From Actinomycetota bacterium (GTDB lineage Bacteria; Actinomycetota; UBA4738; HRBIN12), in assembly GCA_036281075.1 (NCBI GenBank), contig DASUPO010000006.1:9350-73349 (forward strand): a stretch of 64,000 bases of DNA, given 5' to 3'. Each line of letters begins with the position of its first letter. Position 1 is the first letter of the stretch. A program made the position numbers and the translations under genes. This document shows positions 1 to 64,000 of the stretch, one piece after another. The notes under the pieces are model-generated. The model ran no database searches, was not told the origin of the DNA, and was given only the letters and a program-made list of their open reading frames with translations.

Positions 1-671
1 GATCGGGCGCCCAGGGCGCCCGCGGCGCGCCGCGCGAGCGCGGCGACCGCGGCCGCCGTGCGGTCCGCCACGACACCGTCCGCCGGAACGACCGTCTCGG
101 CGCCGCGGGAGCGCCCCTCGACGATCCCGGCGGGGCTGCCCGTCCCGGCCACGACCGCGACGGCGCCGTCGGGACGCACCCGCGCGGTGCCACCCGCGTC
201 GAAGCGGAGGAACGGCTGCACGAGGACGGCGACCCGCACCGAGCCGGGGTCGATCCCCGTCTCGCGTGCTCGCTCCAGGGCGCCGGGCGCGAACACCGAC
301 GCCCAGCATCCGCCGACCGCGGTGGACACGTCGCCCGACTCGACGTCCAGGTAGCTCGCGAACGCGCCGGCCCAACGTCCGTCGTCGTCCAGCGGCGTGG
401 ACGAGCGCACCACCACGGATCCCGACGACCGTCTCCACGCCGCGACGGCATGAACGTGCTCGACCGCGGCAAGGTAGGCGGCGTGCCGCCCCGCCCCCGC
501 CAGCCGGTCCCGACCGGCGGCGATCGCGTCGGCCGACGCGGCGAGTGGCAGCACCCATCCGGGGAGGACCGGGAGACCCGCAGCCGCCGCGGCCGCGAGC
601 CCCGCGGCCTTCGCCCCGACGACCGCGGGGTCCCTGGCCGACGGATCCGCGAGCGCGACGACCTCGACCAC
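1..671 (-). CDS. PEP-utilising enzyme family protein, N-terminal PEP/pyruvate-binding (PPDK_N-like) domain. Only the 5' part is in the window.
   Basis: Own translation of the minus strand from GTG 669-671 gives VVEVVALADPSARDPAVVGAKAAGLAAAAAAGLPVLPGWVLP... It has a G-x-K-A-x-x-L block and high third-position GC. It is absent from the ORF track because it is truncated. It starts 6 nt after the stop of the M24 gene. Confidence 0.5.
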   Translation of the reverse strand, partial: MVEVVALADPSARDPAVVGAKAAGLAAAAAAGLPVLPGWVLPLAASADAIAAGRDRLAGAGRHAAYLAAVEHVHAVAAWRRSSGSVVVRSSTPLDDDGRWAGAFASYLDVESGDVSTAVGGCWASVFAPGALERARETGIDPGSVRVAVLVQPFLRFDAGGTARVRPDGAVAVVAGTGSPAGIVEGRSRGAETVVPADGVVADRTAAAVAALARRAAGALGAR

Positions 672-676
672 CGGCC

Positions 677-1915
677 TCAGCCCGCCAGCGTGATCTCGTC
701 CAGCGGGAACGACGTGATCAGCTCGTGGCCGTCGTCGGTGACGATCAGCATCTCTTCGAGCCGCACGCCGAACTCGTGCACCTTCCCGTGCTGGGTCTCC
801 AACGCGAACACCATGCCTGGCTCGATCTCGATCGGGTGATCCAGGGACCAGATCCGGGAGATCACCGGCGGGTCGTACTGCGCGAGCCCGAGACCGTGGC
901 CCCACAGGTTCGCGGCGGCCTCGTCCTCGTCCTCGTAGCCCCACGTCTCCATCGCGGAGGGCCACTTCGAGGCGATGTCCTTCGTCGTCACGCCCGGCTT
1001 CACGGCCTGGATCGAGTCTCGGAGCCAGACGAGCGCCTCGTCGTAGTACCGCTTCATCTCGTCGGTGGGGGTCCCGCCGACGCAGAAGGTGCGGTAGACG
1101 CACGACTTGAAGCCGTTCCAGGTGAGCGCGGCCACGTCGATGATCACGAGCTCCCCGGGACGGATGATCCGGTCCGAGAAGTTGCGCCAGTTCGGCCACG
1201 CGTTCGGCCCCGAGGACACGATCACGTCCTCGACGTCCTCGACGCCCGGGAACGAGTAGAGGAACTCGAAGCCGTGCGCCGCGACCTGGTTCTCCGTGAG
1301 ACCCGGCCGCAGGTACTGCGACATCTCGTAGTGCAGGGCGTCGCAGATCGAGCCGACGATCCGCGAGCAGTTCTGCTCGTCGACGCTCTTGATCGCGCGG
1401 GCCTCCATCATCGGGGTCATCCCGTCGGTCCACCGGATCCCGGCCTGTTCGAACGACTTCATCATGTTGATGTCGATGAAGTCCACGCCCAGCGGTTCGT
1501 CCAGCACGCCGGCGTCCTCGAGGTCGTTCACTAGGGCCTTCGTGAACTTGTCCACCTGCATCGTCGACGCCGGGCCGGCCGCCCCCTTGATCCACGCGAA
1601 CGAGTGCCGCACGTTCTCCTTCGGCAGCCACGGGGAGTGGGCGCGGATGTGGATCCCGATGTCTCCCTGCTCGTAGAGGATCGGCTCCTTGCCCTCGAGG
1701 ATCACCGCGTAGCGGAGACCCGGCTTCAGCCGGTTCCACCCCGGCGTCAGCGTGGACGTGATGTAGCGCGCGTTCTCGTCGTACATCGTGAGGATCGCAC
1801 CGAGCTCGTGCCGCTTCATCGCCTCTCGGACGCGGGCGAGGCGCCACTCGCGGATCGCCGCCCAATCGATGCCCTGCTTCCATTCGATGTTCGCGTAGCC
1901 GAAGGCTTCCTTCAT
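677..1915 (-). CDS. M24-fold metallohydrolase (creatinase / Xaa-Pro aminopeptidase / DddP-DoeA-like)
   Basis: 412-aa ORF with a creatinase_N-like N-terminus (LGAILTMYDENARYITS) and a pita-bread C-terminal domain (VIIDVAA...GFKSCVYRTF...HGLGL...EPGMVFALE...LEEMLIVT). Confidence 0.8.
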   Translation of the reverse strand: MKEAFGYANIEWKQGIDWAAIREWRLARVREAMKRHELGAILTMYDENARYITSTLTPGWNRLKPGLRYAVILEGKEPILYEQGDIGIHIRAHSPWLPKENVRHSFAWIKGAAGPASTMQVDKFTKALVNDLEDAGVLDEPLGVDFIDINMMKSFEQAGIRWTDGMTPMMEARAIKSVDEQNCSRIVGSICDALHYEMSQYLRPGLTENQVAAHGFEFLYSFPGVEDVEDVIVSSGPNAWPNWRNFSDRIIRPGELVIIDVAALTWNGFKSCVYRTFCVGGTPTDEMKRYYDEALVWLRDSIQAVKPGVTTKDIASKWPSAMETWGYEDEDEAAANLWGHGLGLAQYDPPVISRIWSLDHPIEIEPGMVFALETQHGKVHEFGVRLEEMLIVTDDGHELITSFPLDEITLAG

Positions 1916-1940
1916 CGCGCTCTCCTCCCCTTGGCCGTCG

Positions 1941-3170
1941 TCACGACGTGGCCCGGTCGACGATCGCCGTGAACGCCTCGTCGTCGAGTAGTCCCTTCGT
2001 CTCGAGCGAGCGAGCCTTCACCTCGTCGAGGATCTCCTGCATCTGCTCCTGGCTGGCCGAGCGGCCGATCCGGTCGAGCCCGGCGGCGACGGAGTCGAGC
2101 CCGGATCCCTTGCCCAGCACCAATACCGGCTGGGGCTGACCGACGAGCTCGGGACGGTACGGGAAGGACTCGGTGAGCTCGTCCCCGACGTTGCGGACCC
2201 ACGTCGTGATGATGCCCGACTCGACGTTGTAGAGGCGCTCCCCGACGACGGGCCGGTTCGACGGTTGCGCGACGCCTGCGAGGGACATCACGACCTTCGA
2301 GAGGTCGAAGAACCGCTCCGTGCGGATCCCCGTGTCGAGACCGTACATCGTGAGCAGCGCGAGGACCGTCTCCTCCATCGGGGTGTTCCCGGCGCGCTCA
2401 CCGATGCCGGTCACCGTCGTCTGGATCACCTCGACCCCTTCCGCGACGGCGAGGAGCGTGTTGGCGACCCCGAGACCGAAGTCCATGTGGAAGTGCGTCT
2501 CGAGCGGCACGCCCATCCGTTCTCGCGTCTGCCGGACGAACAGGCGGACGCCGTGGGGCGAGAGGACGCCGAAGGTGTCCACGAGACCGACGGCGTCCAC
2601 GTGGCCGTCGGTCGCGACGCGCTCGAGCAGGTCGAGGTACTCGACCAGCCCCGCGCGCGTCGCGTCGATCGGGAAGAACGAGACGGTGAGCCCGAGCTCG
2701 TGCGCGAGGGCGGTCGCCTCGACGGACGCGTCGATCGCGCGTTGGACCGGCCAACGGTAGGCCTTCTCCACCAGGTGATGGCTGGACGGGATCTCCATCA
2801 CGACCCCATCGACGCCGCAGTCCGCGGCCCGCCTCACGTCGTCGACGATGCAGCGCGAGAACGCGTAGATCTTCGACGGGAGCCCCATCTTCACCATCTC
2901 GCGCACCGCCGCGTCGTCCGCGGGCGAGACCGCCGGGAGGCCCGCCTCGATCCGCGGGACGCCCGCCTCGGCGAGCGCCTCGGCGATCCGGAGCTTGTCG
3001 TCCTTGGTGAAGACGACGCCGGCCTGCTGCTCCCCGTCCCGCAGCGTCACGTCGTGCACCTGGACGGATCCGGGCAGCTGCAGTGACTCCCTGATCTCGG
3101 GGAGGAAGTTCCACGGGCTGGTGAACCAATGATCGGTGTGCCAGGGACCGACATCCGTCTCGGCGCTCAT
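1941..3170 (-). CDS. HMGL-like / pyruvate carboxyltransferase domain protein (isopropylmalate-homocitrate-citramalate synthase family)
   Basis: Contains the VHDVTLRDGEQ motif followed by a TIM-barrel aldolase pattern. I moved the start to ATG 3170 (MSAETDV), which is preceded by GAGGAG. The longer track ORF (to 3236) runs into the AT-rich promoter island. Confidence 0.8.
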   Translation of the reverse strand: MSAETDVGPWHTDHWFTSPWNFLPEIRESLQLPGSVQVHDVTLRDGEQQAGVVFTKDDKLRIAEALAEAGVPRIEAGLPAVSPADDAAVREMVKMGLPSKIYAFSRCIVDDVRRAADCGVDGVVMEIPSSHHLVEKAYRWPVQRAIDASVEATALAHELGLTVSFFPIDATRAGLVEYLDLLERVATDGHVDAVGLVDTFGVLSPHGVRLFVRQTRERMGVPLETHFHMDFGLGVANTLLAVAEGVEVIQTTVTGIGERAGNTPMEETVLALLTMYGLDTGIRTERFFDLSKVVMSLAGVAQPSNRPVVGERLYNVESGIITTWVRNVGDELTESFPYRPELVGQPQPVLVLGKGSGLDSVAAGLDRIGRSASQEQMQEILDEVKARSLETKGLLDDEAFTAIVDRATS

Positions 3171-3234
3171 CGGGCTCCTCTCTTCCATCCCCGAGGCGCG
3201 CAGGGCCCGGGAAGGCGGCGTGAGACCCGCCTGC

Positions 3235-3262
3235 AAGTCTGTGCACTATATACGATTCGGCC
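3235..3262 (-). promoter_or_regulatory. AT-rich island with a -10-like TATAGT-GC (minus orientation, 3245-3250) upstream of the HMGL-like operon
   Basis: aagtctgtgcACTATAtacgattcgg stands out in a GC-rich intergenic region. It has the same TA(G/T)AGT-GC core as the cassette A/B promoters. No convincing -35 was found. Confidence 0.4.
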
Positions 3263-3285
3263 CGGGCCGAACTTCCCGCCGATCG

Positions 3286-3324
3286 TGGACCCGGGCACAA
3301 CGCCGGCTACCATATTCGATATCG
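3286..3324 (+). promoter_or_regulatory. Candidate promoter of the Dabb-amidohydrolase-ureohydrolase operon, followed by the palindrome CGATATCG
   Basis: TGGACC (3286-3291), 16 nt spacer, TACCAT (3308-3313). CGATATCG at 3317-3324. TTG start at 3357. Confidence 0.35.
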
Positions 3325-3356
3325 TGCGTTCTGCAATCGAGTGAGGGGGAGGCGTC

Positions 3357-3653
3357 TTGCTGCGGCACGTAGCGATGTTCAAGTGGAGAGATGGTGTCGG
3401 CGACGAACAGAAGGCGGCGGCACGCGACGCGCTCGCCTCGCTGAAGCAGCAGGTCCCGAGCGTCGTCGAGTACACGGTCGGGTTCGACATCGAACGCAAC
3501 CCGAACAACTGGGACATGGTCTTGGTGGCCGATTTCGAGGACGTCGCCGGCCTGGAGAGCTACTTCGCCGATCCCGTGATGAACGCCGCCTCCGATCTCG
3601 TGGCGTCGGTGACCCAGAAAGAGATCACCGCCCGGGTCCAGTTCCTGTTCTGA
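3357..3653 (+). CDS. Dabb (stress-responsive alpha/beta barrel) domain protein
   Basis: 98 aa, (M)LRHVAMFKWRDG...VEYTVGFD...DMVLVADFEDVAGLESY, a typical Dabb signature. TTG start 6 nt after GAGGGGGAGG. Confidence 0.8.
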   Translation: MLRHVAMFKWRDGVGDEQKAAARDALASLKQQVPSVVEYTVGFDIERNPNNWDMVLVADFEDVAGLESYFADPVMNAASDLVASVTQKEITARVQFLF

Positions 3654-3657
3654 CGCG

Positions 3658-4638
3658 ATGGCCGTCATCGACATCCACAACCACGTCACGCCGCGCCGCT
3701 TCGTCGAGGCGATCGAACGGGACGGCGAATGGCATACGCTGGACGCCGACGTCGGCGAGCTGCATATCCCTGGGTTCTCGATCCCCGCGGAGGAGCGGAT
3801 CGCGGAGATGGACGCGATCGGCGTCGACGTCCACGTCCTCACGGTGAACACGGGGTTCTTCAGATACGACCGCCCGGTCGCCGTCGCCCGGGCGATCGCC
3901 GACGAGTGCAACGACGAGCTGTCACAGATGATGCGCGCCCATCCCGATAGGTTCATGGGACTCGCGTCGATCCCGCTGCAGGACGTGCCCGCCGCGATCG
4001 AGGTGATGGAGCACGCGATGGTTGCGATGGGGTTCAAGGGGATCACGATCGGCGACCACGTCGACGGCGTGACGCTCGACGATCCTCGCTTCCGACCGTT
4101 CTGGGCCGCCGTGGAGCAGCTCGAAGCGGTTGTGTTCTTCCACCAGTGCGCCGCCACGGTGGTCGAAGGCCGGACCACCCGCTACGGCCTCCCGAACGTG
4201 ATCGGCAACCTTGTCGAGCGGGCGATCACGTTCGGCACGCTCGTCTACGGGGGTGTGATGGACCGCTACCCGGACCTGAAGCTCTGCCTCGGCCACGCGG
4301 GCGGCTACACGGCGTTCGGGATCGCTCGGATGGACAAGGGTTGGACTGCAGGGGCGATGGAGAACATGCCGGAGTTCGAGGACGCGAGGACGTTCCTGGA
4401 GCGGGCGCCGAGCGAGTACGTGAGCCGCTTCTGGTACGACTCGTGCACGTACACCGAGTCCACGCTCCGCTACCTGCTCGACGTCGTGGGCAGCGATCGC
4501 GTTGTCCTGGGCACCGACTACCCCGCTCCGATGATGGAGCCGGATCCGGTCCGTTGGATCGAGTCGATGACGAGCCTGAGCGCCGAGGAGAAAGAGGCCG
4601 TCCTCTCGACGAATCCGGGCCGCCTGCTCGGGCTCTAG
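3658..4638 (+). CDS. Amidohydrolase_2 (ACMSD-type metal-dependent hydrolase/decarboxylase)
   Basis: MAVIDIHNHV start, then ...LGHAGG...GTDYP, typical of PF04909-type enzymes. It begins 4 nt after the Dabb stop. Confidence 0.85.
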   Translation: MAVIDIHNHVTPRRFVEAIERDGEWHTLDADVGELHIPGFSIPAEERIAEMDAIGVDVHVLTVNTGFFRYDRPVAVARAIADECNDELSQMMRAHPDRFMGLASIPLQDVPAAIEVMEHAMVAMGFKGITIGDHVDGVTLDDPRFRPFWAAVEQLEAVVFFHQCAATVVEGRTTRYGLPNVIGNLVERAITFGTLVYGGVMDRYPDLKLCLGHAGGYTAFGIARMDKGWTAGAMENMPEFEDARTFLERAPSEYVSRFWYDSCTYTESTLRYLLDVVGSDRVVLGTDYPAPMMEPDPVRWIESMTSLSAEEKEAVLSTNPGRLLGL

Positions 4639-4675
4639 CCTCCCGGGAGCACCCCGGACGGAGGAGGAGGCAGCG

Positions 4676-5641
4676 ATGGACGTGCGCTTCACCGAGCAGG
4701 GGGACTTCGTGGGTCCGCCGGACGGCCGCGAGTTCCCGCGCTTCATGGGTCCGGGCACGTTCGCGCGGTTGCCCAGGCCCGACCAGGTCGAGCGGTGGGA
4801 CGTCGGCCTCGTCGGGGTGCCGTTCGACATCGGCACGAGCTATCGACCCGGCGCGCGGTTCGGGCCGGACGGGATCAGGCATGCCTCCCGCACGATCAGG
4901 AACTGGCACCCGGACCTCGGGGTCGCGCCGTTCGGCAGCCAGCAGGTCGTGGACGCGGGCGACGTCGCGTGCAGCACGTACGTGATCGACGACGCGATCA
5001 AGGCGATCGGCGCGGCCGCGGACGAGTTGACGGCCGACGGGCGGCGGATCGTCGCGCTGGGCGGCGATCACACGATCGCCTATCCTCTGCTCCGGTCCGC
5101 ACATCGACGGCACGGCGAGCTCGCCCTCGTCCATTTCGACGCGCACGTGGACACCTACGACACGTACATGGGCGCCCCCTACACGCACGGGACGCCGTTC
5201 CGACGGGCCGCCGAGGAACGCCTGTTCGCCAGGGACCACTCGATGCACGTTGGCATCCGCGGCTCGAAATACGGGCCGGAGGACCTCGAGGAGGACGCCG
5301 GGTTCGGATTCCGCGTGCTCGGCACCTGGGACATCGATCGGATCGGGATCGACGGGTACGTCGAGCGGATCCGGGAGCGGATCGGCGCCGTCCCCCTCTA
5401 CCTCTCGATCGACATCGACGTGCTCGATCCGTCGTGCGCGCCGGCAACGGGGACGCCCGAGGTCGGCGGCTTCACGACCCGCGAGCTCCTGGGCATCCTC
5501 CGCGGGCTCCGGGGCGCGCAGCTGGTCGGCGCAGACGTCGTGGAGGTCGCCCCGGCCTACGACCACGCCGAGATCACGGCGATCGCCGCGGCGAACCTCG
5601 TCTACGAGATCGTCTCGCTGATGGCTCCGACGGGCGCCTGA
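4676..5641 (+). CDS. Ureohydrolase (agmatinase / guanidinobutyrase-guanidinopropionase family)
   Basis: Arginase-fold Mn motifs are present: GGDHTIAYP, HFDAHVDTYD, SIDIDVLDP. Confidence 0.85.
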   Translation: MDVRFTEQGDFVGPPDGREFPRFMGPGTFARLPRPDQVERWDVGLVGVPFDIGTSYRPGARFGPDGIRHASRTIRNWHPDLGVAPFGSQQVVDAGDVACSTYVIDDAIKAIGAAADELTADGRRIVALGGDHTIAYPLLRSAHRRHGELALVHFDAHVDTYDTYMGAPYTHGTPFRRAAEERLFARDHSMHVGIRGSKYGPEDLEEDAGFGFRVLGTWDIDRIGIDGYVERIRERIGAVPLYLSIDIDVLDPSCAPATGTPEVGGFTTRELLGILRGLRGAQLVGADVVEVAPAYDHAEITAIAAANLVYEIVSLMAPTGA

Positions 5642-5656
5642 GCCGGTGGCTCAGGC
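5636..5656. terminator. Bidirectional stem-loop between convergent genes; both stop codons sit in the stem
   Basis: GCCTGAGCC-ggt-GGCTCAGGC is a perfect 9-bp stem. TGA 5639-5641 (+) and TCA 5651-5653 (the minus-strand stop) lie in opposite arms. No U-tract. Confidence 0.5.
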
Positions 5657-6463
5657 GGGCTCGCCGCCCGCCTCCTCGGCGGCGGCGAGCTCGGCGATCC
5701 GCGGGTCGACGTCTCGCCGCTCGCGCTCCATCTCTTCGAACACCTCGAGGATCCTCGACTGCATCGTCGAGACGGCGGGGTCGGTCTGGAGGCGCGGGTA
5801 GGGCAGGTCGACGGGGAGGTCCGCGTAGTTCTTCCCCCCGTACGCCACGATGATGATCCGGCTCGAGAGCTGCACGGCCTCGAGCACGTCGTGCGTCACG
5901 AACAGCACCGTCTTCTTCGTCTGCTCCCAGATCGATTGGAGCTCCTCGCGCAGGGTCCGCGCCGTGATCGCGTCGAGGTGGCTGAACGGCTCGTCCATGA
6001 GGAGGAGGTCGGGCTCGACCGAGAAGGCGCGGGCGATGCCGACGCGCTGCTGCATCCCCCCGGAGAGATGGGCGGGGTACATGTGCTCGAAGCCTTCCAG
6101 GCCCACCATCTCGAGGTACCGAGAGATCCGAGCTCGCGTCGCGTCGTTCTTCTCACGGTGGACGTAGAGCAGATTGCTCATCACCGTGCGCCACGGCAGG
6201 AGCCGCGGGTCCTGGAAGACGTAGCCGAGCTTCGCCGGGCCGCCGTCGTCGGCCGTCACCGTCACCGAGCCGGACGAGGGCGTCTCGATCCCGGACACGA
6301 TGTTCAGGAACGTGCTCTTGCCACAACCGGACGGACCCACCATGGAGACGAACGTTTGACCGCCCAACTCGAAGTCGAGTCCGTCGAGCGCGCGAACCGT
6401 GGGCTGATGCTTCGTCGGCGGCGGGAACTCCTTCACGACCGTCGAGGCCCTCAGGATCGCCAT
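5651..6463 (-). CDS. ABC transporter ATP-binding protein, NitT/TauT family (cassette A)
   Basis: Walker A GPSGCGKST, FQDPRLLPW, signature LSGGMQQR, Walker B LLLMDEPFSHLD. Start moved to ATG 6463 (MAILRAS) behind GGGAGG. Confidence 0.9.
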   Translation of the reverse strand: MAILRASTVVKEFPPPTKHQPTVRALDGLDFELGGQTFVSMVGPSGCGKSTFLNIVSGIETPSSGSVTVTADDGGPAKLGYVFQDPRLLPWRTVMSNLLYVHREKNDATRARISRYLEMVGLEGFEHMYPAHLSGGMQQRVGIARAFSVEPDLLLMDEPFSHLDAITARTLREELQSIWEQTKKTVLFVTHDVLEAVQLSSRIIIVAYGGKNYADLPVDLPYPRLQTDPAVSTMQSRILEVFEEMERERRDVDPRIAELAAAEEAGGEPA

Positions 6464-6482
6464 CTCGCCCGGCCTCCCACGC

Positions 6483-7343
6483 CTACCCCTTCGCCCCGAA
6501 CGAGGCGATCGAACCACGCCACGCGTGGACCCGGCGGTCGATCCGCTCGATCACGCCCCGGTCGATCGCGATCACGACGACGAGCACGACGATGCCCCAC
6601 GCCATCAGCCCGTTGTAGTCGGCAGCGGACTGGTACCAGTCGCGAGCGCGGAAGCCCGCCCCCTCGTTGCTGCCGAACCACTCCACGAGGACCACGCAGC
6701 CCCACGCCGCGATGATCGACAACCGGATCCCCGCGATCAGTGCCCCCGCCATCGACGGGAGGATCAGGTCCTTCGCCCGGGACGGCCCCGGGATGTCGTA
6801 GGCGTCGGACATGTCGCGGAGCTCGCGCGGGATCGCGAGCGTCCCCTGGAGGACGTGCACGATCAGCCCGGGAGTCGCCGACACCACCGCGCAGAACACG
6901 GGCGCCCGCACGCCGAACCCGAACCACATCACGCCCAGCAGGGCCCACATGTACGCGGGCAACGCGATCCCGACCGTGACGAGGTCCGTGAAGAACGCCT
7001 GGAAACGCCACCAGCGACCCATCGCGTACCCCACGGGGATCCCGATCAACACGACGAACACGAGCGCGATCGCCGTCCTCGTGAGGCTGATCCAGAGATT
7101 CTGGACTAGCTCGTTGTTCCAGACGCTCCACGGCTCGCCGCCGAACGGCTCCTGGAACTCGCGAACGAGGATCTCGAACGTCTGGATCGGCGTCGGGAAC
7201 CGGGCGCTGAGGATCCCTGCGAGCTGCCAGAGCAGCAGCAAGGCGAGCCGCGACGTCCACCTCGCCACGCGGTCGCGGCGGAGGAAGGCCCACACACGAC
7301 TCGCCCAGCCGGTCTCGGCGACGGTCAGCGTCCCTACGGCCAC
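6483..7343 (-). CDS. ABC transporter permease 2 (cassette A)
   Basis: BPD_transp_1-type multi-TM protein. GTG 7343 is preceded by GAGGAG. The track ORF extends artificially over the upstream permease. Confidence 0.85.
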   Translation of the reverse strand: MAVGTLTVAETGWASRVWAFLRRDRVARWTSRLALLLLWQLAGILSARFPTPIQTFEILVREFQEPFGGEPWSVWNNELVQNLWISLTRTAIALVFVVLIGIPVGYAMGRWWRFQAFFTDLVTVGIALPAYMWALLGVMWFGFGVRAPVFCAVVSATPGLIVHVLQGTLAIPRELRDMSDAYDIPGPSRAKDLILPSMAGALIAGIRLSIIAAWGCVVLVEWFGSNEGAGFRARDWYQSAADYNGLMAWGIVVLVVVIAIDRGVIERIDRRVHAWRGSIASFGAKG

Positions 7344-7354
7344 GATCCCACTCC

Positions 7355-8245
7355 TCAATACCTCAGGACGTCCTCGCCCCGCTTCAACCGGTAGCGGAAC
7401 ACGAACCGCTCCAGTCGCATCAGCACGACGCGTTCGATCAGCACCACGAACAGGACGAAGAACATCATCCACGCGAGCATGTCGGTCACCGAGAACCCCT
7501 GGAACGCCTTGCGGATCTGGACGCCGACGCCGGTCGTGCCCCCGAACGTCTCGGCGAGCGCGGCGAGCTTCCAGGAGGCAGCGAACGACGCGCGCGCGGA
7601 GGCGAACAGGAACGGAGCGAACGATGGGATCACGATGTCCCGCATCGCGGCCGACGTCGGCATCCCGTACGCCCTGCTCATCGACAGGAGGTTCCGGTCG
7701 ACACCTTCCACGCCGGCGGCGACGTTGAGCGAGATCACCGGCAGCACGAGGAGCATCACAACGAACGCCGGGCCCGCGTCACCGATCCCGAACAGCAGGA
7801 GCCCGAGGATCGCGTAGACGATCAGCGGGACGTTCGCCGCCAGGTAGACGAAGTCGAAGAAGAAGTTCTTCGCGTATCGGTAGCGGCCCATCAGGATCCC
7901 GATCGGGACGCCGATGACGACGGCTCCCGCGAACCCGATGAGTGTCTTGCGGAGCGTGTCCCAGAAGTTCACGAAGACGAACCCCGCGGGGATCCCCTGT
8001 GCCTCGTCGCCGAAGGTGTACGCACCCATCTGATCGAGCACGGCCGCGGGACTCGGCAAAAGGTTGAACTCCGTCCTCTGGAACCCCGAGGCGAGCTGCC
8101 ACACGAGAAGGGCCGTGGCGGCGCCGAGGAGCGAGTACGCCGTCGCCTTCCACCGGATGCTCGGGGTCCGCCTGGTCGCGTCCAGGCGGACCGCCGTCGT
8201 CGACTCGCCCTCCGGGATCTCGGTGACGGTGGGGGTCCCCATCAC
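7355..8245 (-). CDS. ABC transporter permease 1 (cassette A)
   Basis: 296-aa multi-TM ORF with a permease EAA-loop region (SMSRAYGMPTSAAMRDIVIPS). Confidence 0.85.
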   Translation of the reverse strand: MMGTPTVTEIPEGESTTAVRLDATRRTPSIRWKATAYSLLGAATALLVWQLASGFQRTEFNLLPSPAAVLDQMGAYTFGDEAQGIPAGFVFVNFWDTLRKTLIGFAGAVVIGVPIGILMGRYRYAKNFFFDFVYLAANVPLIVYAILGLLLFGIGDAGPAFVVMLLVLPVISLNVAAGVEGVDRNLLSMSRAYGMPTSAAMRDIVIPSFAPFLFASARASFAASWKLAALAETFGGTTGVGVQIRKAFQGFSVTDMLAWMMFFVLFVVLIERVVLMRLERFVFRYRLKRGEDVLRY

Positions 8246-8279
8246 GCTCCCGCCGTCCGGGACCGGGTGCCCGCCCCGA

Positions 8280-9329
8280 TCACGGCAGGCTGCAGCTCTC
8301 CTCTCCGCTCTCCGGGTCGACGCAGACGTGGATCGGCCCCTCCTGCCCCTCCGGCACGAGGCCGGCGTCGGCCAGGAGGTCCGTCACCTGGAGCTCGCCC
8401 TCGATCCAGGTTTCGTCCAGGTAGACGGTGTCCACGAACTCGTTGAACTGCGTCTCGTACCAGTTCTTCAGGAACTCGAGCTCCTCGGGGGTCTGGTAGC
8501 CGAAGTCCTCTGGGTAGGCATCGAGGATCGCGTCGCGGTTCGTCTCCCACTCCTGCAGGCCGCGATCCCAGACCTCCAGGAAGAACGCGACCTCTTCCGG
8601 ATGCTCGTCGTACCAGCTCTTGAGCACCACGAAGTTGTTGCTGTTCATCCCCTCGTGACCCGGGACGTACTCCTCGCCGTAGAGCTGCGACGCCGACTTG
8701 GCGTCGTACAGGCCGGCGACGCTTCCGTCCATCAGAGCCGCATTCGCGTTGTAGATCGACGTGACGCCCGCACACAGTTCCCCACTCTGCACGAGGTCCA
8801 CCGCGGTGTTGAAGTCCGTGATCGCCATCTGGATGTCGTCCGGGCCCTCTCCGATCGTTCGGCCGTGGAGGTCCTGCGCCAGCGCCTGCCAGACGATCGT
8901 GGAGCCACTGAAGGACTCGACGCCGAGCTTGCAACCGGGCTCCAGGTCATCGAACGTCTCGTAGCCCGAGTCGGCCTTGACGATGATGATGTCCTTGGCC
9001 TTGTTGTACTTGCCGATCGTCACGGTCTCGACGTCGCTCTCGGCCTCGAGGACCGGCGTCTCGTAGCTGCCGGTCGACACGATGTCGGCGTGCCCGCCCG
9101 CGAAGAACGCGAACTCGTCCTCGGACTCGTTGCGCTCGATGTGGAAGCCGGACTCCTCTTCCATCTCGGCCAGGATCCCTTCGTCCTCGAGCCAGTTCCA
9201 GACCGGGTCGGGTGAGAAGACGAAGCGCATCGTGCCGCCCTCGCCGTCACTCCCGGAGTCCCCGTTCCCACCGCACGCGGCGAGCACGAACAGCATCATC
9301 GCCGCAGCAACGACCGAAAGACGACGCAT
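8280..9329 (-). CDS. ABC substrate-binding lipoprotein, NMT1/TauA-like (cassette A)
   Basis: Signal peptide plus lipobox (MRRLSVVAAAMMLFVLAACGG). It shares the blocks RF.F.PDP and AGGH.D.VS with the three other binding proteins. ATG 9329 follows GAGGAGGG. Confidence 0.85.
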   Translation of the reverse strand: MRRLSVVAAAMMLFVLAACGGNGDSGSDGEGGTMRFVFSPDPVWNWLEDEGILAEMEEESGFHIERNESEDEFAFFAGGHADIVSTGSYETPVLEAESDVETVTIGKYNKAKDIIIVKADSGYETFDDLEPGCKLGVESFSGSTIVWQALAQDLHGRTIGEGPDDIQMAITDFNTAVDLVQSGELCAGVTSIYNANAALMDGSVAGLYDAKSASQLYGEEYVPGHEGMNSNNFVVLKSWYDEHPEEVAFFLEVWDRGLQEWETNRDAILDAYPEDFGYQTPEELEFLKNWYETQFNEFVDTVYLDETWIEGELQVTDLLADAGLVPEGQEGPIHVCVDPESGEESCSLP

Positions 9330-9369
9330 CCCGACCCTCCTCTGTCGAGCCGACCTCCCGAGGTCCCGC

Positions 9370-9399
9370 ACTCTATATCTTGCAGGACGAGCGTGTCCA
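9370..9399 (-). promoter_or_regulatory. Promoter of ABC cassette A: TGGACA-N18-TAGAGT
   Basis: In gene orientation: gccTGGACAcgctcgtcctgcaagataTAGAGTgc, about 35 nt before ATG 9329. It shares GCCTGGACA and ATAGAGTGC with cassette B. Confidence 0.55.
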
Positions 9400-9413
9400 G
9401 GCAGGTCGCTTTC

Positions 9414-10469
9414 CTAGCCCAGGCGGTCCGACCGCGCGAGCGCCTCCTCCCCGTAGACCTCGGGGTTGACCACGTGGGGCGGCCGTTCGCCGGCGATCAT
9501 CGCTCGGAGGTTTTCGACGACCGCGAGCGCCATCGCCTCCCTCGCCTCGACCGTGGCGCTGCCGATGTGGGGGGTGAGGATCAGGTTCGGCAGGTCGAAG
9601 AGCTCGCGGCTCGGCGAGGGCTCCCCCACGGGAGGCTCCGTCCAGTAGACGTCCAGGCCGGCGCCGGCGATCGTTCGGTCGCGCAGCGCGTCGATCAGCG
9701 CCGGCTCGTCGACGATCCGTCCGCGGGCCGTGTTCACGAGATACGCGGACGGCTTCATCAGGCCGAACTCGCGGGCGCCGATCAGCCGATGCGTCGTGGC
9801 GTTGTAGGTGGCCATCAGCACCACGACGTCGGCTCGACGGAGGAGCTCGTCGAGCTCCGGCTCCCAGGTCACGCCGAGCTCGCGTTCGCGTTCGGCCGAC
9901 AGGCGGTTCCGCTTCGTGTACACGACGTCCATCTCGAACGCCCGGAGTCGCCCGACGATCTCGGCGCCGATCTCACCGAGGCCCACCATGCCGACGGTCT
10001 TGCCCGAGAGCTCCCGCGTGAGGAACGACGTGGACTGCTCCTGGTGGAAGCGGCCGTCGCGCACGAACCGATCGGCCTCGACGAGCCGCCAGAACAACCC
10101 GAGGACGAGCGCGCACGTCAGGTCGCAGGTCGTCTTCGTGATCACGTGCGGCACGACGGTCACGGGCAGGCCGCGGCGGGTCGCCGCGTCCACGTCGACG
10201 ACGTTCGGGAACAGGGCCATCGTAGCGATCCCCTTGAGGCGGGGCGCGGCGTCCAACACCTCCCCGTCGATCGGCGTGTCGCCCAGCATCCACAGGTAGT
10301 CGCTGTCCCGGACCGCCGCGAGCAGCACATCGCGGGGGATCATCCGATCGGAGTCGTGGACCTCGACGTCGGCGACCTCCTCGAGGGCGAGGCGGCCGAC
10401 GTCCATGATCGGCTGGACGACGAAGACCTTCGGCCGCGTGGGCGGCGCGTCGCTCCCGCCCGGGGTCAC
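9414..10469 (-). CDS. D-isomer-specific 2-hydroxyacid dehydrogenase (glyoxylate/hydroxypyruvate reductase-like)
   Basis: NAD-binding motif GKTVGMVGLGEIGAEIV and the 2-Hacid_dh_C pattern (NTARG...D...LILTPHIGSAT). GTG 10469 overlaps the upstream stop (GTGA). Confidence 0.85.
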   Translation of the reverse strand: MTPGGSDAPPTRPKVFVVQPIMDVGRLALEEVADVEVHDSDRMIPRDVLLAAVRDSDYLWMLGDTPIDGEVLDAAPRLKGIATMALFPNVVDVDAATRRGLPVTVVPHVITKTTCDLTCALVLGLFWRLVEADRFVRDGRFHQEQSTSFLTRELSGKTVGMVGLGEIGAEIVGRLRAFEMDVVYTKRNRLSAERERELGVTWEPELDELLRRADVVVLMATYNATTHRLIGAREFGLMKPSAYLVNTARGRIVDEPALIDALRDRTIAGAGLDVYWTEPPVGEPSPSRELFDLPNLILTPHIGSATVEAREAMALAVVENLRAMIAGERPPHVVNPEVYGEEALARSDRLG

Positions 10470-11452
10470 CGAGCCGCCGCTCGCGCGGCCCCGAACAGGG
10501 ACGCCGCCGTGCCCCGCAGCAGCGCGTGCCGCTCGTCCTCGCTGAGCTCGGTCATCGTCTCGAGGCGCCCCACGGGGTCGTCGAACGTCATCGGCGCGGG
10601 CCAATCCGTACCGAAGACGACCCGGTCGGCGCCGACGACGTCGATCAGGAACCGCAGGTTCCGGGGCGTGTAGACGACCGTGTCGTAGTAGAAGCGCCGC
10701 ACGTAGGCGCTGGGCCGGTCCTGCGATCTGCCCCGCTGCCCGGGCCAGACCTCCCAGCCCTTGTCGAGCCGGTCGAGGGCGTAGGGAACGTACCCGCCAC
10801 CGTGGCACAGGCAGATCGTGAGGTCCGGGTACCGGTCGAGCACGCCGCCGTACACGAACGCGGCGAACGTGATCGCCCGATCGACCAGGTTCCCGATCGA
10901 GTTCAACAGGAAGTACTTCCGGGTCCGATACGTGACCGTCGTGTGCTGGTACTGGTGGATCAACAGGAACGCGTGGAGATCCTGCGCCGCTTCCCAGACA
11001 GGTTCGAACTGATCATGATCGTACGTGAGTCCGTTGACGTGATCGTCGATCATGAACCCGGTCAATCCGAGCTCGCGGATGCCGCGCGTCATCTCGTCGA
11101 CGGCACGCGGCGGATCCTGCATGGGTAACGTGCCGAGCCCCATGAACCGATCGGGGTGGTCGCGCACCATGCCGGCGATCTCCTCGTTCGCCTCGCGCGA
11201 GATGCGCTCGGTAACCTCCGGCGCCTGGTGGTACTGGTAGAAGACGTCGGTTGGCGACACGACCTGGACGTCGATCCGCAGATCGTCCATCGTCTCGAGG
11301 CGTTTCGGGACGTCCCACCTGTTGCGGACGTTGTCGAGCTCCCCGTCCGCGCTCGTCATCCCGTGCCAGTCGGTCCCGCCGTCGAGCACGGCCCGCTGGA
11401 AGCGTTGCAGGGTGCAGTGACAGTGCACGTCGACGATCGGAGCTCCCGCCAT
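10466..11452 (-). CDS. Amidohydrolase_2 (ACMSD-type hydrolase/decarboxylase)
   Basis: MAGAPIVDVHCHC...CLCHGGG...GTDWP. ATG 11452 follows GGGAGGA. Confidence 0.85.
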   Translation of the reverse strand: MAGAPIVDVHCHCTLQRFQRAVLDGGTDWHGMTSADGELDNVRNRWDVPKRLETMDDLRIDVQVVSPTDVFYQYHQAPEVTERISREANEEIAGMVRDHPDRFMGLGTLPMQDPPRAVDEMTRGIRELGLTGFMIDDHVNGLTYDHDQFEPVWEAAQDLHAFLLIHQYQHTTVTYRTRKYFLLNSIGNLVDRAITFAAFVYGGVLDRYPDLTICLCHGGGYVPYALDRLDKGWEVWPGQRGRSQDRPSAYVRRFYYDTVVYTPRNLRFLIDVVGADRVVFGTDWPAPMTFDDPVGRLETMTELSEDERHALLRGTAASLFGAARAAAR

Positions 11453-11475
11453 CCGTCGGTCCTCCCGGTCGGCGC

Positions 11476-12168
11476 TCAGTGCCCGTGCATCCGATGGGTG
11501 AGGCGAGCGGTCCACTCGTATTTCGTGGCCTCGGCCAGGGACCGCATCACGTCCCGGTACCCCTCGCCGTCGATCAGGGCCTTCGCCGTCGCCTGTTCGG
11601 AGAGCTGGAGGTCGAGGATCCAGTCATAGTCCGTCCGGAGCGTGCCGACGTTCGTGCCGATCGTGAGCTTCTCGACACCCGGCTCGTCCGCGAGACGCTT
11701 CACCTCCGCCAACGCTCGTTCCTTGCCGGCGTCGTCGACGTCGGACCGCCACAGGAACATCGCCGAGTGGCGCACCTTGCCCGCCTCCATCAGTGGCGCG
11801 CCGTCGTACCACCAGTCGATCCGCGCCGTCATCTCGCCCTGGCAGACCGAGGCGTTGTAGACGGCGATCTCGTGGTGGACGTCGTCCTCGTTGTAGGCCT
11901 TCAGGCCTGCTTCGTCCTCGAAGTCCAGGTGCAGGGCGACGTCGTAGTCCGACGGCGGGCCCTCCGTGGCGCCGTGCCACCGGGGCGTGCGCTCCCACGG
12001 TTTCGTGTCCCGCAGGTGCAGCGAGCCGCCGAAGAGATCGGACCCGAAGTCGATCGCGACCGGCCCCGCGGCCGTGAAGCGCATGTAGGCGGACCCCTTC
12101 TGCATCCACTTCATCTCCTCGGGGCCGCTCCCCTCACGCAGCAGGAAGAAAGCGGTGTGTCTCAGCAC
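11476..12168 (-). CDS. Tandem (double) Dabb-domain protein
   Basis: There are two Dabb-like halves: (M)LRHTAFFLLREG...LHLDFEDEAGLKAY and VRHSAMFLWRSD...KLTIGTN...DWILDL. GTG start 9 nt after the ATPase stop, behind GGAGGA. Confidence 0.75.
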   Translation of the reverse strand: MLRHTAFFLLREGSGPEEMKWMQKGSAYMRFTAAGPVAIDFGSDLFGGSLHLRDTKPWERTPRWHGATEGPPSDYDVALHLDFEDEAGLKAYNEDDVHHEIAVYNASVCQGEMTARIDWWYDGAPLMEAGKVRHSAMFLWRSDVDDAGKERALAEVKRLADEPGVEKLTIGTNVGTLRTDYDWILDLQLSEQATAKALIDGEGYRDVMRSLAEATKYEWTARLTHRMHGH

Positions 12169-12177
12169 GGGTCCTCC

Positions 12178-12939
12178 TCACGCGTCGACCATCGGTCGTT
12201 CCATCTCCTCGAACAGCTCGAGGATCTCGGTCTGCTGGATCGCGACCTCCCTGTCCGTCTGGAGTCGTGGGAACGGCAGGTCGATCGCGAGATCGCGGAA
12301 GATCTTGCCCTGGCTGCTCATCATCAGGATCCGGCTGGACAGGAGCACGGCCTCGAGGACGTCGTGGGTCACGAACAGCACCGTGGAGCCGGTATCGAGC
12401 CACAACCGCTGGAGCTCCACGCGGAGGTCGCGGGCGGTGATCGCGTCGAGGTGGCTGAAGGGCTCGTCCATCAGCAGCAGGTCCGGCTCGATCGACAGGG
12501 CCCTCGCGATCCCGACGCGCTGCTGCATCCCGCCGGAGAGCTGCCCCGGGTACATCCCCGCGGTGGACCCGAGGTTCACGAGATCGAGGTAGCGGCGCCC
12601 TCGCTCGGTCCGCTCCTCCGTCGAACCCTCGTCGAGCACGTAGACCATGTTGTCCAGGACCGTCTTCCACGGGAGGAGCCGGGGGTCCTGGAACACGTAG
12701 CCGATCCTGGCCTCGCCCTCGGTGCGGCCGTGCACCTCCAGGGTCCCGGCGCTCGGCATCTCGATCCCGGACACCATGTTCAGGAACGTGCTCTTGCCGC
12801 AGCCCGACGGGCCGACGAGCGTCACGAACGTGTGACCCTCGGCCTCGAAGCTCACGTCTCGCAACGCGAACACGGGATCCTGGCCCGCCCGCGTGGGCGG
12901 GAACACCTTCTTGACCTCGCGCGCTACCAGTCGAGCCAC
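12178..12939 (-). CDS. ABC transporter ATP-binding protein, NitT/TauT family (cassette B)
   Basis: GPSGCGKST, FQDPRLLPW, LSGGMQQR, LLLMDEPFSHLD. Confidence 0.9.
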   Translation of the reverse strand: MARLVAREVKKVFPPTRAGQDPVFALRDVSFEAEGHTFVTLVGPSGCGKSTFLNMVSGIEMPSAGTLEVHGRTEGEARIGYVFQDPRLLPWKTVLDNMVYVLDEGSTEERTERGRRYLDLVNLGSTAGMYPGQLSGGMQQRVGIARALSIEPDLLLMDEPFSHLDAITARDLRVELQRLWLDTGSTVLFVTHDVLEAVLLSSRILMMSSQGKIFRDLAIDLPFPRLQTDREVAIQQTEILELFEEMERPMVDA

Positions 12940-12970
12940 GTCGGCTCTTCCCCGGCGAGCGCGGCCGTGA

Positions 12971-13819
12971 TCACGACCACTGCTGCCCCCCGATCCGCCA
13001 GCTCCGGAAGCGACGCACGATCCGGTCCATCACGACGCGATCGAACGTGAGGATGATGATCATCATCACGAGACCCCAGGCCATCATGCCCTCGAAGCTG
13101 CGGGCGTCGTACCAGAAGTGGGCGCGGAAACCGACCCCCTTGTCGTTGCCGAACCACTCGACGAGCAGGATGGCGCCCCAGCCCGCCAGCACCGCGGACC
13201 GGAACCCGGCGGCGATGTATTCCATCATCGACGGGATCACGAGCCACCGGAACTGGCGCCGCGTGCCGACCCGATACGCGTCCGACATCGCGAGCAGCCG
13301 CCCCGGCGTCGCGGTCGCGCCCTGGAACGTGTTCACGACGAGCTGCGGGGTGGCCGACACCACGCAGACCGTGATGGGGCCGATGTTGCTGAAACCCCAC
13401 CACATCACGACGAGGAGGGCCCAGATGAAGGCCGGCAACGTGATCCCCACGAGGATCAGGTCGGTGAGGAAGTAGCGGACGCGCCACCATCGCGCCATCG
13501 CGATCCCGATCGCCACCCCCAGGACGAGCACGATCGAGAGCCCGATCACGGCGCGGAACAGGCTGATCGCCACGTTCGGCAGCACCTCGCCGCGCCGGAA
13601 CTCCTCGATCAGGAACTCGACGGTCCCGAGCGGCGTCGGGATGTCCTCGAAGGTGGACCCCGCCCACTGCCAGACGAGCAGGAACGCCACGCGGGCCGTG
13701 TAGCGCGCGGCCCGGTCCGAGGCGAGCCACCACCAGGGGGAGCGTTGCGGCGTGAGCAGGAAGCCGGGGATGTCGGCGGCAGCCGCGTCCTCGCGGACGG
13801 TGGTCCCGGTCCCGCTCAT
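12971..13819 (-). CDS. ABC transporter permease 2 (cassette B)
   Basis: Multi-TM BPD_transp_1-type protein. ATG 13819 overlaps the upstream stop (ATGA). Confidence 0.85.
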   Translation of the reverse strand: MSGTGTTVREDAAAADIPGFLLTPQRSPWWWLASDRAARYTARVAFLLVWQWAGSTFEDIPTPLGTVEFLIEEFRRGEVLPNVAISLFRAVIGLSIVLVLGVAIGIAMARWWRVRYFLTDLILVGITLPAFIWALLVVMWWGFSNIGPITVCVVSATPQLVVNTFQGATATPGRLLAMSDAYRVGTRRQFRWLVIPSMMEYIAAGFRSAVLAGWGAILLVEWFGNDKGVGFRAHFWYDARSFEGMMAWGLVMMIIILTFDRVVMDRIVRRFRSWRIGGQQWS

Positions 13820-14670
13820 GCGACCTGCTCTCTGGCGCCGGCCGGATCCCGCCAGCGGAAGACCCGTCGCTCCGCCGGCGCGATCAGCAGCCGCTCGACG
13901 AGGATCACGAAGATCACGAAGAAGAACATCCACGCGAGGAGGTCGAGGACCGAGAACGTCTGGAAGGCCTTCTCGAGCTGGTACCCGACGCCCAGGTAGC
14001 CGCCGAACGTCTCCGCGAGCGCCGCGAGTTTCCAGGAGTTGGCGAACGAGACCCGGCCGCTCGCGAACAGGAACGGGACGACCGACGGCACCACGATGCT
14101 CCGGAGGGTCCGCCGGCTGCTGCGTCGGAACGAGCGGCTCATCGCGAGCAGCCCCCGGTCGACGGACTCGACGCCGGCCGCCGTGTTGATCGCGATCCCG
14201 GTGAACGCCTCCAGCGCGACGACGAACGCCGGCCCCCACGGGCTGATGCCGAACACCACGATCGCGATCACCGCGTACACGAGCAGCGGCACGTTCGCGA
14301 ACAGATAGACGAAGTCGTGGAAGAAGGCCCGAGCGTAGCGGTACCGGCCCATCAGCATCCCGATCGGGATCCCGATCGCGAGCGCCATCACCCAGCCGGC
14401 CATCGTCTTCAGGAAGCTGCTCAGGAAGTTCGTGAACACGACGCCGGAGACGAGAAGCTCCCACATCCGCTCGGCTACCGCGAGGGGAGACGGCAAGACG
14501 TAGGGCTCGAGGACCGTTGAGAAGTACGCCCAGACCGCGATGAAGCTCGCGGCACCGAGCAGGGAGTAGAGGATCTTCGCTCGGGTGCGTTTGCCGCTCG
14601 AGGCGAGGGCATCGATCGCCTCCTGCTCGAGCTCCTCGAGGCTCTTCTCGGTCTCGGCGGTCGCGGTCAT
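13816..14670 (-). CDS. ABC transporter permease 1 (cassette B)
   Basis: 284-aa multi-TM ORF, paralogous to 7355..8245. Confidence 0.85.
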   Translation of the reverse strand: MTATAETEKSLEELEQEAIDALASSGKRTRAKILYSLLGAASFIAVWAYFSTVLEPYVLPSPLAVAERMWELLVSGVVFTNFLSSFLKTMAGWVMALAIGIPIGMLMGRYRYARAFFHDFVYLFANVPLLVYAVIAIVVFGISPWGPAFVVALEAFTGIAINTAAGVESVDRGLLAMSRSFRRSSRRTLRSIVVPSVVPFLFASGRVSFANSWKLAALAETFGGYLGVGYQLEKAFQTFSVLDLLAWMFFFVIFVILVERLLIAPAERRVFRWRDPAGAREQVA

Positions 14671-14682
14671 GAGGGGAGAGGG

Positions 14683-14715
14683 CGGTGCCGCGTCACCGAT
14701 GCGACGCCGGCACCG
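14683..14715 (-). promoter_or_regulatory. Intercistronic stem-loop between the binding-protein and permease genes (cassette B)
   Basis: cggtgccgcgtc-accgatg-cgacgccggcaccg forms a 12-bp stem with one bulge. Confidence 0.5.
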
Positions 14716-14724
14716 GATCGCTCG

Positions 14725-15792
14725 CTAGAAGCCCTCCGGACAGGGCTCGCCTTCCGGATCCTCCATCACTTCGTGCCGAGGGAACTCCGCGTCTTCAGGG
14801 ACGACGCCGGCCTCCTGGACGAGATCGAACACCGGCCGCTCGCCTTCGATCCACTCCTCGGTCAGGTACGGGCTCTCCACGAACCAGTCGAAGGTGTTCT
14901 CGAAGTAGTCCTTCATGAACTGCGCCTCGGACTCGTTCTCGACCGCGAAGTGCTGCGGGTACGTATCGATGATCTCTTCGCGGTTCTGCTCCCACTGGAC
15001 CATCGCGCAGTCCCACACCTCTTGGAAGAAGGCCGCCGCCTCCGGGTTCGCGTCGAACCACTCGGCGCGGGACACGAACGCGTTGCTCAGCACGCCCTCG
15101 TGACCCGGCACGATCTCCTCACCGTAGAGCTGCGATGCCGACTTCCCGTCGTACATCACGGTCAGGTCGCCCGAAGCCATATCCGGGATCACCTGGGTGG
15201 GGTCGAGGATCCCGGCGCACGCCTCGTCCTCCCGCAGCAGGTTGGGGATCACCTGGTAGTCGGCCGTCACGATCCCGATGTCGTCCGAGCCCTCCGCGAC
15301 CTCGCGGCCGTCGAGCTCGTTGATCAGCGATCCCCAGATGATCGTGTTGCCGGTCACCGACTCCGTCGCGATCTTGCAGCCCGCCGGGAAGTCGGATGCC
15401 GTCTGATACTCGGGGTGCGCCGTCACGAGCACATCCTTGTTCATGTTGAACTGGCCGAACGTGACGGTCTCGATGCCCTGCTCCTCGAGGAGCGGCGTCT
15501 CGTATGTCCCGGTCGACACGACATCGGCGTGGCCGCCGGCGAACGTCGCCCACTCGTCCCACGTGGCGAGCTGGATGATCCTGAAGCCGGACTCCTGCTC
15601 CATCGCCTCGAGGATCCCCTGATCCTTCATCCAGTCCCAGGCGGGGTCGGGGGCGAACGTGAACCGGATGATGTTGCTCTTCTCGCCCTCGCCGCCACCT
15701 CCCCCTCCGCCGCCGTCATCCCCGCACGAAGCGAGCACGAGCGTGCCGACTGCGAGGAACGCGGCACCGCGGAGCCACCTGCGACGAGCCAT
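14725..15792 (-). CDS. ABC substrate-binding lipoprotein, NMT1/TauA-like (cassette B)
   Basis: MARRRWLRGAAFLAVGTLVLASCGDD lipobox. Shared blocks IIRFTFAPDP and FAGGHADVVS. ATG 15792 follows GGGGAGGGGG. Confidence 0.85.
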   Translation of the reverse strand: MARRRWLRGAAFLAVGTLVLASCGDDGGGGGGGGEGEKSNIIRFTFAPDPAWDWMKDQGILEAMEQESGFRIIQLATWDEWATFAGGHADVVSTGTYETPLLEEQGIETVTFGQFNMNKDVLVTAHPEYQTASDFPAGCKIATESVTGNTIIWGSLINELDGREVAEGSDDIGIVTADYQVIPNLLREDEACAGILDPTQVIPDMASGDLTVMYDGKSASQLYGEEIVPGHEGVLSNAFVSRAEWFDANPEAAAFFQEVWDCAMVQWEQNREEIIDTYPQHFAVENESEAQFMKDYFENTFDWFVESPYLTEEWIEGERPVFDLVQEAGVVPEDAEFPRHEVMEDPEGEPCPEGF

Positions 15793-15835
15793 CGGTGAAC
15801 CCCCTCCCCTGGACGGACTCGAGCCCAGGTGAAGC

Positions 15836-15864
15836 ACTCTATAGAATATGCGAAGGCTTGTCCA
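15836..15864 (-). promoter_or_regulatory. Promoter of ABC cassette B: TGGACA-N17-TAGAGT
   Basis: In gene orientation: gccTGGACAagccttcgcatattctaTAGAGTgc, about 37 nt before ATG 15792. Confidence 0.55.
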
Positions 15865-15910
15865 GGCAACGCCCCTGCAGGGGCGGCGACGGGACCCGGG
15901 GATACGCGGC

Positions 15911-16903
15911 CTAGCGGAGATCGGAGACGTCGACCGTGGAACCGGCCTCGACGCTGCGGCCGATCGCTTCGAGCACGGCCGCGACCTCGATCGCCTCCGA
16001 GATCCCCGTTTCCGGACGCCCGCCGTCGCGGACGTTCTTCGCGAACTCCGCCATCTCGTCGGTGATCGTGTCGAGCGTCTCGACCGCCTGCTCGCTCCGC
16101 ACCGGATCGGACCGTGGCTGCGTGAAGAGCCGGCTGCCGTCCTCCTCGTTCCACACGGCGGACTCCGTCCCGAAGACGGACAGCGAGACCACGGGTGAGG
16201 CGAAGTAGGTCGTGTTGATCGACCCGAGGGGGCCCGCCGCGTACTCGATCAGCACGGTCGTGGCCTCGTCGAGATCGGTGACGCCGTCGATCCTCGTGCT
16301 GAACGCCGTCAGGCGCTTCGCCGGGCCGACGAAGTAGTTGAACGTGTCGACCGTGTGCACGCCGAGCGCGGTCATGCCCCCGTAGGGACACTCGTCCGGA
16401 TCCTTCCGCCAGGGCGGCAGGTCCGGCTTGAAGCCGCCCGGGGCGGTGTGCATCCCGTCGAGGTGGAGGACGGTCCCGAGCTCGCCGCCATCGATCATCG
16501 ACTTGATCCGGCGGTTGGCGGGCTGGCGTCGACGGTTGTGCCCGACCTGGACGACGACGCCCGCACGGTCGGCGGCCTCCGCGACGCGCTTCGTGTCGGC
16601 GACGGTGAGCGCGAGCGGCTTCTCCACGAACACGTGCTTGCCCGCCTCCGCCGCGCGGACGGCGAGGTCGGCGTGGGTCGAATGCGGCGTCACGATCAGG
16701 ACGCCCTCGACATCAGGATCCCCGAACATCTCGTCGACGTCACGTACCGCGCGCGCGCCGTGCTGCTCCGCGAACGCACCACGCGTTTCCTCGGACCGGG
16801 CGAAGCAGGCGGTCACCTCCGCCAGGCCCGTCGTCCGGGCGCTCTCGGTCAGCACCCCACCGAACCAACCGAGTCCGATCACCCCGAGCCGAACCGTGTC
16901 CAT
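15911..16903 (-). CDS. Gfo/Idh/MocA family oxidoreductase
   Basis: MDTVRLGVIGLGWFGG Rossmann start, then ...VFVEKPLA...GHNRR. ATG 16903 follows GGAAGGGGA. The long track ORF upstream is an Arg-rich shadow. Confidence 0.85.
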   Translation of the reverse strand: MDTVRLGVIGLGWFGGVLTESARTTGLAEVTACFARSEETRGAFAEQHGARAVRDVDEMFGDPDVEGVLIVTPHSTHADLAVRAAEAGKHVFVEKPLALTVADTKRVAEAADRAGVVVQVGHNRRRQPANRRIKSMIDGGELGTVLHLDGMHTAPGGFKPDLPPWRKDPDECPYGGMTALGVHTVDTFNYFVGPAKRLTAFSTRIDGVTDLDEATTVLIEYAAGPLGSINTTYFASPVVSLSVFGTESAVWNEEDGSRLFTQPRSDPVRSEQAVETLDTITDEMAEFAKNVRDGGRPETGISEAIEVAAVLEAIGRSVEAGSTVDVSDLR

Positions 16904-16956
16904 CCGAAGATCCCCTTCCGTCACCGACGCGGCCTGGGCGTCGCGCCGCATCCCGT

Positions 16957-17637
16957 TCAGGCCGACCCGCGCTCCTCCGGCTTCGTCATCTCGATCGGCA
17001 TCGCCGCATGGCCTCGCATCACCTCGGCCGCCCGATCCGCATCCCTCGACCGGAACGCGTCGAGGAGCGCGAGGTGCTCCTCGTCGGCGCGACGGCGGAT
17101 CTCCGGGTGCCACCGCTGGGCCTGCGCGACGTACACGGTCGAGGACTCCTCGAACCCCTTCAGGATCGAGACGAGCCGACTCACGCCGGTGGACGCGTGG
17201 AACACGAGGTGGAACTGGGTGTTCAGCTCGACCCAATTCCCCAGGTCGCGTTCCTTCGCCATCCGCTGCCGGAGCCGCTCGGCTTCGTCCAGCTCCTCGT
17301 CCGTGATCCGATCCACGACGAGCTGCACAGCCAGCGGCTCGAGCTGCTGGCGGATCAGGCGGATCTCGTCCATCTCCTCCCAGTCGAGCTCGCGCACGAC
17401 GCCGCCCCGATGCCGGTCCAGCGTGATCAGACCCTCGGTCGCCAGGTCGCGGAGGGCTTCGCGCACGGGCGTCGTGCTCACGTTCAGCATCGCCGCGAGG
17501 TCCGCCTGGATCAGTCGCGACCCCCCTGAGAGGTCCCCTCGGAGGATCGCGCGCCGGAGCGAATCCTTCACGAACTCGTGGGCGGTGCGCCTGCCTCCGG
17601 TGGTGGCGACGTCCGCCCACCCGAGCTCGCCGGCCAT
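16957..17637 (-). CDS. GntR-family transcriptional regulator (FadR/FCD subfamily)
   Basis: Winged HTH (LIQADLAAMLNVSTTPVREALRDLATEGLI) plus a helical FCD-like C-terminal domain. ATG 17637 follows GGAGAGG. Confidence 0.85.
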   Translation of the reverse strand: MAGELGWADVATTGGRRTAHEFVKDSLRRAILRGDLSGGSRLIQADLAAMLNVSTTPVREALRDLATEGLITLDRHRGGVVRELDWEEMDEIRLIRQQLEPLAVQLVVDRITDEELDEAERLRQRMAKERDLGNWVELNTQFHLVFHASTGVSRLVSILKGFEESSTVYVAQAQRWHPEIRRRADEEHLALLDAFRSRDADRAAEVMRGHAAMPIEMTKPEERGSA

Positions 17638-17704
17638 CGACCTCTCCGTGGTCACGCGCCCCTCCTCCCAGACCTGATGGACCTGGGGTTTCACTTCAGA
17701 CAAG

Positions 17705-17717
17705 ATGTATGATACAT
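17705..17717. promoter_or_regulatory. Perfect 13-bp palindrome ATGTAT-G-ATACAT, a candidate GntR/FadR-type operator containing both divergent -10 boxes
   Basis: It lies between the GntR gene (start 17637, -) and the M24 gene (start 17796, +). It fits the t.GT.n.AC.a logic of FadR-subfamily operators. TATGAT (+, 17708-13) and TATCAT (-, 17709-14) are embedded. TGGACC at 17678-83 is a possible -35. Confidence 0.55.
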
Positions 17718-17795
17718 CTCCGTTCCGCGGATCCGTCGACACGCTCGCGGATCCCGGGCGAGGCGGGTGCAACCCCAGCGACCCGAGGAGGGATC

Positions 17796-19016
17796 ATGAG
17801 CGGTTACGCGCGCGGCCCCTACGGGGTGGACTGGGAGGACCGGATCGACTTCTCCCGCCTCCGGACCCAGCGGGTCGACGCCGTTCGGGCCGCGCTCCGG
17901 AGCTCGGAGATCGACGCCCTCCTCCTGTGGAAGGACGAGAACGTCCGCTATCTCACCTCGCTGCGGGCCCAGCTGATCGCGGGAAAGATGACGTCGCTGA
18001 ACGGCGTCCTCCTCACGAAGGACGCCGGACCGGTGCTCCTGTGCTCGGGCGGCGAGATCGACAAGGCGTCGATGGGCATGTCGTGGCTGACGGCCGCGCA
18101 CCCGATCCCGATCATGGAGCAGCGGGAGCTGGTGGACGGGTTCGTGAAAACGACCCTGGCGCCGCTCCTGGACGAGCTTGGCGTCGCCGGCGGCCGTCTC
18201 GGTGTCGACCAGGTGAACTACTCGCTCGTCGAGTCGATGGGATCCCACCTCCCCGACGTCCAGCCGGCCGACGGCGACCAGCTGATGCAGCAGGTTCGAC
18301 TGATCAAGAGCGAGGACGAGATCGCGATCATCGAGGAGGCGTGCGCGATCGGCGACTCGGTGACGCAGCGCGCGATCGACGCGACCCGGTCCGGACGCCG
18401 CGAGAACGAGGTGGCCGGGGATGCGATGCAGACCCTCTTCTACCTGGGCGGCGAGATGGCGCACGTGATCACGCCGTTCGTCGCTTCCGGCGAGCACATG
18501 TCGCCGCCGCATCGGATCTGCACCGACAAGATCATCCGCAACGGCGACCTCTGCTTCATCGACATCGGCGCGATGTGGAACGGTTACTTCGCCGACATCG
18601 GCCGGACGATGATGGTCGGCAGACCCACGGAGATGCAGAGGCGCGTCTACACGGCCGTGTACGAGGGCCTGATGGCGGGCGTCGACGAGATGCGGCCGGG
18701 CCGCACGAATCAGGACGTCGCGGACGCGATCATCGCGGAGGTGCGGGAGCAGGGCTTCGGCGACCACCTGTTCAGCCTGTTCATCGGCCACGGGATCGGG
18801 ATGGGCGCCAACGAGCCCCCGTACATCGGCGAGACGATGCCGGGATCGACCGTCTTCGACCTCAAGCCGGGGATGGTGTTCGCGGTGGAACCGCTGGTAT
18901 GGGTGCCGGACGTGCCGGGCGGCGGCGGGGTCCGGATCGAGGACATGGTCCTCGTCACCGACGGCGACCCCAGGATCCTGTCCCGCGTCGAGTACGACGA
19001 CCGCCTCCTCGCCTAG
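17796..19016 (+). CDS. M24-fold metallohydrolase (creatinase/Xaa-Pro dipeptidase-like), paralogue of 677..1915
   Basis: LLLWKDENVRYLTS...CFIDIGAMWNGYFADIGRT...HGIGMG...PGMVFAVEP...IEDMVLVT. ATG 17796 follows GAGGAGGG. Confidence 0.85.
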   Translation: MSGYARGPYGVDWEDRIDFSRLRTQRVDAVRAALRSSEIDALLLWKDENVRYLTSLRAQLIAGKMTSLNGVLLTKDAGPVLLCSGGEIDKASMGMSWLTAAHPIPIMEQRELVDGFVKTTLAPLLDELGVAGGRLGVDQVNYSLVESMGSHLPDVQPADGDQLMQQVRLIKSEDEIAIIEEACAIGDSVTQRAIDATRSGRRENEVAGDAMQTLFYLGGEMAHVITPFVASGEHMSPPHRICTDKIIRNGDLCFIDIGAMWNGYFADIGRTMMVGRPTEMQRRVYTAVYEGLMAGVDEMRPGRTNQDVADAIIAEVREQGFGDHLFSLFIGHGIGMGANEPPYIGETMPGSTVFDLKPGMVFAVEPLVWVPDVPGGGGVRIEDMVLVTDGDPRILSRVEYDDRLLA

Positions 19017-19023
19017 CCGATCG

Positions 19024-20016
19024 ATGGCCCGCGGGAGCGACCCCTCGACGGGCGGCGTGACGCCATCGGTCGGCGGGCGGCACTGGACCCGGTCGCGCGA
19101 TCAAGCGCCGATCCTCGGGTCGCCGGCCGTGTACGTGCTGGCGGCGGGCACGATCGCCGTGCTCGGCCTGAACTGGCCGATCATGTCGATCGGTGTGGAC
19201 CATGTACCGCCGCTGTGGCTCGCGACCTTCCGGATCGGCGGCGCGGCGATCGTGGTGGGCGCCGTCGCGGTCGCCCGCGGCATCGCGGCGCCGCCCCGTG
19301 CGGACCGCCCGATCCTGTGGAGCGTCGGCCTCGTCCGGCTCGCGCTCGTCACGGCGCTGGTCTTCAGCGCCCTGGCGATCGTGCCGCCCGGCCGCTCGTC
19401 GATCCTCGTGTACACGGCGAGCCTGTGGACCGTCCCGATCGCCGTCGTGTTCCTCCACGAGCGACTCACCACGCTGCGGACGATGGGGCTGCTCCTCGGC
19501 TCGGTCGGCGTCGTCCTGCTCCTTGAGCCCTGGTCGCTCGACTGGAGCGACCGCGATCTCCGCGCCGGGATCGGGATGCTCCTCGTCGCGGCGGTCGCGA
19601 ACGCCGCCACCACCGTGCATATCCGCGCGCACCGCTGGGCGGGCACGCCGCTCGGACTGATGCCGTGGCAGATGGCGGTGGCGGTGGCCCCGATCGCGGT
19701 CCTCGCCGTCCTCGTCGAGGGCACGCCCACTATCGCCTGGGATGCCGCGACGGTCGCCGTCGTCGTCTACCAGATCTTCCTGGGATCCGCGTTCGGCTTC
19801 TGGGGGCTGCTCACGGTCAGCCGGAGCCTCCCGGCGATCACCACGAACCTGCTGTTGATGGCGGTGCCGGTCGTGGGGCTCGCGTCGTCGATCGCGATCA
19901 CGGACGAGTCGCTCACGGTGGCCGTCGCGCTGAGCCTCGTGCTGATCTTCGCCGGCGTCGGACTTGGGGTCGCCTCCGATCGCCGGCAGGCGGAGGCGCT
20001 CGCGCCCGGCGCCTAG
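19024..20016 (+). CDS. EamA/DMT-superfamily transporter
   Basis: About 10 predicted TM helices in two repeated halves (an EamA-like duplication). Confidence 0.75.
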   Translation: MARGSDPSTGGVTPSVGGRHWTRSRDQAPILGSPAVYVLAAGTIAVLGLNWPIMSIGVDHVPPLWLATFRIGGAAIVVGAVAVARGIAAPPRADRPILWSVGLVRLALVTALVFSALAIVPPGRSSILVYTASLWTVPIAVVFLHERLTTLRTMGLLLGSVGVVLLLEPWSLDWSDRDLRAGIGMLLVAAVANAATTVHIRAHRWAGTPLGLMPWQMAVAVAPIAVLAVLVEGTPTIAWDAATVAVVVYQIFLGSAFGFWGLLTVSRSLPAITTNLLLMAVPVVGLASSIAITDESLTVAVALSLVLIFAGVGLGVASDRRQAEALAPGA

Positions 20017-20513
20017 CTAGGCCCCGCGCCCGACGCGCGGAGCGCCAGTAGCGCGTCCACGGCGTGGTCGATCACCGGGGTCTCGAGCGCGTCGTCGGTC
20101 ACCCAGCGGTAGCGGATCGTCCCCGAGCCGTCGATCACGAAGAGGGACCGCTTCGCGAGGCCGTCGTGCTCCTTCCAGACGTCGTAGCGGACGCCGTACG
20201 CGGCGCAGGTCTCGCGGCCCCAGTCGGAGAGCAGTGGGAACGGAACGCCCAGGTGCTTCGCGAACGCCATCTGGGAGAACGTCGCGGTGACCGCGATCGC
20301 CGCGATCCGACCTCCGACCTCCTCGATCCGAGGCGCCACCTGCCCCAACTGGGACAGCTCCGTGCTTCAGACCGAGCCGAAGTCGAAGACGTAGAACGCC
20401 AGGAGCAGCGGCCGCCCGCCCTCGAGAAGGTCGTCGAGCGACACCTTCTCCTCGAACGTCTTCCGCAGGGAGAACGGCGGCGCCGGGTCGCCGACACCGG
20501 GGCGATCAGTCAT
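20013..20513 (-). CDS. Peroxiredoxin (AhpC/TSA, BCP/PrxQ-like) with an in-frame TGA at the peroxidatic Cys position. Candidate selenocysteine enzyme, or alternatively a nonsense pseudogene.
   Basis: Track ORFs 20367..20552 and 20013..20348 are in the same frame. Joined, they read GDPAPPFSL...LLLAFYVFDFGSV-TGA-STELSQLGQ...FPLLSD...SLFVIDGSGTI. ATG 20513 overlaps the cyclase stop by 8 nt. Confidence 0.65.
20340..20369 (-). other. UGA plus candidate bacterial SECIS hairpin
   Basis: The mRNA reads UGA AGCACGGAG CUGUCCC AGUU GGGGCAG. This gives a 7-bp stem (one G.U) and a 4-nt loop containing GU 21-22 nt from the U of UGA. Confidence 0.45.
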
Positions 20514-21198
20514 CGAGCAGCGCCGCCGCTCTCGTGGGCCCCCCGTGCGCACCCTGCAGCTTCAGCGGCAGTCCGATGAACGTGAACCGCCGCCCCGCGA
20601 CCTGGTCCAGGTTCGTCAGGTTCTCGTAGTGGGTGACGTGGTGCGCCCGGCCCATCATGTGGATCGGGTAGATCCTGCTGGACGGATTGTCGGGCGTGCA
20701 CGTGTCGACGCCGAACGACTTGACGCCCCGCGCCACGATCCAATCGGCGACGTCGCCTCCGAGCCCGGGGAACTCCGTCAGGTACTCAGGGGTTCCGCCG
20801 AACTTCGTCGCGGTGCCCGTGTAGAACAGGACGATGTCGCCGGCTCGCACGTCCTGGCGCGCGTCGGCGAGGCCCTGCTCGACCCGCGAGACGGAGATGT
20901 CGGTGCGCGGCTCGGCGCCGGTGACGTCGACGCACACTGCGTCGCCGTAGAACAACTCGAGCGGCATCTGGTCGATCGTCTCCGCCGATGGGTCGGGGTC
21001 GAGATGGCTGAACGAGTCGACGTGCGTAGGGCCGTTGTCGTTCAGCAGGAATCCCTTCGTCTGGAAGGAGAAGCCGCTCTCGAAGCGCGGCGCCGTCTCC
21101 TCGTGCGTCGCATGGTCGAACAGCACGGTCTTTAGGTGGCCGGGGTAGACCATCATCCCCGTGTAGATGTCCTGCGAGAGGTCGACGATCCTGGGCAT
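20506..21198 (-). CDS. Cyclase-family protein (kynurenine formamidase-like metal hydrolase)
   Basis: MPRIVDLSQDIY...NDNGPTHVDSFSHL...VLFYTG...GVDT pattern. ATG 21198 follows AAAGGAG. Confidence 0.8.
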   Translation of the reverse strand: MPRIVDLSQDIYTGMMVYPGHLKTVLFDHATHEETAPRFESGFSFQTKGFLLNDNGPTHVDSFSHLDPDPSAETIDQMPLELFYGDAVCVDVTGAEPRTDISVSRVEQGLADARQDVRAGDIVLFYTGTATKFGGTPEYLTEFPGLGGDVADWIVARGVKSFGVDTCTPDNPSSRIYPIHMMGRAHHVTHYENLTNLDQVAGRRFTFIGLPLKLQGAHGGPTRAAALLDD

Positions 21199-21209
21199 CC
21201 GCGCTCCTT

Positions 21210-21989
21210 TCAATACATCACCATGCCGCCGCTCACGTTCAGATCCGCGCCCGTGACCGCGGCGAGGTCGTCGAACGCGAGTGAGACGACCGCGGCAGCG
21301 ACCTCGCGCGGCTCGATCAACCTGCCGAGCGGGATCTGCGACACCATCTCTGCGCGCGCCTCGTCCGCGGAGATCCCTCGGCCGAGCGCCTGCATCTCGA
21401 ACACGTGGTCCATCCGGTCGCCCGCCACGGGGCCCGGCGATACGAGGTTCACGCGCACGCCGGAGCCCGCCGTCTCCACCGCGAGCGAGCGGACGAGCCC
21501 GACGAGCGCGAGCTTGCTCGCCGCGTACGGGGTCCGTCCCCACAGCGGACGCTTCCCGGTCATCGAACCGATCACCACGATCGAGCCTCTGCCTCGCTCC
21601 ACCATCGACGGGAGGAACGCGCGGGCGCTCAGGAACACGCCGGTCACGTTCACGGCGAACGTCTGGTCCCACGACACGCGGTCGAGCTCCCACATCGGTC
21701 CCGTCGGGCCGGCGACGCCGCTGTTCGCGACGAGGGCGTCCACGGCTCCGAAGCGCTCGAGCGCGGCACTGGCCAGGTGCGAGAGCTCGTCCTCCGATGT
21801 CACGTCGGCGCGCACGCCGAGCGTTTCGGCCCCGGTGGCGGTGACCTCTTCGGCGACGGCCTCGAGCGCGGCCCGATCCCGCCCGGCGAGCACCACGTCG
21901 CCGCCGGCGCCGGCGAGGGCCAGCGCGATCTCGCGCCCCAGGCCTCGCCCGGCGCCCGTGACGACGGCCACCGGCCGACGCTCGTTCAC
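21210..21989 (-). CDS. Short-chain dehydrogenase/reductase (SDR)
   Basis: VVTGAGRGLGREIA (TGxxxGxG), NSG, YAASKLAL (YxxxK). GTG 21989 overlaps the upstream stop (GTGA). Confidence 0.85.
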   Translation of the reverse strand: MNERRPVAVVTGAGRGLGREIALALAGAGGDVVLAGRDRAALEAVAEEVTATGAETLGVRADVTSEDELSHLASAALERFGAVDALVANSGVAGPTGPMWELDRVSWDQTFAVNVTGVFLSARAFLPSMVERGRGSIVVIGSMTGKRPLWGRTPYAASKLALVGLVRSLAVETAGSGVRVNLVSPGPVAGDRMDHVFEMQALGRGISADEARAEMVSQIPLGRLIEPREVAAAVVSLAFDDLAAVTGADLNVSGGMVMY

Positions 21990-23311
21990 GAGCGCTCCTC
22001 GGCCTGCGCCGCCGGTGACACGACCGGCCGCGCGTCGGGGAACCGGTCCGGGTCCAGGCGCAGCCTGGCCGTCAGCGCGTGGCCGAACATCAGCTCGGCG
22101 TCGGCGATCGCCGCCGTCGACTCGGCGACGCGGGCCGATCCCTCCGCCGTGACGCGCTGATACGTCACGGCCTTCAGGAACTTCCCGACCCACAGCCCGC
22201 CGGTGTAGCGGGCCGCCCGCCGGGTGGGCAGAACGTGGTTCGTGCCGATCGCCTTGTCCGAGAACGCCACGGTCGCGTGGGTCCCGAGGAAGAGGGTGCC
22301 GTACGAGTTCATGCGCTTCAGGTACCAGTCGGGGTCCTCGGTCTGGATCTCGAGGTGCTCGGGCGCCATGTCGTCGGCAACACTCGCCGCCTCCTCATCG
22401 TCCTCGCAGACGACGATCGCGCCGTGATCCCGCCACGCGGCGCCTGCCACTTCCTTCGTCGGCCACTCGCCCTCGAGCCATGCGTCCACGGCGTCGGCGA
22501 CCTCGCGGGCCAGACGTTCCGAGGTGGTGACGAGCGTCGCCGGGGACGTCGGACCGTGTTCGGCTTGCCCGAGCAGATCCGCCGCGACGATCCTGGGGTC
22601 CGCCGAGTCGTCGGCGAGGACCATCACCTCCGTCGGCCCGGCGAGCAGGTCGATCCCGACCGTGCCGAAGAGCTGTCGCTTCGCCTCCGCGACGTAGGCG
22701 TTGCCCGCGCCGACGAGCATGTCCACCGGCTCGATGTCCTCGATCCCGAACGCCATCGCGGCGAACGCCTGGACGCCGCCGAGGCAGAGGATCTCGTCGG
22801 CGCCGGACGTCGCGATCGCGTGGAGCTGCGGCGGATGCATCCCTTCCGGCCCGCGCGGTGGAGCGCAGCCGACGACGCGGGGCACCTCGGCGACCTTCGG
22901 CACCGAGACCGTCATGATCGCGGAGGCGATCAGCGGATAGAGCCCGCCGGGCGAGTACGCGCCGGCGGATCCCACGGGGATGAACCGTTGTCCGAGCGTG
23001 ACCCCGGGGAGCGTCGGCCACTCCTCGTCCACCAGCGTCGAGCGCTGGAGCTCGGCGAACCCGCGGACCTGCTCCTGCGCGAACGCGATGTGCTCCTGGA
23101 GGTCGTCGGAGATGTTCGCGGTCGCGCGGCGGACCTCGTCCTCGTGCACCCGGAACGAGGACGGGCTCCAGCCGTCGAAGCGCTCGGAGTAGCGCCGAAC
23201 CGCGGGCTCCCCCTCTCGCTCGACCGCGGACAGGATCTCTGACACCGTCGCCCGGATCTCCGCCCAGGCTTCCTCGGTGAGCCCGGTCCGTTCCTTCAGG
23301 TGATAGGCCAC
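21986..23311 (-). CDS. Histidinol-dehydrogenase-family (HisD-like) NAD-dependent dehydrogenase in a non-histidine context (HpsN-like function possible)
   Basis: GGVQAFAAMAFG, AGPTEVMVLAD, QAEHGP and a YTGGLWVGKFLK-type C-terminus. GTG 23311 follows AGGAGG. The longer track ORF covers the AT-rich island. Confidence 0.8.
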   Translation of the reverse strand: MAYHLKERTGLTEEAWAEIRATVSEILSAVEREGEPAVRRYSERFDGWSPSSFRVHEDEVRRATANISDDLQEHIAFAQEQVRGFAELQRSTLVDEEWPTLPGVTLGQRFIPVGSAGAYSPGGLYPLIASAIMTVSVPKVAEVPRVVGCAPPRGPEGMHPPQLHAIATSGADEILCLGGVQAFAAMAFGIEDIEPVDMLVGAGNAYVAEAKRQLFGTVGIDLLAGPTEVMVLADDSADPRIVAADLLGQAEHGPTSPATLVTTSERLAREVADAVDAWLEGEWPTKEVAGAAWRDHGAIVVCEDDEEAASVADDMAPEHLEIQTEDPDWYLKRMNSYGTLFLGTHATVAFSDKAIGTNHVLPTRRAARYTGGLWVGKFLKAVTYQRVTAEGSARVAESTAAIADAELMFGHALTARLRLDPDRFPDARPVVSPAAQAEERS

Positions 23312-23345
23312 GACGCGTCTTGCCTCCTGGCGGTGCTGGATGACC

Positions 23346-23368
23346 TGTATATTATATGTAAGTCTGTG
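23346..23368. promoter_or_regulatory. AT-rich island in the divergent HisD-like / ADH-GntR intergenic region
   Basis: TGTATATTATATGTAAGTCTGTG contains TATAAT on the minus strand (23351-56) and TATATT/TATTAT on the plus strand. Confidence 0.4.
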
Positions 23369-23406
23369 GTGGGACACCCTCTCGAGTGCTGAGACGGAGG
23401 AACGGC

Positions 23407-24492
23407 ATGCGGGCGATGGCAGTCACGGCGTACGACGAGCCGTTGGAGCCGATCGAGGTCCCCGAACCGACCCTCCGACCAGGCACCGTTCTCCTGGAGG
23501 TCCTGACGTGTGGCGTCTGCTTCAGCGACGTGAAAACCTCCCGCGGGCTGATGCCGTTCAGCCAGGAACTCGCCCTCCCCCACGTCCCCGGCCACGAGAT
23601 CTTCGGGAGGGTGCTCGGATCGGACCCGCCGGGCAGTGTCGAGGAGGGGATGCGCGCCGTCGTCTACCACTACTGGCCCTGCGGGACGTGTCCGGCCTGC
23701 CGCCGGGGGGACGAGACCCTGTGCCGCCGGATGGTCGGATGGGCGGGCTTCACGCATCACGGCGGCTTCACGGAGCGGATCGTGGTGCCCGCGGACCGGC
23801 TCGTCGCGATCCCGGAAGGGATCGACCCGATCCACGCCGCGCCGATGTCCTGCGCCCTCGGGACCGCCTACCGGTCCGTGGTCACCCAGGGCGGCGTACG
23901 GGCCGGGACGTCCGCTGCGATCCTGGGCCTGGGCGGCGTGGGGATCCACGCCGCACAGGTCGCCCGCGCGGCCGGTGCGCGGGCCGTCGGGTTCGACGTC
24001 CACGACGGACCGATCGCCGCCGCGTGCGACCTCGGGCTCGACGCCCGCCGCGCCGACGACGAAGTCGCGGTCGCCGACCTCCAGGAGGCGACGGACGGCG
24101 AGGGCGTCGACGTCGTGATCGACACGGTCGGCCACGACGACACGCTCGAGCTCGCCCGCGCGCTCGTCCGGCCGGGTGGCCGGGTCGTCGGCGTCGGGTA
24201 CACGCCGACGTCGTCGCTGACGGTCCCCACCCCTCGCTTCGTCCTCGACGAGGTGCACTACGTCGGCTCACGCTACGCGCACCGGGACGACCTCACGAAC
24301 GCCGTCTCGCTCGTCGCGCGCGGGCTCGTCTCGATGGTCGTGAGCATGGTCCGGCCGCTCGACGGGGTCAACGAGGTCTTCGGAGCGCTCGAGGACGGCG
24401 CGGTGGTCGGACGCGCCGTGCTGGAGGTCGCGAGCGTCGACGCCGGCGTCGCGCCCGGGACCCCGTCGTCGGATATCGTGAGCGCCGACTGA
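23407..24492 (+). CDS. Zn-dependent alcohol dehydrogenase (MDR family)
   Basis: GVCFSD, PGHE, structural-Zn cluster CGTCPACRRGDETLC, GLGGVG Rossmann motif. ATG 23407 follows GGAGGA. Confidence 0.85.
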   Translation: MRAMAVTAYDEPLEPIEVPEPTLRPGTVLLEVLTCGVCFSDVKTSRGLMPFSQELALPHVPGHEIFGRVLGSDPPGSVEEGMRAVVYHYWPCGTCPACRRGDETLCRRMVGWAGFTHHGGFTERIVVPADRLVAIPEGIDPIHAAPMSCALGTAYRSVVTQGGVRAGTSAAILGLGGVGIHAAQVARAAGARAVGFDVHDGPIAAACDLGLDARRADDEVAVADLQEATDGEGVDVVIDTVGHDDTLELARALVRPGGRVVGVGYTPTSSLTVPTPRFVLDEVHYVGSRYAHRDDLTNAVSLVARGLVSMVVSMVRPLDGVNEVFGALEDGAVVGRAVLEVASVDAGVAPGTPSSDIVSAD

Positions 24493-24493
24493 C

Positions 24494-25168
24494 ATGTCGT
24501 ACCGACAGGACGCGCTCGGGCGCGACACGACCGCGAAGGTCGTGGCCGAGCGGCTCCGCGAGGAGATACAGCACGGCACCCTGACGGCGGGGACGCGGCT
24601 CCGCCAGAACGACGTCGCCGAGCGGTTCGGCGTGAGCACGACGCCCGTCCGCGAGGCGTTCGCGCAGCTCCAGGCCGAGGGCCTCGTGCGGATCGACCCG
24701 CACCGCGGCGCGGTGGTCTTCCATCCGACCGTCGACGACGTCCTGGAGTTCTACGAGATCCGCGAGGCCCTCGAATCGCTCGCGGTGACGCACGCGATCC
24801 CGAACCTGCGCGCGGACGTCGCCCGGGAGCTCGAAGGGCTGATCGACCGGATGCGCAGGACCGAGGACGCGCGTAAGTGGCTGAAGCTGAACGACCAGTT
24901 CCACTTGAGGCTCTACGAGGCAGCCGGTCGTCCCCGGCTCTCGAACCTGATCGACACGCTCCGGGATGCGTCGGCTCCGTACATCCTCATGTTCGTCGCG
25001 TCGCGACCCCTGTCTCAGCGCGCGCACGAGGAGCACCAGGAGATCCTCGACGCGTGCGTGCGCCGCGACGCCGCGGGCGCCAGGCGCGCGATCCGAGATC
25101 ACCTCCGCAGCGCCTCGCGGGACCTCGCCGCGTTCCTCGAGGCCCGAGAGGCCGAGTCGGCGTCCTGA
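24494..25168 (+). CDS. GntR-family transcriptional regulator (FCD subfamily)
   Basis: LRQNDVAERFGVSTTPVREAFAQLQAEGLV HTH plus an FCD-like domain. It starts 1 nt after the ADH stop. Confidence 0.85.
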   Translation: MSYRQDALGRDTTAKVVAERLREEIQHGTLTAGTRLRQNDVAERFGVSTTPVREAFAQLQAEGLVRIDPHRGAVVFHPTVDDVLEFYEIREALESLAVTHAIPNLRADVARELEGLIDRMRRTEDARKWLKLNDQFHLRLYEAAGRPRLSNLIDTLRDASAPYILMFVASRPLSQRAHEEHQEILDACVRRDAAGARRAIRDHLRSASRDLAAFLEAREAESAS

Positions 25169-25199
25169 GCCGCTCACCGGCGACGCTCCGCGCCGTGCC

Positions 25200-25229
25200 T
25201 TGACTCCGGACGAAGGCGGTCCGTAGACT
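25200..25229 (+). promoter_or_regulatory. Candidate promoter of cassette C: TTGACT-N18-TAGACT
   Basis: TTGACT 25200-25205 and TAGACT 25224-25229. The conserved 13-mer lies immediately downstream. Confidence 0.45.
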
Positions 25230-25232
25230 GGG

Positions 25233-25245
25233 CATTATATATAGT
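25233..25245 (+). promoter_or_regulatory. CATTATATATAGT element (near-palindromic operator and/or second -10) in front of cassette C
   Basis: Identical 13-mer also at 31960-31972. ATTATATATAGT matches its own reverse complement at 10 of 12 positions. Confidence 0.45.
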
Positions 25246-25349
25246 ACGCTGAAAGGTGGGGAGGACCGGCGACCCCGCACCCCGAGGGCTCCCCACCGCG
25301 GCCACGAGCCGTGCGGTCACTCGACGGGGTCAGGACGAGGGAGGGGCGG

Positions 25350-26408
25350 ATGCGGACGAGCAGCCTGGTACGGCTGATCGCGGCGACGTGCGCGCTGACG
25401 CTCGTTGCGGCGGCGTGCGGCGAGGACGGTGCGGCGGGCGGTGACGGGGAGCGGAGCATCGTCCGCTTCGCGTTCTCACCGGATCCGGTGATCGACTGGA
25501 TGAACGACCAGGGGATCATCCCGGAGTACGAGGAGCAGTACAACACCCGGCTGGTGACCACCTCGACGTGGGACGAGTTCACGTTCTTCGCCGGCGGGCA
25601 CGGCGACATCGTGTCGATGGCGACCTACGAGACGCCGCTCCTCGAGCAGGAGACGGGCGTCGATACGGTCACCTTCGGCTCCTACAACAACCTGCGAGTT
25701 CCGGTCTTCGTTCGATCCGACAGCCCGTACCAGACGTTCGAAGACCTGAAGGGCCAGAAGATCGCCACTCCCAGCGCAGTCTCCTCGACGATCGTGTGGG
25801 GGATGTTCGTCAAAGACTGGTACGGCCTGGACTTCTGCATCGAGCGGCCGGACGGGAGCGACTGCGCCGACTACGAGGTGATCGAAGGAGACCACTTCGC
25901 GAACATGGAGCTGCTGATCCGCGGTGACATCGAGGCGTGCGTCTGCATCCCGGAGGCCGGCTTCCCGTACTGGCGGAGCGGCGAGATCCGGGCGCTCTAC
26001 GAGCCGACACCCTCCCCGTGGGAGCTGTACGCGGACATGTACGAGCCCGGACACAAGGGCGTGAACGGGAACAACTTCGTGGCCCGGAAGGACTGGTTCG
26101 ACAGCCACCCGAACGAGGTTGCCTTCTTCCTCGCCCTGTGGGAGCGCGGGATCAAGGAGTGGTTCGAGCACAAGGAAGAGATCATCCGCACCTACCCCCA
26201 GCACTTCGCGGTGGAGGACGACGCGGACGTCGACTTCGCCGTCCAGTTCATGGAGGAACACGACTTCTTCACGGACACCGTGTACATGGATGAGGATTGG
26301 GTGGAGGCCGAGACGGGCATCTATGACCTGATGAAGGAGACGGGCTGGATGGATCCCGAGGCCGAGATCCCGGAGTTCCAGATCGTGGAGCCGAGCGAAC
26401 CGCAGTGA
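25350..26408 (+). CDS. ABC substrate-binding lipoprotein, NMT1/TauA-like (cassette C)
   Basis: MRTSSLVRLIAATCALTLVAAACGED lipobox. Shared blocks IVRFAFSPDP and FAGGHGDIVS. ATG follows GAGGGAGGGG. Confidence 0.85.
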   Translation: MRTSSLVRLIAATCALTLVAAACGEDGAAGGDGERSIVRFAFSPDPVIDWMNDQGIIPEYEEQYNTRLVTTSTWDEFTFFAGGHGDIVSMATYETPLLEQETGVDTVTFGSYNNLRVPVFVRSDSPYQTFEDLKGQKIATPSAVSSTIVWGMFVKDWYGLDFCIERPDGSDCADYEVIEGDHFANMELLIRGDIEACVCIPEAGFPYWRSGEIRALYEPTPSPWELYADMYEPGHKGVNGNNFVARKDWFDSHPNEVAFFLALWERGIKEWFEHKEEIIRTYPQHFAVEDDADVDFAVQFMEEHDFFTDTVYMDEDWVEAETGIYDLMKETGWMDPEAEIPEFQIVEPSEPQ

Positions 26409-26443
26409 GGCGGTAGCGGGATGAGCCCAGACGCGAGCTGAGC

Positions 26444-26475
26444 GATCGGGCCGGCCGCTGGCCGCCGACCCGATC
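26444..26475 (+). promoter_or_regulatory. Intercistronic stem-loop after the binding-protein gene (cassette C)
   Basis: gatcgggccggcc...gccgccgacccgatc is an imperfect stem of about 13 bp, between stop 26408 and GTG 26496. Confidence 0.4.
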
Positions 26476-26495
26476 GGAACAGGGGAGCGACGCAC

Positions 26496-27335
26496 GTGGC
26501 GACGCAGGACGTGGAGGCGGCCGCACCGCCGGTGCGGATCGACACGGAAGGGGACGGACCCGCGCCGGAGCGTCCGCGCCGGCGACGGTACCTCCTCTGG
26601 CGGATCGCCGGCTACGTCCTGTTCATCGGCGCATGGGCGCTCGTCTCCTCGCTGACCGAGCCGTACATCCTGCCCTCACCGCTCGAGGTCCTCCGCGAGA
26701 TGGGGGAGGTGGTCCGCCGCGACGACTTCTGGATCAACGTCTCCGCGACCCTCCGCCACCTCGCGATCGGCTTCACGATCGCCTTCGTCCTCGGAACCAC
26801 GATCGGGATCGCGATGGGCCGGAGCGCCTACTGGGATGCGTTCTTCCGCGACTACGTGATGCTCACGCTCACGACCCCTGGCCTGGTGTTCGCGTTGATC
26901 TGCGTGATGATCTTCGGCCTGCTCGGCATCGGTCCCATCGTCGCGATCGTCCTGACGTCCTTCCCGCACATCACGGTGAACGTCGTCGAAGGCGTTCGCG
27001 CGATCCCGCGCGATCTGATGGATATGGCGTCGGCGTACGGTGTCGATCGCCGGACCCGGATCCGGCACATCGTGCTGCCCGCGATCGCGCCGTTCCTGTT
27101 CACGGCGATCCGCTACGGCTTCGCGATCGCGTGGAAGATCACCGCGCTCACCGAGCTGTTCGGCCAGACGGACGGGGTGGGGATCCAGATCCGGGTCGAG
27201 TTCCTGTTCTTCGACATCGCCGGCGTGCTGGCATGGGCGTTCTTCCTCGTGGGCTTCGCGCTCGTGATGGAACGGTTCGTCCTCCAGCGGCTCGAGCGCC
27301 GGTTCTTCCGCTGGCGACCGAAGGCGTTCGCCTGA
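26496..27335 (+). CDS. ABC transporter permease 1 (cassette C)
   Basis: 279-aa multi-TM protein with a GTG start behind AGGGGAG. Paralogue of 7355..8245. Confidence 0.85.
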   Translation: MATQDVEAAAPPVRIDTEGDGPAPERPRRRRYLLWRIAGYVLFIGAWALVSSLTEPYILPSPLEVLREMGEVVRRDDFWINVSATLRHLAIGFTIAFVLGTTIGIAMGRSAYWDAFFRDYVMLTLTTPGLVFALICVMIFGLLGIGPIVAIVLTSFPHITVNVVEGVRAIPRDLMDMASAYGVDRRTRIRHIVLPAIAPFLFTAIRYGFAIAWKITALTELFGQTDGVGIQIRVEFLFFDIAGVLAWAFFLVGFALVMERFVLQRLERRFFRWRPKAFA

Positions 27336-28183
27336 TGGACACCGCCGTCCGCTCCGGCAGGACCGCCCGCCCGAGGCGTTCGTGGTTCGAACGGACCTTC
27401 ATCACGCCGCGCGCCGCACGGATCACCGCACCGGTGCTGTTCCTCGCCGCCTGGCAGCTGATCGCGCCCATGATCCCGTCCGCGATCCTTCCGATGCCGG
27501 CGGAGGTCGCCGAGGCGATGTGGGAGCAGCTCCGGGACGGCACGCTCGTGGAGGCGTTCTCGGTGAGCCTCCTGCGCCTCGCGATCGGGTTCTCGATGGC
27601 GCTCGTCGTCGGCTCCGTCGTCGGGCTGGCGATGGGTCTCTCGCCGCGGATCGAGGCGATGCTCCACGACTTCGTCGTCGTGGGCCTCACGTTCCCCTAC
27701 CTGATCTGGGGACTCCTGGTCGCGATGTGGTTCGGCTACGGATGGATCGGTCCCGTGCTCGTGGTCTTCATCGCCGGGCTGCCGTACGTGATCCTGAACA
27801 TGTCCGAGGGTGTCCACGACGTGTCGAAGGAGCTGCGTGACATGGCGGCCGCCTACGAGGTGCCTCGCGACCGCGAGCTGCGGCACCTGGTGATCCCGTC
27901 GCTCAGTCCGTTCTTCTTCGCGTCCCTCCGGTACGGACTGGCCAACGGCTGGAAGGGACTGATCCTGGCCGAGGTGTTCGCCTCGACGTCCGGTGCCGGC
28001 TGGCACATCACGAGCATGCGCGACTACGGCGACTTCGCGGGCGTCGTCGGCTTCGCGATCTACTTCGCGCTGTTCTCGATCGTCGTCGAGCGACTGGTGT
28101 TCGGACGGCTCTCCCGCAGGGTGTTCCGGTGGCGTCCGTCGCTCGCGCGCGAGATGGCCGAACCGCCCGAGCTGACGATATGA
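27335..28183 (+). CDS. ABC transporter permease 2 (cassette C)
   Basis: ATG 27335 overlaps the upstream TGA (TGATG). Multi-TM BPD_transp_1 type. Confidence 0.85.
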   Translation: MDTAVRSGRTARPRRSWFERTFITPRAARITAPVLFLAAWQLIAPMIPSAILPMPAEVAEAMWEQLRDGTLVEAFSVSLLRLAIGFSMALVVGSVVGLAMGLSPRIEAMLHDFVVVGLTFPYLIWGLLVAMWFGYGWIGPVLVVFIAGLPYVILNMSEGVHDVSKELRDMAAAYEVPRDRELRHLVIPSLSPFFFASLRYGLANGWKGLILAEVFASTSGAGWHITSMRDYGDFAGVVGFAIYFALFSIVVERLVFGRLSRRVFRWRPSLAREMAEPPELTI

Positions 28184-28205
28184 GCGAACGCGAGGAGGCG
28201 AGGCA

Positions 28206-28946
28206 GTGGCGACCGTGACGGTGTCCGACCTCCGGAAGGTGTTCCCGGGCGAGGGGCGTGACGTGGTCGCGCTCGACGGCGTCTCGTTCGACGCGTCGGG
28301 TCACACGTTCGTGAGCGTCGTCGGCCCGTCCGGATGCGGGAAGTCGACGTTGTTGAACATCCTCGCGGGGGTCGAGCCGCCGAGCTCCGGTCGGGCCGAC
28401 ATCACCGAGAACGGCTCGAGGGCCAGGGTGGGGTACGTCTTCCAGGCTCCCCGCCTGCTGCCGTGGCGTTCCGTGATGGACAACATGCTGTTCGTGCAGC
28501 CGGAGCGCACCGACGAGCTCGAGGCTCGGGCGGCACGGTACCTCGACATGGTCGGGCTCGCCGAGTACCACGAGGCCTGGCCAGCGCAGCTCTCGGGCGG
28601 CATGCAGCAGCGCGTCGGGATCGCCCGGGCGTTCGCGATCGAGCCGGACGCACTCCTGATGGACGAGCCCTTCAGCCACCTGGACGCGATCACCGCGCGG
28701 GGGCTCCGGCGGGAGCTCCACTCGATGTGGACGGAGACGAAGAAGACGGTCCTGTTCGTCACCCACGACGTCGGTGAGGCCGTCGAGCTCTCCGACCGGA
28801 TCGTGATCCTGGCCAAGGGCGGGAAGCTGCGGAAGGACCTCGGCGTCGAGCTCCCGTTCCCGCGGGACCCGGCCGACGACCGGGTGGCGCTGATGAAGGC
28901 GGAGGTGCTCAGGGAGTTCGAGGAGCTCGACCTGATCGCGACGTGA
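28206..28946 (+). CDS. ABC transporter ATP-binding protein, NitT/TauT family (cassette C)
   Basis: GPSGCGKST, FQAPRLLPW, LSGGMQQR, LLMDEPFSHLD. Confidence 0.9.
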   Translation: MATVTVSDLRKVFPGEGRDVVALDGVSFDASGHTFVSVVGPSGCGKSTLLNILAGVEPPSSGRADITENGSRARVGYVFQAPRLLPWRSVMDNMLFVQPERTDELEARAARYLDMVGLAEYHEAWPAQLSGGMQQRVGIARAFAIEPDALLMDEPFSHLDAITARGLRRELHSMWTETKKTVLFVTHDVGEAVELSDRIVILAKGGKLRKDLGVELPFPRDPADDRVALMKAEVLREFEELDLIAT

Positions 28947-29021
28947 GCGGTCCCGCGGCCCGTTCGCGCCCGTGGCGAACCGAAGATGCGACGGAACCCG
29001 AACGACGAAGGAGGCACACGG

Positions 29022-29369
29022 ATGGGGAAGATCACGTTCGACCGCGACGCGGACAACTCGGTGACCCCGCAGTACTCGGAGGCGAAAGGTCCGGTCCTGC
29101 GGAGCGAGAAGATCGAGGTCACGAAGGCGATGTTCGACGTCGGCAAGGGCGCGAAGACACACGCCCACGCGGAGGAGCAGGTCTTCTACATCGTGAAGGG
29201 GCGCCTCCGCGTGACGTGCGACGGCGAGACCTACGAGGTCGGGCCCGGGGAGGGAAGCTTCCATCCGTCGAACGCCGAGCACACCGTCCAAGCGCTCGAG
29301 GACACCATCGCGATCAGCTTCAAGAACCTGGTGGACCCGATCTACGAGAAGACGGGCGAGCTGCGCTGA
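29022..29369 (+). CDS. Small cupin-domain protein
   Basis: Cupin_2 motifs (KTHAHAEEQVFYIVKG ... GPGEGSFHPSNAEH). ATG 29022 follows GAAGGAGG. Confidence 0.75.
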   Translation: MGKITFDRDADNSVTPQYSEAKGPVLRSEKIEVTKAMFDVGKGAKTHAHAEEQVFYIVKGRLRVTCDGETYEVGPGEGSFHPSNAEHTVQALEDTIAISFKNLVDPIYEKTGELR

Positions 29370-29412
29370 GCGGCCGACCCGTGCCACGTCGCACGAGAGG
29401 AGAGCGATCGAG

Positions 29413-29748
29413 ATGCCGTTCCTGGTCTTCGACGAGATCGACAAGGAGACCGTGACCCCGAAGTACTCCACCGCCTACGGCGAGCTCGTCACCGGCGAGC
29501 ACATCGAGGTGGGACGCCTGAGCTTCAAGGCCGGCGAGGGTGCGGTGGAGCACGCGCATCCGCACGAGCAGGTGATGTACATCATCAGCGGCAGGCTCTC
29601 CGTGGATCTCGACGGGGAGCACGCGGAGCTCGGCCCCGGCATGGGCTTCCATGCCAGGCCGAACCAGAAGCATCGTGTCCAGGCGGTCGAGGACACACAG
29701 GTGCTGAGCTCGAAGCACGTGATCGACGGGGTCGGCCACAAGATCTGA
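29413..29748 (+). CDS. Small cupin-domain protein (paralogue of 29022..29369)
   Basis: VEHAHPHEQVMYIISG ... GPGMGFHARPNQKH. Confidence 0.75.
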   Translation: MPFLVFDEIDKETVTPKYSTAYGELVTGEHIEVGRLSFKAGEGAVEHAHPHEQVMYIISGRLSVDLDGEHAELGPGMGFHARPNQKHRVQAVEDTQVLSSKHVIDGVGHKI

Positions 29749-29795
29749 GCGGGCGCCCCTCTTCGCCCGGACCCACCGGGACCGGCGCCCCCGAG

Positions 29796-31133
29796 GTGCG
29801 CCGGTCCCAGGGGTGGGTGACCGCCGAGCTCGTCGCAGCGGGGCTGTCGGGCACCGTCGTGAACGTCTCGGTGACCGTGGCGGTCGCCGCAATCGCCGCC
29901 TCGTTCGACGCGTCGATCGCGACGGCCGCGGCCACCGTGGTGATGCTGAACGTCGCGATGGCGTTCACGATGCCGCTCGCGGGCGTGTGGGCGGCGCGCC
30001 TGGGCCCGCGGCGGTTGATCGTCACGGCCGGTGTGCTCGTGTTCGCCTCGTCCGTGCTGCTCTCGCTCTCGCCCAACCTCGTCGTCCTCGCGATCGCCAG
30101 GGCCGCGCAGGGCGCCGCCCTCGCTGCGGTCGTCCCCGTGTCCGTCCAGGCCTCCGGGCAGCTCCTCGCCGGACCGGCGAGGAGCCGCGCGCTCGGATGG
30201 TGGGGTGCCTCCAACGGGCTCGGCCTCGCGTTCGCCCCGCTCGTCGGCGGGGCGATCGTGGACCTGGCGGGGTGGCGATGGGTCACGATCCCGTCCTGCC
30301 TCCTCGGGCTCGCGCTCGTGATCACGGCCGGGCGAGCGTTCCCCGCCGGCCTGCACACGGGCTCGACGATCCGGCTCCGCGGCCTCGGGATCGTGGCGCT
30401 GGTTTCGGGCGCGGGCATGTCCGCGCTGGCGGCGGCCTCGGCGCGGCAGTGGGCGCTGGCAGCGGCGCTCGCGGTGGCGTGCGCGATCGGCTCGATCGCC
30501 GCCGCGCGCGCGATGCGCGCGGGAGGTGATCTCGCCGAGCTGCGGGTCTGGTCCCGCGATCGCGAAGTCCGCCGGTCCTCCCTCGGCGCGACCCTCCAGA
30601 TGGTCGCGAACGGGCTCGTGCAGGTCGCGGTCCCCGCCTGGCTGATCGTGACGGGCGTCCTCGGAGCCGGCGGAGCGGCGATCGTGTTGATGGGCATGAC
30701 CCTCACGATGGCGGCGATGGGTCCGATCACGGGTCGCCGATCGATCGACTATCCCGATCGCCTCCGCCGCGGCCTCGCCGGATGCGCTGCCGGGCTCGTG
30801 GGCCTGGCGATCGCGGCGGCTGCCGGGCCGTGGTGGATCGCCGCGCCCGCGCTCGTCGTCCTCGGGCTCGGCGCCGGGTCCCTGCTGTCGCCGTCCCTCA
30901 CGGCGTTCAGCAACACCCTGGCCGGATCGAGCACGGTGGCCCTGTCGTTGTTCAACCTCGCTCGCCTCGGCTCGTTCGGCCTCGGGGGGCTGCTGGGAGG
31001 AGCCGCCGTGGATGCCGGCCGTCCCGGCGCCGCGTTCCTGGCCGTCGCGCTCGTGTGCGGTGCGGCGGCGGTCGGCGTCGCCGCGAGGCGCGTCGCGGAC
31101 CGAGGCGGGACCCAAAGGGGAACGAACCGATGA
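29796..31133 (+). CDS. MFS transporter
   Basis: 445 aa, about 12-14 hydrophobic helices, Ala/Gly/Leu-rich. The start is uncertain (GTG 29796 or GTG 29817). Confidence 0.7.
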   Translation: MRRSQGWVTAELVAAGLSGTVVNVSVTVAVAAIAASFDASIATAAATVVMLNVAMAFTMPLAGVWAARLGPRRLIVTAGVLVFASSVLLSLSPNLVVLAIARAAQGAALAAVVPVSVQASGQLLAGPARSRALGWWGASNGLGLAFAPLVGGAIVDLAGWRWVTIPSCLLGLALVITAGRAFPAGLHTGSTIRLRGLGIVALVSGAGMSALAAASARQWALAAALAVACAIGSIAAARAMRAGGDLAELRVWSRDREVRRSSLGATLQMVANGLVQVAVPAWLIVTGVLGAGGAAIVLMGMTLTMAAMGPITGRRSIDYPDRLRRGLAGCAAGLVGLAIAAAAGPWWIAAPALVVLGLGAGSLLSPSLTAFSNTLAGSSTVALSLFNLARLGSFGLGGLLGGAAVDAGRPGAAFLAVALVCGAAAVGVAARRVADRGGTQRGTNR

Positions 31134-31891
31134 ACGAGCTCGAGAGGGAGCGCCCAGGGGGCGCGGAAGGAGGAACGATGGGTGATGGGCTGCGGCTGGA
31201 CCGGGTCGGCCACACGCTGACGGCGATGATCGACACGGGCGAGGGGAACCTGTTCTCGAGGGAGATGATGGACGACCTCGTCGATTCGGTGCGAGAGGCG
31301 GGTCGCGACGACGCGATGCGCTTCGTCCATCTCCGAGCCGAGGGGGACGACTTCTGCCTGGGTCGGGAGAAGGGCGGCGCGACCCCGGACGAGCTCCGCG
31401 CGATGGCCGGCCGGATCGCCACCGTGAACGAGGCGCTGCGCACGACGCCGCTCACCGTGGTCGCCGAGGTGAACGGTCCCGCCGCCGGCTACGGCGTCGG
31501 CATGATCGGCGCGAGCGACATCGCCGTCGCGGCCGACACGGCGACGTTCGCGTTCCCGGAGATCAAGGCGGGGTTCGCGCCGGCCGTCGTAATCAGCTGG
31601 GCGCGGTTCCAGCTGCCGCCCCGGCTCCTCTACGACATGGTCTCGACGGGCGACGCGATCGACGCCGCCGCGGCGCTCGCGGCCGGGCTCGTGACCGAGG
31701 TCGTGCCGCGAACGGCGCTCCCGGCGCGGGTCGCCGAACGGCTCGAGCGGCTCTCGTCCGTCGACGCGTTCGCGCTCCGCGAGATGAAGCGGTTCCTCGT
31801 CTTCACCAGGGCGATGGACCCGCAGACGGCCGCGCACGCTTCGACGGACACGCTCGTGTTCAGCGGCCTCCGCGTGATCGGCCGCTTCTGA
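31130..31891 (+). CDS. Enoyl-CoA hydratase/isomerase (crotonase) family protein
   Basis: VVAEVNGPAAGYGVGMIGASDIAVAA...FAFPEIKAGF, an oxyanion-hole pattern. ATG 31130 overlaps the MFS stop (ATGA). ATG 31178 is an alternative start. Confidence 0.7.
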   Translation: MNELERERPGGAEGGTMGDGLRLDRVGHTLTAMIDTGEGNLFSREMMDDLVDSVREAGRDDAMRFVHLRAEGDDFCLGREKGGATPDELRAMAGRIATVNEALRTTPLTVVAEVNGPAAGYGVGMIGASDIAVAADTATFAFPEIKAGFAPAVVISWARFQLPPRLLYDMVSTGDAIDAAAALAAGLVTEVVPRTALPARVAERLERLSSVDAFALREMKRFLVFTRAMDPQTAAHASTDTLVFSGLRVIGRF

Positions 31892-31959
31892 CACCAGACC
31901 AGCCCACTGCCTTGACCGACCGGGCCGGAAGCGACATCGTCATGAGCGAAGAATCTGCA

Positions 31960-31972
31960 CATTATATATAGT
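31960..31972 (+). promoter_or_regulatory. CATTATATATAGT element in front of cassette D
   Basis: Identical to 25233-25245 and 82 nt upstream of ATG 32054. TTGACC at 31912-17 lies further upstream. Confidence 0.45.
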
Positions 31973-32053
31973 CATGAGAGGCCGCGCCCCGGCGGGCGTC
32001 GGCTCTGGGGTCGACGGTCCGGTTGATCCGGACGGGAGGAGGTCGCAGGTCCG

Positions 32054-33103
32054 ATGACGCGGCGCAGGACAGGTGTCTTCCGGTCGATCGCGCTCGTCAG
32101 CGTGCTCGCCCTCGTGGCGATGGCGTGCGGCGACGAGGGCGGCGATGGAGGAGGTGGCGGCGGCACCGGGGAAGACAACATCATCCGTTTCACCTTCGCG
32201 CCGGACCCCGTCTGGGACTACCTGAAGGACTCCGGGATCCGTGAGGAGATGGAGTCCGAATCCGGGATCCGGATCATCGAGCAGGCGAGCTGGGACGAGT
32301 TCGGCCTCTACGCGGGCGGGCACGCCGACGTCGTCTCGATCGCCTCGTTCGAGGTGCCGCTCCTCGAGGAGGAGACCGGGAACCCGGCCACGGTCTTCGG
32401 CAAGTACAACATCGACCGGAGCGTCCTGGTGGTGCCGGCCGACTCCGACGCACAGACGCTCGAGGACCTGCAGGGAGAGAAGATCGCCGTCTGGGACTCG
32501 GTGTCCTCGACCGTGATCTGGCAGGTGCTCGCGAACGAGCTCTACGGCCTCGACTTCCGCACGGGCGGCGGCGACTACGAGCTCGTCGTGACCGACCTGG
32601 GCAACACCGGCGCGCTCGCGGCGAACCACGAGGTCGCGGGGGCGCTCGTCCTGCCCGACTTCAACGTCCCGGTCCTACTGAACGAAGAGGTCCGCGTCCT
32701 CTACGACGGACGGACGGCGGCGGACCTGTACAAAGAGGTCGTCGGCGCGCCCGACCACGAGGGTCCGATGATCAACATCTTCATGGCGCCGACGGATTGG
32801 TACGAGGAGCATCCCGATGAAGTCGCGTTCTTCCTGGAGCTCTGGCAACGGGGCATCGAGGAGTGGCAGGCGAACCAGAACACGATCATCGAGAGCTACC
32901 CGCAGCACTTCGCCGTCGAAACCCCGGAGGAGATCACGTTCATCAAGGACTACCTCGGGGCCCACGACTGGTTCGTCGAATCCGTGTACCTCAACGACGA
33001 CTGGGTGTCGACGGAATCGGAGATCTTCCCGATGCTCGAGGAGGCCGGGGCATCGGATTCCGCCGAGGCTCCGGTCTTCGACGTCGTCGAGGGGCAGGCC
33101 TGA
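32054..33103 (+). CDS. ABC substrate-binding lipoprotein, NMT1/TauA-like (cassette D)
   Basis: MTRRRTGVFRSIALVSVLALVAMACGDE lipobox. Shared blocks IIRFTFAPDP and YAGGHADVVS. Confidence 0.85.
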   Translation: MTRRRTGVFRSIALVSVLALVAMACGDEGGDGGGGGGTGEDNIIRFTFAPDPVWDYLKDSGIREEMESESGIRIIEQASWDEFGLYAGGHADVVSIASFEVPLLEEETGNPATVFGKYNIDRSVLVVPADSDAQTLEDLQGEKIAVWDSVSSTVIWQVLANELYGLDFRTGGGDYELVVTDLGNTGALAANHEVAGALVLPDFNVPVLLNEEVRVLYDGRTAADLYKEVVGAPDHEGPMINIFMAPTDWYEEHPDEVAFFLELWQRGIEEWQANQNTIIESYPQHFAVETPEEITFIKDYLGAHDWFVESVYLNDDWVSTESEIFPMLEEAGASDSAEAPVFDVVEGQA

Positions 33104-33141
33104 CCGGACGCTGAGGACGACCCGACGAGACGGAGCGTGAC

Positions 33142-33966
33142 GTGAGCGGGATCCCGGCCGCGCCGGCGGTCCGGGCGGAGCAGCGCCTGTCGCTCACCAC
33201 GCGCCGGCGTGTCCGGGGTGTGGCCGGCTTCGTCGTCGGGGTCGGCGGCTTCCTCCTGATCTGGGCGGTCCTGTCGGCGTTCGTCTTCGGCGGGTTCACG
33301 CTCCCGCCGCCGGCGGAGGTCGGCCGGATCATGTGGGACATCCTCGTATCCGGCGAGTTCTTCCGGCAATTCGTCCCGACGATCCTTCGCCTCGCCTACG
33401 GCTTCGGCCTGGCACTGCTGATCGGGTTCCCGATCGGATACCTGATGGGCACCAGCCGATGGTGGCGTGCGTTCTTCCACGACATGGTGATGGTGGCGGG
33501 GAGCATCCCGGGCATCACCTACGCCGTGCTGGCGCTCGTGGTCCTGGGGATCTCGATCTGGGGGCCGGTCCTGTCGGTCGGCCTGGTCGCGATGCCGTAC
33601 GTGGCGATCAACGTCGCCGAGGGGCTCGACTCCGTGGATCGGAAGCTCGTCCAGATGAGCGACGCGTTCGGACGTGGCCGCGCGACGATCGTGCGGAACG
33701 TCCAGGTGCCCTCCGTCGCCCCGTTCGCGTTCGCAGGCGTGCGCCTCTCGTTCGCCCTCGCATGGAAGGTCGAGCAGCTCACCGAGGTCTTCGGCTCGTC
33801 CTCGGGGGTCGGCTTCCAGATCCGCCACGAGTTCGAGGACTTCTCGATCCCCGGGATGCTCGCGTGGGTGTTGCTCTTCATCGTCTTCATGATCCTCCTC
33901 GAGCGGTTCGTGCTGACGCGGCTCGAGCGCCACCTCTTCCGGTGGCGGTTGGAGGATCGGCCGTGA
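33142..33966 (+). CDS. ABC transporter permease 1 (cassette D)
   Basis: 274-aa multi-TM protein, paralogue of the other permease-1 genes. Confidence 0.85.
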   Translation: MSGIPAAPAVRAEQRLSLTTRRRVRGVAGFVVGVGGFLLIWAVLSAFVFGGFTLPPPAEVGRIMWDILVSGEFFRQFVPTILRLAYGFGLALLIGFPIGYLMGTSRWWRAFFHDMVMVAGSIPGITYAVLALVVLGISIWGPVLSVGLVAMPYVAINVAEGLDSVDRKLVQMSDAFGRGRATIVRNVQVPSVAPFAFAGVRLSFALAWKVEQLTEVFGSSSGVGFQIRHEFEDFSIPGMLAWVLLFIVFMILLERFVLTRLERHLFRWRLEDRP

Positions 33967-34853
33967 GCAGCGCGACGGTCGCAGCGCCGAGCCGGGCCCC
34001 CGGCCGGGCTCCGAACCGGATCGGACGGATGCTCCGCTCCGACGGATCCGCCCGCCTCGCGAGCTACGTGTTCCTCCTGGTGCTCTGGCAGCTGATCTCC
34101 CTGTACGAGGAGCGGTTCCCGCCGCCGGCGGAGGTCTTCGGATTCCTGTGGACCGAGGTCACAGGCGGCAGCCATGGCGGCATCGTGCGCGGGGAGTTCT
34201 GGGAGCACTTCGCAGCGACGCTTCCCCGGTTCGCGATCGGCATCGCGATCTCGATGCTCCTCGGCGTGCTGGCCGGCGTGCTGATCGGTGGATCCAAGGC
34301 CGCCGAGGCGCTCCTGAAGGACACGCTCCTGATGCTCGTGGCGCTCCCCGCGATCATCTGGGCGTTCCTCACCCAGATGTGGCTCGGGTTGGGCGACTAC
34401 GCCGTCGTGATCACGACGTTCCTGTCCGCGTTCCCGTTCGTCGCCGTCAACGTCGTCCAGGGGATCCAAGCGGTCCCGCGGGATCTCCGGCGGATGTCCG
34501 GGGCCTTCCACATCGCCGGCTACCGCCGGCTCCGGCACCTCCTGCTGCCGGCGGTCGCCGGCTACCTCTTCGCGGGTCTGCGGTTCGCGGTGATCATCGG
34601 GTGGAACGCCGTGCTGCTCGGCGAGTGGTTCTCGTCGAGCGAAGGGGTCGGGTGGCGGAGCCGGTACTGGTACGACGCGAACCGTTACCAGGGGTTCGTG
34701 GCGTGGGTGATCGCCTTCATCGCGTTCATCGTGCTGTTGGATCGCCTCGTCCTCGTCCGGCTGCAGCGCCGAGCGTTCCGCTGGCGGGACGCCCAGCTGA
34801 GCGACATGGAGCGCCGAGCGGAGGAGATCGACGTGGCCGTGGCCGGGGCTTGA
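33963..34853 (+). CDS. ABC transporter permease 2 (cassette D)
   Basis: GTG 33963 overlaps the upstream stop (GTGA). Multi-TM protein. Confidence 0.85.
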   Translation: MSSATVAAPSRAPGRAPNRIGRMLRSDGSARLASYVFLLVLWQLISLYEERFPPPAEVFGFLWTEVTGGSHGGIVRGEFWEHFAATLPRFAIGIAISMLLGVLAGVLIGGSKAAEALLKDTLLMLVALPAIIWAFLTQMWLGLGDYAVVITTFLSAFPFVAVNVVQGIQAVPRDLRRMSGAFHIAGYRRLRHLLLPAVAGYLFAGLRFAVIIGWNAVLLGEWFSSSEGVGWRSRYWYDANRYQGFVAWVIAFIAFIVLLDRLVLVRLQRRAFRWRDAQLSDMERRAEEIDVAVAGA

Positions 34854-34875
34854 GAGGATCGAGGGGAGGGAACGC

Positions 34876-35646
34876 ATGGCGACGCTGCAGGTGGAGCACC
34901 TGAACAAGACGTTCCCGGCCATCGAGCGCGGGAGCGGTCCCACGACGGCGATCGACGATCTGACCTTCGAGATCGGCGGCAACGTGTTCGTTTCGGTCGT
35001 CGGCCCGTCCGGCTGCGGCAAGAGCACGCTGCTGAACATCGTGTCCGGGATCGAGACGGCGACCCGCGGCTCCGTCACGGTGTCGCAGGACGGCCGTCCG
35101 GCACGGCTCGGCTACGTCTTCCAGGAGCCCAGGCTCCTCCCCTGGCGCACCGTCGACCAGAACATGCGCTACGTCCTGGACGGGGAGGACGCGAGGGGTC
35201 GCGCCGAGGAGTACCTCCGGATGGTGGGGCTGCGTGATTCGGGGGACAAGTTCCCCGGGCAGCTCTCCGGTGGGATGCAGCAGCGCGTGGGGATCGCCCG
35301 TGCGTTCGCGGTGGAACCCGACCTGTTGCTGATGGACGAACCGTTCAGCCACCTGGATGCGATCACCGCGCGGAGTCTCCGCGAGCAGCTCCAGGAGATC
35401 TGGACGAAGGCGAAGAAGACGGTCCTGTTCGTGACCCACGACATCGCGGAGGCGGTGCAGCTATCCAACCGCGTCCTGATCCTCGCCCCGGGCGGCCGGC
35501 TCTACGCCGACGTCCCGATCGAGCTTCCGTACCCACGACGGGCCTCCGACCGGGCGGTCGCCATGGCGCAGGCCGAGCTCCTCGGCCGGTTCGAGACGAT
35601 GCAGGAGGAGGCCGACGCCGCCGACGTGGCGGACGTCGCGAGCTGA
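34876..35646 (+). CDS. ABC transporter ATP-binding protein, NitT/TauT family (cassette D)
   Basis: GPSGCGKST, FQEPRLLPW, LSGGMQQR, LLLMDEPFSHLD. Confidence 0.9.
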   Translation: MATLQVEHLNKTFPAIERGSGPTTAIDDLTFEIGGNVFVSVVGPSGCGKSTLLNIVSGIETATRGSVTVSQDGRPARLGYVFQEPRLLPWRTVDQNMRYVLDGEDARGRAEEYLRMVGLRDSGDKFPGQLSGGMQQRVGIARAFAVEPDLLLMDEPFSHLDAITARSLREQLQEIWTKAKKTVLFVTHDIAEAVQLSNRVLILAPGGRLYADVPIELPYPRRASDRAVAMAQAELLGRFETMQEEADAADVADVAS

Positions 35647-37196
35647 TGGCCGTCGAGCAACGACGAGCGACGCCGACGCGAGCCGAGGAGATCCTCGCGG
35701 GCACCGACGCGCCTCGCGAACTCCTGATCGGCGGCCGCTGGACGCCGTCGGCGGACGGCGGCCGCATCCCCGTCGTCGACCCGTCGACCGGGCGGAAGGT
35801 GGTGGACGTGGCGTCGGCCGGGGAAGCCGACGTCGACGCGGCCGTCGACGCCGGCCGAGCGGCGTTCGAGGAGGGATCGTGGAGCCGGCTGACGACCGCG
35901 GCCCGCGCGGGCGCGCTCCACGCGTTCGCGGACGCGATCGCGGACCGCATCGAGGACCTGTACCTGCTGGAGACCCTCTGCAACGGCCGGCCGATCGCCG
36001 AGACCCGCGCCCAGCTCGGCCGCCTGCCCGAGTGGTACCGATACAACGCGGCCCTCCTCATGGCCGATCGGACCGACGTGATCCAGATGCCGGGCCCGTA
36101 CCACACGTACACCTCCCGGTTCCCGATCGGCGTCGTGGGGATCCTCAGCTCGTTCAACCACCCGATGATGATCGGGTCGAAGAGCCTTGCGCCCGCGCTC
36201 GCGACCGGCAACAGCGTGGTCCTGAAACCCTCCGAGCTGACGCCTCTCACGAGCCTGCTGCTCGGCCGGATCGCGTTGGAGGCGGGCGTCCCGGCCGGCG
36301 TCCTGAACGTGGCGCCCGGGGTCGGATCCATCGCGGGCGCGCGGCTCGCCGCGAACCCGGACATCGGGAAAGTCACGTTCACCGGCGGCACGGCGGCTGG
36401 GCGGGCGGTTGCCCGGGCGGCCGCCGATCGATTCGCGAAGGTGACGGTGGAGCTCGGCGGCAAGACGCCCGTGCTCGTGTTCGACGACGTCGACGTCGAG
36501 GAGGCGGCCCGCGGCGTCGCGTTCGGCGCCTTCGTGGCCGCCGGCCAGACGTGCATCTGCGGGAGCCGCGTGCTGGTCCAGCGCTCGATCCACGATCGCC
36601 TCGTCGAGGAGGTCGCCGCGATCGCGCGCTCGATCCGGATCGGCGATCCCTTCGACGGCGACACCCAGCTCGGCCCCCTGATCTCGCAGGCCGCCCGCGA
36701 GCGGGTGCTCGGCTACGTGGAGCTCGGCGTCGAGGAAGGCGGGACGATCGTCGTGGGCGGCGGGGTCCCGTCGGTCCCGGGGCTCGAGGGCGGGTTCTTC
36801 GTGGAGCCCACAGTGATCACCGGCATCGCGAACGAGAGCCGGTGCGCGCGCGAGGAGATCTTCGGGCCCGTCGCCGTGGTCATCCCGTTCGACGACGAGG
36901 CGGACGCCCTCCGCAAGGCGAACGACTCCGCCTACGGGCTGGGCTCGGCGATCTGGACGCGCGACGTCGCCCGGGCGCACCGCGTGGCGGGCGGGCTCAC
37001 CCACGGGATCGTATGGGTGAACGACCACCACCGTCTCGATCCCGCGGCGCCGTGGGGCGGCGTGCGGGATTCCGGGACCGGCCGGGAGGGCGGCTGGGAA
37101 TCGTTCCACGACTTCACGCACCTGCGCTCCATCACGGTCCGCACCGCTCCCGACGGCGTGGACTGGTACGGCGGCGACACGGGTCGTCTGAACTGA
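35646..37196 (+). CDS. NAD(P)-dependent aldehyde dehydrogenase
   Basis: FTGGTAAG, VTVELGGKTP, GQTCICGSR, EEIFGPV. ATG overlaps the ATPase TGA (TGATG). Confidence 0.9.
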   Translation: MAVEQRRATPTRAEEILAGTDAPRELLIGGRWTPSADGGRIPVVDPSTGRKVVDVASAGEADVDAAVDAGRAAFEEGSWSRLTTAARAGALHAFADAIADRIEDLYLLETLCNGRPIAETRAQLGRLPEWYRYNAALLMADRTDVIQMPGPYHTYTSRFPIGVVGILSSFNHPMMIGSKSLAPALATGNSVVLKPSELTPLTSLLLGRIALEAGVPAGVLNVAPGVGSIAGARLAANPDIGKVTFTGGTAAGRAVARAAADRFAKVTVELGGKTPVLVFDDVDVEEAARGVAFGAFVAAGQTCICGSRVLVQRSIHDRLVEEVAAIARSIRIGDPFDGDTQLGPLISQAARERVLGYVELGVEEGGTIVVGGGVPSVPGLEGGFFVEPTVITGIANESRCAREEIFGPVAVVIPFDDEADALRKANDSAYGLGSAIWTRDVARAHRVAGGLTHGIVWVNDHHRLDPAAPWGGVRDSGTGREGGWESFHDFTHLRSITVRTAPDGVDWYGGDTGRLN

Positions 37197-37207
37197 TCGG
37201 GGCCGGA

Positions 37208-38086
37208 GTGCGCCTGGTCACCTTCTCCTCGGGCGACACGGCCCCGCGAACGGGCGCGCTCGTCGACGGGACGGTGGTCGACCTGGCCGACGCCGGACTC
37301 CCCCGCGACATGATCGCGCTGATCGAGGCCGGCGGGCCGGCACTCGAGGCGACGGCGGATGCGAGCGAGGGCGCGGGAGCTAGGTTCCCGCTCGATGACG
37401 TACGGCTGCATGCGCCCGTCCCGCGGCCACCGAAGAACGTGATGTGCGTCGGCCGGAACTACGCGGAACACGCGACGGAGTTCTCTCGGTCGGGCTTCGA
37501 CGCCTCGGAGCGGTCCGTCGTGCCGCCGGATCCCGTGATCTTCACGAAGGCGGTCTCCTCGATCATCGGACCGGAGGAACCGATCCTGCTCGACAACGAT
37601 CCGACCGGCACCGTCGACTACGAGGGGGAATTGGCCGTGGTGATCGGCCGGGGAGGCCGCCGGATCGCGGTGTCCGACGCGGCCGGGCACGTCTTCGGCT
37701 ACACGATCGTGAACGACGTGACCGCTCGGGACCTTCAGCAACGTCACGTCCAGTGGTTCTTGGGAAAGAGCGTGGACACGTTCTGTCCGATGGGCCCGAC
37801 TATCGTCACGCCGGACGAGCTCCCGGACGTCGGCGCCTCCTGGCTCCGCACGCGCGTGAACGGCGACCTGCGCCAAGAGGCGCCGATCTCGGACCTGATC
37901 TTCGACGTCCCCGCCCTGATCTCCACGATCTCAGCGACGACCTCTCTCGAGCCCGGGGACGTGATCGCGACCGGAACGCCGGCCGGTGCCGGGATCGGCT
38001 CCGATCCGCCGCGGTACCTCGAGCGCGGCGATCACGTCGAGGTCTCGATCGACGGGATCGGCACCCTGGTCAACCCGGTGCGATGA
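37208..38086 (+). CDS. Fumarylacetoacetate hydrolase (FAH) family protein
   Basis: NYAEHA...DYEGELAVVIG...VFGYTIVNDVTARD...GKSVDTFCPMGP...GDVIATGTPAGAG. Confidence 0.85.
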   Translation: MRLVTFSSGDTAPRTGALVDGTVVDLADAGLPRDMIALIEAGGPALEATADASEGAGARFPLDDVRLHAPVPRPPKNVMCVGRNYAEHATEFSRSGFDASERSVVPPDPVIFTKAVSSIIGPEEPILLDNDPTGTVDYEGELAVVIGRGGRRIAVSDAAGHVFGYTIVNDVTARDLQQRHVQWFLGKSVDTFCPMGPTIVTPDELPDVGASWLRTRVNGDLRQEAPISDLIFDVPALISTISATTSLEPGDVIATGTPAGAGIGSDPPRYLERGDHVEVSIDGIGTLVNPVR

Positions 38087-38137
38087 GCGAGCGGTCCGAC
38101 GTGGAAGCGATCCGATCCCACGGCAAGGGAGGCGACG

Positions 38138-38650
38138 ATGACGCGCATCGACCTGATAGACGGCGACGCCGAGCTGTCCGCGCAGGCCCGGGCCGTAGCC
38201 GACCGGATCGTCGAGACCCGAGGGGAGCTGTCGCGACCGTTCCAGCTCCTGCTGCACTCCCCCGGGTTCGCGGAGCGCGTCGCGGAGCTGGGGCACGCCG
38301 TGCGGACGCGATCGACCCTGACCGACGCCGACCGCGAGCTCGCGACGCTCGCCACCGGCGTCGCCGTCGCGTGCGAGTTCGTCTGGGCGTCGCACCGGTC
38401 GACGGCCTCCGCCGCGGGGATCCCCGACGAGACCGTCGAACGCCTCCGGAACCGGCGAGCGTCGCTCGACCCACGGCAGATGGCCCTCGTGTCCTTCGTC
38501 GACGAGCTCTGCGGGACCGGCACGGTGTCGTCCGCCACGTTCGAAGCGGCTCGAGCGCTCCTCGGCGACCGCGGCGTCGTCGACCTCGCGCTGACGGTCG
38601 GCTACTACACGATGCTCGCGAGGGTCATGGGCGCGTTCGACGCGTGCTGA
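38138..38650 (+). CDS. Carboxymuconolactone decarboxylase (CMD/AhpD-like) family protein
   Basis: 170-aa all-helical protein with ...TGVAVACEFVWASH..., a CMD-type C/H motif. Confidence 0.65.
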   Translation: MTRIDLIDGDAELSAQARAVADRIVETRGELSRPFQLLLHSPGFAERVAELGHAVRTRSTLTDADRELATLATGVAVACEFVWASHRSTASAAGIPDETVERLRNRRASLDPRQMALVSFVDELCGTGTVSSATFEAARALLGDRGVVDLALTVGYYTMLARVMGAFDAC

Positions 38651-38657
38651 CGACGAG

Positions 38658-39641
38658 ATGACGCCGCCCCGGGTCTCGCTCGCGTGCACGATCACGGATC
38701 GCACCCGGCCGATCCTCGAGGGACGGGTCCCGATCGAGGGGTGCGAGACGGAGCCGATCACGGGCGAGCCAGAGGACCTGTTCGCGCGAGCGCTCCGCCA
38801 CGAGGAGTTCGACGTGACCGAGCTCTCGCTGAGCAGCTACCTGATCGTCGCCGGCCGGGGCACGAGCCCCTACATCGCCGTGCCGGTGTTCCCGTCACGC
38901 GCCTTCCGTCACGCGGCGGTCTACGTGCGGAACGACCGCGGGATCGAGCGTCCGGAGGATCTGGCCGGCGCGACGGTCGGCGTGCCCGAATACCAGCAGA
39001 CCGTGGGTCTGTGGGTCCGCGGCATCCTCGCCGACCGGCACGGGGTCCCACCGTCGGCGATCCGATGGCGGAGCGGAGGCCTGGAGCGTCCGGGTGCCGA
39101 AGAGCGGATCCCCGTCGAGGTGCGCGAGGGGATCGAGCTGCGGCCGATCGATCCGACGGCGACGCTGTCCGGCATGTTGACGGACGGAGCGCTCGACGGG
39201 GTCGTTTCGCCTCGGCCGCCCTCGTGCTTCGAGGCGCGAGATCCGAACGTGCGCAGACTCTGGGCGGACCATCGGGCGGAGGAACGCCGTTTCTACCTCG
39301 AGACTCGCCTCTTCCCGATCATGCACCTCGTCGCGGTCCGGCGCTCCCTGGCGGAGCGGCACCCGTGGCTCCCGGCGAACGTCGTGCGCGCATTCGCCGA
39401 GGCCAAGCGGCTCGCGGTCCACGACCTCGAGCAAACGAACGTGCTCCGGGTCACGCTTCCCTGGGTCGATCTCGACGCCGTCCGGGCGCTGATGGGCCAC
39501 GACTTCTGGCCCTACGGCGTCGCCGCGAACCGGCGTGAGCTCGCCTCGGCGGCGCGATGGTCGTTCGAAGAAGGTCTCACCCCTCGGCTCCTGGAGCCCG
39601 AGGACCTCTTCGACCCCGCCTCGACGGAGGTCGAGGCGTGA
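38658..39641 (+). CDS. Cytoplasmic periplasmic-binding-protein-fold enzyme, 4,5-dihydroxyphthalate decarboxylase (PhtD)-like
   Basis: No signal peptide. LACTITDRTRPILEGRVPIEG...FDVTELSLSSY...VPVFPSRAFRH...YVR pattern as I recall it from PhtD-like proteins. This is a by-eye call only. Confidence 0.5.
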   Translation: MTPPRVSLACTITDRTRPILEGRVPIEGCETEPITGEPEDLFARALRHEEFDVTELSLSSYLIVAGRGTSPYIAVPVFPSRAFRHAAVYVRNDRGIERPEDLAGATVGVPEYQQTVGLWVRGILADRHGVPPSAIRWRSGGLERPGAEERIPVEVREGIELRPIDPTATLSGMLTDGALDGVVSPRPPSCFEARDPNVRRLWADHRAEERRFYLETRLFPIMHLVAVRRSLAERHPWLPANVVRAFAEAKRLAVHDLEQTNVLRVTLPWVDLDAVRALMGHDFWPYGVAANRRELASAARWSFEEGLTPRLLEPEDLFDPASTEVEA

Positions 39642-39658
39642 CCGAGAGACTCGCCGGC

Positions 39659-39964
39659 TCAGGCCGTGTCGATCGGATCGAGGACGACGACCCCGATCGG
39701 CTGGGCGAGAAGGTCGGCCACCTGACGCCGGTACTCGATGTAGTGATCGGAGGCGCGGTGAGCCTCGAGGGCCTCCTGGTCCCTGTACCGTTCGAACAGG
39801 TGGAGCGCGCCGTTCCCGTCACGCTCTTCGTAGAGGTCGTATCGCTCGCAGCCGGGCTCGGCTCGTGTGTGCTCCACCATCCACGCGAGCAGGGTTCGCA
39901 GCGGATACTCGCTCCCCTCCCGGGGACGGAAGGACGCGAAGACGGACACGGGACCGTCGGTCAT
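39659..39964 (-). CDS. Antibiotic-biosynthesis-monooxygenase (ABM) domain protein
   Basis: 101-aa ferredoxin-like barrel: VFASFRPREG...EPGCERYDLYEE...LHLFERYRDQEALEAHRASDHY. Confidence 0.75.
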   Translation of the reverse strand: MTDGPVSVFASFRPREGSEYPLRTLLAWMVEHTRAEPGCERYDLYEERDGNGALHLFERYRDQEALEAHRASDHYIEYRRQVADLLAQPIGVVVLDPIDTA

Positions 39965-39993
39965 CGTGACCTCGTCATCTCCGAAGGGGGTGA

Positions 39994-40932
39994 ATGACGA
40001 TCGCGCGGCTCCTCGTCGTCGACCCCCTCCTGATCGGCGAGGGCTTCGATATAGGCGCCGACTGGGCGGGCCCGGAGCACGACGTCGTGGTCCCCGGCGG
40101 GTTCGGGATCGAGCAGCTCCGGCCCCATCTGGCCGACGCGGAGGGTCTGCTCACAGCGCATGCCCCCGTGACCGAGGAGATGATGGCGCAGGCTCCACTG
40201 CTCCGGGTGGTGGCGAAGCCCGGCGCCGGCGTGGACAACATCGACATCCAGGCTGCGAAGCGTCGCGGGGTGACGGTCACGAACGTCCCCGGCGCTCGTG
40301 GCCGAGCGGTCGCCGAGCACGCGCTCTTCCTCCTGCTGTTCCTCGCCCGACGGGGGTGGATGCGCGACGACCCGGCGTGGCGCCGCGCGCTGGCCACCCA
40401 GCTGGGGGGGAAGACCCTCGGGATCGTGGGCCTCGGCGACATCGGCGGCCACCTGGCGCGTTTCGGCCACGGCCTCGGGATGGACGTCGTCGCGCACACG
40501 CGAACACCCGGCGCGGCTCGGGTCCCCGACGTGCCGGTGCGGTTCGTGGATCTGGCGACGCTCTTGCGGGGCGCGGACGCCGTCGTCCTCTGCGTACCAC
40601 TGAGCGAGGAGACTCGCGGTCTGATCGATCGGGCGGCGCTGGCCGCGATGAAGAGCGACGCGGTCCTGATCAACGTGTCCCGTGGTCCCGTCGTGGTCAC
40701 CGACGATCTCCTGGAGGCGATGCGCGCCGGTCGACTCGCGGGCGCGGGCCTGGACGTGACGGATCCCGAGCCGCTCCCGGACGATCACGGGCTCCGCGAC
40801 CTGCCCAACGTCCTGCTGTCGCCCCACAACGCGGGTCGCACGGTCGAGTCGCAGGCGGAAGCCCTCGCGCGGATGCGCGAGAACGTGCGGCTCGCGCTCT
40901 CGGGCGCGCCCCCGATCGACCCCGTGGGCTGA
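39994..40932 (+). CDS. D-isomer-specific 2-hydroxyacid dehydrogenase
   Basis: GKTLGIVGLGDIGGHLA, INVSRGPVV, LLSPHNAG. ATG follows GAAGGGGG. Confidence 0.85.
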   Translation: MTIARLLVVDPLLIGEGFDIGADWAGPEHDVVVPGGFGIEQLRPHLADAEGLLTAHAPVTEEMMAQAPLLRVVAKPGAGVDNIDIQAAKRRGVTVTNVPGARGRAVAEHALFLLLFLARRGWMRDDPAWRRALATQLGGKTLGIVGLGDIGGHLARFGHGLGMDVVAHTRTPGAARVPDVPVRFVDLATLLRGADAVVLCVPLSEETRGLIDRAALAAMKSDAVLINVSRGPVVVTDDLLEAMRAGRLAGAGLDVTDPEPLPDDHGLRDLPNVLLSPHNAGRTVESQAEALARMRENVRLALSGAPPIDPVG

Positions 40933-40954
40933 CCGCGACCCGGGCGCGCGCCGG

Positions 40955-41968
40955 TCACTGTGCGTCGAGGCGCAGCAGTCGCCTCGCGTTGCCGCCCGCG
41001 ATCATCGACCGCTCGTCGTCGTCGAGTCCGTCGACTCGTCCGAGCAGGCCGAGAGGATCCGTCTCGCCCATGTCGAAGGGGTAGTCCGTGCCGAGCAGCA
41101 CCCGGTCCGATCCCCACCGCCGGATCAGGGTGCCGAGCATCTCGGGATCGAAGACCATCGTGTCGAAGTACAGCTGCGCGAGGTAGGTGCTCGGTGGGCG
41201 GGTGATGTGCTCCCGACAGTCGTCGCGTTGCTCGTACGCGTGGTCGAAGCGAGCCGGGTAGAACGGCACGTACCCGCCGCCGTGCATCACGCAGACCTTC
41301 AGCGTGGGGAACCGCTCCAGCACGCCCCCGAAGATCATCCGCGAGACGAAGACGGTCGAGTCCATCGGCATCCCGACGGTGTTGATCAGGTAGTAGTCCG
41401 CGAGCCGCTGGCCCTGCGTGAACCCGTTCGGGTGCACGACGAGCAGGAGGTCGTGCTCCACGACCTGCTCGAAGAACGGGACGAACCTCGGATCGTCGAA
41501 GTCCACGCCGTTCACGTTCGTGCAGATCTCCAGGCCGCGGAACCGCAGCTCCTCGACGACGCGCTCGAGCTCGCTCAGCGCGAGATCCACGTCCTGCAGT
41601 GGGAGCGTCCCCAGACCGACGAACCGATCAGGATGTGCCTCGACGATCTCGAAGAGGCGGTCGTTCACCATCCCGGTGAGCTTCGACCCGATCTCGGGTT
41701 CGGCCCAGTAGAAGTACTGCGGGGGCACGACCGAGATGGCCTGGACGTCGACCCCCATCCGATCCATGTCGCGCAGGCGCTGCTCCGGCTCGGTGAGCAT
41801 CGGGACGATCTCGACGAAGTGCCGCTTGTTGTAGGCATCGCTGACGGGGCCGGAGAAGTCGACGAAGGGGTCCTTGCCGGGCGTGAACAGCGGGGCGGCG
41901 ATCTCCTCGGCCTCGGGCGTCATCACGTGCGCGTGGATGTCGATCACCACGCTCGGGTCGTCCGCCAT
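40955..41968 (-). CDS. Amidohydrolase_2 (ACMSD-type hydrolase/decarboxylase)
   Basis: MADDPSVVIDIHAHV...VMHGGG...GTDYPFD. ATG 41968 follows GGGAGGA. Confidence 0.85.
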   Translation of the reverse strand: MADDPSVVIDIHAHVMTPEAEEIAAPLFTPGKDPFVDFSGPVSDAYNKRHFVEIVPMLTEPEQRLRDMDRMGVDVQAISVVPPQYFYWAEPEIGSKLTGMVNDRLFEIVEAHPDRFVGLGTLPLQDVDLALSELERVVEELRFRGLEICTNVNGVDFDDPRFVPFFEQVVEHDLLLVVHPNGFTQGQRLADYYLINTVGMPMDSTVFVSRMIFGGVLERFPTLKVCVMHGGGYVPFYPARFDHAYEQRDDCREHITRPPSTYLAQLYFDTMVFDPEMLGTLIRRWGSDRVLLGTDYPFDMGETDPLGLLGRVDGLDDDERSMIAGGNARRLLRLDAQ

Positions 41969-42057
41969 CGATCCTCCCGTGCCCCGGGGGCCGCCCGTGC
42001 GGCCCGCGCTCCGCCTGCCGTCCCGATCCCGACGACCTCGGGACGCCGTCACATCGC

Positions 42058-42087
42058 ACATTATGTACAACTTCGCGGTCGCGTCCA
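42058..42087 (-). promoter_or_regulatory. Candidate promoter of the amidohydrolase gene 40955..41968: TGGACG-N18-TAATGT-GC
   Basis: In gene orientation: gctTGGACGcgaccgcgaagttgtacaTAATGTgc. The AT-rich patch spans 42057-42073. Confidence 0.45.
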
Positions 42088-42090
42088 AGC

Positions 42091-43293
42091 TCAACCCTGG
42101 AGCGTCGGGGCCGGATAGCTCCCGTCCTTGGGCTCGAACAGGCCGAAGGCGACCTCGGGATCACCCGGATGGAACGTGCCCCAGACCTGGGCGCGCTCCC
42201 CGACCTCCCTGGTCCTGGCAGATGCCCTGCGCCCCAAGGTGAGCTGCCCGGGCTCCCACGCCCGGAGAGCGGCCGGCACCGTGCCCGCGGCCCTGTCGAC
42301 GGCCTCCGCGAGAGCGCGCGCGTCCGCGGCCGCCTTCGCGGTGCCGGCCGCGATGTGGGGCCGGAGGGCGAAGGCCGCGTCGCCCACCAGGCAGACTCGC
42401 CCGCGAGCCATCGCCGGGACCTCGACGTCGACGATCACCTGAACGAAGGGCTCGGGCGTCGCCCGGATCAGGGCGGCGAACGGCGGCGGGAGGTCGCCGG
42501 CGGCCTCGTGGAGCTCGGCGACGTGTTCCTCGCCGACCCCGCCGGGCGGGAGGGACAGGTCGTGCCGTTCGCCGGCCCGGTCCGTGAGGAGCGCGCCGAG
42601 CGCGTCCTCGCCGGGCACGTTGCGGTACCAGACCCAGTTCATCGATCGGCCGGCGCCGGTCGTCGCCGGGATCTCGTACGACAACACGTGCGTCCGGTCC
42701 CCGACGTGGTACGTGAGGACGTCCCGCAACGACGTCGCGGCCGCCGGTAACCGGTCCTGCGGGAGCGTCCCTCGCCACCCCACGTAGCCGGCGTACGCGG
42801 GCTGCACGTCGGGGAAGAGCAGCGCCCGGACCGTCGACCGGATACCGTCCGCGCCGACCAGCAGGTCGACGGTCTCGGCGCTGCCGTCCGCGAACCGTCC
42901 CACGACCCGGTCGGCGGCATCCTCGAACGCCACGAGGTCGCGTCCGAGGTGGTAGCGGGCCGCCTCGAAGGACCCGACGAGCGCCGCGTGCAGGGTCGCG
43001 TACGACGTGAAGCGGTACACGATCGGCTCCTCGAGCAGAACGTCGCCGTCCCTCGTCAGGTAGCGGAGCGTCCGGGCCGAGGAGCTCACGCGGTCGAGGT
43101 CGAGCAACCCGTGCTCCTCGAAGTAGCGCGTCGTGACGGGGTGGAGGACGATCCCCGCGCCCCGGCCCTCGAGCGGCACGGACGAGCGCTCGAACACGTC
43201 GACGTCGCAGCCGACGTCGCGCAGCTGCAGCGCCGTGATCAGTCCGCCGAGCGAGCCTCCGATCACGGCGATCCGCGGGCCGGACGCTGCCAC
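42091..43293 (-). CDS. FAD-dependent aromatic-ring monooxygenase (salicylate / 2,6-dihydroxypyridine hydroxylase-like)
   Basis: RIAVIGGSLGGLITALQLRDVGCDVDVFERS (dinucleotide fold) and VCLVGDAAFALRPHIAAGTAKA (GD motif). Confidence 0.8.
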   Translation of the reverse strand: MAASGPRIAVIGGSLGGLITALQLRDVGCDVDVFERSSVPLEGRGAGIVLHPVTTRYFEEHGLLDLDRVSSSARTLRYLTRDGDVLLEEPIVYRFTSYATLHAALVGSFEAARYHLGRDLVAFEDAADRVVGRFADGSAETVDLLVGADGIRSTVRALLFPDVQPAYAGYVGWRGTLPQDRLPAAATSLRDVLTYHVGDRTHVLSYEIPATTGAGRSMNWVWYRNVPGEDALGALLTDRAGERHDLSLPPGGVGEEHVAELHEAAGDLPPPFAALIRATPEPFVQVIVDVEVPAMARGRVCLVGDAAFALRPHIAAGTAKAAADARALAEAVDRAAGTVPAALRAWEPGQLTLGRRASARTREVGERAQVWGTFHPGDPEVAFGLFEPKDGSYPAPTLQG

Positions 43294-43298
43294 GACCG

Positions 43299-43676
43299 TC
43301 AGTGCTTCAGCTCGACGGTGACGAAGCGGAGCGTCGAGGCGCCGACGTTCTCGAGGTCGTGGATCAGCGGATCTCGGGGCGAGTGCACGAGGTATCTCGT
43401 CTCCCCGAGCGCGTAGTCGCGGGCGATCATCGTCCCGTCGGGGAACCGTTGCAGGCCCCGACCGGGCTCGACCACGGTCCAGAAGTACGTCGCGTCGTGG
43501 ACGTGGAACGGGCCCCGCCGGCCGGGCTCGAGGCGGATCTCGAAGATCCGGACGTGATCGTTCTCGAACCAGAGCGACGTGCCGATCTGCCGGTTCGTCG
43601 TCGCGGCGGCGAGCTCGTCGGCGAAGTCCGCCGGGTCGAACGCTCCGCGTTCCTCCCCGTGCGCCCCGCCCCCCAT
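43299..43676 (-). CDS. Small cupin-like protein
   Basis: VRIFEIRLEPGRRGPFHVHDATYFWTVVEPG...HDLENVG. ATG 43676 follows GGGGAGGGA. The longer track ORF is a shadow. Confidence 0.6.
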   Translation of the reverse strand: MGGGAHGEERGAFDPADFADELAAATTNRQIGTSLWFENDHVRIFEIRLEPGRRGPFHVHDATYFWTVVEPGRGLQRFPDGTMIARDYALGETRYLVHSPRDPLIHDLENVGASTLRFVTVELKH

Positions 43677-43694
43677 CCGGTCCCTCCCCTGGTC

Positions 43695-43711
43695 GTACAT
43701 AAAATACAACT
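43695..43711. promoter_or_regulatory. AT-rich island in the 60-nt divergent region between the cupin-like gene and the cyclic amidohydrolase gene
   Basis: GTACATAAAATACAACT contains TAAAAT (+) and TATTTT (-). It shares TACAACT with the 42.06-kb island. Confidence 0.4.
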
Positions 43712-43736
43712 CACCGAGGTGCCGGATCGACGAGAG

Positions 43737-45119
43737 GTGACGAACCTGCAGGCGGACGTGGCGATCGTCGGTGGCACGGCTGTCACGGGCGCCACCTTCA
43801 CCCGCGCCGACGTCGTGGTCCGCGACGGGCGGATCGCGGGGATCGTCGAGCCCAGGAGCGCGGTTGCTGGGACGACGATCGACGCGGACGGGCTCCTCGT
43901 GCTGCCCGGCTTCGTCGACACGCACGTTCACCTGATGGACCCGGGCCCGACGGAGCGGGAGGACTTCCCGACCGGGACCGCCGCGGCCGCGGCCCGCGGC
44001 GTGACGACGATCGTCGAGCACACGCATGCCCATCCGATCCGGGACCGGCGCGATCTCACGGAGAAGGTGTCGTACCTCCGCGGCCGTTCGCACGTGTCCT
44101 TCGGCCTCGCCGCACACGTCTGGCCCGACCGGATCGACGACCTCGACACGCTCTGGCACGCCGGGGTCACGTTCTTCAAGATCTTCACCTGCGCGACGCA
44201 CGGCGTGCCGGCCGTCGAGGGCGACGACCTGCATCGGGTGCTCCGGAAGGTCGCGTCCTTCGGGGGAACGTGCCTCGTCCACGCTGAGGACAACGATCTG
44301 ACGGCCGAGGCGGAGAGGGCGCTCCGAGCCGCAGGGCGAACCGACCCCGGCGTGATCACGATCTGGCGATCGCGCGAGGCCGAGCTCGACGCCGTCCAGC
44401 GGGTCGCAGGTCTGGCGGTGGAGACCGGCGCACGTCTCACGATCGCCCACGTCTCCTCCCCCGAGGTCGTGCGGGCGATCGTGGCCGCGCGCCGCCGCGG
44501 TGCCGACCTGGCGGCCGAGGCCTGCCCGCAGTACCTCTTGCTCCGGGAGGACGAGGTCCTCGCGGAAGGACCGTTACGGAAGTTCACGCCTCCGGCGCGG
44601 AACCGCGGACCGGAGGACGTCGACGAGATGTGGCGGCTGCTCGCCGAGGGCGCCCTCACGCACGTCGCGACGGACCACGCGCCGTCGACCAAGGCGCAGA
44701 AGCTGGCCGGCGATATCTGGGATGCGCCGTTCGGCCTGCCCGGCCTCGACACCACGTCACGGCTGCTGTTCGACGCCGTCGCGGCGAGCCGGCTCACGTG
44801 GTCGGACGTCGCCCTGCGCTACGCCGAGGAGCCGGCCCGCCGGTACGGACTGTGGCCGGCGAAGGGCTCCCTGGCGGTGGGAGCGGACGCGGATCTCGTC
44901 CTCGTCGATCCCTCCGCGACGGTACGGATCCACGACGAGGACGTGCTCTCGAAGGCGGGGTGGACACCCTTCGCGGGTCGCGAGACCCGAGGCGACGTCG
45001 TCCGCGTGCTCCTCGGCGGCGACGAGATCGCCCGCGACGGCCAACCGCGCAGCGACCGGCTGGGCCGTTACCTGCCGGGCGCCGGCGCGGCCGATCGGCA
45101 GGCGGAGACGGGCGGATGA
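43737..45119 (+). CDS. Cyclic amidohydrolase (dihydroorotase / allantoinase / hydantoinase family)
   Basis: DVAIVGG...VVVRDGRIAGI...LPGFVDTHVHLMDPG...FKIF...VHAED...HVSS...TDHAP...GLPGLD...GADADLVLVD. The start (GTG 43737) is uncertain. Confidence 0.85.
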   Translation: MTNLQADVAIVGGTAVTGATFTRADVVVRDGRIAGIVEPRSAVAGTTIDADGLLVLPGFVDTHVHLMDPGPTEREDFPTGTAAAAARGVTTIVEHTHAHPIRDRRDLTEKVSYLRGRSHVSFGLAAHVWPDRIDDLDTLWHAGVTFFKIFTCATHGVPAVEGDDLHRVLRKVASFGGTCLVHAEDNDLTAEAERALRAAGRTDPGVITIWRSREAELDAVQRVAGLAVETGARLTIAHVSSPEVVRAIVAARRRGADLAAEACPQYLLLREDEVLAEGPLRKFTPPARNRGPEDVDEMWRLLAEGALTHVATDHAPSTKAQKLAGDIWDAPFGLPGLDTTSRLLFDAVAASRLTWSDVALRYAEEPARRYGLWPAKGSLAVGADADLVLVDPSATVRIHDEDVLSKAGWTPFAGRETRGDVVRVLLGGDEIARDGQPRSDRLGRYLPGAGAADRQAETGG

Positions 45120-45784
45120 TCGTCGACCTCAGTGTGGTCATCGACGCCTCGACGCAGGGGCCGCCGGCGGCCGGCAGCCCGCCGGTCGTGCTCGAGACCA
45201 CCTTCCGCGGCCCGGGTCACTGGCAGTCGAGCCGGATCGCGGCCCTCCTCCACACCGGGTCGCACGTCGACGCGCCGCTCCACGTGATCGCGGACGGCAG
45301 GGCGATCGAGCGGCTGACGCTGGAGGAGCTGAGCGGCGAGACGTTCGTGATCGACGTCCACGACGCCGGCGAACGCGAAGCGATCGACGCCGACCGGCTG
45401 GCCCGCGCCGCCGGCGAGATCCTGCCCGGGGCGATCGTGGCCGTCCGGACCGACTGGACCGATCGATCGTGGGGGACGTTCCCCGACTACTACCTGCGCT
45501 CCCCGTTCCTGACCGAGGATGCGGGCCGATGGCTCGCGGCGCTCCGCCCACGGGCGGTCGTCGTCGACTTCTTCGAGGAGGAGTGTGCGGTCGGGACGGA
45601 GTTCACCTCGGAGGACTTCGTCGTGCACCGGGCGCTCCTGGGCGCTGACATCCCGATCGTGGAGCAGGCGACCCGCCTGGGCGTGGTCGGGTCCGACCCG
45701 TTCCTGCTGCGGACGGCCTTCGTGCGGCTCGCGGGCGTGGAGGCGGCGCCGTGCCGTCTCTACGCGGAGCTCCCGCCGGCCTGA
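45116..45784 (+). CDS. Cyclase-family protein (kynurenine formamidase-like)
   Basis: HTGSHVDAPLH motif, AIVAVRTDW. ATG 45116 overlaps the upstream stop (ATGA). Confidence 0.8.
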   Translation: MIVDLSVVIDASTQGPPAAGSPPVVLETTFRGPGHWQSSRIAALLHTGSHVDAPLHVIADGRAIERLTLEELSGETFVIDVHDAGEREAIDADRLARAAGEILPGAIVAVRTDWTDRSWGTFPDYYLRSPFLTEDAGRWLAALRPRAVVVDFFEEECAVGTEFTSEDFVVHRALLGADIPIVEQATRLGVVGSDPFLLRTAFVRLAGVEAAPCRLYAELPPA

Positions 45785-46188
45785 TCCGATCCGACCGTGG
45801 CGTCCGACGCCCGGGCCGCGACGAAGTCGACCTCGATCAGCCAGTCGGGGTGCGCGAGGCCGGCGACGAAGAACAGCGTGGATGCCGGCCGGTGACCACG
45901 GAGGACCTCCTCTCGCACCGCTCGGGCGGTCTGCAGGTCCTCCCGACGCACGAGCAGCATGTTGAGCTGCACGATGTCCGAGATCTCCATCCCGGCGCCG
46001 GCGAGGACCGACTCGACGTTGCGCCACAGGAGCCGGCACTGCTCCTCGATGTCCTGACCGATCCGTCCGTCGGTGTCGACGCCGGTCTGGCCGGCCCCGA
46101 ACACGAATCGAACGGGGCCCGGCACCTCGATCGCGTGCGAGTAGGTCCCGAACGGGCCGGCGACATCGGCCGGGTTGAACGCGCGCAT
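45760..46188 (-). CDS. RidA/YjgF/endoribonuclease L-PSP family protein
   Basis: 142 aa: GPFGTYSHAIEV...VFGAGQTG...IVQLNMLLV...IEVDFVA. Its 3' end overlaps the convergent cyclase gene by 25 nt. Confidence 0.75.
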   Translation of the reverse strand: MRAFNPADVAGPFGTYSHAIEVPGPVRFVFGAGQTGVDTDGRIGQDIEEQCRLLWRNVESVLAGAGMEISDIVQLNMLLVRREDLQTARAVREEVLRGHRPASTLFFVAGLAHPDWLIEVDFVAARASDATVGSDQAGGSSA

Positions 46189-46258
46189 CTCCCCTCGCTC
46201 CGGTGCCGGGCGGCACCCCTTCCCAGTATCGCTGCACGGTCGGGAACGGACCCGCGCC

Positions 46259-46264
46259 TAGCAT
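46259..46264 (+). promoter_or_regulatory. -10-like TAGCAT 6 nt upstream of the GT4 GTG start (possible leaderless mRNA)
   Basis: There is no purine-rich RBS before GTG 46271. TAGCAT fits TANNNT. No convincing -35. Confidence 0.3.
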
Positions 46265-46270
46265 GCGGAC

Positions 46271-47794
46271 GTGCGGATCCTCGTATGGCACGGCTGGCTC
46301 CTGGAGGGCTCGGGATCGAACGTCGCGACCGCGCGCATCGTCGAGGTCTGGCGGCGGGCGGGCCACGACGTGGTGCTCCTGTGCCAGGAACGGCACCCGG
46401 AGCGATACGCCTGGGTCGACGCGGCCGGGACGATCGACGCGGACGGCCCCTCGACGCCGCGTCCCAACCCGAACGCGTCCGACGCGCCGGGACGATGCCT
46501 GCTGCTCCGTCCGGTGATCGGCTCGCTCCTGCCCGTGTTCGTCGTGGACGCGTACGAGGGCTTCGAGCGGGTGCGTTCGTTCGTCGACCTGACCGACGAG
46601 GAGCTCGCCACCTACCTGCGCGTGAACGAGGAGGCGCTCCGCGCGGCCGCTGCGTCCCACCGCCCCGACGCCATCTTCGTCGGCCACGCGATCCCCGGCG
46701 GACCGATCGGCAGGCGCGCGTTGGGCGCCGGCGCCTACGTGGCGAAGATCCACGGCAGCGACCTCGAGTACGCGGTCCGCGCCCAAGACCGTTACCAGGT
46801 GCTCGCCGGGGAGGGGCTGGGCGGCGCCCGCGCGATCGTCGGCGCGAGCGCCGACGTGCTCGCGCGGGCGTCGGAGCTCGTGGCCGGGATCGAGGGGCTC
46901 GGCCGGGTCGTGGCGCCGGGGGTGGACGTCGCGGCGTTCCGTCCGCGCCCGGCCGAGGACTCGCTGCTCGACGTGGCGCGCCGCCTGGACGAGGACCCCG
47001 CGGTGGCGCGGGGCCGCCCATCGTCGATCGACGACGAGGTCGAGCGGGCGCTCAGCGCGAGGGACGCGGCGGCGATCGACGCCCTGATGGAGCGGTACGA
47101 CGAGTTCGCGCCCGAGCGCGACGTGGCGACCCGGCTCCGCGCCGTCGCGGCGCGGGCCGGCCCGACCGTCGGCTACCTCGGCAAGCTGATCCCCCAGAAG
47201 GGCGTGGAGCACTTCCTCGAGGCGCGCACGGCCCTCCGGCACGATCCCGCGACCGTGGTGGTCGGGCCGGGGTCGGGCCGTGAATGGCTCGCCGCGCTCT
47301 CGATCGCGCTGCGCCGCGGCGACCGTCCGGCGATCGAGTGGCTCCGCACGGAGGGCGGGCTGCCCCTCGATCCCGCCGCCGTGCGCGGCCCCGCGCCGGA
47401 CCTCGACGTCGCGTTCACCGGCCTGCTCGATCACCGGTACGCGCCGGGCGTCCTCGCGGCGCTGGACGTGCAGGTCGTTCCGTCGATCCTGACGGAAGCG
47501 TTCGGCATGGTCGCCGCCGAGGGGGCCGCGGCCGGGGCGCTCCCGGTCGTGGCCCGCCACTCGGGCCTGGCCGAGGTCGCGGCCGCGCTGGAGGCCGAGG
47601 TCGGACGGCCGGGCCTGTTCTCGTTCGAGCCGGGCGAGGGGACGGTCGGCCGCCTGGCCCGCGCGATCGACCGACTGCTCTCGCTGCCGAGCGAGGAACG
47701 CCGGGAGCTGCGCGACGCCGTGAGCTCGTTCGTGGCGACCCACTGGACGTGGGAGCGCTCGGCGGCGAGGCTGCTCGCCGCCGCCGAGGCCTGA
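46271..47794 (+). CDS. Glycosyltransferase, GT4 (GT-B, group 1)
   Basis: MRILVWHGWLLEGSGSNV..., GKLIPQKGVEHF, VVPSILTEAFGMVAAEGAAAG (E-x7-E). Confidence 0.85.
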   Translation: MRILVWHGWLLEGSGSNVATARIVEVWRRAGHDVVLLCQERHPERYAWVDAAGTIDADGPSTPRPNPNASDAPGRCLLLRPVIGSLLPVFVVDAYEGFERVRSFVDLTDEELATYLRVNEEALRAAAASHRPDAIFVGHAIPGGPIGRRALGAGAYVAKIHGSDLEYAVRAQDRYQVLAGEGLGGARAIVGASADVLARASELVAGIEGLGRVVAPGVDVAAFRPRPAEDSLLDVARRLDEDPAVARGRPSSIDDEVERALSARDAAAIDALMERYDEFAPERDVATRLRAVAARAGPTVGYLGKLIPQKGVEHFLEARTALRHDPATVVVGPGSGREWLAALSIALRRGDRPAIEWLRTEGGLPLDPAAVRGPAPDLDVAFTGLLDHRYAPGVLAALDVQVVPSILTEAFGMVAAEGAAAGALPVVARHSGLAEVAAALEAEVGRPGLFSFEPGEGTVGRLARAIDRLLSLPSEERRELRDAVSSFVATHWTWERSAARLLAAAEA

Positions 47795-47805
47795 GCCTTC
47801 AGGTC
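47788..47805. terminator. Short stem-loop spanning both stop codons of the convergent GT4 and methyltransferase genes
   Basis: GGCCTGA-gcct-TCAGGTC forms 7 bp including one G.U. Confidence 0.35.
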
Positions 47806-48569
47806 GCCTTGCGGGCTCGCCACACCTCCTCGACGGGCCACCGCCGCGACCAGGCCGCCGTCGCCAGCGGATCCGTCGGCGACTTCGCGCCCTCGGGCGC
47901 GCGGACCTCGACCAGGTCCTCGACCAGGAACCCGCTCCCGCGCAGCAGCCGGATCAGGTCGCCGTGGCCGATCGCGAACTCGACCGCGCCGTCGGCGTCG
48001 GGCCACTCGAACCGGTGCATCCCGAAGTGATCGCGCTGGAGCCGGTCGCTGGCCGGGAGGTCCTCGTCCGGGAACGTCAGCATCGCGAGGGAGGAGTGCC
48101 CGAGGAACACGAGCGTGCCGCCCGGTCGTAGGATCCTCGACGCCTCCGGGATCCATCGGTACGGGTCGCACCAGATCGCGGCCCCGTACTCGGAGATCGC
48201 GAGGTCGAAGCTCGCGGCGCGGAACGGGGTCCGCTCCGCGTCGCCGTGGACCAGCGCGAACGGCAGCTCGAACTCCACCTGGAACGAGCTCGCGGTCGCG
48301 AGCTGCCGGCTCGAGTTGTCCAACCCGACGGGACGCGCGCCGCGGCGCGCGAGCCACGACGAGACGTAGGCGGTGCCGCAGCCGAGCTCCACGGTCTCGA
48401 GGCCCCGGATGTCCGGGAGCAGCCGGAGGTCGGACTCGGGGACCTGCCAGATCCCCCACCTCGGCTCCGCGCTCGCCCACAGGACCCGGCCGCGGTCGAC
48501 CCAGCTGTCCGCGTCCGCGTCCCACGACGCGCGGTTCGCGAGCACGTGATCGGGGGTGTCCTCTCGCAT
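47799..48569 (-). CDS. Class I SAM-dependent methyltransferase
   Basis: VELGCGTAYVSSWLARRGARPVGLDNS (motif I), ILRPGGTLVF. ATG 48569 (MREDTPDH). Confidence 0.8.
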   Translation of the reverse strand: MREDTPDHVLANRASWDADADSWVDRGRVLWASAEPRWGIWQVPESDLRLLPDIRGLETVELGCGTAYVSSWLARRGARPVGLDNSSRQLATASSFQVEFELPFALVHGDAERTPFRAASFDLAISEYGAAIWCDPYRWIPEASRILRPGGTLVFLGHSSLAMLTFPDEDLPASDRLQRDHFGMHRFEWPDADGAVEFAIGHGDLIRLLRGSGFLVEDLVEVRAPEGAKSPTDPLATAAWSRRWPVEEVWRARKAT

Positions 48570-48624
48570 CGGCGGCCACGATAGCGGGGCGTCGACGGCG
48601 CTCGTGTGCGGAGGACCGGAGGTT

Positions 48625-48636
48625 CCGGTATACCGG
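48625..48636. promoter_or_regulatory. Perfect 12-bp palindrome CCGGTATACCGG in a divergent intergenic region (candidate operator)
   Basis: It lies between the methyltransferase start (48569, -) and the acidic-protein start (48661, +). Its TATAC core is the only AT patch in this spacer. Confidence 0.4.
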
Positions 48637-48660
48637 TGGCGGGAGAGAGGAGGACCGGAC

Positions 48661-48894
48661 GTGGACGACACGACGACGAAGGAGCTCACGGACGACGAGA
48701 TCCGGACGGTGATGCCGGGATCCGGCGTCGCCCCGGCGGCCGAGACCGACCCGGACACGATGGGCGGTGACGGCGCCGACGGCGACACCACGGATCAGAC
48801 GGACGGCGACTCCGGCGACCAGGACGGGACCGACGGCAAGGACGCCGACGGCACGGACTCCGGCGACATGGACGGGACCGACAGCAGCTCGTGA
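48661..48894 (+). CDS. Small acidic Asp/Gly/Thr-repeat protein (hypothetical)
   Basis: GTG 48661 follows GAGAGAGGAGGA. 77 aa ending ...GGDGADGDTTDQTDGDSGDQDGTDGKDADGTDSGDMDGTDSSS. Its stop overlaps the GTG of the next gene (GTGA). Confidence 0.45.
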   Translation: MDDTTTKELTDDEIRTVMPGSGVAPAAETDPDTMGGDGADGDTTDQTDGDSGDQDGTDGKDADGTDSGDMDGTDSSS

Positions 48895-50087
48895 CCGTCG
48901 GCACGCTCGATCGAGTCCGGGCCGGACGCGGGCCCCTCGAGCGGTGCACCGGCGATCCCCGGTCGTTCCTCACGGACGACTGGGGGCGGCGGGCGGCGGT
49001 CCGCCTTGGCGGACGGCCGCCCGCCGACTTCCAGGACCTGCTCTCGCTCGACGACGTCGATCGGTTCCTCACGACGACCGCGCTCCGCACGCCGTTCTTC
49101 CGCCTGGTGCGGGCCGGCGAGCGGATCCCCGAGGCGTCCTACACTCGCACGGGCCGCACCGGCTCCCGCGACGTGGGCGGGATCGCGGACCCCGCGCGCG
49201 TCGCCGCGCTGTTCGAGGACGGCGCGACGATCGTCCTGCAGGGCCTGCATCGCTGGTCCGAGCCCGTCGCGCGGTTCTGTCGCGACCTCGAGCTCGAGCT
49301 CGGGCACCCGTGTCAGCTCAACGCGTACGTGACGCCGCCCGGCGCGCAGGGACTCGAGCTGCACGAGGACGCCCACGACGTCTTCGTGCTGCAGGCGTTC
49401 GGCCGGAAGCGGTGGGAGCTCCACGCCGCGCCCCGCGAGGACCCGCGGGATCCGCACGACGTCGAGCTGGCGGCCGGCGGCACGATCTACCTACCCGCCG
49501 GAACGCCGCACGCCGCCCGGGCGCAGGACGTGCTGTCCGGGCACCTCACCGTCGGCGTCCACGTGACCTCGTGGCGGGACGTGCTGTCCGGGGTCATCGG
49601 GAGGATCACGGCGCTCGACGACGCCGCCGTTCCCGCCGGCTGGCTCGACGACGTCGCCGGGTTCGCGGACGAGCTGCGGGGGCGGCTCGCGGCGCTCGCC
49701 GGCGCGCTCGACGCCGTGGACGTCCGGGCCGTGGCCGGCGAGCGCCGCGAGCGGTTCCTCTCGAACCGCGCCCAGCTCGCGCGCGGGACGATCGCGGAGC
49801 GGACGGCCCCGATCGAGGTGGACGACGACGCCGTGGTGGCCCGGCGGGCCGGCTCCCTGTGCGAGCTCGTCCCGCATCACGACGTCCTCGTCGCGCTCCT
49901 CGGGGACCGGCGGCTCGAGATGCCTCCGCGGCTCGAGGGCGCGATGCGACGCGTCGCCGACCTCGAGGAGGGATCGGAGCTCGTCGTCCGCGACCTCGCG
50001 GCGGACCTGCCCGGCGCGGCGAGCCGCGCCGTGCTGGTCCGCCGCCTCGTCCGCGAAGGCCTCCTCACGATCCGCGGCGGGCGCTGA
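48891..50087 (+). CDS. JmjC / cupin-4 family Fe(II)-2OG oxygenase-like protein (RoxA/YcfD-like)
   Basis: ATIVLQGLHRW...CQLNAYVTPPGAQGLELHEDAHDVFVLQAFGRKRWELH...IYLPAGTPHAA, an HxD...H facial-triad pattern. Confidence 0.7.
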   Translation: MTVGTLDRVRAGRGPLERCTGDPRSFLTDDWGRRAAVRLGGRPPADFQDLLSLDDVDRFLTTTALRTPFFRLVRAGERIPEASYTRTGRTGSRDVGGIADPARVAALFEDGATIVLQGLHRWSEPVARFCRDLELELGHPCQLNAYVTPPGAQGLELHEDAHDVFVLQAFGRKRWELHAAPREDPRDPHDVELAAGGTIYLPAGTPHAARAQDVLSGHLTVGVHVTSWRDVLSGVIGRITALDDAAVPAGWLDDVAGFADELRGRLAALAGALDAVDVRAVAGERRERFLSNRAQLARGTIAERTAPIEVDDDAVVARRAGSLCELVPHHDVLVALLGDRRLEMPPRLEGAMRRVADLEEGSELVVRDLAADLPGAASRAVLVRRLVREGLLTIRGGR

Positions 50088-50094
50088 ACCGCGC

Positions 50095-50997
50095 GTGCGG
50101 ATGCCGTCGGACGAAGACCGCTGTTCGCTGCGGAGCCTCGCCGCGCACGAGCCGCTCGTCGGCACGGCCTCGACGATCCGCCACTGGCTGCTCGTCGAGT
50201 CCGAGGGGCCGTGGGGCCGTGACGGTCTGCGTGACGCGCGGCTCCCGGCCGGCCTCGGCGACGAGCTCCGCGCCCTCGAGCGCCGCACGGACGCGCGCGT
50301 CCTGCTGATCAGGAAGCCCGACCGGCGACCGGCGCGCGACGACGGCCGCCGGTCGTGCGTGGCCGTCGACACGCGGGACGGGTGGCTCGGCTCGCGGCCG
50401 CTCGACCGGATCGAGGAGGCGACCCGGCTCGACCCGCGCGATCGTTCGGCGTTCGAACCGGCCTCGGATCCGGTGTTCGTCGTGTGCACCCACGGTCGTC
50501 GCGATCCCTGCTGCGCGGAGCAGGGCCGCCCGCTCTCGGAACGCCTGGGTGCCACGTCGCGCGACGTTGCCTGGGAGAGCACGCACGTCGGCGGGGATCG
50601 GTTCGCCGCGAACCTCGTCGCCTTCCCGCACGGCCTCTACTTCGGCAGGGTCGAGCCCGACGAAGGCCCGACGCTCGTCGACGCGTATGCGGACGGCCGC
50701 ATCGCGCCGCTCGGACGCTACCGGGGACGCGCGTGCCATCGGCGCCACGTCCAGGCCGCCGAGCGCGATCTCCGAGCTGACCTCGGGATCGATCGGATCG
50801 ACGCGATCCGACCCCTGCGGGCGAGCCGTCGGGGCGACGAGGCGGATGTCGTGTTCTCGACGCCCAGGGGCGACGTCCGGGTGCGGCTCGAGCGCTCTCC
50901 CGGGACGCCGCTGCGCCTCACGTGTCACGCGGACGCCGAGGAGACGCCCGCCGTCTGGCGCACGGGCGCGATCGAGCTCACCGAGGCGACCGGCTAG
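50095..50997 (+). CDS. Sucrase/ferredoxin-like (Suc_Fer-like, thioredoxin-fold) protein
   Basis: EPLVGTAS...WLLVE..GPWG, VFVVCTHGRRDPCCA, THVGGDRFAANLV. Confidence 0.7.
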   Translation: MRMPSDEDRCSLRSLAAHEPLVGTASTIRHWLLVESEGPWGRDGLRDARLPAGLGDELRALERRTDARVLLIRKPDRRPARDDGRRSCVAVDTRDGWLGSRPLDRIEEATRLDPRDRSAFEPASDPVFVVCTHGRRDPCCAEQGRPLSERLGATSRDVAWESTHVGGDRFAANLVAFPHGLYFGRVEPDEGPTLVDAYADGRIAPLGRYRGRACHRRHVQAAERDLRADLGIDRIDAIRPLRASRRGDEADVVFSTPRGDVRVRLERSPGTPLRLTCHADAEETPAVWRTGAIELTEATG

Positions 50998-52976
50998 CTA
51001 ACGATCCAGCGGTCGATCGCGACGCCGTTCCCCGCGCTCGCGGCGCGATGGGTGCCGAGCACCTGGACCCTGACGGTGTGGGAGCCGTCGACGAGCCCGG
51101 CGGCGAGCCGCACGAGCGCGAACGGGGACGACGACCGGTACAGGTCGACGACCTTCACGAGCGACCCGTCGACCCACACGGACGCCCGGCCCATCGCCGG
51201 ACCGCGCCGGACGCGGACCGACACGCCGGTGCCCTGGAAGGTGAGGCTCGCGATCGCGTCGCGCACCTCGCTGATCGCGTAGGTTCCCCCGCCGGCGGCC
51301 CCGTTCGCGACCGGCGCCCACGTGGACGCCGAGGGCGTCGGATCGGTCTTCGTGGTGCCCCCCCACCGCAGCGCGTCGACGGTCACGCGCGTGCCGGTGG
51401 CCGCGTTCCGCCTCGTCCCGAGCACCTCCAGCGTGAGCGTGTGCGAACCCGGGCCGAGCTCGGTGAACCGGTGCCGGACGCTCCGCGGGGTCGGCGCGTA
51501 GCCGTCCAGCGTCGCCACCGGCGACCCGTCGATCGAGATCCGGCCGCGACCCATCGCCGGCCCTCGGACCGTGAACACCGACACGGAGCCGCCGGAGAAG
51601 GCGAAGCTCGTGGTCGCGCCGGCCCGCCGCTCCCAGCGGTACGAGCCGCCGAGCGCGACCGCCTGCACCGCGCGGCCCCAGCGGAACCGGGTGCCCGCCC
51701 CGTCCTGCTCGACGCTGACGATCGACGGGAACGTGGCCGTCCCGTGCCACGGCGCGGACACCGTGAAGGAGCAGACGGGATCCGTGCCGGCGCACGAGCC
51801 GTCCCATCCCGTGAACGCCGACGCCGCATCGGGCGTGGCCGTCAGGGTCACGGTGCTGCCGACCGGGAACGCGGCGGCGCACGTCGTGCCGCAGTCCACG
51901 CGCGACGGCACGGACGTCACAATCCCGTCGCCGGTCCCCGGCCGCTCGACCTCGACGGGATACCCGAACACGGCCGAGGCCGACCTCGATCCGAGCATCG
52001 TGACGTCACAGGTGGGGGACGTCCCGGAGGCCGCGCACGTGCCCGTCCACCGCAGCAGCGTCGCGCCGGGACCCGGCGTGGCCGTGAGCGTGATCGTCGC
52101 GTCGGGGTTCGCGAGACGGGAGCACTCCGCGGCGGCGCCGCCGCAGCTGATCCGGGGGCCCGTGATCGCGCCGCCGAGCGGGGGCGCCACCGTGAACGAC
52201 GCGATCCTTCCCCGCTGGAGGGTCGAGCCGTTGAAGCGATCGCGGTCGACGTCGCCGACGATGCCGGCAACCGACCCCGTGGCCGTCCACTGCCAGAAGG
52301 TCCATCCCCGACCGCCCCAGTTCCTGGCCGGCACGCTGGGCGATGACACCCCCCAGTGTGCGATCCAGAGCGGATAGCCGTGCTCCGCGAACTAGGTCGC
52401 GTCGCCCATGTTCGTCCGCCAGAAGTACGGGCTCGAGTACATCATCGGGAGCACGCCGGTCCGCGCCCGCACGCGCTGCACCCACGCCCGGACCCAGTCC
52501 TGCATCTCCTCCACGTTCAGGCCGTGCGTCTGCTCGATGTCGAGGACGGGCAGGATGTCCCCCGCGGCGACCTGCGCGGTGTCGACGAAATGGTCCGCCT
52601 CGTTCACCGCGTCGTTCGTCGCGCGTCCCACGTTCGCCCGGCGGTACGCGCCGACGACGAGCCCGTTCGCCGTTGCCTCCGCCAGGTATCCGAGATATCT
52701 CGAGTCGATCGACCGCGGCACGGTCGCCGTGTTCCCGATCGTCGCCCGCATGACCACGTACCTGGTGGTCGTGGTCGCAACCTCGGCCCAATCGACGTCG
52801 CCCTGCCACTTCGAGACGTCGATCCCGGGCACCCGGGTGACGGCCGGCGCGGCCCCCGCGCGGACCGCGATCGCCGTCGGAGCCAGCGTCGCGAGCGTCA
52901 GCGTCCCGACCGCGAGCGCGCGTCGGCGGATCGTGCGCACGCTCGGTCGAACCACCCCGTTGCCCCTATGTGACAA
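50994..52976 (-). pseudogene. Secreted GH25 muramidase with two InlB-B-repeat-like modules and two CBM-like repeats, interrupted by one in-frame TAG (52392-52394)
   Basis: Track ORFs 52392..52976 and 50994..52349 are in the same frame. The read-through gives ...YSSPYFWRTNMGDAT-TAG-FAEHGYPLWIAHWGVSSPSVPARNWGGRGWTFWQWT...VDRDRFNG, so the stop falls inside the GH25 barrel. The N-terminus has an RRR signal-like peptide and PGIDVSKWQG. Confidence 0.6.
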
Positions 52977-53019
52977 CCTTAGCGGCCCTCGGCGCGCAGA
53001 CCAGCGCTACGCTGGCCCG

Positions 53020-53229
53020 ATGCTCGGCGAGGAGGAGGCCGTGGTCCTCGAGGTCCGATCGTTCGACCTGCACGGCGTGAAGTACGCGGACGTCGCGGTC
53101 GGCCTGCGGGATCGATCCGTGCAGGAGGCACGCCTCGGTCCGGAGAGCGTCCCGGAGGATCTCGCGAAGGGCGAGCGCGTGCTCGTCACCCGCGTCGCGA
53201 ACATGGTCGTCTCGATCCGGCGACCCTGA
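53020..53229 (+). CDS. Hypothetical small protein (69 aa)
   Basis: High third-position GC in this frame only (atg ctc ggc gag gag gag gcc gtg...). No recognisable motif and no clear RBS. Confidence 0.35.
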   Translation: MLGEEEAVVLEVRSFDLHGVKYADVAVGLRDRSVQEARLGPESVPEDLAKGERVLVTRVANMVVSIRRP

Positions 53230-53254
53230 CCGCGTCCGGAGGGCGTCGGCGCCG

Positions 53255-53698
53255 TCACCGTTTCAGTGTCAGCGCGGCGCCTCCCGCGACCAGCAACAGG
53301 CCGAGCAGTCGCGTCAGCGAAACCGGGATCCGCGGGGAGCCGAACCAGCCGAACGCGTCGATCAGCGCGCCGGCTACGAGCTGGCCCGCGATCAGGAGCG
53401 CGACGGTCGCGAACGTTCCGATCCGCGGAGGCGCGTACGCGATCGCGACGACGATCAGCGCCCCGAAGACGCCGCCGAGCCACAACCACGGAGGCTCGCG
53501 TGTCGCGGCCGCGATCGTCGCCCCCCGTCCGAGCGCCAGCGCGAGCGCGACCACGAGGATCGCCGCGACGATCACCCCGAAGCCCGCGGCTCCGAACGTC
53601 CCGATGCGCCGCCCCAGCGCTCCCGAAATCGCGGCCTGCGCGGCGCCGGCCACACCGGCGACCAGGGAGAAGACGACCGCGATCTGCGTGCCTGTCAC
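53255..53698 (-). CDS. DMT-superfamily small membrane protein (YdcZ/DUF606-like)
   Basis: 147 aa with 5 hydrophobic helices and a ...IAGQLVAGALIDAFGWFG... motif. Confidence 0.7.
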   Translation of the reverse strand: MTGTQIAVVFSLVAGVAGAAQAAISGALGRRIGTFGAAGFGVIVAAILVVALALALGRGATIAAATREPPWLWLGGVFGALIVVAIAYAPPRIGTFATVALLIAGQLVAGALIDAFGWFGSPRIPVSLTRLLGLLLVAGGAALTLKR

Positions 53699-53752
53699 GG
53701 ACCGGAGGCTACCCGAGGCGGTCCCCGATCCCCCCGAACGTCGTTGGATCGA

Positions 53753-54235
53753 CTAGCGGGATCTCCGGGTCGTGCGCTTCCGGGCCGCCGACTTCCTGGC
53801 CGGCGCGGTCCTGCGCTTGCGCGTCGCAGCCGCCCTCTTCCCGGCGGCGATCCGCTTCGGCGACTTCCGCGACGTGCTCTTGCGGGCCGTCGTCCGCTTC
53901 CGCGTGGACGCGGCCTTGCGCGCCGTGCGCTTCCGCGTGGACGCGGCCTTCTTCCCCGCCGCCACGCGCTTCGGCGACTTCCGCGACGTGCTCCGCCGAG
54001 TGGCGGGCCGCGACCGCTCCGACAGCGTTGCCGGCGCGGCTGGCGGCATCATCGTCGTCTCGGTCCTGGGGGTCGGCCGATCCCAGGCGGGCGTCTCCGG
54101 CTGCCACGAAGGCTCCGGTGCGCTCGGCGCATCCAGCGTGCCTCGCTCAGCGCCTTCGCCCTCCTGCGTTGCGTCGGAAGCGCCCTCGCGCTCCTCCCAC
54201 GGCCAGTCCTTGGAGCTGCGTTCCGGTGGGGTCAT
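53753..54235 (-). CDS. Histone-H1-like basic repeat protein (acidic N-terminus, Lys/Arg/Ala/Thr/Ser-rich C-terminus)
   Basis: ATG 54235 follows GGAGGAGG. The C-terminus reads ...RRSTSRKSPKRVAAGKKAASTRKRTARKAASTRKRTTARKSTSRKSPKRIAAGKRAAATRKRR... Confidence 0.65.
   Translation of the reverse strand: MTPPERSSKDWPWEEREGASDATQEGEGAERGTLDAPSAPEPSWQPETPAWDRPTPRTETTMMPPAAPATLSERSRPATRRSTSRKSPKRVAAGKKAASTRKRTARKAASTRKRTTARKSTSRKSPKRIAAGKRAAATRKRRTAPARKSAARKRTTRRSR
53843..53983. repeat. Nested direct repeats inside the H1-like gene
   Basis: A perfect 27-mer, cgcttcggcgacttccgcgacgtgctc, occurs at 53843-53869 and 53957-53983. A perfect 23-mer, cgcttccgcgtggacgcggcctt, occurs at 53885-53907 and 53918-53940 (33-nt period). 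Confidence 0.9.
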
Positions 54236-54349
54236 ATCGCGACCTCCTCCTGGTCGGTGTCGGTTGCGCGGCCGGATGACGGCCGGTCTTCGACCCCGTA
54301 CCCGGAGTCGGGGCGGTCCAAGCACGCTGGATCCCCGGTCCGCTGCAGG

Positions 54350-55402
54350 TCAGGCCGTGTCTCGGGGCCACGGACGATCGGCGGAGATCATCGCGCTCCC
54401 GCTCGCCATCGCGATCCGCCTGCCGCCCGCGTCGTCGAGCCGGCACGTCGTGACGGCGATCGTGTGGCCGCGCTGCTCCACCGTGGCCCGCGCGATGAGG
54501 TCGCGACCGTCGGGAGTCACGGGGCGGAGGAAGTTCACCTTCAGATCGAGCGTGCCGAAAGACGCCCCCTTCGGGAGCGTCGTCATCACCGCCGAGGTGA
54601 TCGCCGCGTCGGCGAACGCGGACACCGCGCCCCCGTAGAAGGTCCCGAACCCCGTGCAGAACCACATCGACGCCGGCATCGACACCGTGACGCTCCCCTC
54701 CTCGACGTCGGCGAACCCCAGCCCGAGGAGCAGACAGACCGGCGCCGCCGGCCGCTCGCCCTTCGCCCAGAGCTGGACGAACTCCAGCCCGCTCGTCGCG
54801 TCCCACACCTCCTGCTGGATCGTCCCGCCCTCGAGCGGTCGCAGGTACGGGTCGGGCGAGTCGAAGGAGACTTCCTCGACGCCCGGGAACGCCGATGGGG
54901 CCTCGGGAGGCTCGAACGGGAGGGGCTGCACCACGCACCGCGACGTGGCGTGCGCGAGCAGCCTGCCGCTCGCGTCCTCCACGCGTGCCTCGGACAACCC
55001 CTGCCGACGTCCCGAGTGGATCACCGTGCCGGTCGCGGCGAGGCGTCCGCTCGACGGGAACGCGGGCTCGAGGAAGTTGATGGACAGGTCGGACGAGAGC
55101 AGCGCCGTCGCGGGTGGCAGCGTCGTGAACACCGAGCCGGCGAGCGCAGCGTCGGCCACGAACGCGAGCGCGCCCCCGGGGAACACCCCCGCCGCCGTCG
55201 ACCACCACGGGCTCGCCGGGATCGACCACCTGGACGACCCTTCCTCGGCGTCGTCGACGATCAACCCGCTGAGGTGGGTGAGCGGCGGGGCCGGGAGCCG
55301 GCGCTCCGCGAACGCGCGGAGCTGATCGAGACCGGGCAGGGCGAAGAGCCCGGGCTGCTCGAGATAGGCGAACGAACCTCGGACCGGTTCCTCGACGATC
55401 AT
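54350..55402 (-). CDS. Tandem hot-dog fold thioesterase (PaaI/4HBT-like, two domains)
   Basis: There are two similar halves (...GGALAFVADAALAGSV...SSDLSINFL.. and ..GGAVSAFADAAITSAV...TLDLKVNFL..). ATG 55402 (MIVEEPV). Confidence 0.6.
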   Translation of the reverse strand: MIVEEPVRGSFAYLEQPGLFALPGLDQLRAFAERRLPAPPLTHLSGLIVDDAEEGSSRWSIPASPWWSTAAGVFPGGALAFVADAALAGSVFTTLPPATALLSSDLSINFLEPAFPSSGRLAATGTVIHSGRRQGLSEARVEDASGRLLAHATSRCVVQPLPFEPPEAPSAFPGVEEVSFDSPDPYLRPLEGGTIQQEVWDATSGLEFVQLWAKGERPAAPVCLLLGLGFADVEEGSVTVSMPASMWFCTGFGTFYGGAVSAFADAAITSAVMTTLPKGASFGTLDLKVNFLRPVTPDGRDLIARATVEQRGHTIAVTTCRLDDAGGRRIAMASGSAMISADRPWPRDTA

Positions 55403-55537
55403 CAGGCGAGGATAGCTGCGCTGGTTCCAGCGGTTCGCCCGCCCGGCGCCGGGGTAAGCGCGAGGGTGCGGGTGCGCGCCTCGGATATCGAGACGCCCAC
55501 CGTGCCGGAGTCGGAGCAGACCGAGGAGGAGGACGTC

Positions 55538-55969
55538 ATGGGGATCACGTCGTTCGTGAAGGGGGCGCTCGCCGGCGCCGCGATCGCGTATCTGTTCGAC
55601 CCGGAGGCCGGTCGCGGCCGCCGGGCGCGCCTGCGCGACCAGGCGGCCGCGGCCGGGCGGCGGGCGCGCGACCGCGCCGGGGACATGAGCCGACACGCCG
55701 GCAACGTGGTCGAGGGCAAGATCCACGAGGCGACGGCGTCCTTGGAGACCGGCCGTGTCACGGATGACGTGACGGTCGCCGACCGGATCAGGAGCGAGGT
55801 CCTCGGCCGACCGGATCTCGCCGCCGGTGGGCTGCTCGTGGACGTGACCGACGGCGTGGCGCACCTCCGTGGACGGTTCGACGACGCCGACCGGCTCCAG
55901 CGGGTGATCGACCTCACCGAGAAGGTGCACGGCGTCCGCGAGGTGGACAACCTCGTGGAGGTGGACTGA
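55538..55969 (+). CDS. BON-domain protein with YtxH-like N-terminal helix
   Basis: MGITSFVKGALAGAAIAYLFDPEAGRGRR..., then VTDDVTVADRIRSEV...VDVTDGVAHLRG...VHGVREVDNLVEV. ATG follows GAGGAGGAGGA. Confidence 0.7.
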   Translation: MGITSFVKGALAGAAIAYLFDPEAGRGRRARLRDQAAAAGRRARDRAGDMSRHAGNVVEGKIHEATASLETGRVTDDVTVADRIRSEVLGRPDLAAGGLLVDVTDGVAHLRGRFDDADRLQRVIDLTEKVHGVREVDNLVEVD

Positions 55970-55983
55970 ACGACCCCCGACCG

Positions 55984-56805
55984 GTGGAGCGCGTCACCTC
56001 GCGGGACGGCACATCGATCGCGTTCGAGCGCGTCGGGAGGGGGCCGCCTCTCGTCCTGATCGGTGGCGCCCTCCGCGATCGGACGGGGGGGATGCCGATC
56101 GCGGAGGAACTCGCGTCATCGCTCACGGCAGTCGCGGTCGACCGGCGCGGCCGCGGCGAGAGCGGGGACACGGCTCCGTACGCGGTCGAGCGAGAGGTGG
56201 AGGACGTCCAGGCGATCCTCGGGGCCGTCGGGGGACGCGGTCATCTCTTCGGTCATTCCTCGGGCGCGGTCCTCACCCTCGAGGTCGCGAGGACGATCCC
56301 GGAAGCGGTCGAGAGCGTGGCCCTGTACGAACCACCGTTCATCCTCGACGACTCGCGTCCACCGGTCCCCGAGGACTTCGTGGACCGGCTGGAGGAGCTC
56401 GCCGGATCGGACCGCCGCGACGACGCCGTCGCGTACTTCCTCCGGAGCGGCGTCGGTCTGTCCGACGAGTCGGTGGACGCCGCGCGCCTCGACCCGTCGT
56501 GGGCGAAGCTGGCGGCGCTCGCGCACACGCTCCACTACGACGCCCGGGTCCTTCGCGACACGACGGCGGGCGCGCCCGATCCCCTCGGTCGGTGGACGTC
56601 CCTCGAGGTGCCGGCGCTCGTGATGGTCGGCGGCGCGAGCCCACCGTTCCAACAACACGCCGTACGCGCGCTGGCGGCGACGCTGCCCGAAGCGAGTCGC
56701 CGCACCCTGGGGGGTCAGGGCCACGGCCCGGAGCGGTCGATGCTCGCCGAGGAGCTGCGGACGTGGGTCGGCGACCACACTCGCGAGCGTGGTCATCCGA
56801 CGTAG
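55984..56805 (+). CDS. Alpha/beta-fold hydrolase
   Basis: GPPLVLIGG, nucleophile elbow GHSSGA, C-terminal His region. Confidence 0.8.
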   Translation: MERVTSRDGTSIAFERVGRGPPLVLIGGALRDRTGGMPIAEELASSLTAVAVDRRGRGESGDTAPYAVEREVEDVQAILGAVGGRGHLFGHSSGAVLTLEVARTIPEAVESVALYEPPFILDDSRPPVPEDFVDRLEELAGSDRRDDAVAYFLRSGVGLSDESVDAARLDPSWAKLAALAHTLHYDARVLRDTTAGAPDPLGRWTSLEVPALVMVGGASPPFQQHAVRALAATLPEASRRTLGGQGHGPERSMLAEELRTWVGDHTRERGHPT

Positions 56806-56885
56806 GTCGACTGACCGACGCTCGTTCGCCCCTGTCGTGGTCGCCATGCGCATTCCTACGATCGGCGCCGAGAGAGATCGACGGA

Positions 56886-57926
56886 ATGACCGTGCAGGGA
56901 TCCCGTGCCGTGCAGGTGGTGCTCGGCGAAGGTGAGCCGGGCATCCTTCGCGTCGTCCTGGAGTCGGAGGGCTTCCACGTCGTGGGTCAAGCGCGCGGAG
57001 AATCGGAGCTCCGGCGGATCCTCGACGCTACCCATCCGACCGTGATCGTGCTTGACGCGGGGATCTCCGCGACCGCGGCCATCGACGCGAGAACCCGAGC
57101 CACGGGTGCACAGATCGTGGTGGTGTGGCCCGACGACGTCCGCGCGAGCATCGCGGATGAGCGGGTTACCCCCGCGAGGGCACTCGAGGACCTGGGCCGC
57201 GCGGTTCGGCGGGCGGCCGAGCGGACGACCGGGCGGGTCGATGACGTCGTCACACTCCCGGAATCGCCAACGCTCGTGACCGTGGATCGCGACGAACGTC
57301 CCCTGATGGTCGTCCCCGACATCGAGGATGCGGCGCCGGCGAGACCGCGGCGTCGCGCACGCCAGCTCCTGATGGTTGCCGCGGCCTGGACGCTCGCGCT
57401 CACGGCGTCCGCCGCGATCGGCCTAGCGGTCCCTCGGACGTTCGGCCTGTTCGAGTCCGAGGTGACCCCGCGCCCCAGCATCGCTCCCTCGCCGGACGCC
57501 GCACCGCTCGATCCATCCGAGAACGGTGCGTCGTCCCCGGATGCTCCCGATCCCGATCCCCGAGTGTGCGGTCGGCCGGACGGCACGGAAGTGCCGCGGA
57601 GCGATCGCGGCCGGCCCGACGATCCGGGTCGGGGTTGCGGCCAGGGAGGCGAGAAAGGCCAAGGGCGGCCGGAGGATCCGGGCGGGGCGGGGAACGGCAA
57701 CGGTCGGGGTGAAGGCGGGCGGCCGGAGGATCCGAGCGGAGCGGGGAACGGCAACGGCGGGAACGTGGGGAATGGAGGAGGAGGCGACACGGCGAGCGAC
57801 GATGCGTCCGATGCAGACGTCACCGACGGCGAGAACGGTGGCGGCGAGAAGGAAAAGGCCTCGAGCGACGATGCCGCCAGCGAAGGCTCGTCGGGGTCGA
57901 ACGGTCAGGGGAACGGCCCGGGCTAG
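56886..57926 (+). CDS. Membrane-anchored protein: degenerate receiver-like N-domain, one TM helix, Gly/Asp/Asn-rich low-complexity tail
   Basis: VQVVLGEGEPGILRVVLESEGFHVVG...PTVIVLDAG (a CheY-like beta-alpha pattern lacking the acidic pair). TM helix LLMVAAAWTLALTASAAIGLAV. The tail contains GRPEDPxGAGNGNG twice. Confidence 0.5.
   Translation: MTVQGSRAVQVVLGEGEPGILRVVLESEGFHVVGQARGESELRRILDATHPTVIVLDAGISATAAIDARTRATGAQIVVVWPDDVRASIADERVTPARALEDLGRAVRRAAERTTGRVDDVVTLPESPTLVTVDRDERPLMVVPDIEDAAPARPRRRARQLLMVAAAWTLALTASAAIGLAVPRTFGLFESEVTPRPSIAPSPDAAPLDPSENGASSPDAPDPDPRVCGRPDGTEVPRSDRGRPDDPGRGCGQGGEKGQGRPEDPGGAGNGNGRGEGGRPEDPSGAGNGNGGNVGNGGGGDTASDDASDADVTDGENGGGEKEKASSDDAASEGSSGSNGQGNGPG
57664..57757 (+). 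repeat. 54-nt tandem duplication (2 copies) within the coding low-complexity tail
   Basis: ggcggccggaggatccgGgcggGgcggggaacggcaacgg at 57664 is repeated at 57718 with 2 mismatches. Confidence 0.85.
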
Positions 57927-60061
57927 GAGACGGGGAGCGAGCCCGCCACCGTCGTCCCGGCTCCGGGGCTCGACGTCACGTCGACCTCGCCGCCGAGCGC
58001 GGCCAGCCGGTCCGCGATCCCCTGCAGCCCGGTCCCGAACGTCGACGTGGACCGCTCGAAACCGACACCGTCGTCGGTCACGGTGAAACGCAGCCGGCCG
58101 TCGCCGTCGGAGAGCGCGACGACCGCGCGCGAGGCGGAGGCGTACTTCGCGACGTTCTGCAGCGCCTCGAGGCACGAGAAGTACACAGCCGCCTCGGCCT
58201 CGCGCGCGTACCGCCCGATTCCGTCCGATCGGATCGCGACCGGGACGACCGACTTCCGCGCCTGCGACTCGAGCGCGGCGACCAATCCCTTGTCCGCGAG
58301 CAGCGGCGGGTAGATCCCCCGGGCCAGGTCCCGGAGCTCCTCGAGCGCCTCGGTCGCGTCTCCCTGGAGTTGCGCGGCGATCGAGCCCGCCTGAGCAGGG
58401 TCCTTCTCGACGAGGCGCTCGAGCAGCCCGAGCTTCACGGTGAGCGCGACGAGCCGCTGCTGGGCGCCGTCGTGGAGGTTGCGCTCGAGCTTGCGCCGCT
58501 CCTCGTCCTGCGCCGTCACGAGCCGCTGCCGCGACGTCTTGAGCTCGTCGATCGTGCGCAGGAGTTCGCGGGTGAGACCGGCGTTGCGGAGCACCAGCCC
58601 CGCTTGCGCCGCGAGGTCGGCCACGAGCTTCTCCTCGGTGGGCGTGAGCGACTCACCGGAACGTTTCTGGATCGAGAGCGCCCCGAGCAGCTCGTCCCGA
58701 TGCCGAACCGGCTCGAACATCGACGTCCCCGTGACCTCGCCGTCGGCGGACGCGACCGATCGCGACGAGGGCGCCGGCGAGTCCGGCGGCCAGGCGGCCT
58801 CCGCGCGGAGGTCGTCCCCCGACCGCACCCACACGTCGGCCCGCGCCGCGCCGGTGCCCTCGGCGAGCGCTCGCGCCATCCGAGGCAAGAGCTCGTCGCT
58901 CGCGTAGGTCTGCCCGACGCGCTCCGAGAAGTCCGACAGCACTTCGTACGGGGTGGCGCGCTTGCCATAGACGAGCCGGTCCGCGATCCGCTGCGCCCGC
59001 CGCCGCAGCGGCTGGAAGGCGAGCGCCACGATCGCGGCCGCGACGGCCGACAGGACCGGGCTCGCCTGGCTCCCCACGAGCGCCCCGACGCCGACGACGA
59101 TCGCGACATAGACGATCGTGATGGACACCGCGAGCGCGCCGACCAGCAGCGCCTTGTTGATCACCACGTCGATGTCGAACAGCCGGTAGCGCAGGATCGA
59201 CACGCCGATCGCGATCGGAATCAGGACGAAGGACGGGATCACGAGCCCCTGCAAGACGAGGAGCCAGCCGGGTTCGTCCCCGCCACCCCAGGAACTGCCG
59301 AGCGACGCGATCATCGCGCCCGAGTACAGCAGCGCCACGAACCCGGCCGCCGTCATCAGCCAGCGCAGCTGGAGCCGCTCGATCCCCGTCGACCTCCGGA
59401 AGCGAAGCACGAGCGCCGTGAGCGAGCCGAGCACGCCGATCGGGATCACGAGGATCAATGCCTGCGCGACGTCGAGGATCGGTCCGAGCGCCGCGACCCC
59501 GAGGGGATTCGGCACCCGGGGAACCGGCGGCGAATCGATCGCCCCGGGGTCGAGCAGGATCGCGAAGTACACGATCGTCAGGCCGACACCGACACCCCAC
59601 GCGAACCACCGCCACCTCGGCGAGGGGAGGTGCCCGTCCGGGAACAACAGGAGGAGGAAGGTGACGGGCAGCACGACGATCGGGACCCAGCTCGGCGCAT
59701 CGAAGGCGAGCAGGACGAGACCCGGGTCGCGATGACCGGTATGGAGCAAGTACCAGCCGAGCGAACTGATCGTCGCGCCGACGCCGAAGAAGACGCCCAT
59801 CCCGAGCATCAGCCAACCGATCGAGTTCTCGGGTCGCCGGGTCGCCAGCAGGTACCCGATCGCCGGGAACGCGGCGAACGACACGACGAAGAGGAGGCTC
59901 TCGACCGGGTCGCTTCCGCCCGGACGGCTGGTCGCCGCGTCGAGGAACGTGAGCACGAGCCCGCCCGCGAAGCCCACGACCGTGACCCCGGCGAGGACCC
60001 GGGCCAAGAGGATCCGCGGATCGCGTGCGGACCCCTCGAGCTGAGCGTCCTGCGGCTGCAC
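57923..60061 (-). CDS. Sensor histidine kinase (multi-TM sensor, GAF-like linker, HisKA_3 + HATPase_c; NarL/LuxR-partner type)
   Basis: About 10 N-terminal TM helices. DEERRKLERNLHDGAQQRL (HisKA_3 H-box). LEALQNVAKYA ... DDGVGF ... GTGLQGIADR (N, G1, G2 boxes). Confidence 0.9.
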   Translation of the reverse strand: MQPQDAQLEGSARDPRILLARVLAGVTVVGFAGGLVLTFLDAATSRPGGSDPVESLLFVVSFAAFPAIGYLLATRRPENSIGWLMLGMGVFFGVGATISSLGWYLLHTGHRDPGLVLLAFDAPSWVPIVVLPVTFLLLLFPDGHLPSPRWRWFAWGVGVGLTIVYFAILLDPGAIDSPPVPRVPNPLGVAALGPILDVAQALILVIPIGVLGSLTALVLRFRRSTGIERLQLRWLMTAAGFVALLYSGAMIASLGSSWGGGDEPGWLLVLQGLVIPSFVLIPIAIGVSILRYRLFDIDVVINKALLVGALAVSITIVYVAIVVGVGALVGSQASPVLSAVAAAIVALAFQPLRRRAQRIADRLVYGKRATPYEVLSDFSERVGQTYASDELLPRMARALAEGTGAARADVWVRSGDDLRAEAAWPPDSPAPSSRSVASADGEVTGTSMFEPVRHRDELLGALSIQKRSGESLTPTEEKLVADLAAQAGLVLRNAGLTRELLRTIDELKTSRQRLVTAQDEERRKLERNLHDGAQQRLVALTVKLGLLERLVEKDPAQAGSIAAQLQGDATEALEELRDLARGIYPPLLADKGLVAALESQARKSVVPVAIRSDGIGRYAREAEAAVYFSCLEALQNVAKYASASRAVVALSDGDGRLRFTVTDDGVGFERSTSTFGTGLQGIADRLAALGGEVDVTSSPGAGTTVAGSLPVS

Positions 60062-60155
60062 GGGAGGATGTTCGCACCTCGTCCCTCCGGACCCAAGGGG
60101 GACAGCTCCCCTCCTCGCGGAGTGCCTCCCTCCCCGGGTACCGTGTGGCGCTCCG

Positions 60156-60778
60156 ATGCCGCTGCAGAACCGCGTGACGCCCTTCGGCGCCGTGATCGCC
60201 GATCCCGCGCGCGGCCTCGTCCACGGGAACCGCGGCTGCCTCCACGACGAAGACCGGCGGATCCGCCGTCACCACGCAGGGAAACGGTGGATCGCCTGTC
60301 GCCTCGAGTTCAAGGGCTGGCGTCGCAGCACGCTGATGCAGCCCGGGCGCTACACGGAGCTGTTCTTCGTCGACGACGCGACCGCGCTCGCCGCGGGGCA
60401 CCGCGCGTGCGCCCTCTGCCGCCGCGCGGACTACGACCGGCTCGCGGAGATCTGGCGTGGGCTGCACCCCGCCGACCGTGGCGCGGACGCGATCGATGCA
60501 CGCCTGCACGCAGAGCGATGGGACGGCACCGCGCGCGCCCAACGGCGGCACGACGGGAGGATCGAGGCGCTGCCCGACGGTGCGTTCGTCCTCCGCGACG
60601 GCGAACCGTACGTCGTGCTGGGTCGCGAGATCCGTCGTTGGACCCCGTCCGGGTACGGAGGACCGGTCGCGCGCGGGGTCGGCGGGATCGAGGTCATCAC
60701 CCCGCGCACCTCGTCGAGGTGCTCCGCCACGGATGGGAACCGCTCGTCCCGTTCCTCCATCCCTCGGCGACGGCCTGA
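60156..60778 (+). pseudogene. Conserved hypothetical Cys-rich protein with an apparent frameshift near 60700-60712 (or an assembly error)
   Basis: Frame 0 reads MPLQNRVTPFG...GHRACALCRR...GGIEVITPRT. It then turns into Ser/Arg/Pro junk, while the -1 frame continues as HLVEVLRHGWEPLVPFLHPSATA-TGA with higher GC3. Confidence 0.4.
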
Positions 60779-60830
60779 ACACGATCCGTCCCGAGGAGTC
60801 GAACCGCCCTCGGACGGGTACGGAAACACG

Positions 60831-61793
60831 GTGCCAACCGTCGGGTTCCACGTTTCGCACGAGCAGCTCTCGCCCGCCCGGGCACTCGAGGCGGTCCGCG
60901 CAGCGGAGGCCGCGGGTTTCCGGGCGGCGATGTGCTCCGACCACCTGGCGCCATGGGGCGAGCGGCAGGGCGAGTCCGGATTCGCGTGGTCGTGGCTCGG
61001 CGCGGCGATGCAGGCCACGTCCCTCCCCTTCGGCGTCGTCACCGCGCCCGGCCAGCGCTACCACCCGTCGATCATCGCCCAGGCGATCGCGACGCTAGGC
61101 GACCTCTTCCCGGGACGGTTCTGGGCGGCGCTCGGTTCCGGCGAGGCGGTGAACGAGCACGTGACCGGCGACCGCTGGCCGGACAAGCCGACGCGCGACG
61201 CCCGGCTCCTCGAGTGCGTCGAGGTGATCCGCGCGCTGCTCGGCGGCGAGGAGGTCAGCCACGAGGGCCTTGTGCGCGTCGACCGAGCCCGCGTCTGGAG
61301 CCTGCCGGAGGGGCTCCCGCCGCTCTACGGCGCCGCGGTGAGCGAGGAGACCGCTCGGACCGTCGGCGGCTGGGCGGACGGGATGATCACCGTGTACCGA
61401 CCTGTCGACGAGCTCGCGAGGGTGATCGACGCCTTCCGCGAGGGAGGCGGCGATCGCAAGCCGGTGGCGGTGCAGGTCCACCTGTCGTGGGCAGGCGACG
61501 AGGAGGAGGCGCTCGCCGTCGCCCATGACCAGTGGCGAACGAACGTGTTCGGCTCCGACGTCGCGTGGAACCTCGAGCTCCCGTCGCAGTTCGACGCGGC
61601 CGCACGATCCGTGCGCCCCGAGGACGTCACGGGATCGGTGCTCGTCTCTTCCGATCCATCCCAGCACACGAAGTGGCTCCTCGAGATCGCCGACCTCGAC
61701 GTCGACGCGATCTACCTCCATCATGTCGGGAAGGAGCAGGACCGATTCCTCGAGGTGTTCGGTCGTGACGTCCTGCCGGAGGTGAACCCGTGA
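60831..61793 (+). CDS. Luciferase-like monooxygenase (LLM) class oxidoreductase (flavin/F420-type, TIGR03885-like)
   Basis: VPTVGFHVSHEQLSP...CSDHLAPWGERQGESGFAWSWLGAAMQAT...QRYHPSIIAQA...GSGEAVNEH. The track fuses it in-frame with the upstream ORF. The GTG 60831 start is inferred. Confidence 0.75.
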   Translation: MPTVGFHVSHEQLSPARALEAVRAAEAAGFRAAMCSDHLAPWGERQGESGFAWSWLGAAMQATSLPFGVVTAPGQRYHPSIIAQAIATLGDLFPGRFWAALGSGEAVNEHVTGDRWPDKPTRDARLLECVEVIRALLGGEEVSHEGLVRVDRARVWSLPEGLPPLYGAAVSEETARTVGGWADGMITVYRPVDELARVIDAFREGGGDRKPVAVQVHLSWAGDEEEALAVAHDQWRTNVFGSDVAWNLELPSQFDAAARSVRPEDVTGSVLVSSDPSQHTKWLLEIADLDVDAIYLHHVGKEQDRFLEVFGRDVLPEVNP

Positions 61794-63463
61794 CGACCGC
61801 CCGCACAGCTGACCAGTGGTGGAAGAACGCCGTGATCTACTGCCTCGACGTCGAGACGTTCCTGGACTGGGACGGCGACGGGATCGGCGACCTCCGCGGG
61901 CTCACCGAGCGGGTCGACTACCTTGCCGGGATCGGCGTCAGCTGCCTTTGGCTGATGCCGTTCCAACCCTCGCCCAACCGCGACGACGGCTACGACATCA
62001 CCGACTACTACGGCGTCGACGAAAGGCTCGGCTCCCTCGGCGACTTCGTCGGGCTGATCCGCACCGCCAAGGACCGCGGGATGCGCGTGATCATCGACCT
62101 CGTCGTGAACCACACCTCGGACAAGCACCCGTGGTTCCGCGCCGCGCGGTCGTCGCCGAACTCGCCGTTCCGCGACTACTACGTCTGGGCGGACGAGCCG
62201 CCGGCCGAGCCGAAGAGCGAGGTCGTGTTCCCTGACGCCGAGGACACGATCTGGGCTTGGGACGAGAAGGCGGGACAGTACTACCTCCACCACTTCTATT
62301 CGCACCAGCCCGACCTGAACATCTCGAATCCGAAGGTGCGTGAGGAGATGGCCAAGATCGTCGGCTTCTGGCTCGAGCTCGGGGTGGACGGCTTCCGGGT
62401 CGACGCCGTCCCCTTCCTCCTGGAAACGGGCGGGGTCGCGGGAGACGTGAAGCTGGATCCGCACGACTTCCTGCGCGACCTGCGGGCGTTCATGGCCAGA
62501 CGCCGAGGCGACGTGATGATGCTGGGCGAGGTGAACCTGCCGCACAAGGACCTCCAGCTCTTCTTCGGCGGGCCGGACGGCGACGAGGTGCAGCTGCTGT
62601 TCAACTTCATCCTGATGCAGTCGATCTACCTCGCGCTCGCGAGGCAGGATGCGCGGCCGATCGCGAAGGCGCTCCGCGACACGGTCCGCAAGACCGACGA
62701 TCAGCAGTACGCGAACTTCCTCCGCAACCACGACGAGCTGACGCTCGACAAGTTGACCGACAAGCAGCGCCAGGAGGTCTTCGACGCGTTCGGCCCGGAG
62801 GAGGACATGCAGCTCTTCGGGCGCGGGCTCCGACGGCGTCTCCCCCCGATGCTCGACGGGGATGAGGCGCGGATCCGCATGGCCTACAGCCTGCTGTTCT
62901 CCCTGCCCGGCACGCCGGTCCTCTTCTACGGCGAGGAGATCGGCATGGGTGAGAACCTCGCGATCGACGGACGATTGAGCGTCCGGACGCCGATGCAGTG
63001 GTCCGACGAGAAGAACGGCGGGTTCTCGAAGGCCCCCCCGTCGCGGCTGCGCCGACCGGTGGCCGAGGGTCGGTTCGGACCGCTGGCCGTGAACGCCGCC
63101 GCGCAGCGGCGCGACCCCGACTCGATGCTGAGCTGGATGGAGCGGTTGATCAGGAGACGTCGGGAGACGCCGGAGCTCTCGTGGGGGACGTGGCAGGTGC
63201 TCGGGACCGACGTCCCCGCCGTGCTCGCGCACCGGTGCGACTGGGAGGGCCGGACGGTCGTCGCCGTCCACAACCTGGGCGCCGACCCGTGCGTCGTGCA
63301 CGTGGAGCTGGGCGACGTCCCGGAGGACGCGACGCTCGACGACCTCCTCGACGAGCGCCCGGCCCTCGACGAGCTCGAGGGCGCGTCGATCGAGCTGAAG
63401 TTCGACGGGTACGGCTACCGCTGGTTCCGGATCGGCGCGCCGGACCAGATGACGCCGCCGTAG
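61790..63463 (+). CDS. GH13 alpha-amylase-family enzyme, trehalose-synthase (TreS)-like
   Basis: WWKNAVIY...DGDGIGDLRGLTERVDYL...PSPNRDDGYDITDY...DLVVNHTSDKHPWF...GVDGFRVDAVPFL...FLRNHDELTL...YGEEIGMGEN. GTG overlaps the LLM stop (GTGA). Confidence 0.8.
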   Translation: MTTARTADQWWKNAVIYCLDVETFLDWDGDGIGDLRGLTERVDYLAGIGVSCLWLMPFQPSPNRDDGYDITDYYGVDERLGSLGDFVGLIRTAKDRGMRVIIDLVVNHTSDKHPWFRAARSSPNSPFRDYYVWADEPPAEPKSEVVFPDAEDTIWAWDEKAGQYYLHHFYSHQPDLNISNPKVREEMAKIVGFWLELGVDGFRVDAVPFLLETGGVAGDVKLDPHDFLRDLRAFMARRRGDVMMLGEVNLPHKDLQLFFGGPDGDEVQLLFNFILMQSIYLALARQDARPIAKALRDTVRKTDDQQYANFLRNHDELTLDKLTDKQRQEVFDAFGPEEDMQLFGRGLRRRLPPMLDGDEARIRMAYSLLFSLPGTPVLFYGEEIGMGENLAIDGRLSVRTPMQWSDEKNGGFSKAPPSRLRRPVAEGRFGPLAVNAAAQRRDPDSMLSWMERLIRRRRETPELSWGTWQVLGTDVPAVLAHRCDWEGRTVVAVHNLGADPCVVHVELGDVPEDATLDDLLDERPALDELEGASIELKFDGYGYRWFRIGAPDQMTPP

Positions 63464-63582
63464 CGATCGGAACGTCGGCGGATGCCGGGCCGGAGCTGGA
63501 GGTCCCGCGAACCCGAACCGCCCAGCCGTCTGCGCGCCGCCCGGGCCACACTCCGGCGACGGACGACGCCTGCCGCCATGGC

Positions 63583-64000
63583 TCATCCGGCGTCAGGCTC
63601 GAGCCGATCCCCGAGGTAGAGCCACACCTCGTCGTTCGTGTCGTCCACGTCGACGCCCAACACCTCGAAGCCGACGGGGAACCGTTCGACCTGGAGCGTC
63701 GAGGCGTCGACGCGGTAGAGCGCGCCTTCGGCGTCTCCGACCCAGACGGCATCCCGGCCGACCGCCATCCCGGTCGGATCGTCGCCGACCCTCGCGGTCT
63801 GGCTCACCGACCGGTTCAGGGCGTTCATACGCGTCACGACGCCGACGATCCGGTCGAGGATCCACACGTGATCGCCTCGGGCGGCGAGCCGATCGATGTT
63901 CCCGGCGATCTCGATGGGCCGCCCCCTCACATCGAACGAGCTCGGGTCGAGCTCGATCAGCTCGGAGGCGAGGGCGTCCGACGCCCACAGGGCGTCCCTC
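63583..64000 (-). CDS. Beta-propeller repeat protein (YVTN/NHL-like), C-terminal part. The gene continues past the window end.
   Basis: Repeating ...HVWILD...VTRMN / ...AVWVGD...LYRVD / ...EVWLYLGD blocks. My translation upstream of the track start stays open to position 64000 (..RDALWASDALASELIELDPSSFDV..). Confidence 0.6.
   Translation of the reverse strand, partial: RDALWASDALASELIELDPSSFDVRGRPIEIAGNIDRLAARGDHVWILDRIVGVVTRMNALNRSVSQTARVGDDPTGMAVGRDAVWVGDAEGALYRVDASTLQVERFPVGFEVLGVDVDDTNDEVWLYLGDRLEPDAG

Follow-up and report, generated by a model that had tools for sequence, protein, structure and literature searches.

A conserved in-frame UGA at the peroxidatic position of an actinobacterial peroxiredoxin-fold gene very probably specifies selenocysteine

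Does an in-frame TGA in the middle of a peroxiredoxin-like reading frame end a gene, mark a broken one, or specify an amino acid? The question arises on the minus strand of a 64,000-nucleotide stretch of DNA from an Actinomycetota bacterium (the window), where the open reading frames 20367..20552 and 20013..20348 lie in one frame and are separated only by the TGA (20369..20367) and the six sense codons AGC ACG GAG CTG TCC CAG. A sequence-only reading had described this arrangement and had proposed that the joined frame encodes an AhpC/TSA (BCP-like) protein of about 166 amino acids with selenocysteine (Sec) in place of the peroxidatic Cys. Frame, gap, and length are borne out by the sequence and its translation, which runs from the ATG through 166 codons with a single in-frame TGA (...LLLAFYVFDFGSV, the stop, and STELSQLGQ...). 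Together with the comparative evidence presented here, this makes it very probable that the interval 20513..20013 forms a single gene, whose product is a selenoprotein of 166 residues with a Prx fold and whose UGA codon 49 is decoded as Sec. Sec insertion in the window's own organism is what we infer from sequence comparison. The kind of selenoprotein is broadly known, and the gene is routinely misannotated.

The 8-nt overlap with the upstream gene that had been read from the sequence is real (ATGACTGA, 20513..20506, with the stop of a Pfam Cyclase gene at 20506). In loci L001 to L013, L027, and L041 the selenoprotein gene follows directly on the cyclase, whereas in L046 the upstream cyclase is separated from it by about 250 nt; a cyclase homologue is found within 10 kb of the selenoprotein gene in 27 loci. 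The set of genes recurrently linked to the selenoprotein gene consists of a HisD-like dehydrogenase, an SDR, and a cyclase-type hydrolase. A GC3-based scan of the window for further genes with an in-frame TGA returned three other same-frame junctions; these look like ordinary gene ends and were rejected as selenoprotein candidates.

Table 1. Features of the selenoprotein locus in the window
Feature	Position	Strand	Remarks
Prx-like selenoprotein CDS	20013..20513	minus	166 codons including Sec49; ATG at 20513; terminal TAG 20015..20013
Proposed Sec codon (in-frame UGA, codon 49, peroxidatic-Cys position)	20367..20369	minus	Alignment to 2cx3
Upper stem-loop, SECIS-like element CUGUCCC-AGUU-GGGGCAG	20340..20357	minus	7 bp; loop at nt 20-23 from the U of UGA
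Extended stem-loop, UGA inside lower stem (UCGGUCUGA paired with UCGGAUCGA)	20322..20375	minus	Predicted; window and closest relatives only
Cyclase-family (arylformamidase-like) gene, upstream	20506..21198	minus	Putative start codon

The joined protein matches the Pfam AhpC-TSA domain (PF00578) over residues 7 to 135 (E value, 1.3e-25; 90.2 bits against a cutoff of 26), and the domain spans both halves. Archaeal BCP structures also align across both halves without gaps (2cx3, residues 7 to 152; E value, 6.6e-22). The stop codon falls opposite the Cys of FSPVCTKEL in 2cx3 and of FTQVCTKEM in 2ywn, and the closest full-length homologues carry Cys at the Sec position, in agreement with the earlier placement of the TGA at the peroxidatic Cys; the UGA is thus aligned to Cys of homologues at a redox-active site. 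The catalytic Arg is retained in 63/63 family sequences (R122 in AKRSLFVID, aligned to the Arg of AKRAVF in 2cx3), and the residues right beside the stop are conserved (FYVFDFG..U..EL.Q.G). The Pro at position -7 and the Thr/Ser at position -3 of the peroxiredoxin signature are replaced by V42 and G46 in 63/63 family sequences; these two residues align to the P and S/T of 2cx3 and 2ywn, and the invariant family motif is VxxxGxxU, not PxxxTxxU. Position -2 from Sec, Ser in the window, is variable across the family. A conserved resolving Cys is absent from the family, position 54 being Ser, Thr, Ala, or Ile, and so is the UxxC/UxxU redox motif of the Prx-like thiol:disulfide oxidoreductase selenoproteins (USTE in the window, with E52 invariant). 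The window protein scored 49.4 bits against the PrxU equivalog NF040737 (cutoff, 270) and 25.8 bits against a further profile that requires a CxxU motif (cutoff, 298), where the motif here is GxxU. Of the earlier designation as a selenocysteine peroxiredoxin, the selenoprotein part stands and "peroxiredoxin" is less secure as a statement of function: since the family is without the Pro and the Thr/Ser of the signature, these sequences do not assure that it acts as a peroxidase.

The family examined comprises 63 orthologues with 53 to 87% identity plus the window (64 sequences in all), drawn from Actinomycetes, Acidimicrobiia, Nitriliruptorales, and other taxa. At the Sec site, 60/63 orthologues carry TGA and 3/63 carry TAG, which with the window gives TGA in 61/64; TAA or a sense codon occurs in 0/64, and TGC or TGT is found in no member. 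The frame is continuous across the stop in 63/63 orthologues that have the codon region. The TAG codons are exactly those of the three Geodermatophilus loci, where the hairpin is retained. Outside the family, a distant homologue with 29% identity (L065) has TGC at the site. One metagenomic relative (P0020/L068) has CGA (Arg) there with the hairpin intact. At their terminal stops, the same 64 genes have 40 TGA, 19 TAG, and 5 TAA; outside Geodermatophilus, non-TGA codons account for 0/61 internal versus 23/61 terminal stops (Fisher P = 1.8e-8, calculated on sequences that are not independent). For the 42 codons upstream of the stop, the median dN/dS from a MAFFT codon alignment is 0.32, and for codons +11 to +95 it is 0.27; purifying selection acts on both halves. 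Relatives with the same TGA in degraded frames, named by the sequence-only reading as the mark of a true pseudogene, gave way to the opposite picture: frames are intact, dN/dS is about 0.3 on both sides, and the UGA is conserved in orthologues together with both flanking coding regions. Its preference for Sec recoding over a random nonsense mutation is therefore supported by the conservation of codon, frame, and hairpin in relatives.

The hairpin proposed downstream of the stop is present as described, beginning 9 nt after the UGA, with G21 and U22 (counted from the U of UGA) in its loop; the E. coli fdhF loop, GGUC at nt 22 to 25, places these at G23/U24 when counted from its own sequence. 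Folding of the 54-nt region gave a minimum free energy (MFE) of -29.1 kcal/mol (z = -3.66 against dinucleotide shuffles), and the 30-nt hairpin segment gave -12.8 kcal/mol. A published model of the bacterial SECIS specifies a loop of 3 to 9 nt, an upper stem of 4 to 16 bp, an MFE of -7.5 kcal/mol or below, a G in the first two loop positions, and a UGA-to-loop distance of 16 to 37 nt (PMC13188914). In the window, the 7-bp stem carries a 4-nt loop with G as its second nucleotide and U directly after it, and the spacing of 16 nt equals the lower limit of the model. The Rfam scan of the 64-kb window returned no family at gathering score, and no known SECIS model was matched. A lower stem similar to that of the window is predicted in most of L001 to L013 (not in L002 to L004 or L006) and not in distant members.

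Across the family, a hairpin of 5 to 8 bp closes at the same nucleotide in 64/64 sequences (mean, 6.6 bp, versus 2.05 bp in synonymous-codon resamples), and 34 distinct hairpin sequences are represented. CAGUU is invariant, and codon choice is strongly skewed: the loop Leu codon is TTG in 55/55 (background use, 7%), the hairpin Ser codon is TCC in 51/53 (25%), and the hairpin Gly codon is GGA or GGG in 56/64 (38%). The covariation that had been suggested as a check is partly present. Compensatory change is seen in the stem, with CTG...CAG becoming CTC...GAG in two separate lineages and stem pair 4 occurring as U-A, U-G, A-U, G-C, and G-U, but with the register held fixed the covariation is moderate, 84% of cells being paired, and RNAalifold keeps only 4 consensus pairs, much of the stem being simply invariant. 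Both fixed-register pair counting and RNAalifold underreport the stem because one subgroup has its 3' arm shifted by one nucleotide with the stem kept. The MFE of the whole region lies about 1.2 SD below synonymous-codon resamples (mean z = -1.2) and discriminates only weakly, because GC-rich sequence folds anyway; the informative measure for RNA constraint is the position-specific hairpin count. The hairpin is under constraint at the RNA level.

Rfam and tRNA scans and tblastn searches with E. coli SelA, SelB, and SelD found no selA, selB, selD, or tRNA-Sec in the 64-kb window, where the tRNA scan returned no tRNA of any kind. In L009, a Jiangellaceae metagenome-assembled genome whose orthologue is 82% identical and carries TGA, the genes selB, selA, tRNA-Sec(UCA), and selD lie 1 to 5 kb downstream of the selenoprotein gene, with the tRNA-Sec called by both ARAGORN and Rfam (RF01852, 69.8 bits). 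The Geodermatophilaceae have been reported to possess a tRNASec with the anticodon CUA together with Sec-UAG selenoprotein genes, among them a Sec-UAG "AhpC" of Blastococcus saxobsidens DD2 with a bacterial SECIS downstream (Santesmasses et al. 2017, PMC5330540). The TAG at the Sec site in Geodermatophilus matches this tRNASec(CUA), a correspondence that rests on a family-level report and supports decoding as Sec.

Taken singly, the window sequence would be compatible with a decaying pseudogene whose catalytic Cys codon was struck by a random nonsense mutation, and the 64 kb around it hold no Sec machinery. We give this next to no probability, as a stop at the same codon recurs in 63 orthologues down to 53% identity, selection has kept the frames intact on either side of it, the residues that flank it directly are conserved, and the diversity of the hairpin sequences shows that the relatives are not assembly duplicates. 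An error of sequencing or assembly, for which it counts that TGA is one base away from TGC or TGT, is just as hard to credit: independent assemblies from many projects all show TGA, or TAG in the Geodermatophilus isolates, and Cys at this site is confined to the distant outgroup L065.

Two further readings accept the stop as genuine and conserved. The stop could be a true terminator. The cell would then make an N-terminal peptide of 48 residues and, from a start of its own at a conserved TTG, a C-terminal protein of about 110, and the two would assemble into a Prx fold devoid of the catalytic residue. Just these two pieces appear in the annotation by gene callers and RefSeq, GGAG stands 9 nt upstream of the conserved TTG in the window, and a change from TGA to TAG is possible for a terminator codon too. 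We nevertheless hold this arrangement to be extremely unlikely: a pure terminator would be expected to vary as freely as the terminal stops (38% non-TGA), yet the codon is TGA in 61/61 sequences outside Geodermatophilus; 9 members have TTC, a Phe codon that does not serve as a start, in place of the TTG; the GGAG is not conserved; the TTG sits within the hairpin; the catalytic position would be missing; and the L009 orthologue has a cluster of sel genes as its neighbor. Alternatively, a near-cognate or suppressor tRNA (Trp, Cys, or Arg) might decode the UGA without selenium, with the hairpin as a general stimulator of read-through. Hairpins 3' of stop codons can have this effect, one relative has Arg (CGA) in this place, and the lack of Sec machinery within the 64-kb window fits such a reading as well. 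Against it stand the position of the stop at a redox-active Cys, the classical place for Sec; the agreement of the hairpin with the SelB-type bacterial SECIS model, including a loop G/U at the right distance; the restriction of the UAG switch to the lineage reported with tRNASec(CUA); and the sel genes adjoining the L009 orthologue. We therefore consider selenium-free decoding very unlikely. Decoding of the UGA as Sec within a single gene is the reading that we prefer.

If decoding follows the established bacterial pathway, the SECIS element would be the hairpin beginning 9 nt past the UGA. SelB carrying Sec-tRNASec would bind its apical part (loop AGUU, G21/U22) and bring Sec to the ribosome, and release factor 2 would as a consequence not terminate at the UGA. 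Homology suggests that Sec49 takes the place of the BCP-type peroxidatic Cys, with the catalytic Arg R122 kept, and that the likeliest chemistry would be a 1-Sec peroxidase or redox cycle, in which attack of the selenolate on a peroxide or another oxidant yields a selenenic acid, which an external thiol system then reduces again. The loss of the activating Thr and Pro of PxxxTxxC could be a consequence of the low pKa of Sec. Both the peroxidase activity and the reductant are suggested here by analogy to characterized enzymes.

In the databases, hundreds of homologues are represented only by fragments, either C-terminal pieces of about 103 to 110 amino acids or N-terminal pieces of 43 to 59. 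RefSeq, IMG, and UniRef split the family into a "hypothetical protein" of about 49 amino acids and a "redoxin domain-containing protein" of about 105, the pattern that gene callers leave when they meet a conserved in-frame stop, and it accords with the Sec reading. Joining the two annotated pieces gives back the catalytic residue in a family of many hundreds of sequence clusters. The family would be a marker of selenium use among abundant soil Actinomycetota and Acidimicrobiia, most of them aerobic, whose selenoproteomes have been thought small. A site that most lineages fill with UGA and Geodermatophilus with UAG provides a natural control for recoding; the Geodermatophilus TAG supports the published UAG-Sec recoding, and cultured strains exist, Geodermatophilus ruber DSM 45317 among them. 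In addition, the loss of the otherwise universal Prx Pro and Thr in a Sec enzyme offers a test of the idea that Sec obviates residues that lower the pKa. As a speculation to which we attach rather little weight, the clade may be a distinct Sec-dependent Prx-fold enzyme and not a general peroxide scavenger. With Sec in place of Cys, the activating Pro and Thr would no longer have been needed and VxxxGxxU would have resulted, and the function would be tied to the linked HisD-like, SDR, and cyclase-type hydrolase genes, for example in the reduction of a pathway-derived peroxide or other oxidized intermediate. It would then represent a widespread selenoenzyme class of aerobic soil Actinomycetota and Acidimicrobiia that today's catalogues of selenoproteins lack and whose genes the RefSeq annotation splits.

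Bacterial Sec-peroxiredoxins are known from the Prx selenoprotein family (Zhang et al. 2006; Peng et al. 2016) and from PrxU of Eubacterium acidaminophilum (NF040737). The clade described here resembles them in its AhpC/TSA domain, in Sec at the peroxidatic position, in a bacterial SECIS within the reading frame, and in the existence of Cys homologues. It differs from the Prx selenoprotein family, which is defined by T/SxxU (PxxxTxxU) and belongs to anaerobes, in being invariantly VxxxGxxU and in residing in high-GC, mostly soil Actinomycetota. It scores 49 bits against PrxU (cutoff, 270) and, unlike the typical 2-Cys Prx, falls in the BCP/AhpE neighborhood. The archaeal and bacterial BCP/PrxQ-type Prx (Aeropyrum pernix BCP, 2cx3; Sulfolobus Bcp1 and Bcp4; M. 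tuberculosis AhpE) are its best structural homologues, aligning end to end without gaps and sharing the catalytic Arg, although they have Cys, Pro(-7), and Ser/Thr(-3) where the family here has Sec and neither of the other two residues. At position 54, A. pernix BCP has a Cys (CTKELC), which we take to be the resolving Cys, in contrast to the Ser, Thr, Ala, or Ile of the family.

The putative SECIS element resembles that of E. coli fdhF, which follows UGA140, in being a stem-loop within the reading frame immediately 3' of the UGA, with the UGA in the lower stem and G-U in a 4-nt loop. It differs in the position and sequence of the loop (AGUU at nt 20 to 23 here versus GGUC at nt 22 to 25) and in an upper stem without an evident bulged U, and the two elements share no sequence similarity. 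The closest parallel to the three Geodermatophilus orthologues is the Blastococcus saxobsidens DD2 gene, which is likewise of the AhpC/TSA type, from the Geodermatophilaceae, with UAG at the Sec site and a SECIS or hairpin downstream. Because the Geodermatophilus orthologues have both the TAG and the hairpin, the Blastococcus "AhpC" is likely a member of the same family. That report concerned a single gene, whereas the family described here comprises many hundreds of database clusters, spans several classes of actinobacteria, and carries UGA at the site except in Geodermatophilus.

The minus-strand gene runs as one frame of 166 codons with a single interruption, an in-frame TGA at codon 49, and this UGA very probably encodes selenocysteine (Sec). 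The two mechanical ORFs that cover the gene (20367..20552 and 20013..20348) are in the same frame: after the TGA come six sense codons, then the TTG with which the second ORF begins, as a sequence-only reading of this DNA had described. That reading also took the joined ORF for a complete AhpC/TSA fold of about 166 aa with the stop at the peroxidatic Cys, and homology searches bear out both points. When codon 49 is read as Cys, Pfam AhpC-TSA is matched by residues 7-135 of the product (E 1.3e-25). Its alignment to Aeropyrum pernix BCP (2cx3; 7-152 to 7-152; E 6.6e-22) is ungapped and sets the stop against the Cys of FSPVCTKEL; Sulfolobus Bcp1 and Bcp4 likewise align residue for residue. The first 8 nt of the gene (ATGACTGA) also end the upstream Cyclase-family gene, and the stop overlaps the end of the convergent EamA transporter gene, which makes the selenoprotein gene the last of its minus-strand cluster; the 8-nt overlap and the last place in the cluster had been noted from the sequence.

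Features of the probable selenoprotein gene, its neighbors, and the diagnostic sites in related loci (L-numbers denote loci holding relatives; unprefixed positions are those of the window)
Feature	Position	Strand	Remark
Prx-like selenoprotein ORF	ATG 20513 to TAG 20015..20013	minus	single interruption, TGA
In-frame TGA	20369..20367	minus	codon 49
Hairpin CUGUCCC-AGUU-GGGGCAG	20357..20340	minus	begins 9 nt past UGA; loop G21/U22
HisD-family dehydrogenase	upstream, within 20506-23314	minus	TIGR00069, 426 bits
SDR	upstream, within 20506-23314	minus	
Cyclase/arylformamidase-like	upstream, within 20506-23314	minus	
EamA transporter	downstream, within 15911-20016	opposite to selenoprotein	
M24 creatinase/prolidase-like	downstream, within 15911-20016	opposite to selenoprotein	
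GntR/FCD regulator	beyond M24 gene, within 15911-20016	minus	
Gfo/Idh/MocA oxidoreductase	beyond M24 gene, within 15911-20016	minus	
selB	L009, about 11555-13336	minus	aligns to residues 2-598 of E. coli SelB
selA	L009, 13333-14682	minus	
tRNA-Sec, anticodon UCA	L009, 14699-14790		ARAGORN; Rfam RF01852, 69.8 bits (gathering score 47)
selD, Cys form	L009, within 11555-15861		
TAG Sec codon	L018:10130-10132		Geodermatophilus ruber DSM 45317
TAG Sec codon	L023:10124-10126		Geodermatophilus MAG
TAG Sec codon	L025:10130-10132		Geodermatophilus sp. YIM 151500

Searched against protein clusters, the product has more than 500 matches at E <= 1e-10. The best 120 listed are 75-90% identical to the query with one outlier excepted, and all but that outlier (cluster P0020) are 93-110 residues long and match no more of the query than its C-terminal 53-67%. 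Conversely, a query made of the first 43 residues of the orthologue in Geodermatophilus ruber finds only fragments of 43-59 residues. In RefSeq, this orthologue (NZ_FOSW01000012.1) is split into a hypothetical protein of 49 aa (WP_177212860.1) and a redoxin domain-containing one of 111 aa (WP_091327353.1), and IMG names the family fragments "peroxiredoxin" or "glutaredoxin-dependent peroxiredoxin." This pattern is the output expected of gene callers from a conserved in-frame stop, and these pipelines do not recognize the family as a selenoprotein. P0020 is encoded on a short Logan contig that has CGA (Arg) at the Sec-codon site (L068:1259-1261), a single T-to-C difference with the hairpin intact, to be explained by a read error or by a recent mutation, inactivating or variant.

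The same stop could in principle be a chance nonsense mutation in a decaying gene or a plain terminator. In a scan that took a single genome for each GTDB species, 65 loci were found, of which L056 (cut before the site) and L065 (a Myxococcales MAG with a canonical Cys peroxiredoxin, FYPLDFSPVCSTE, at 29% identity) were left out of the codon count. Degraded reading frames among the relatives would have indicated a pseudogene; instead, the other 63 loci and the window remain in a single continuous frame across a stop at the very same codon (TGA in 61, TAG in 3). Stop codon, frame, and hairpin are thus all retained, which upholds the earlier preference for Sec recoding over random nonsense. In comparisons of the window with each relative (Nei-Gojobori method), median dN/dS is 0.32 over the 42 codons ahead of the stop (mostly 0.1-0.2 among the closest relatives) and 0.27 over codons +11 to +95, and these low values on either side argue that both halves are translated in one frame. 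Some of the family's most conserved residues flank the stop (A39-F-Y-V-F-D-F-G46, U49, E52, L53, Q55, and G57). The frame of one locus is lost in its C-terminal half after ...EGTTAS (L064:10133 onward), by frameshift or assembly error. This MAG, labelled Acidobacteriota, and another labelled Chthoniobacterales (L060) carry sequences that group closely with those of Acidimicrobiia, which suggests that the contigs are mis-binned.

Terminal stops of the same 64 genes served as a control for the terminator explanation and comprise 40 TGA, 19 TAG, and 5 TAA. Outside Geodermatophilus, non-TGA codons occur at 0/61 internal versus 23/61 terminal stops (Fisher p = 1.8e-8, for related, non-independent sequences). 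Terminal stops drift, so a plain terminator would not stay fixed as TGA in the way the internal stop does. The three TAG codons come from Geodermatophilus, which has no other loci in the set, and the hairpin is kept in all three. Santesmasses et al. 2017 (PMC5330540), after Mukai et al. 2016, report for Geodermatophilaceae a tRNASec with anticodon CUA and selenoprotein genes with UAG at the Sec site, including a Blastococcus saxobsidens "AhpC" that has a bacterial SECIS behind the codon. The codon at the site therefore appears to track the tRNASec anticodon reported for the lineage, at family level, in the literature.

The hairpin is present as originally proposed; for E. coli fdhF, its own record puts the loop GGUC at nt 22-25 (G23/U24), as had been cited. 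The window element falls within every constraint of the published model for bacterial SECIS elements (3-9 loop nucleotides, 4-16 bp in the stem, G within the first two loop positions, UGA-to-loop distance of 16-37 nt, and MFE <= -7.5 kcal/mol; PMC13188914), with its spacing of 16 nt at the lower limit. In an alignment of the 48 nt from the stop codon on, CAGUU at nt 19-23 is invariant, and every sequence forms a stem of 5-8 unbroken base pairs that closes at nt 19 on a loop of 4 or 5 nt. The constraint operates on the RNA, beyond the protein alone, as the biased codons within the hairpin attest: Leu in the loop is encoded by TTG in 55/55 cases (7% of Leu codons elsewhere in the same genes), the Ser codon is TCC in 51/53 (background, 25%), and the Gly codon is GGA or GGG in 56/64 (background, 38%), with only two occurrences of GGC, the commonest elsewhere at 49%. 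The position-specific stem averages 6.6 bp, versus 2.05 bp in synonymous resamples drawn from the genes' own codon usage. Covariation, a check that the sequence-only reading had put forward, is found: CTC...GAG replaces CTG...CAG in L002-4 and L006 and independently in L050, and stem pair 4 occurs as U-A, U-G, A-U, G-C, and G-U. Fixed-register statistics are more modest (84% of cells pair, 16 double-change cells versus 5.3 in shuffles, and 4 pairs kept by RNAalifold) because the 3' arm is shifted by one nucleotide in the SQFG and some other subgroups (loop AGUUC or AGUUG), the stem being retained. The window stem also extends down to take in the UGA (54 nt, -29.1 kcal/mol, z = -3.66), a lower stem predicted in the closest relatives only. 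E-L-x-Q-x-G after Sec is invariant in the family and absent from Cys homologues, suggesting that the SECIS restricts the residues just after Sec.

The 64 kb of the window contain no tRNA gene, Rfam match, or SelA/SelB/SelD homologue, so we infer the Sec trait of its own genome. In a Jiangellaceae MAG (L009), an 82% identical orthologue with TGA is directly followed by a complete Sec gene set (L009:11555-15861); the matching positions in the window hold the EamA and M24 genes. The full order HisD-like, SDR, cyclase, and selenoprotein recurs in L001-L006, L009, L012, and L041. The cyclase gene adjoins the selenoprotein gene in all of L001-L013, L027, and L041, and lies near it in L046 (about 250 nt). 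Within 10 kb, 27 of the 63 loci have a cyclase homologue and about 23 a HisD-like one, across two classes (Actinomycetes and Acidimicrobiia), and this recurrence suggests a functional link. A GC3-based scan of the window for other in-frame TGA codons with coding-like composition on both sides gave same-frame junctions at 15404 (+), 28944 (+), and 12180 (-), which have no redox motif and look like the normal end of one gene ahead of the next.

By fold and best structural relatives, the protein is of the BCP/PrxQ type, followed by Mycobacterium tuberculosis AhpE. The catalytic Arg (R122) is retained in 63/63 sequences, and Val42 and Gly46 replace the other two signature residues of PxxxT/SxxC, also in 63/63. 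Position 54 is Cys in ApBCP (CTKELC), which we take to be its resolving Cys, whereas the family has Ser, Thr, Ala, or Ile there, and C103, the sole Cys of the window protein, is not conserved, so any catalytic cycle would have to be a 1-Sec one that relies on an external reductant. Among 1.84 billion representatives searched, identity to the closest full-length homologues without Sec does not exceed 40%, and most of those inspected have the canonical PxxxT/SxxC (exceptions include FYVFDFSGDC and FYSGDFGIIC), so the Sec clade is a distinct branch. The NCBIfam models PrxU (49 bits versus a cut-off of 270) and Prx-SUH (26 versus 298) did not recognize the protein. Features that may merit specialist interest are how widely the family occurs in aerobic Actinomycetota, its VxxxGxxU site, which is non-canonical, and the consistency with which it is mis-annotated. 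We conclude that the protein probably works like a Sec-peroxiredoxin, of a broad known kind outside the strict Prx signature. The motifs catalogued in a 2026 review (TxxU, UxxC/UxxU, UxxS, and CxxU; PMC13188914) do not fit that of the family. The kind itself is already known, since Sec-peroxiredoxins have long been described and a Sec-UAG AhpC-type gene was noted earlier in Geodermatophilaceae.
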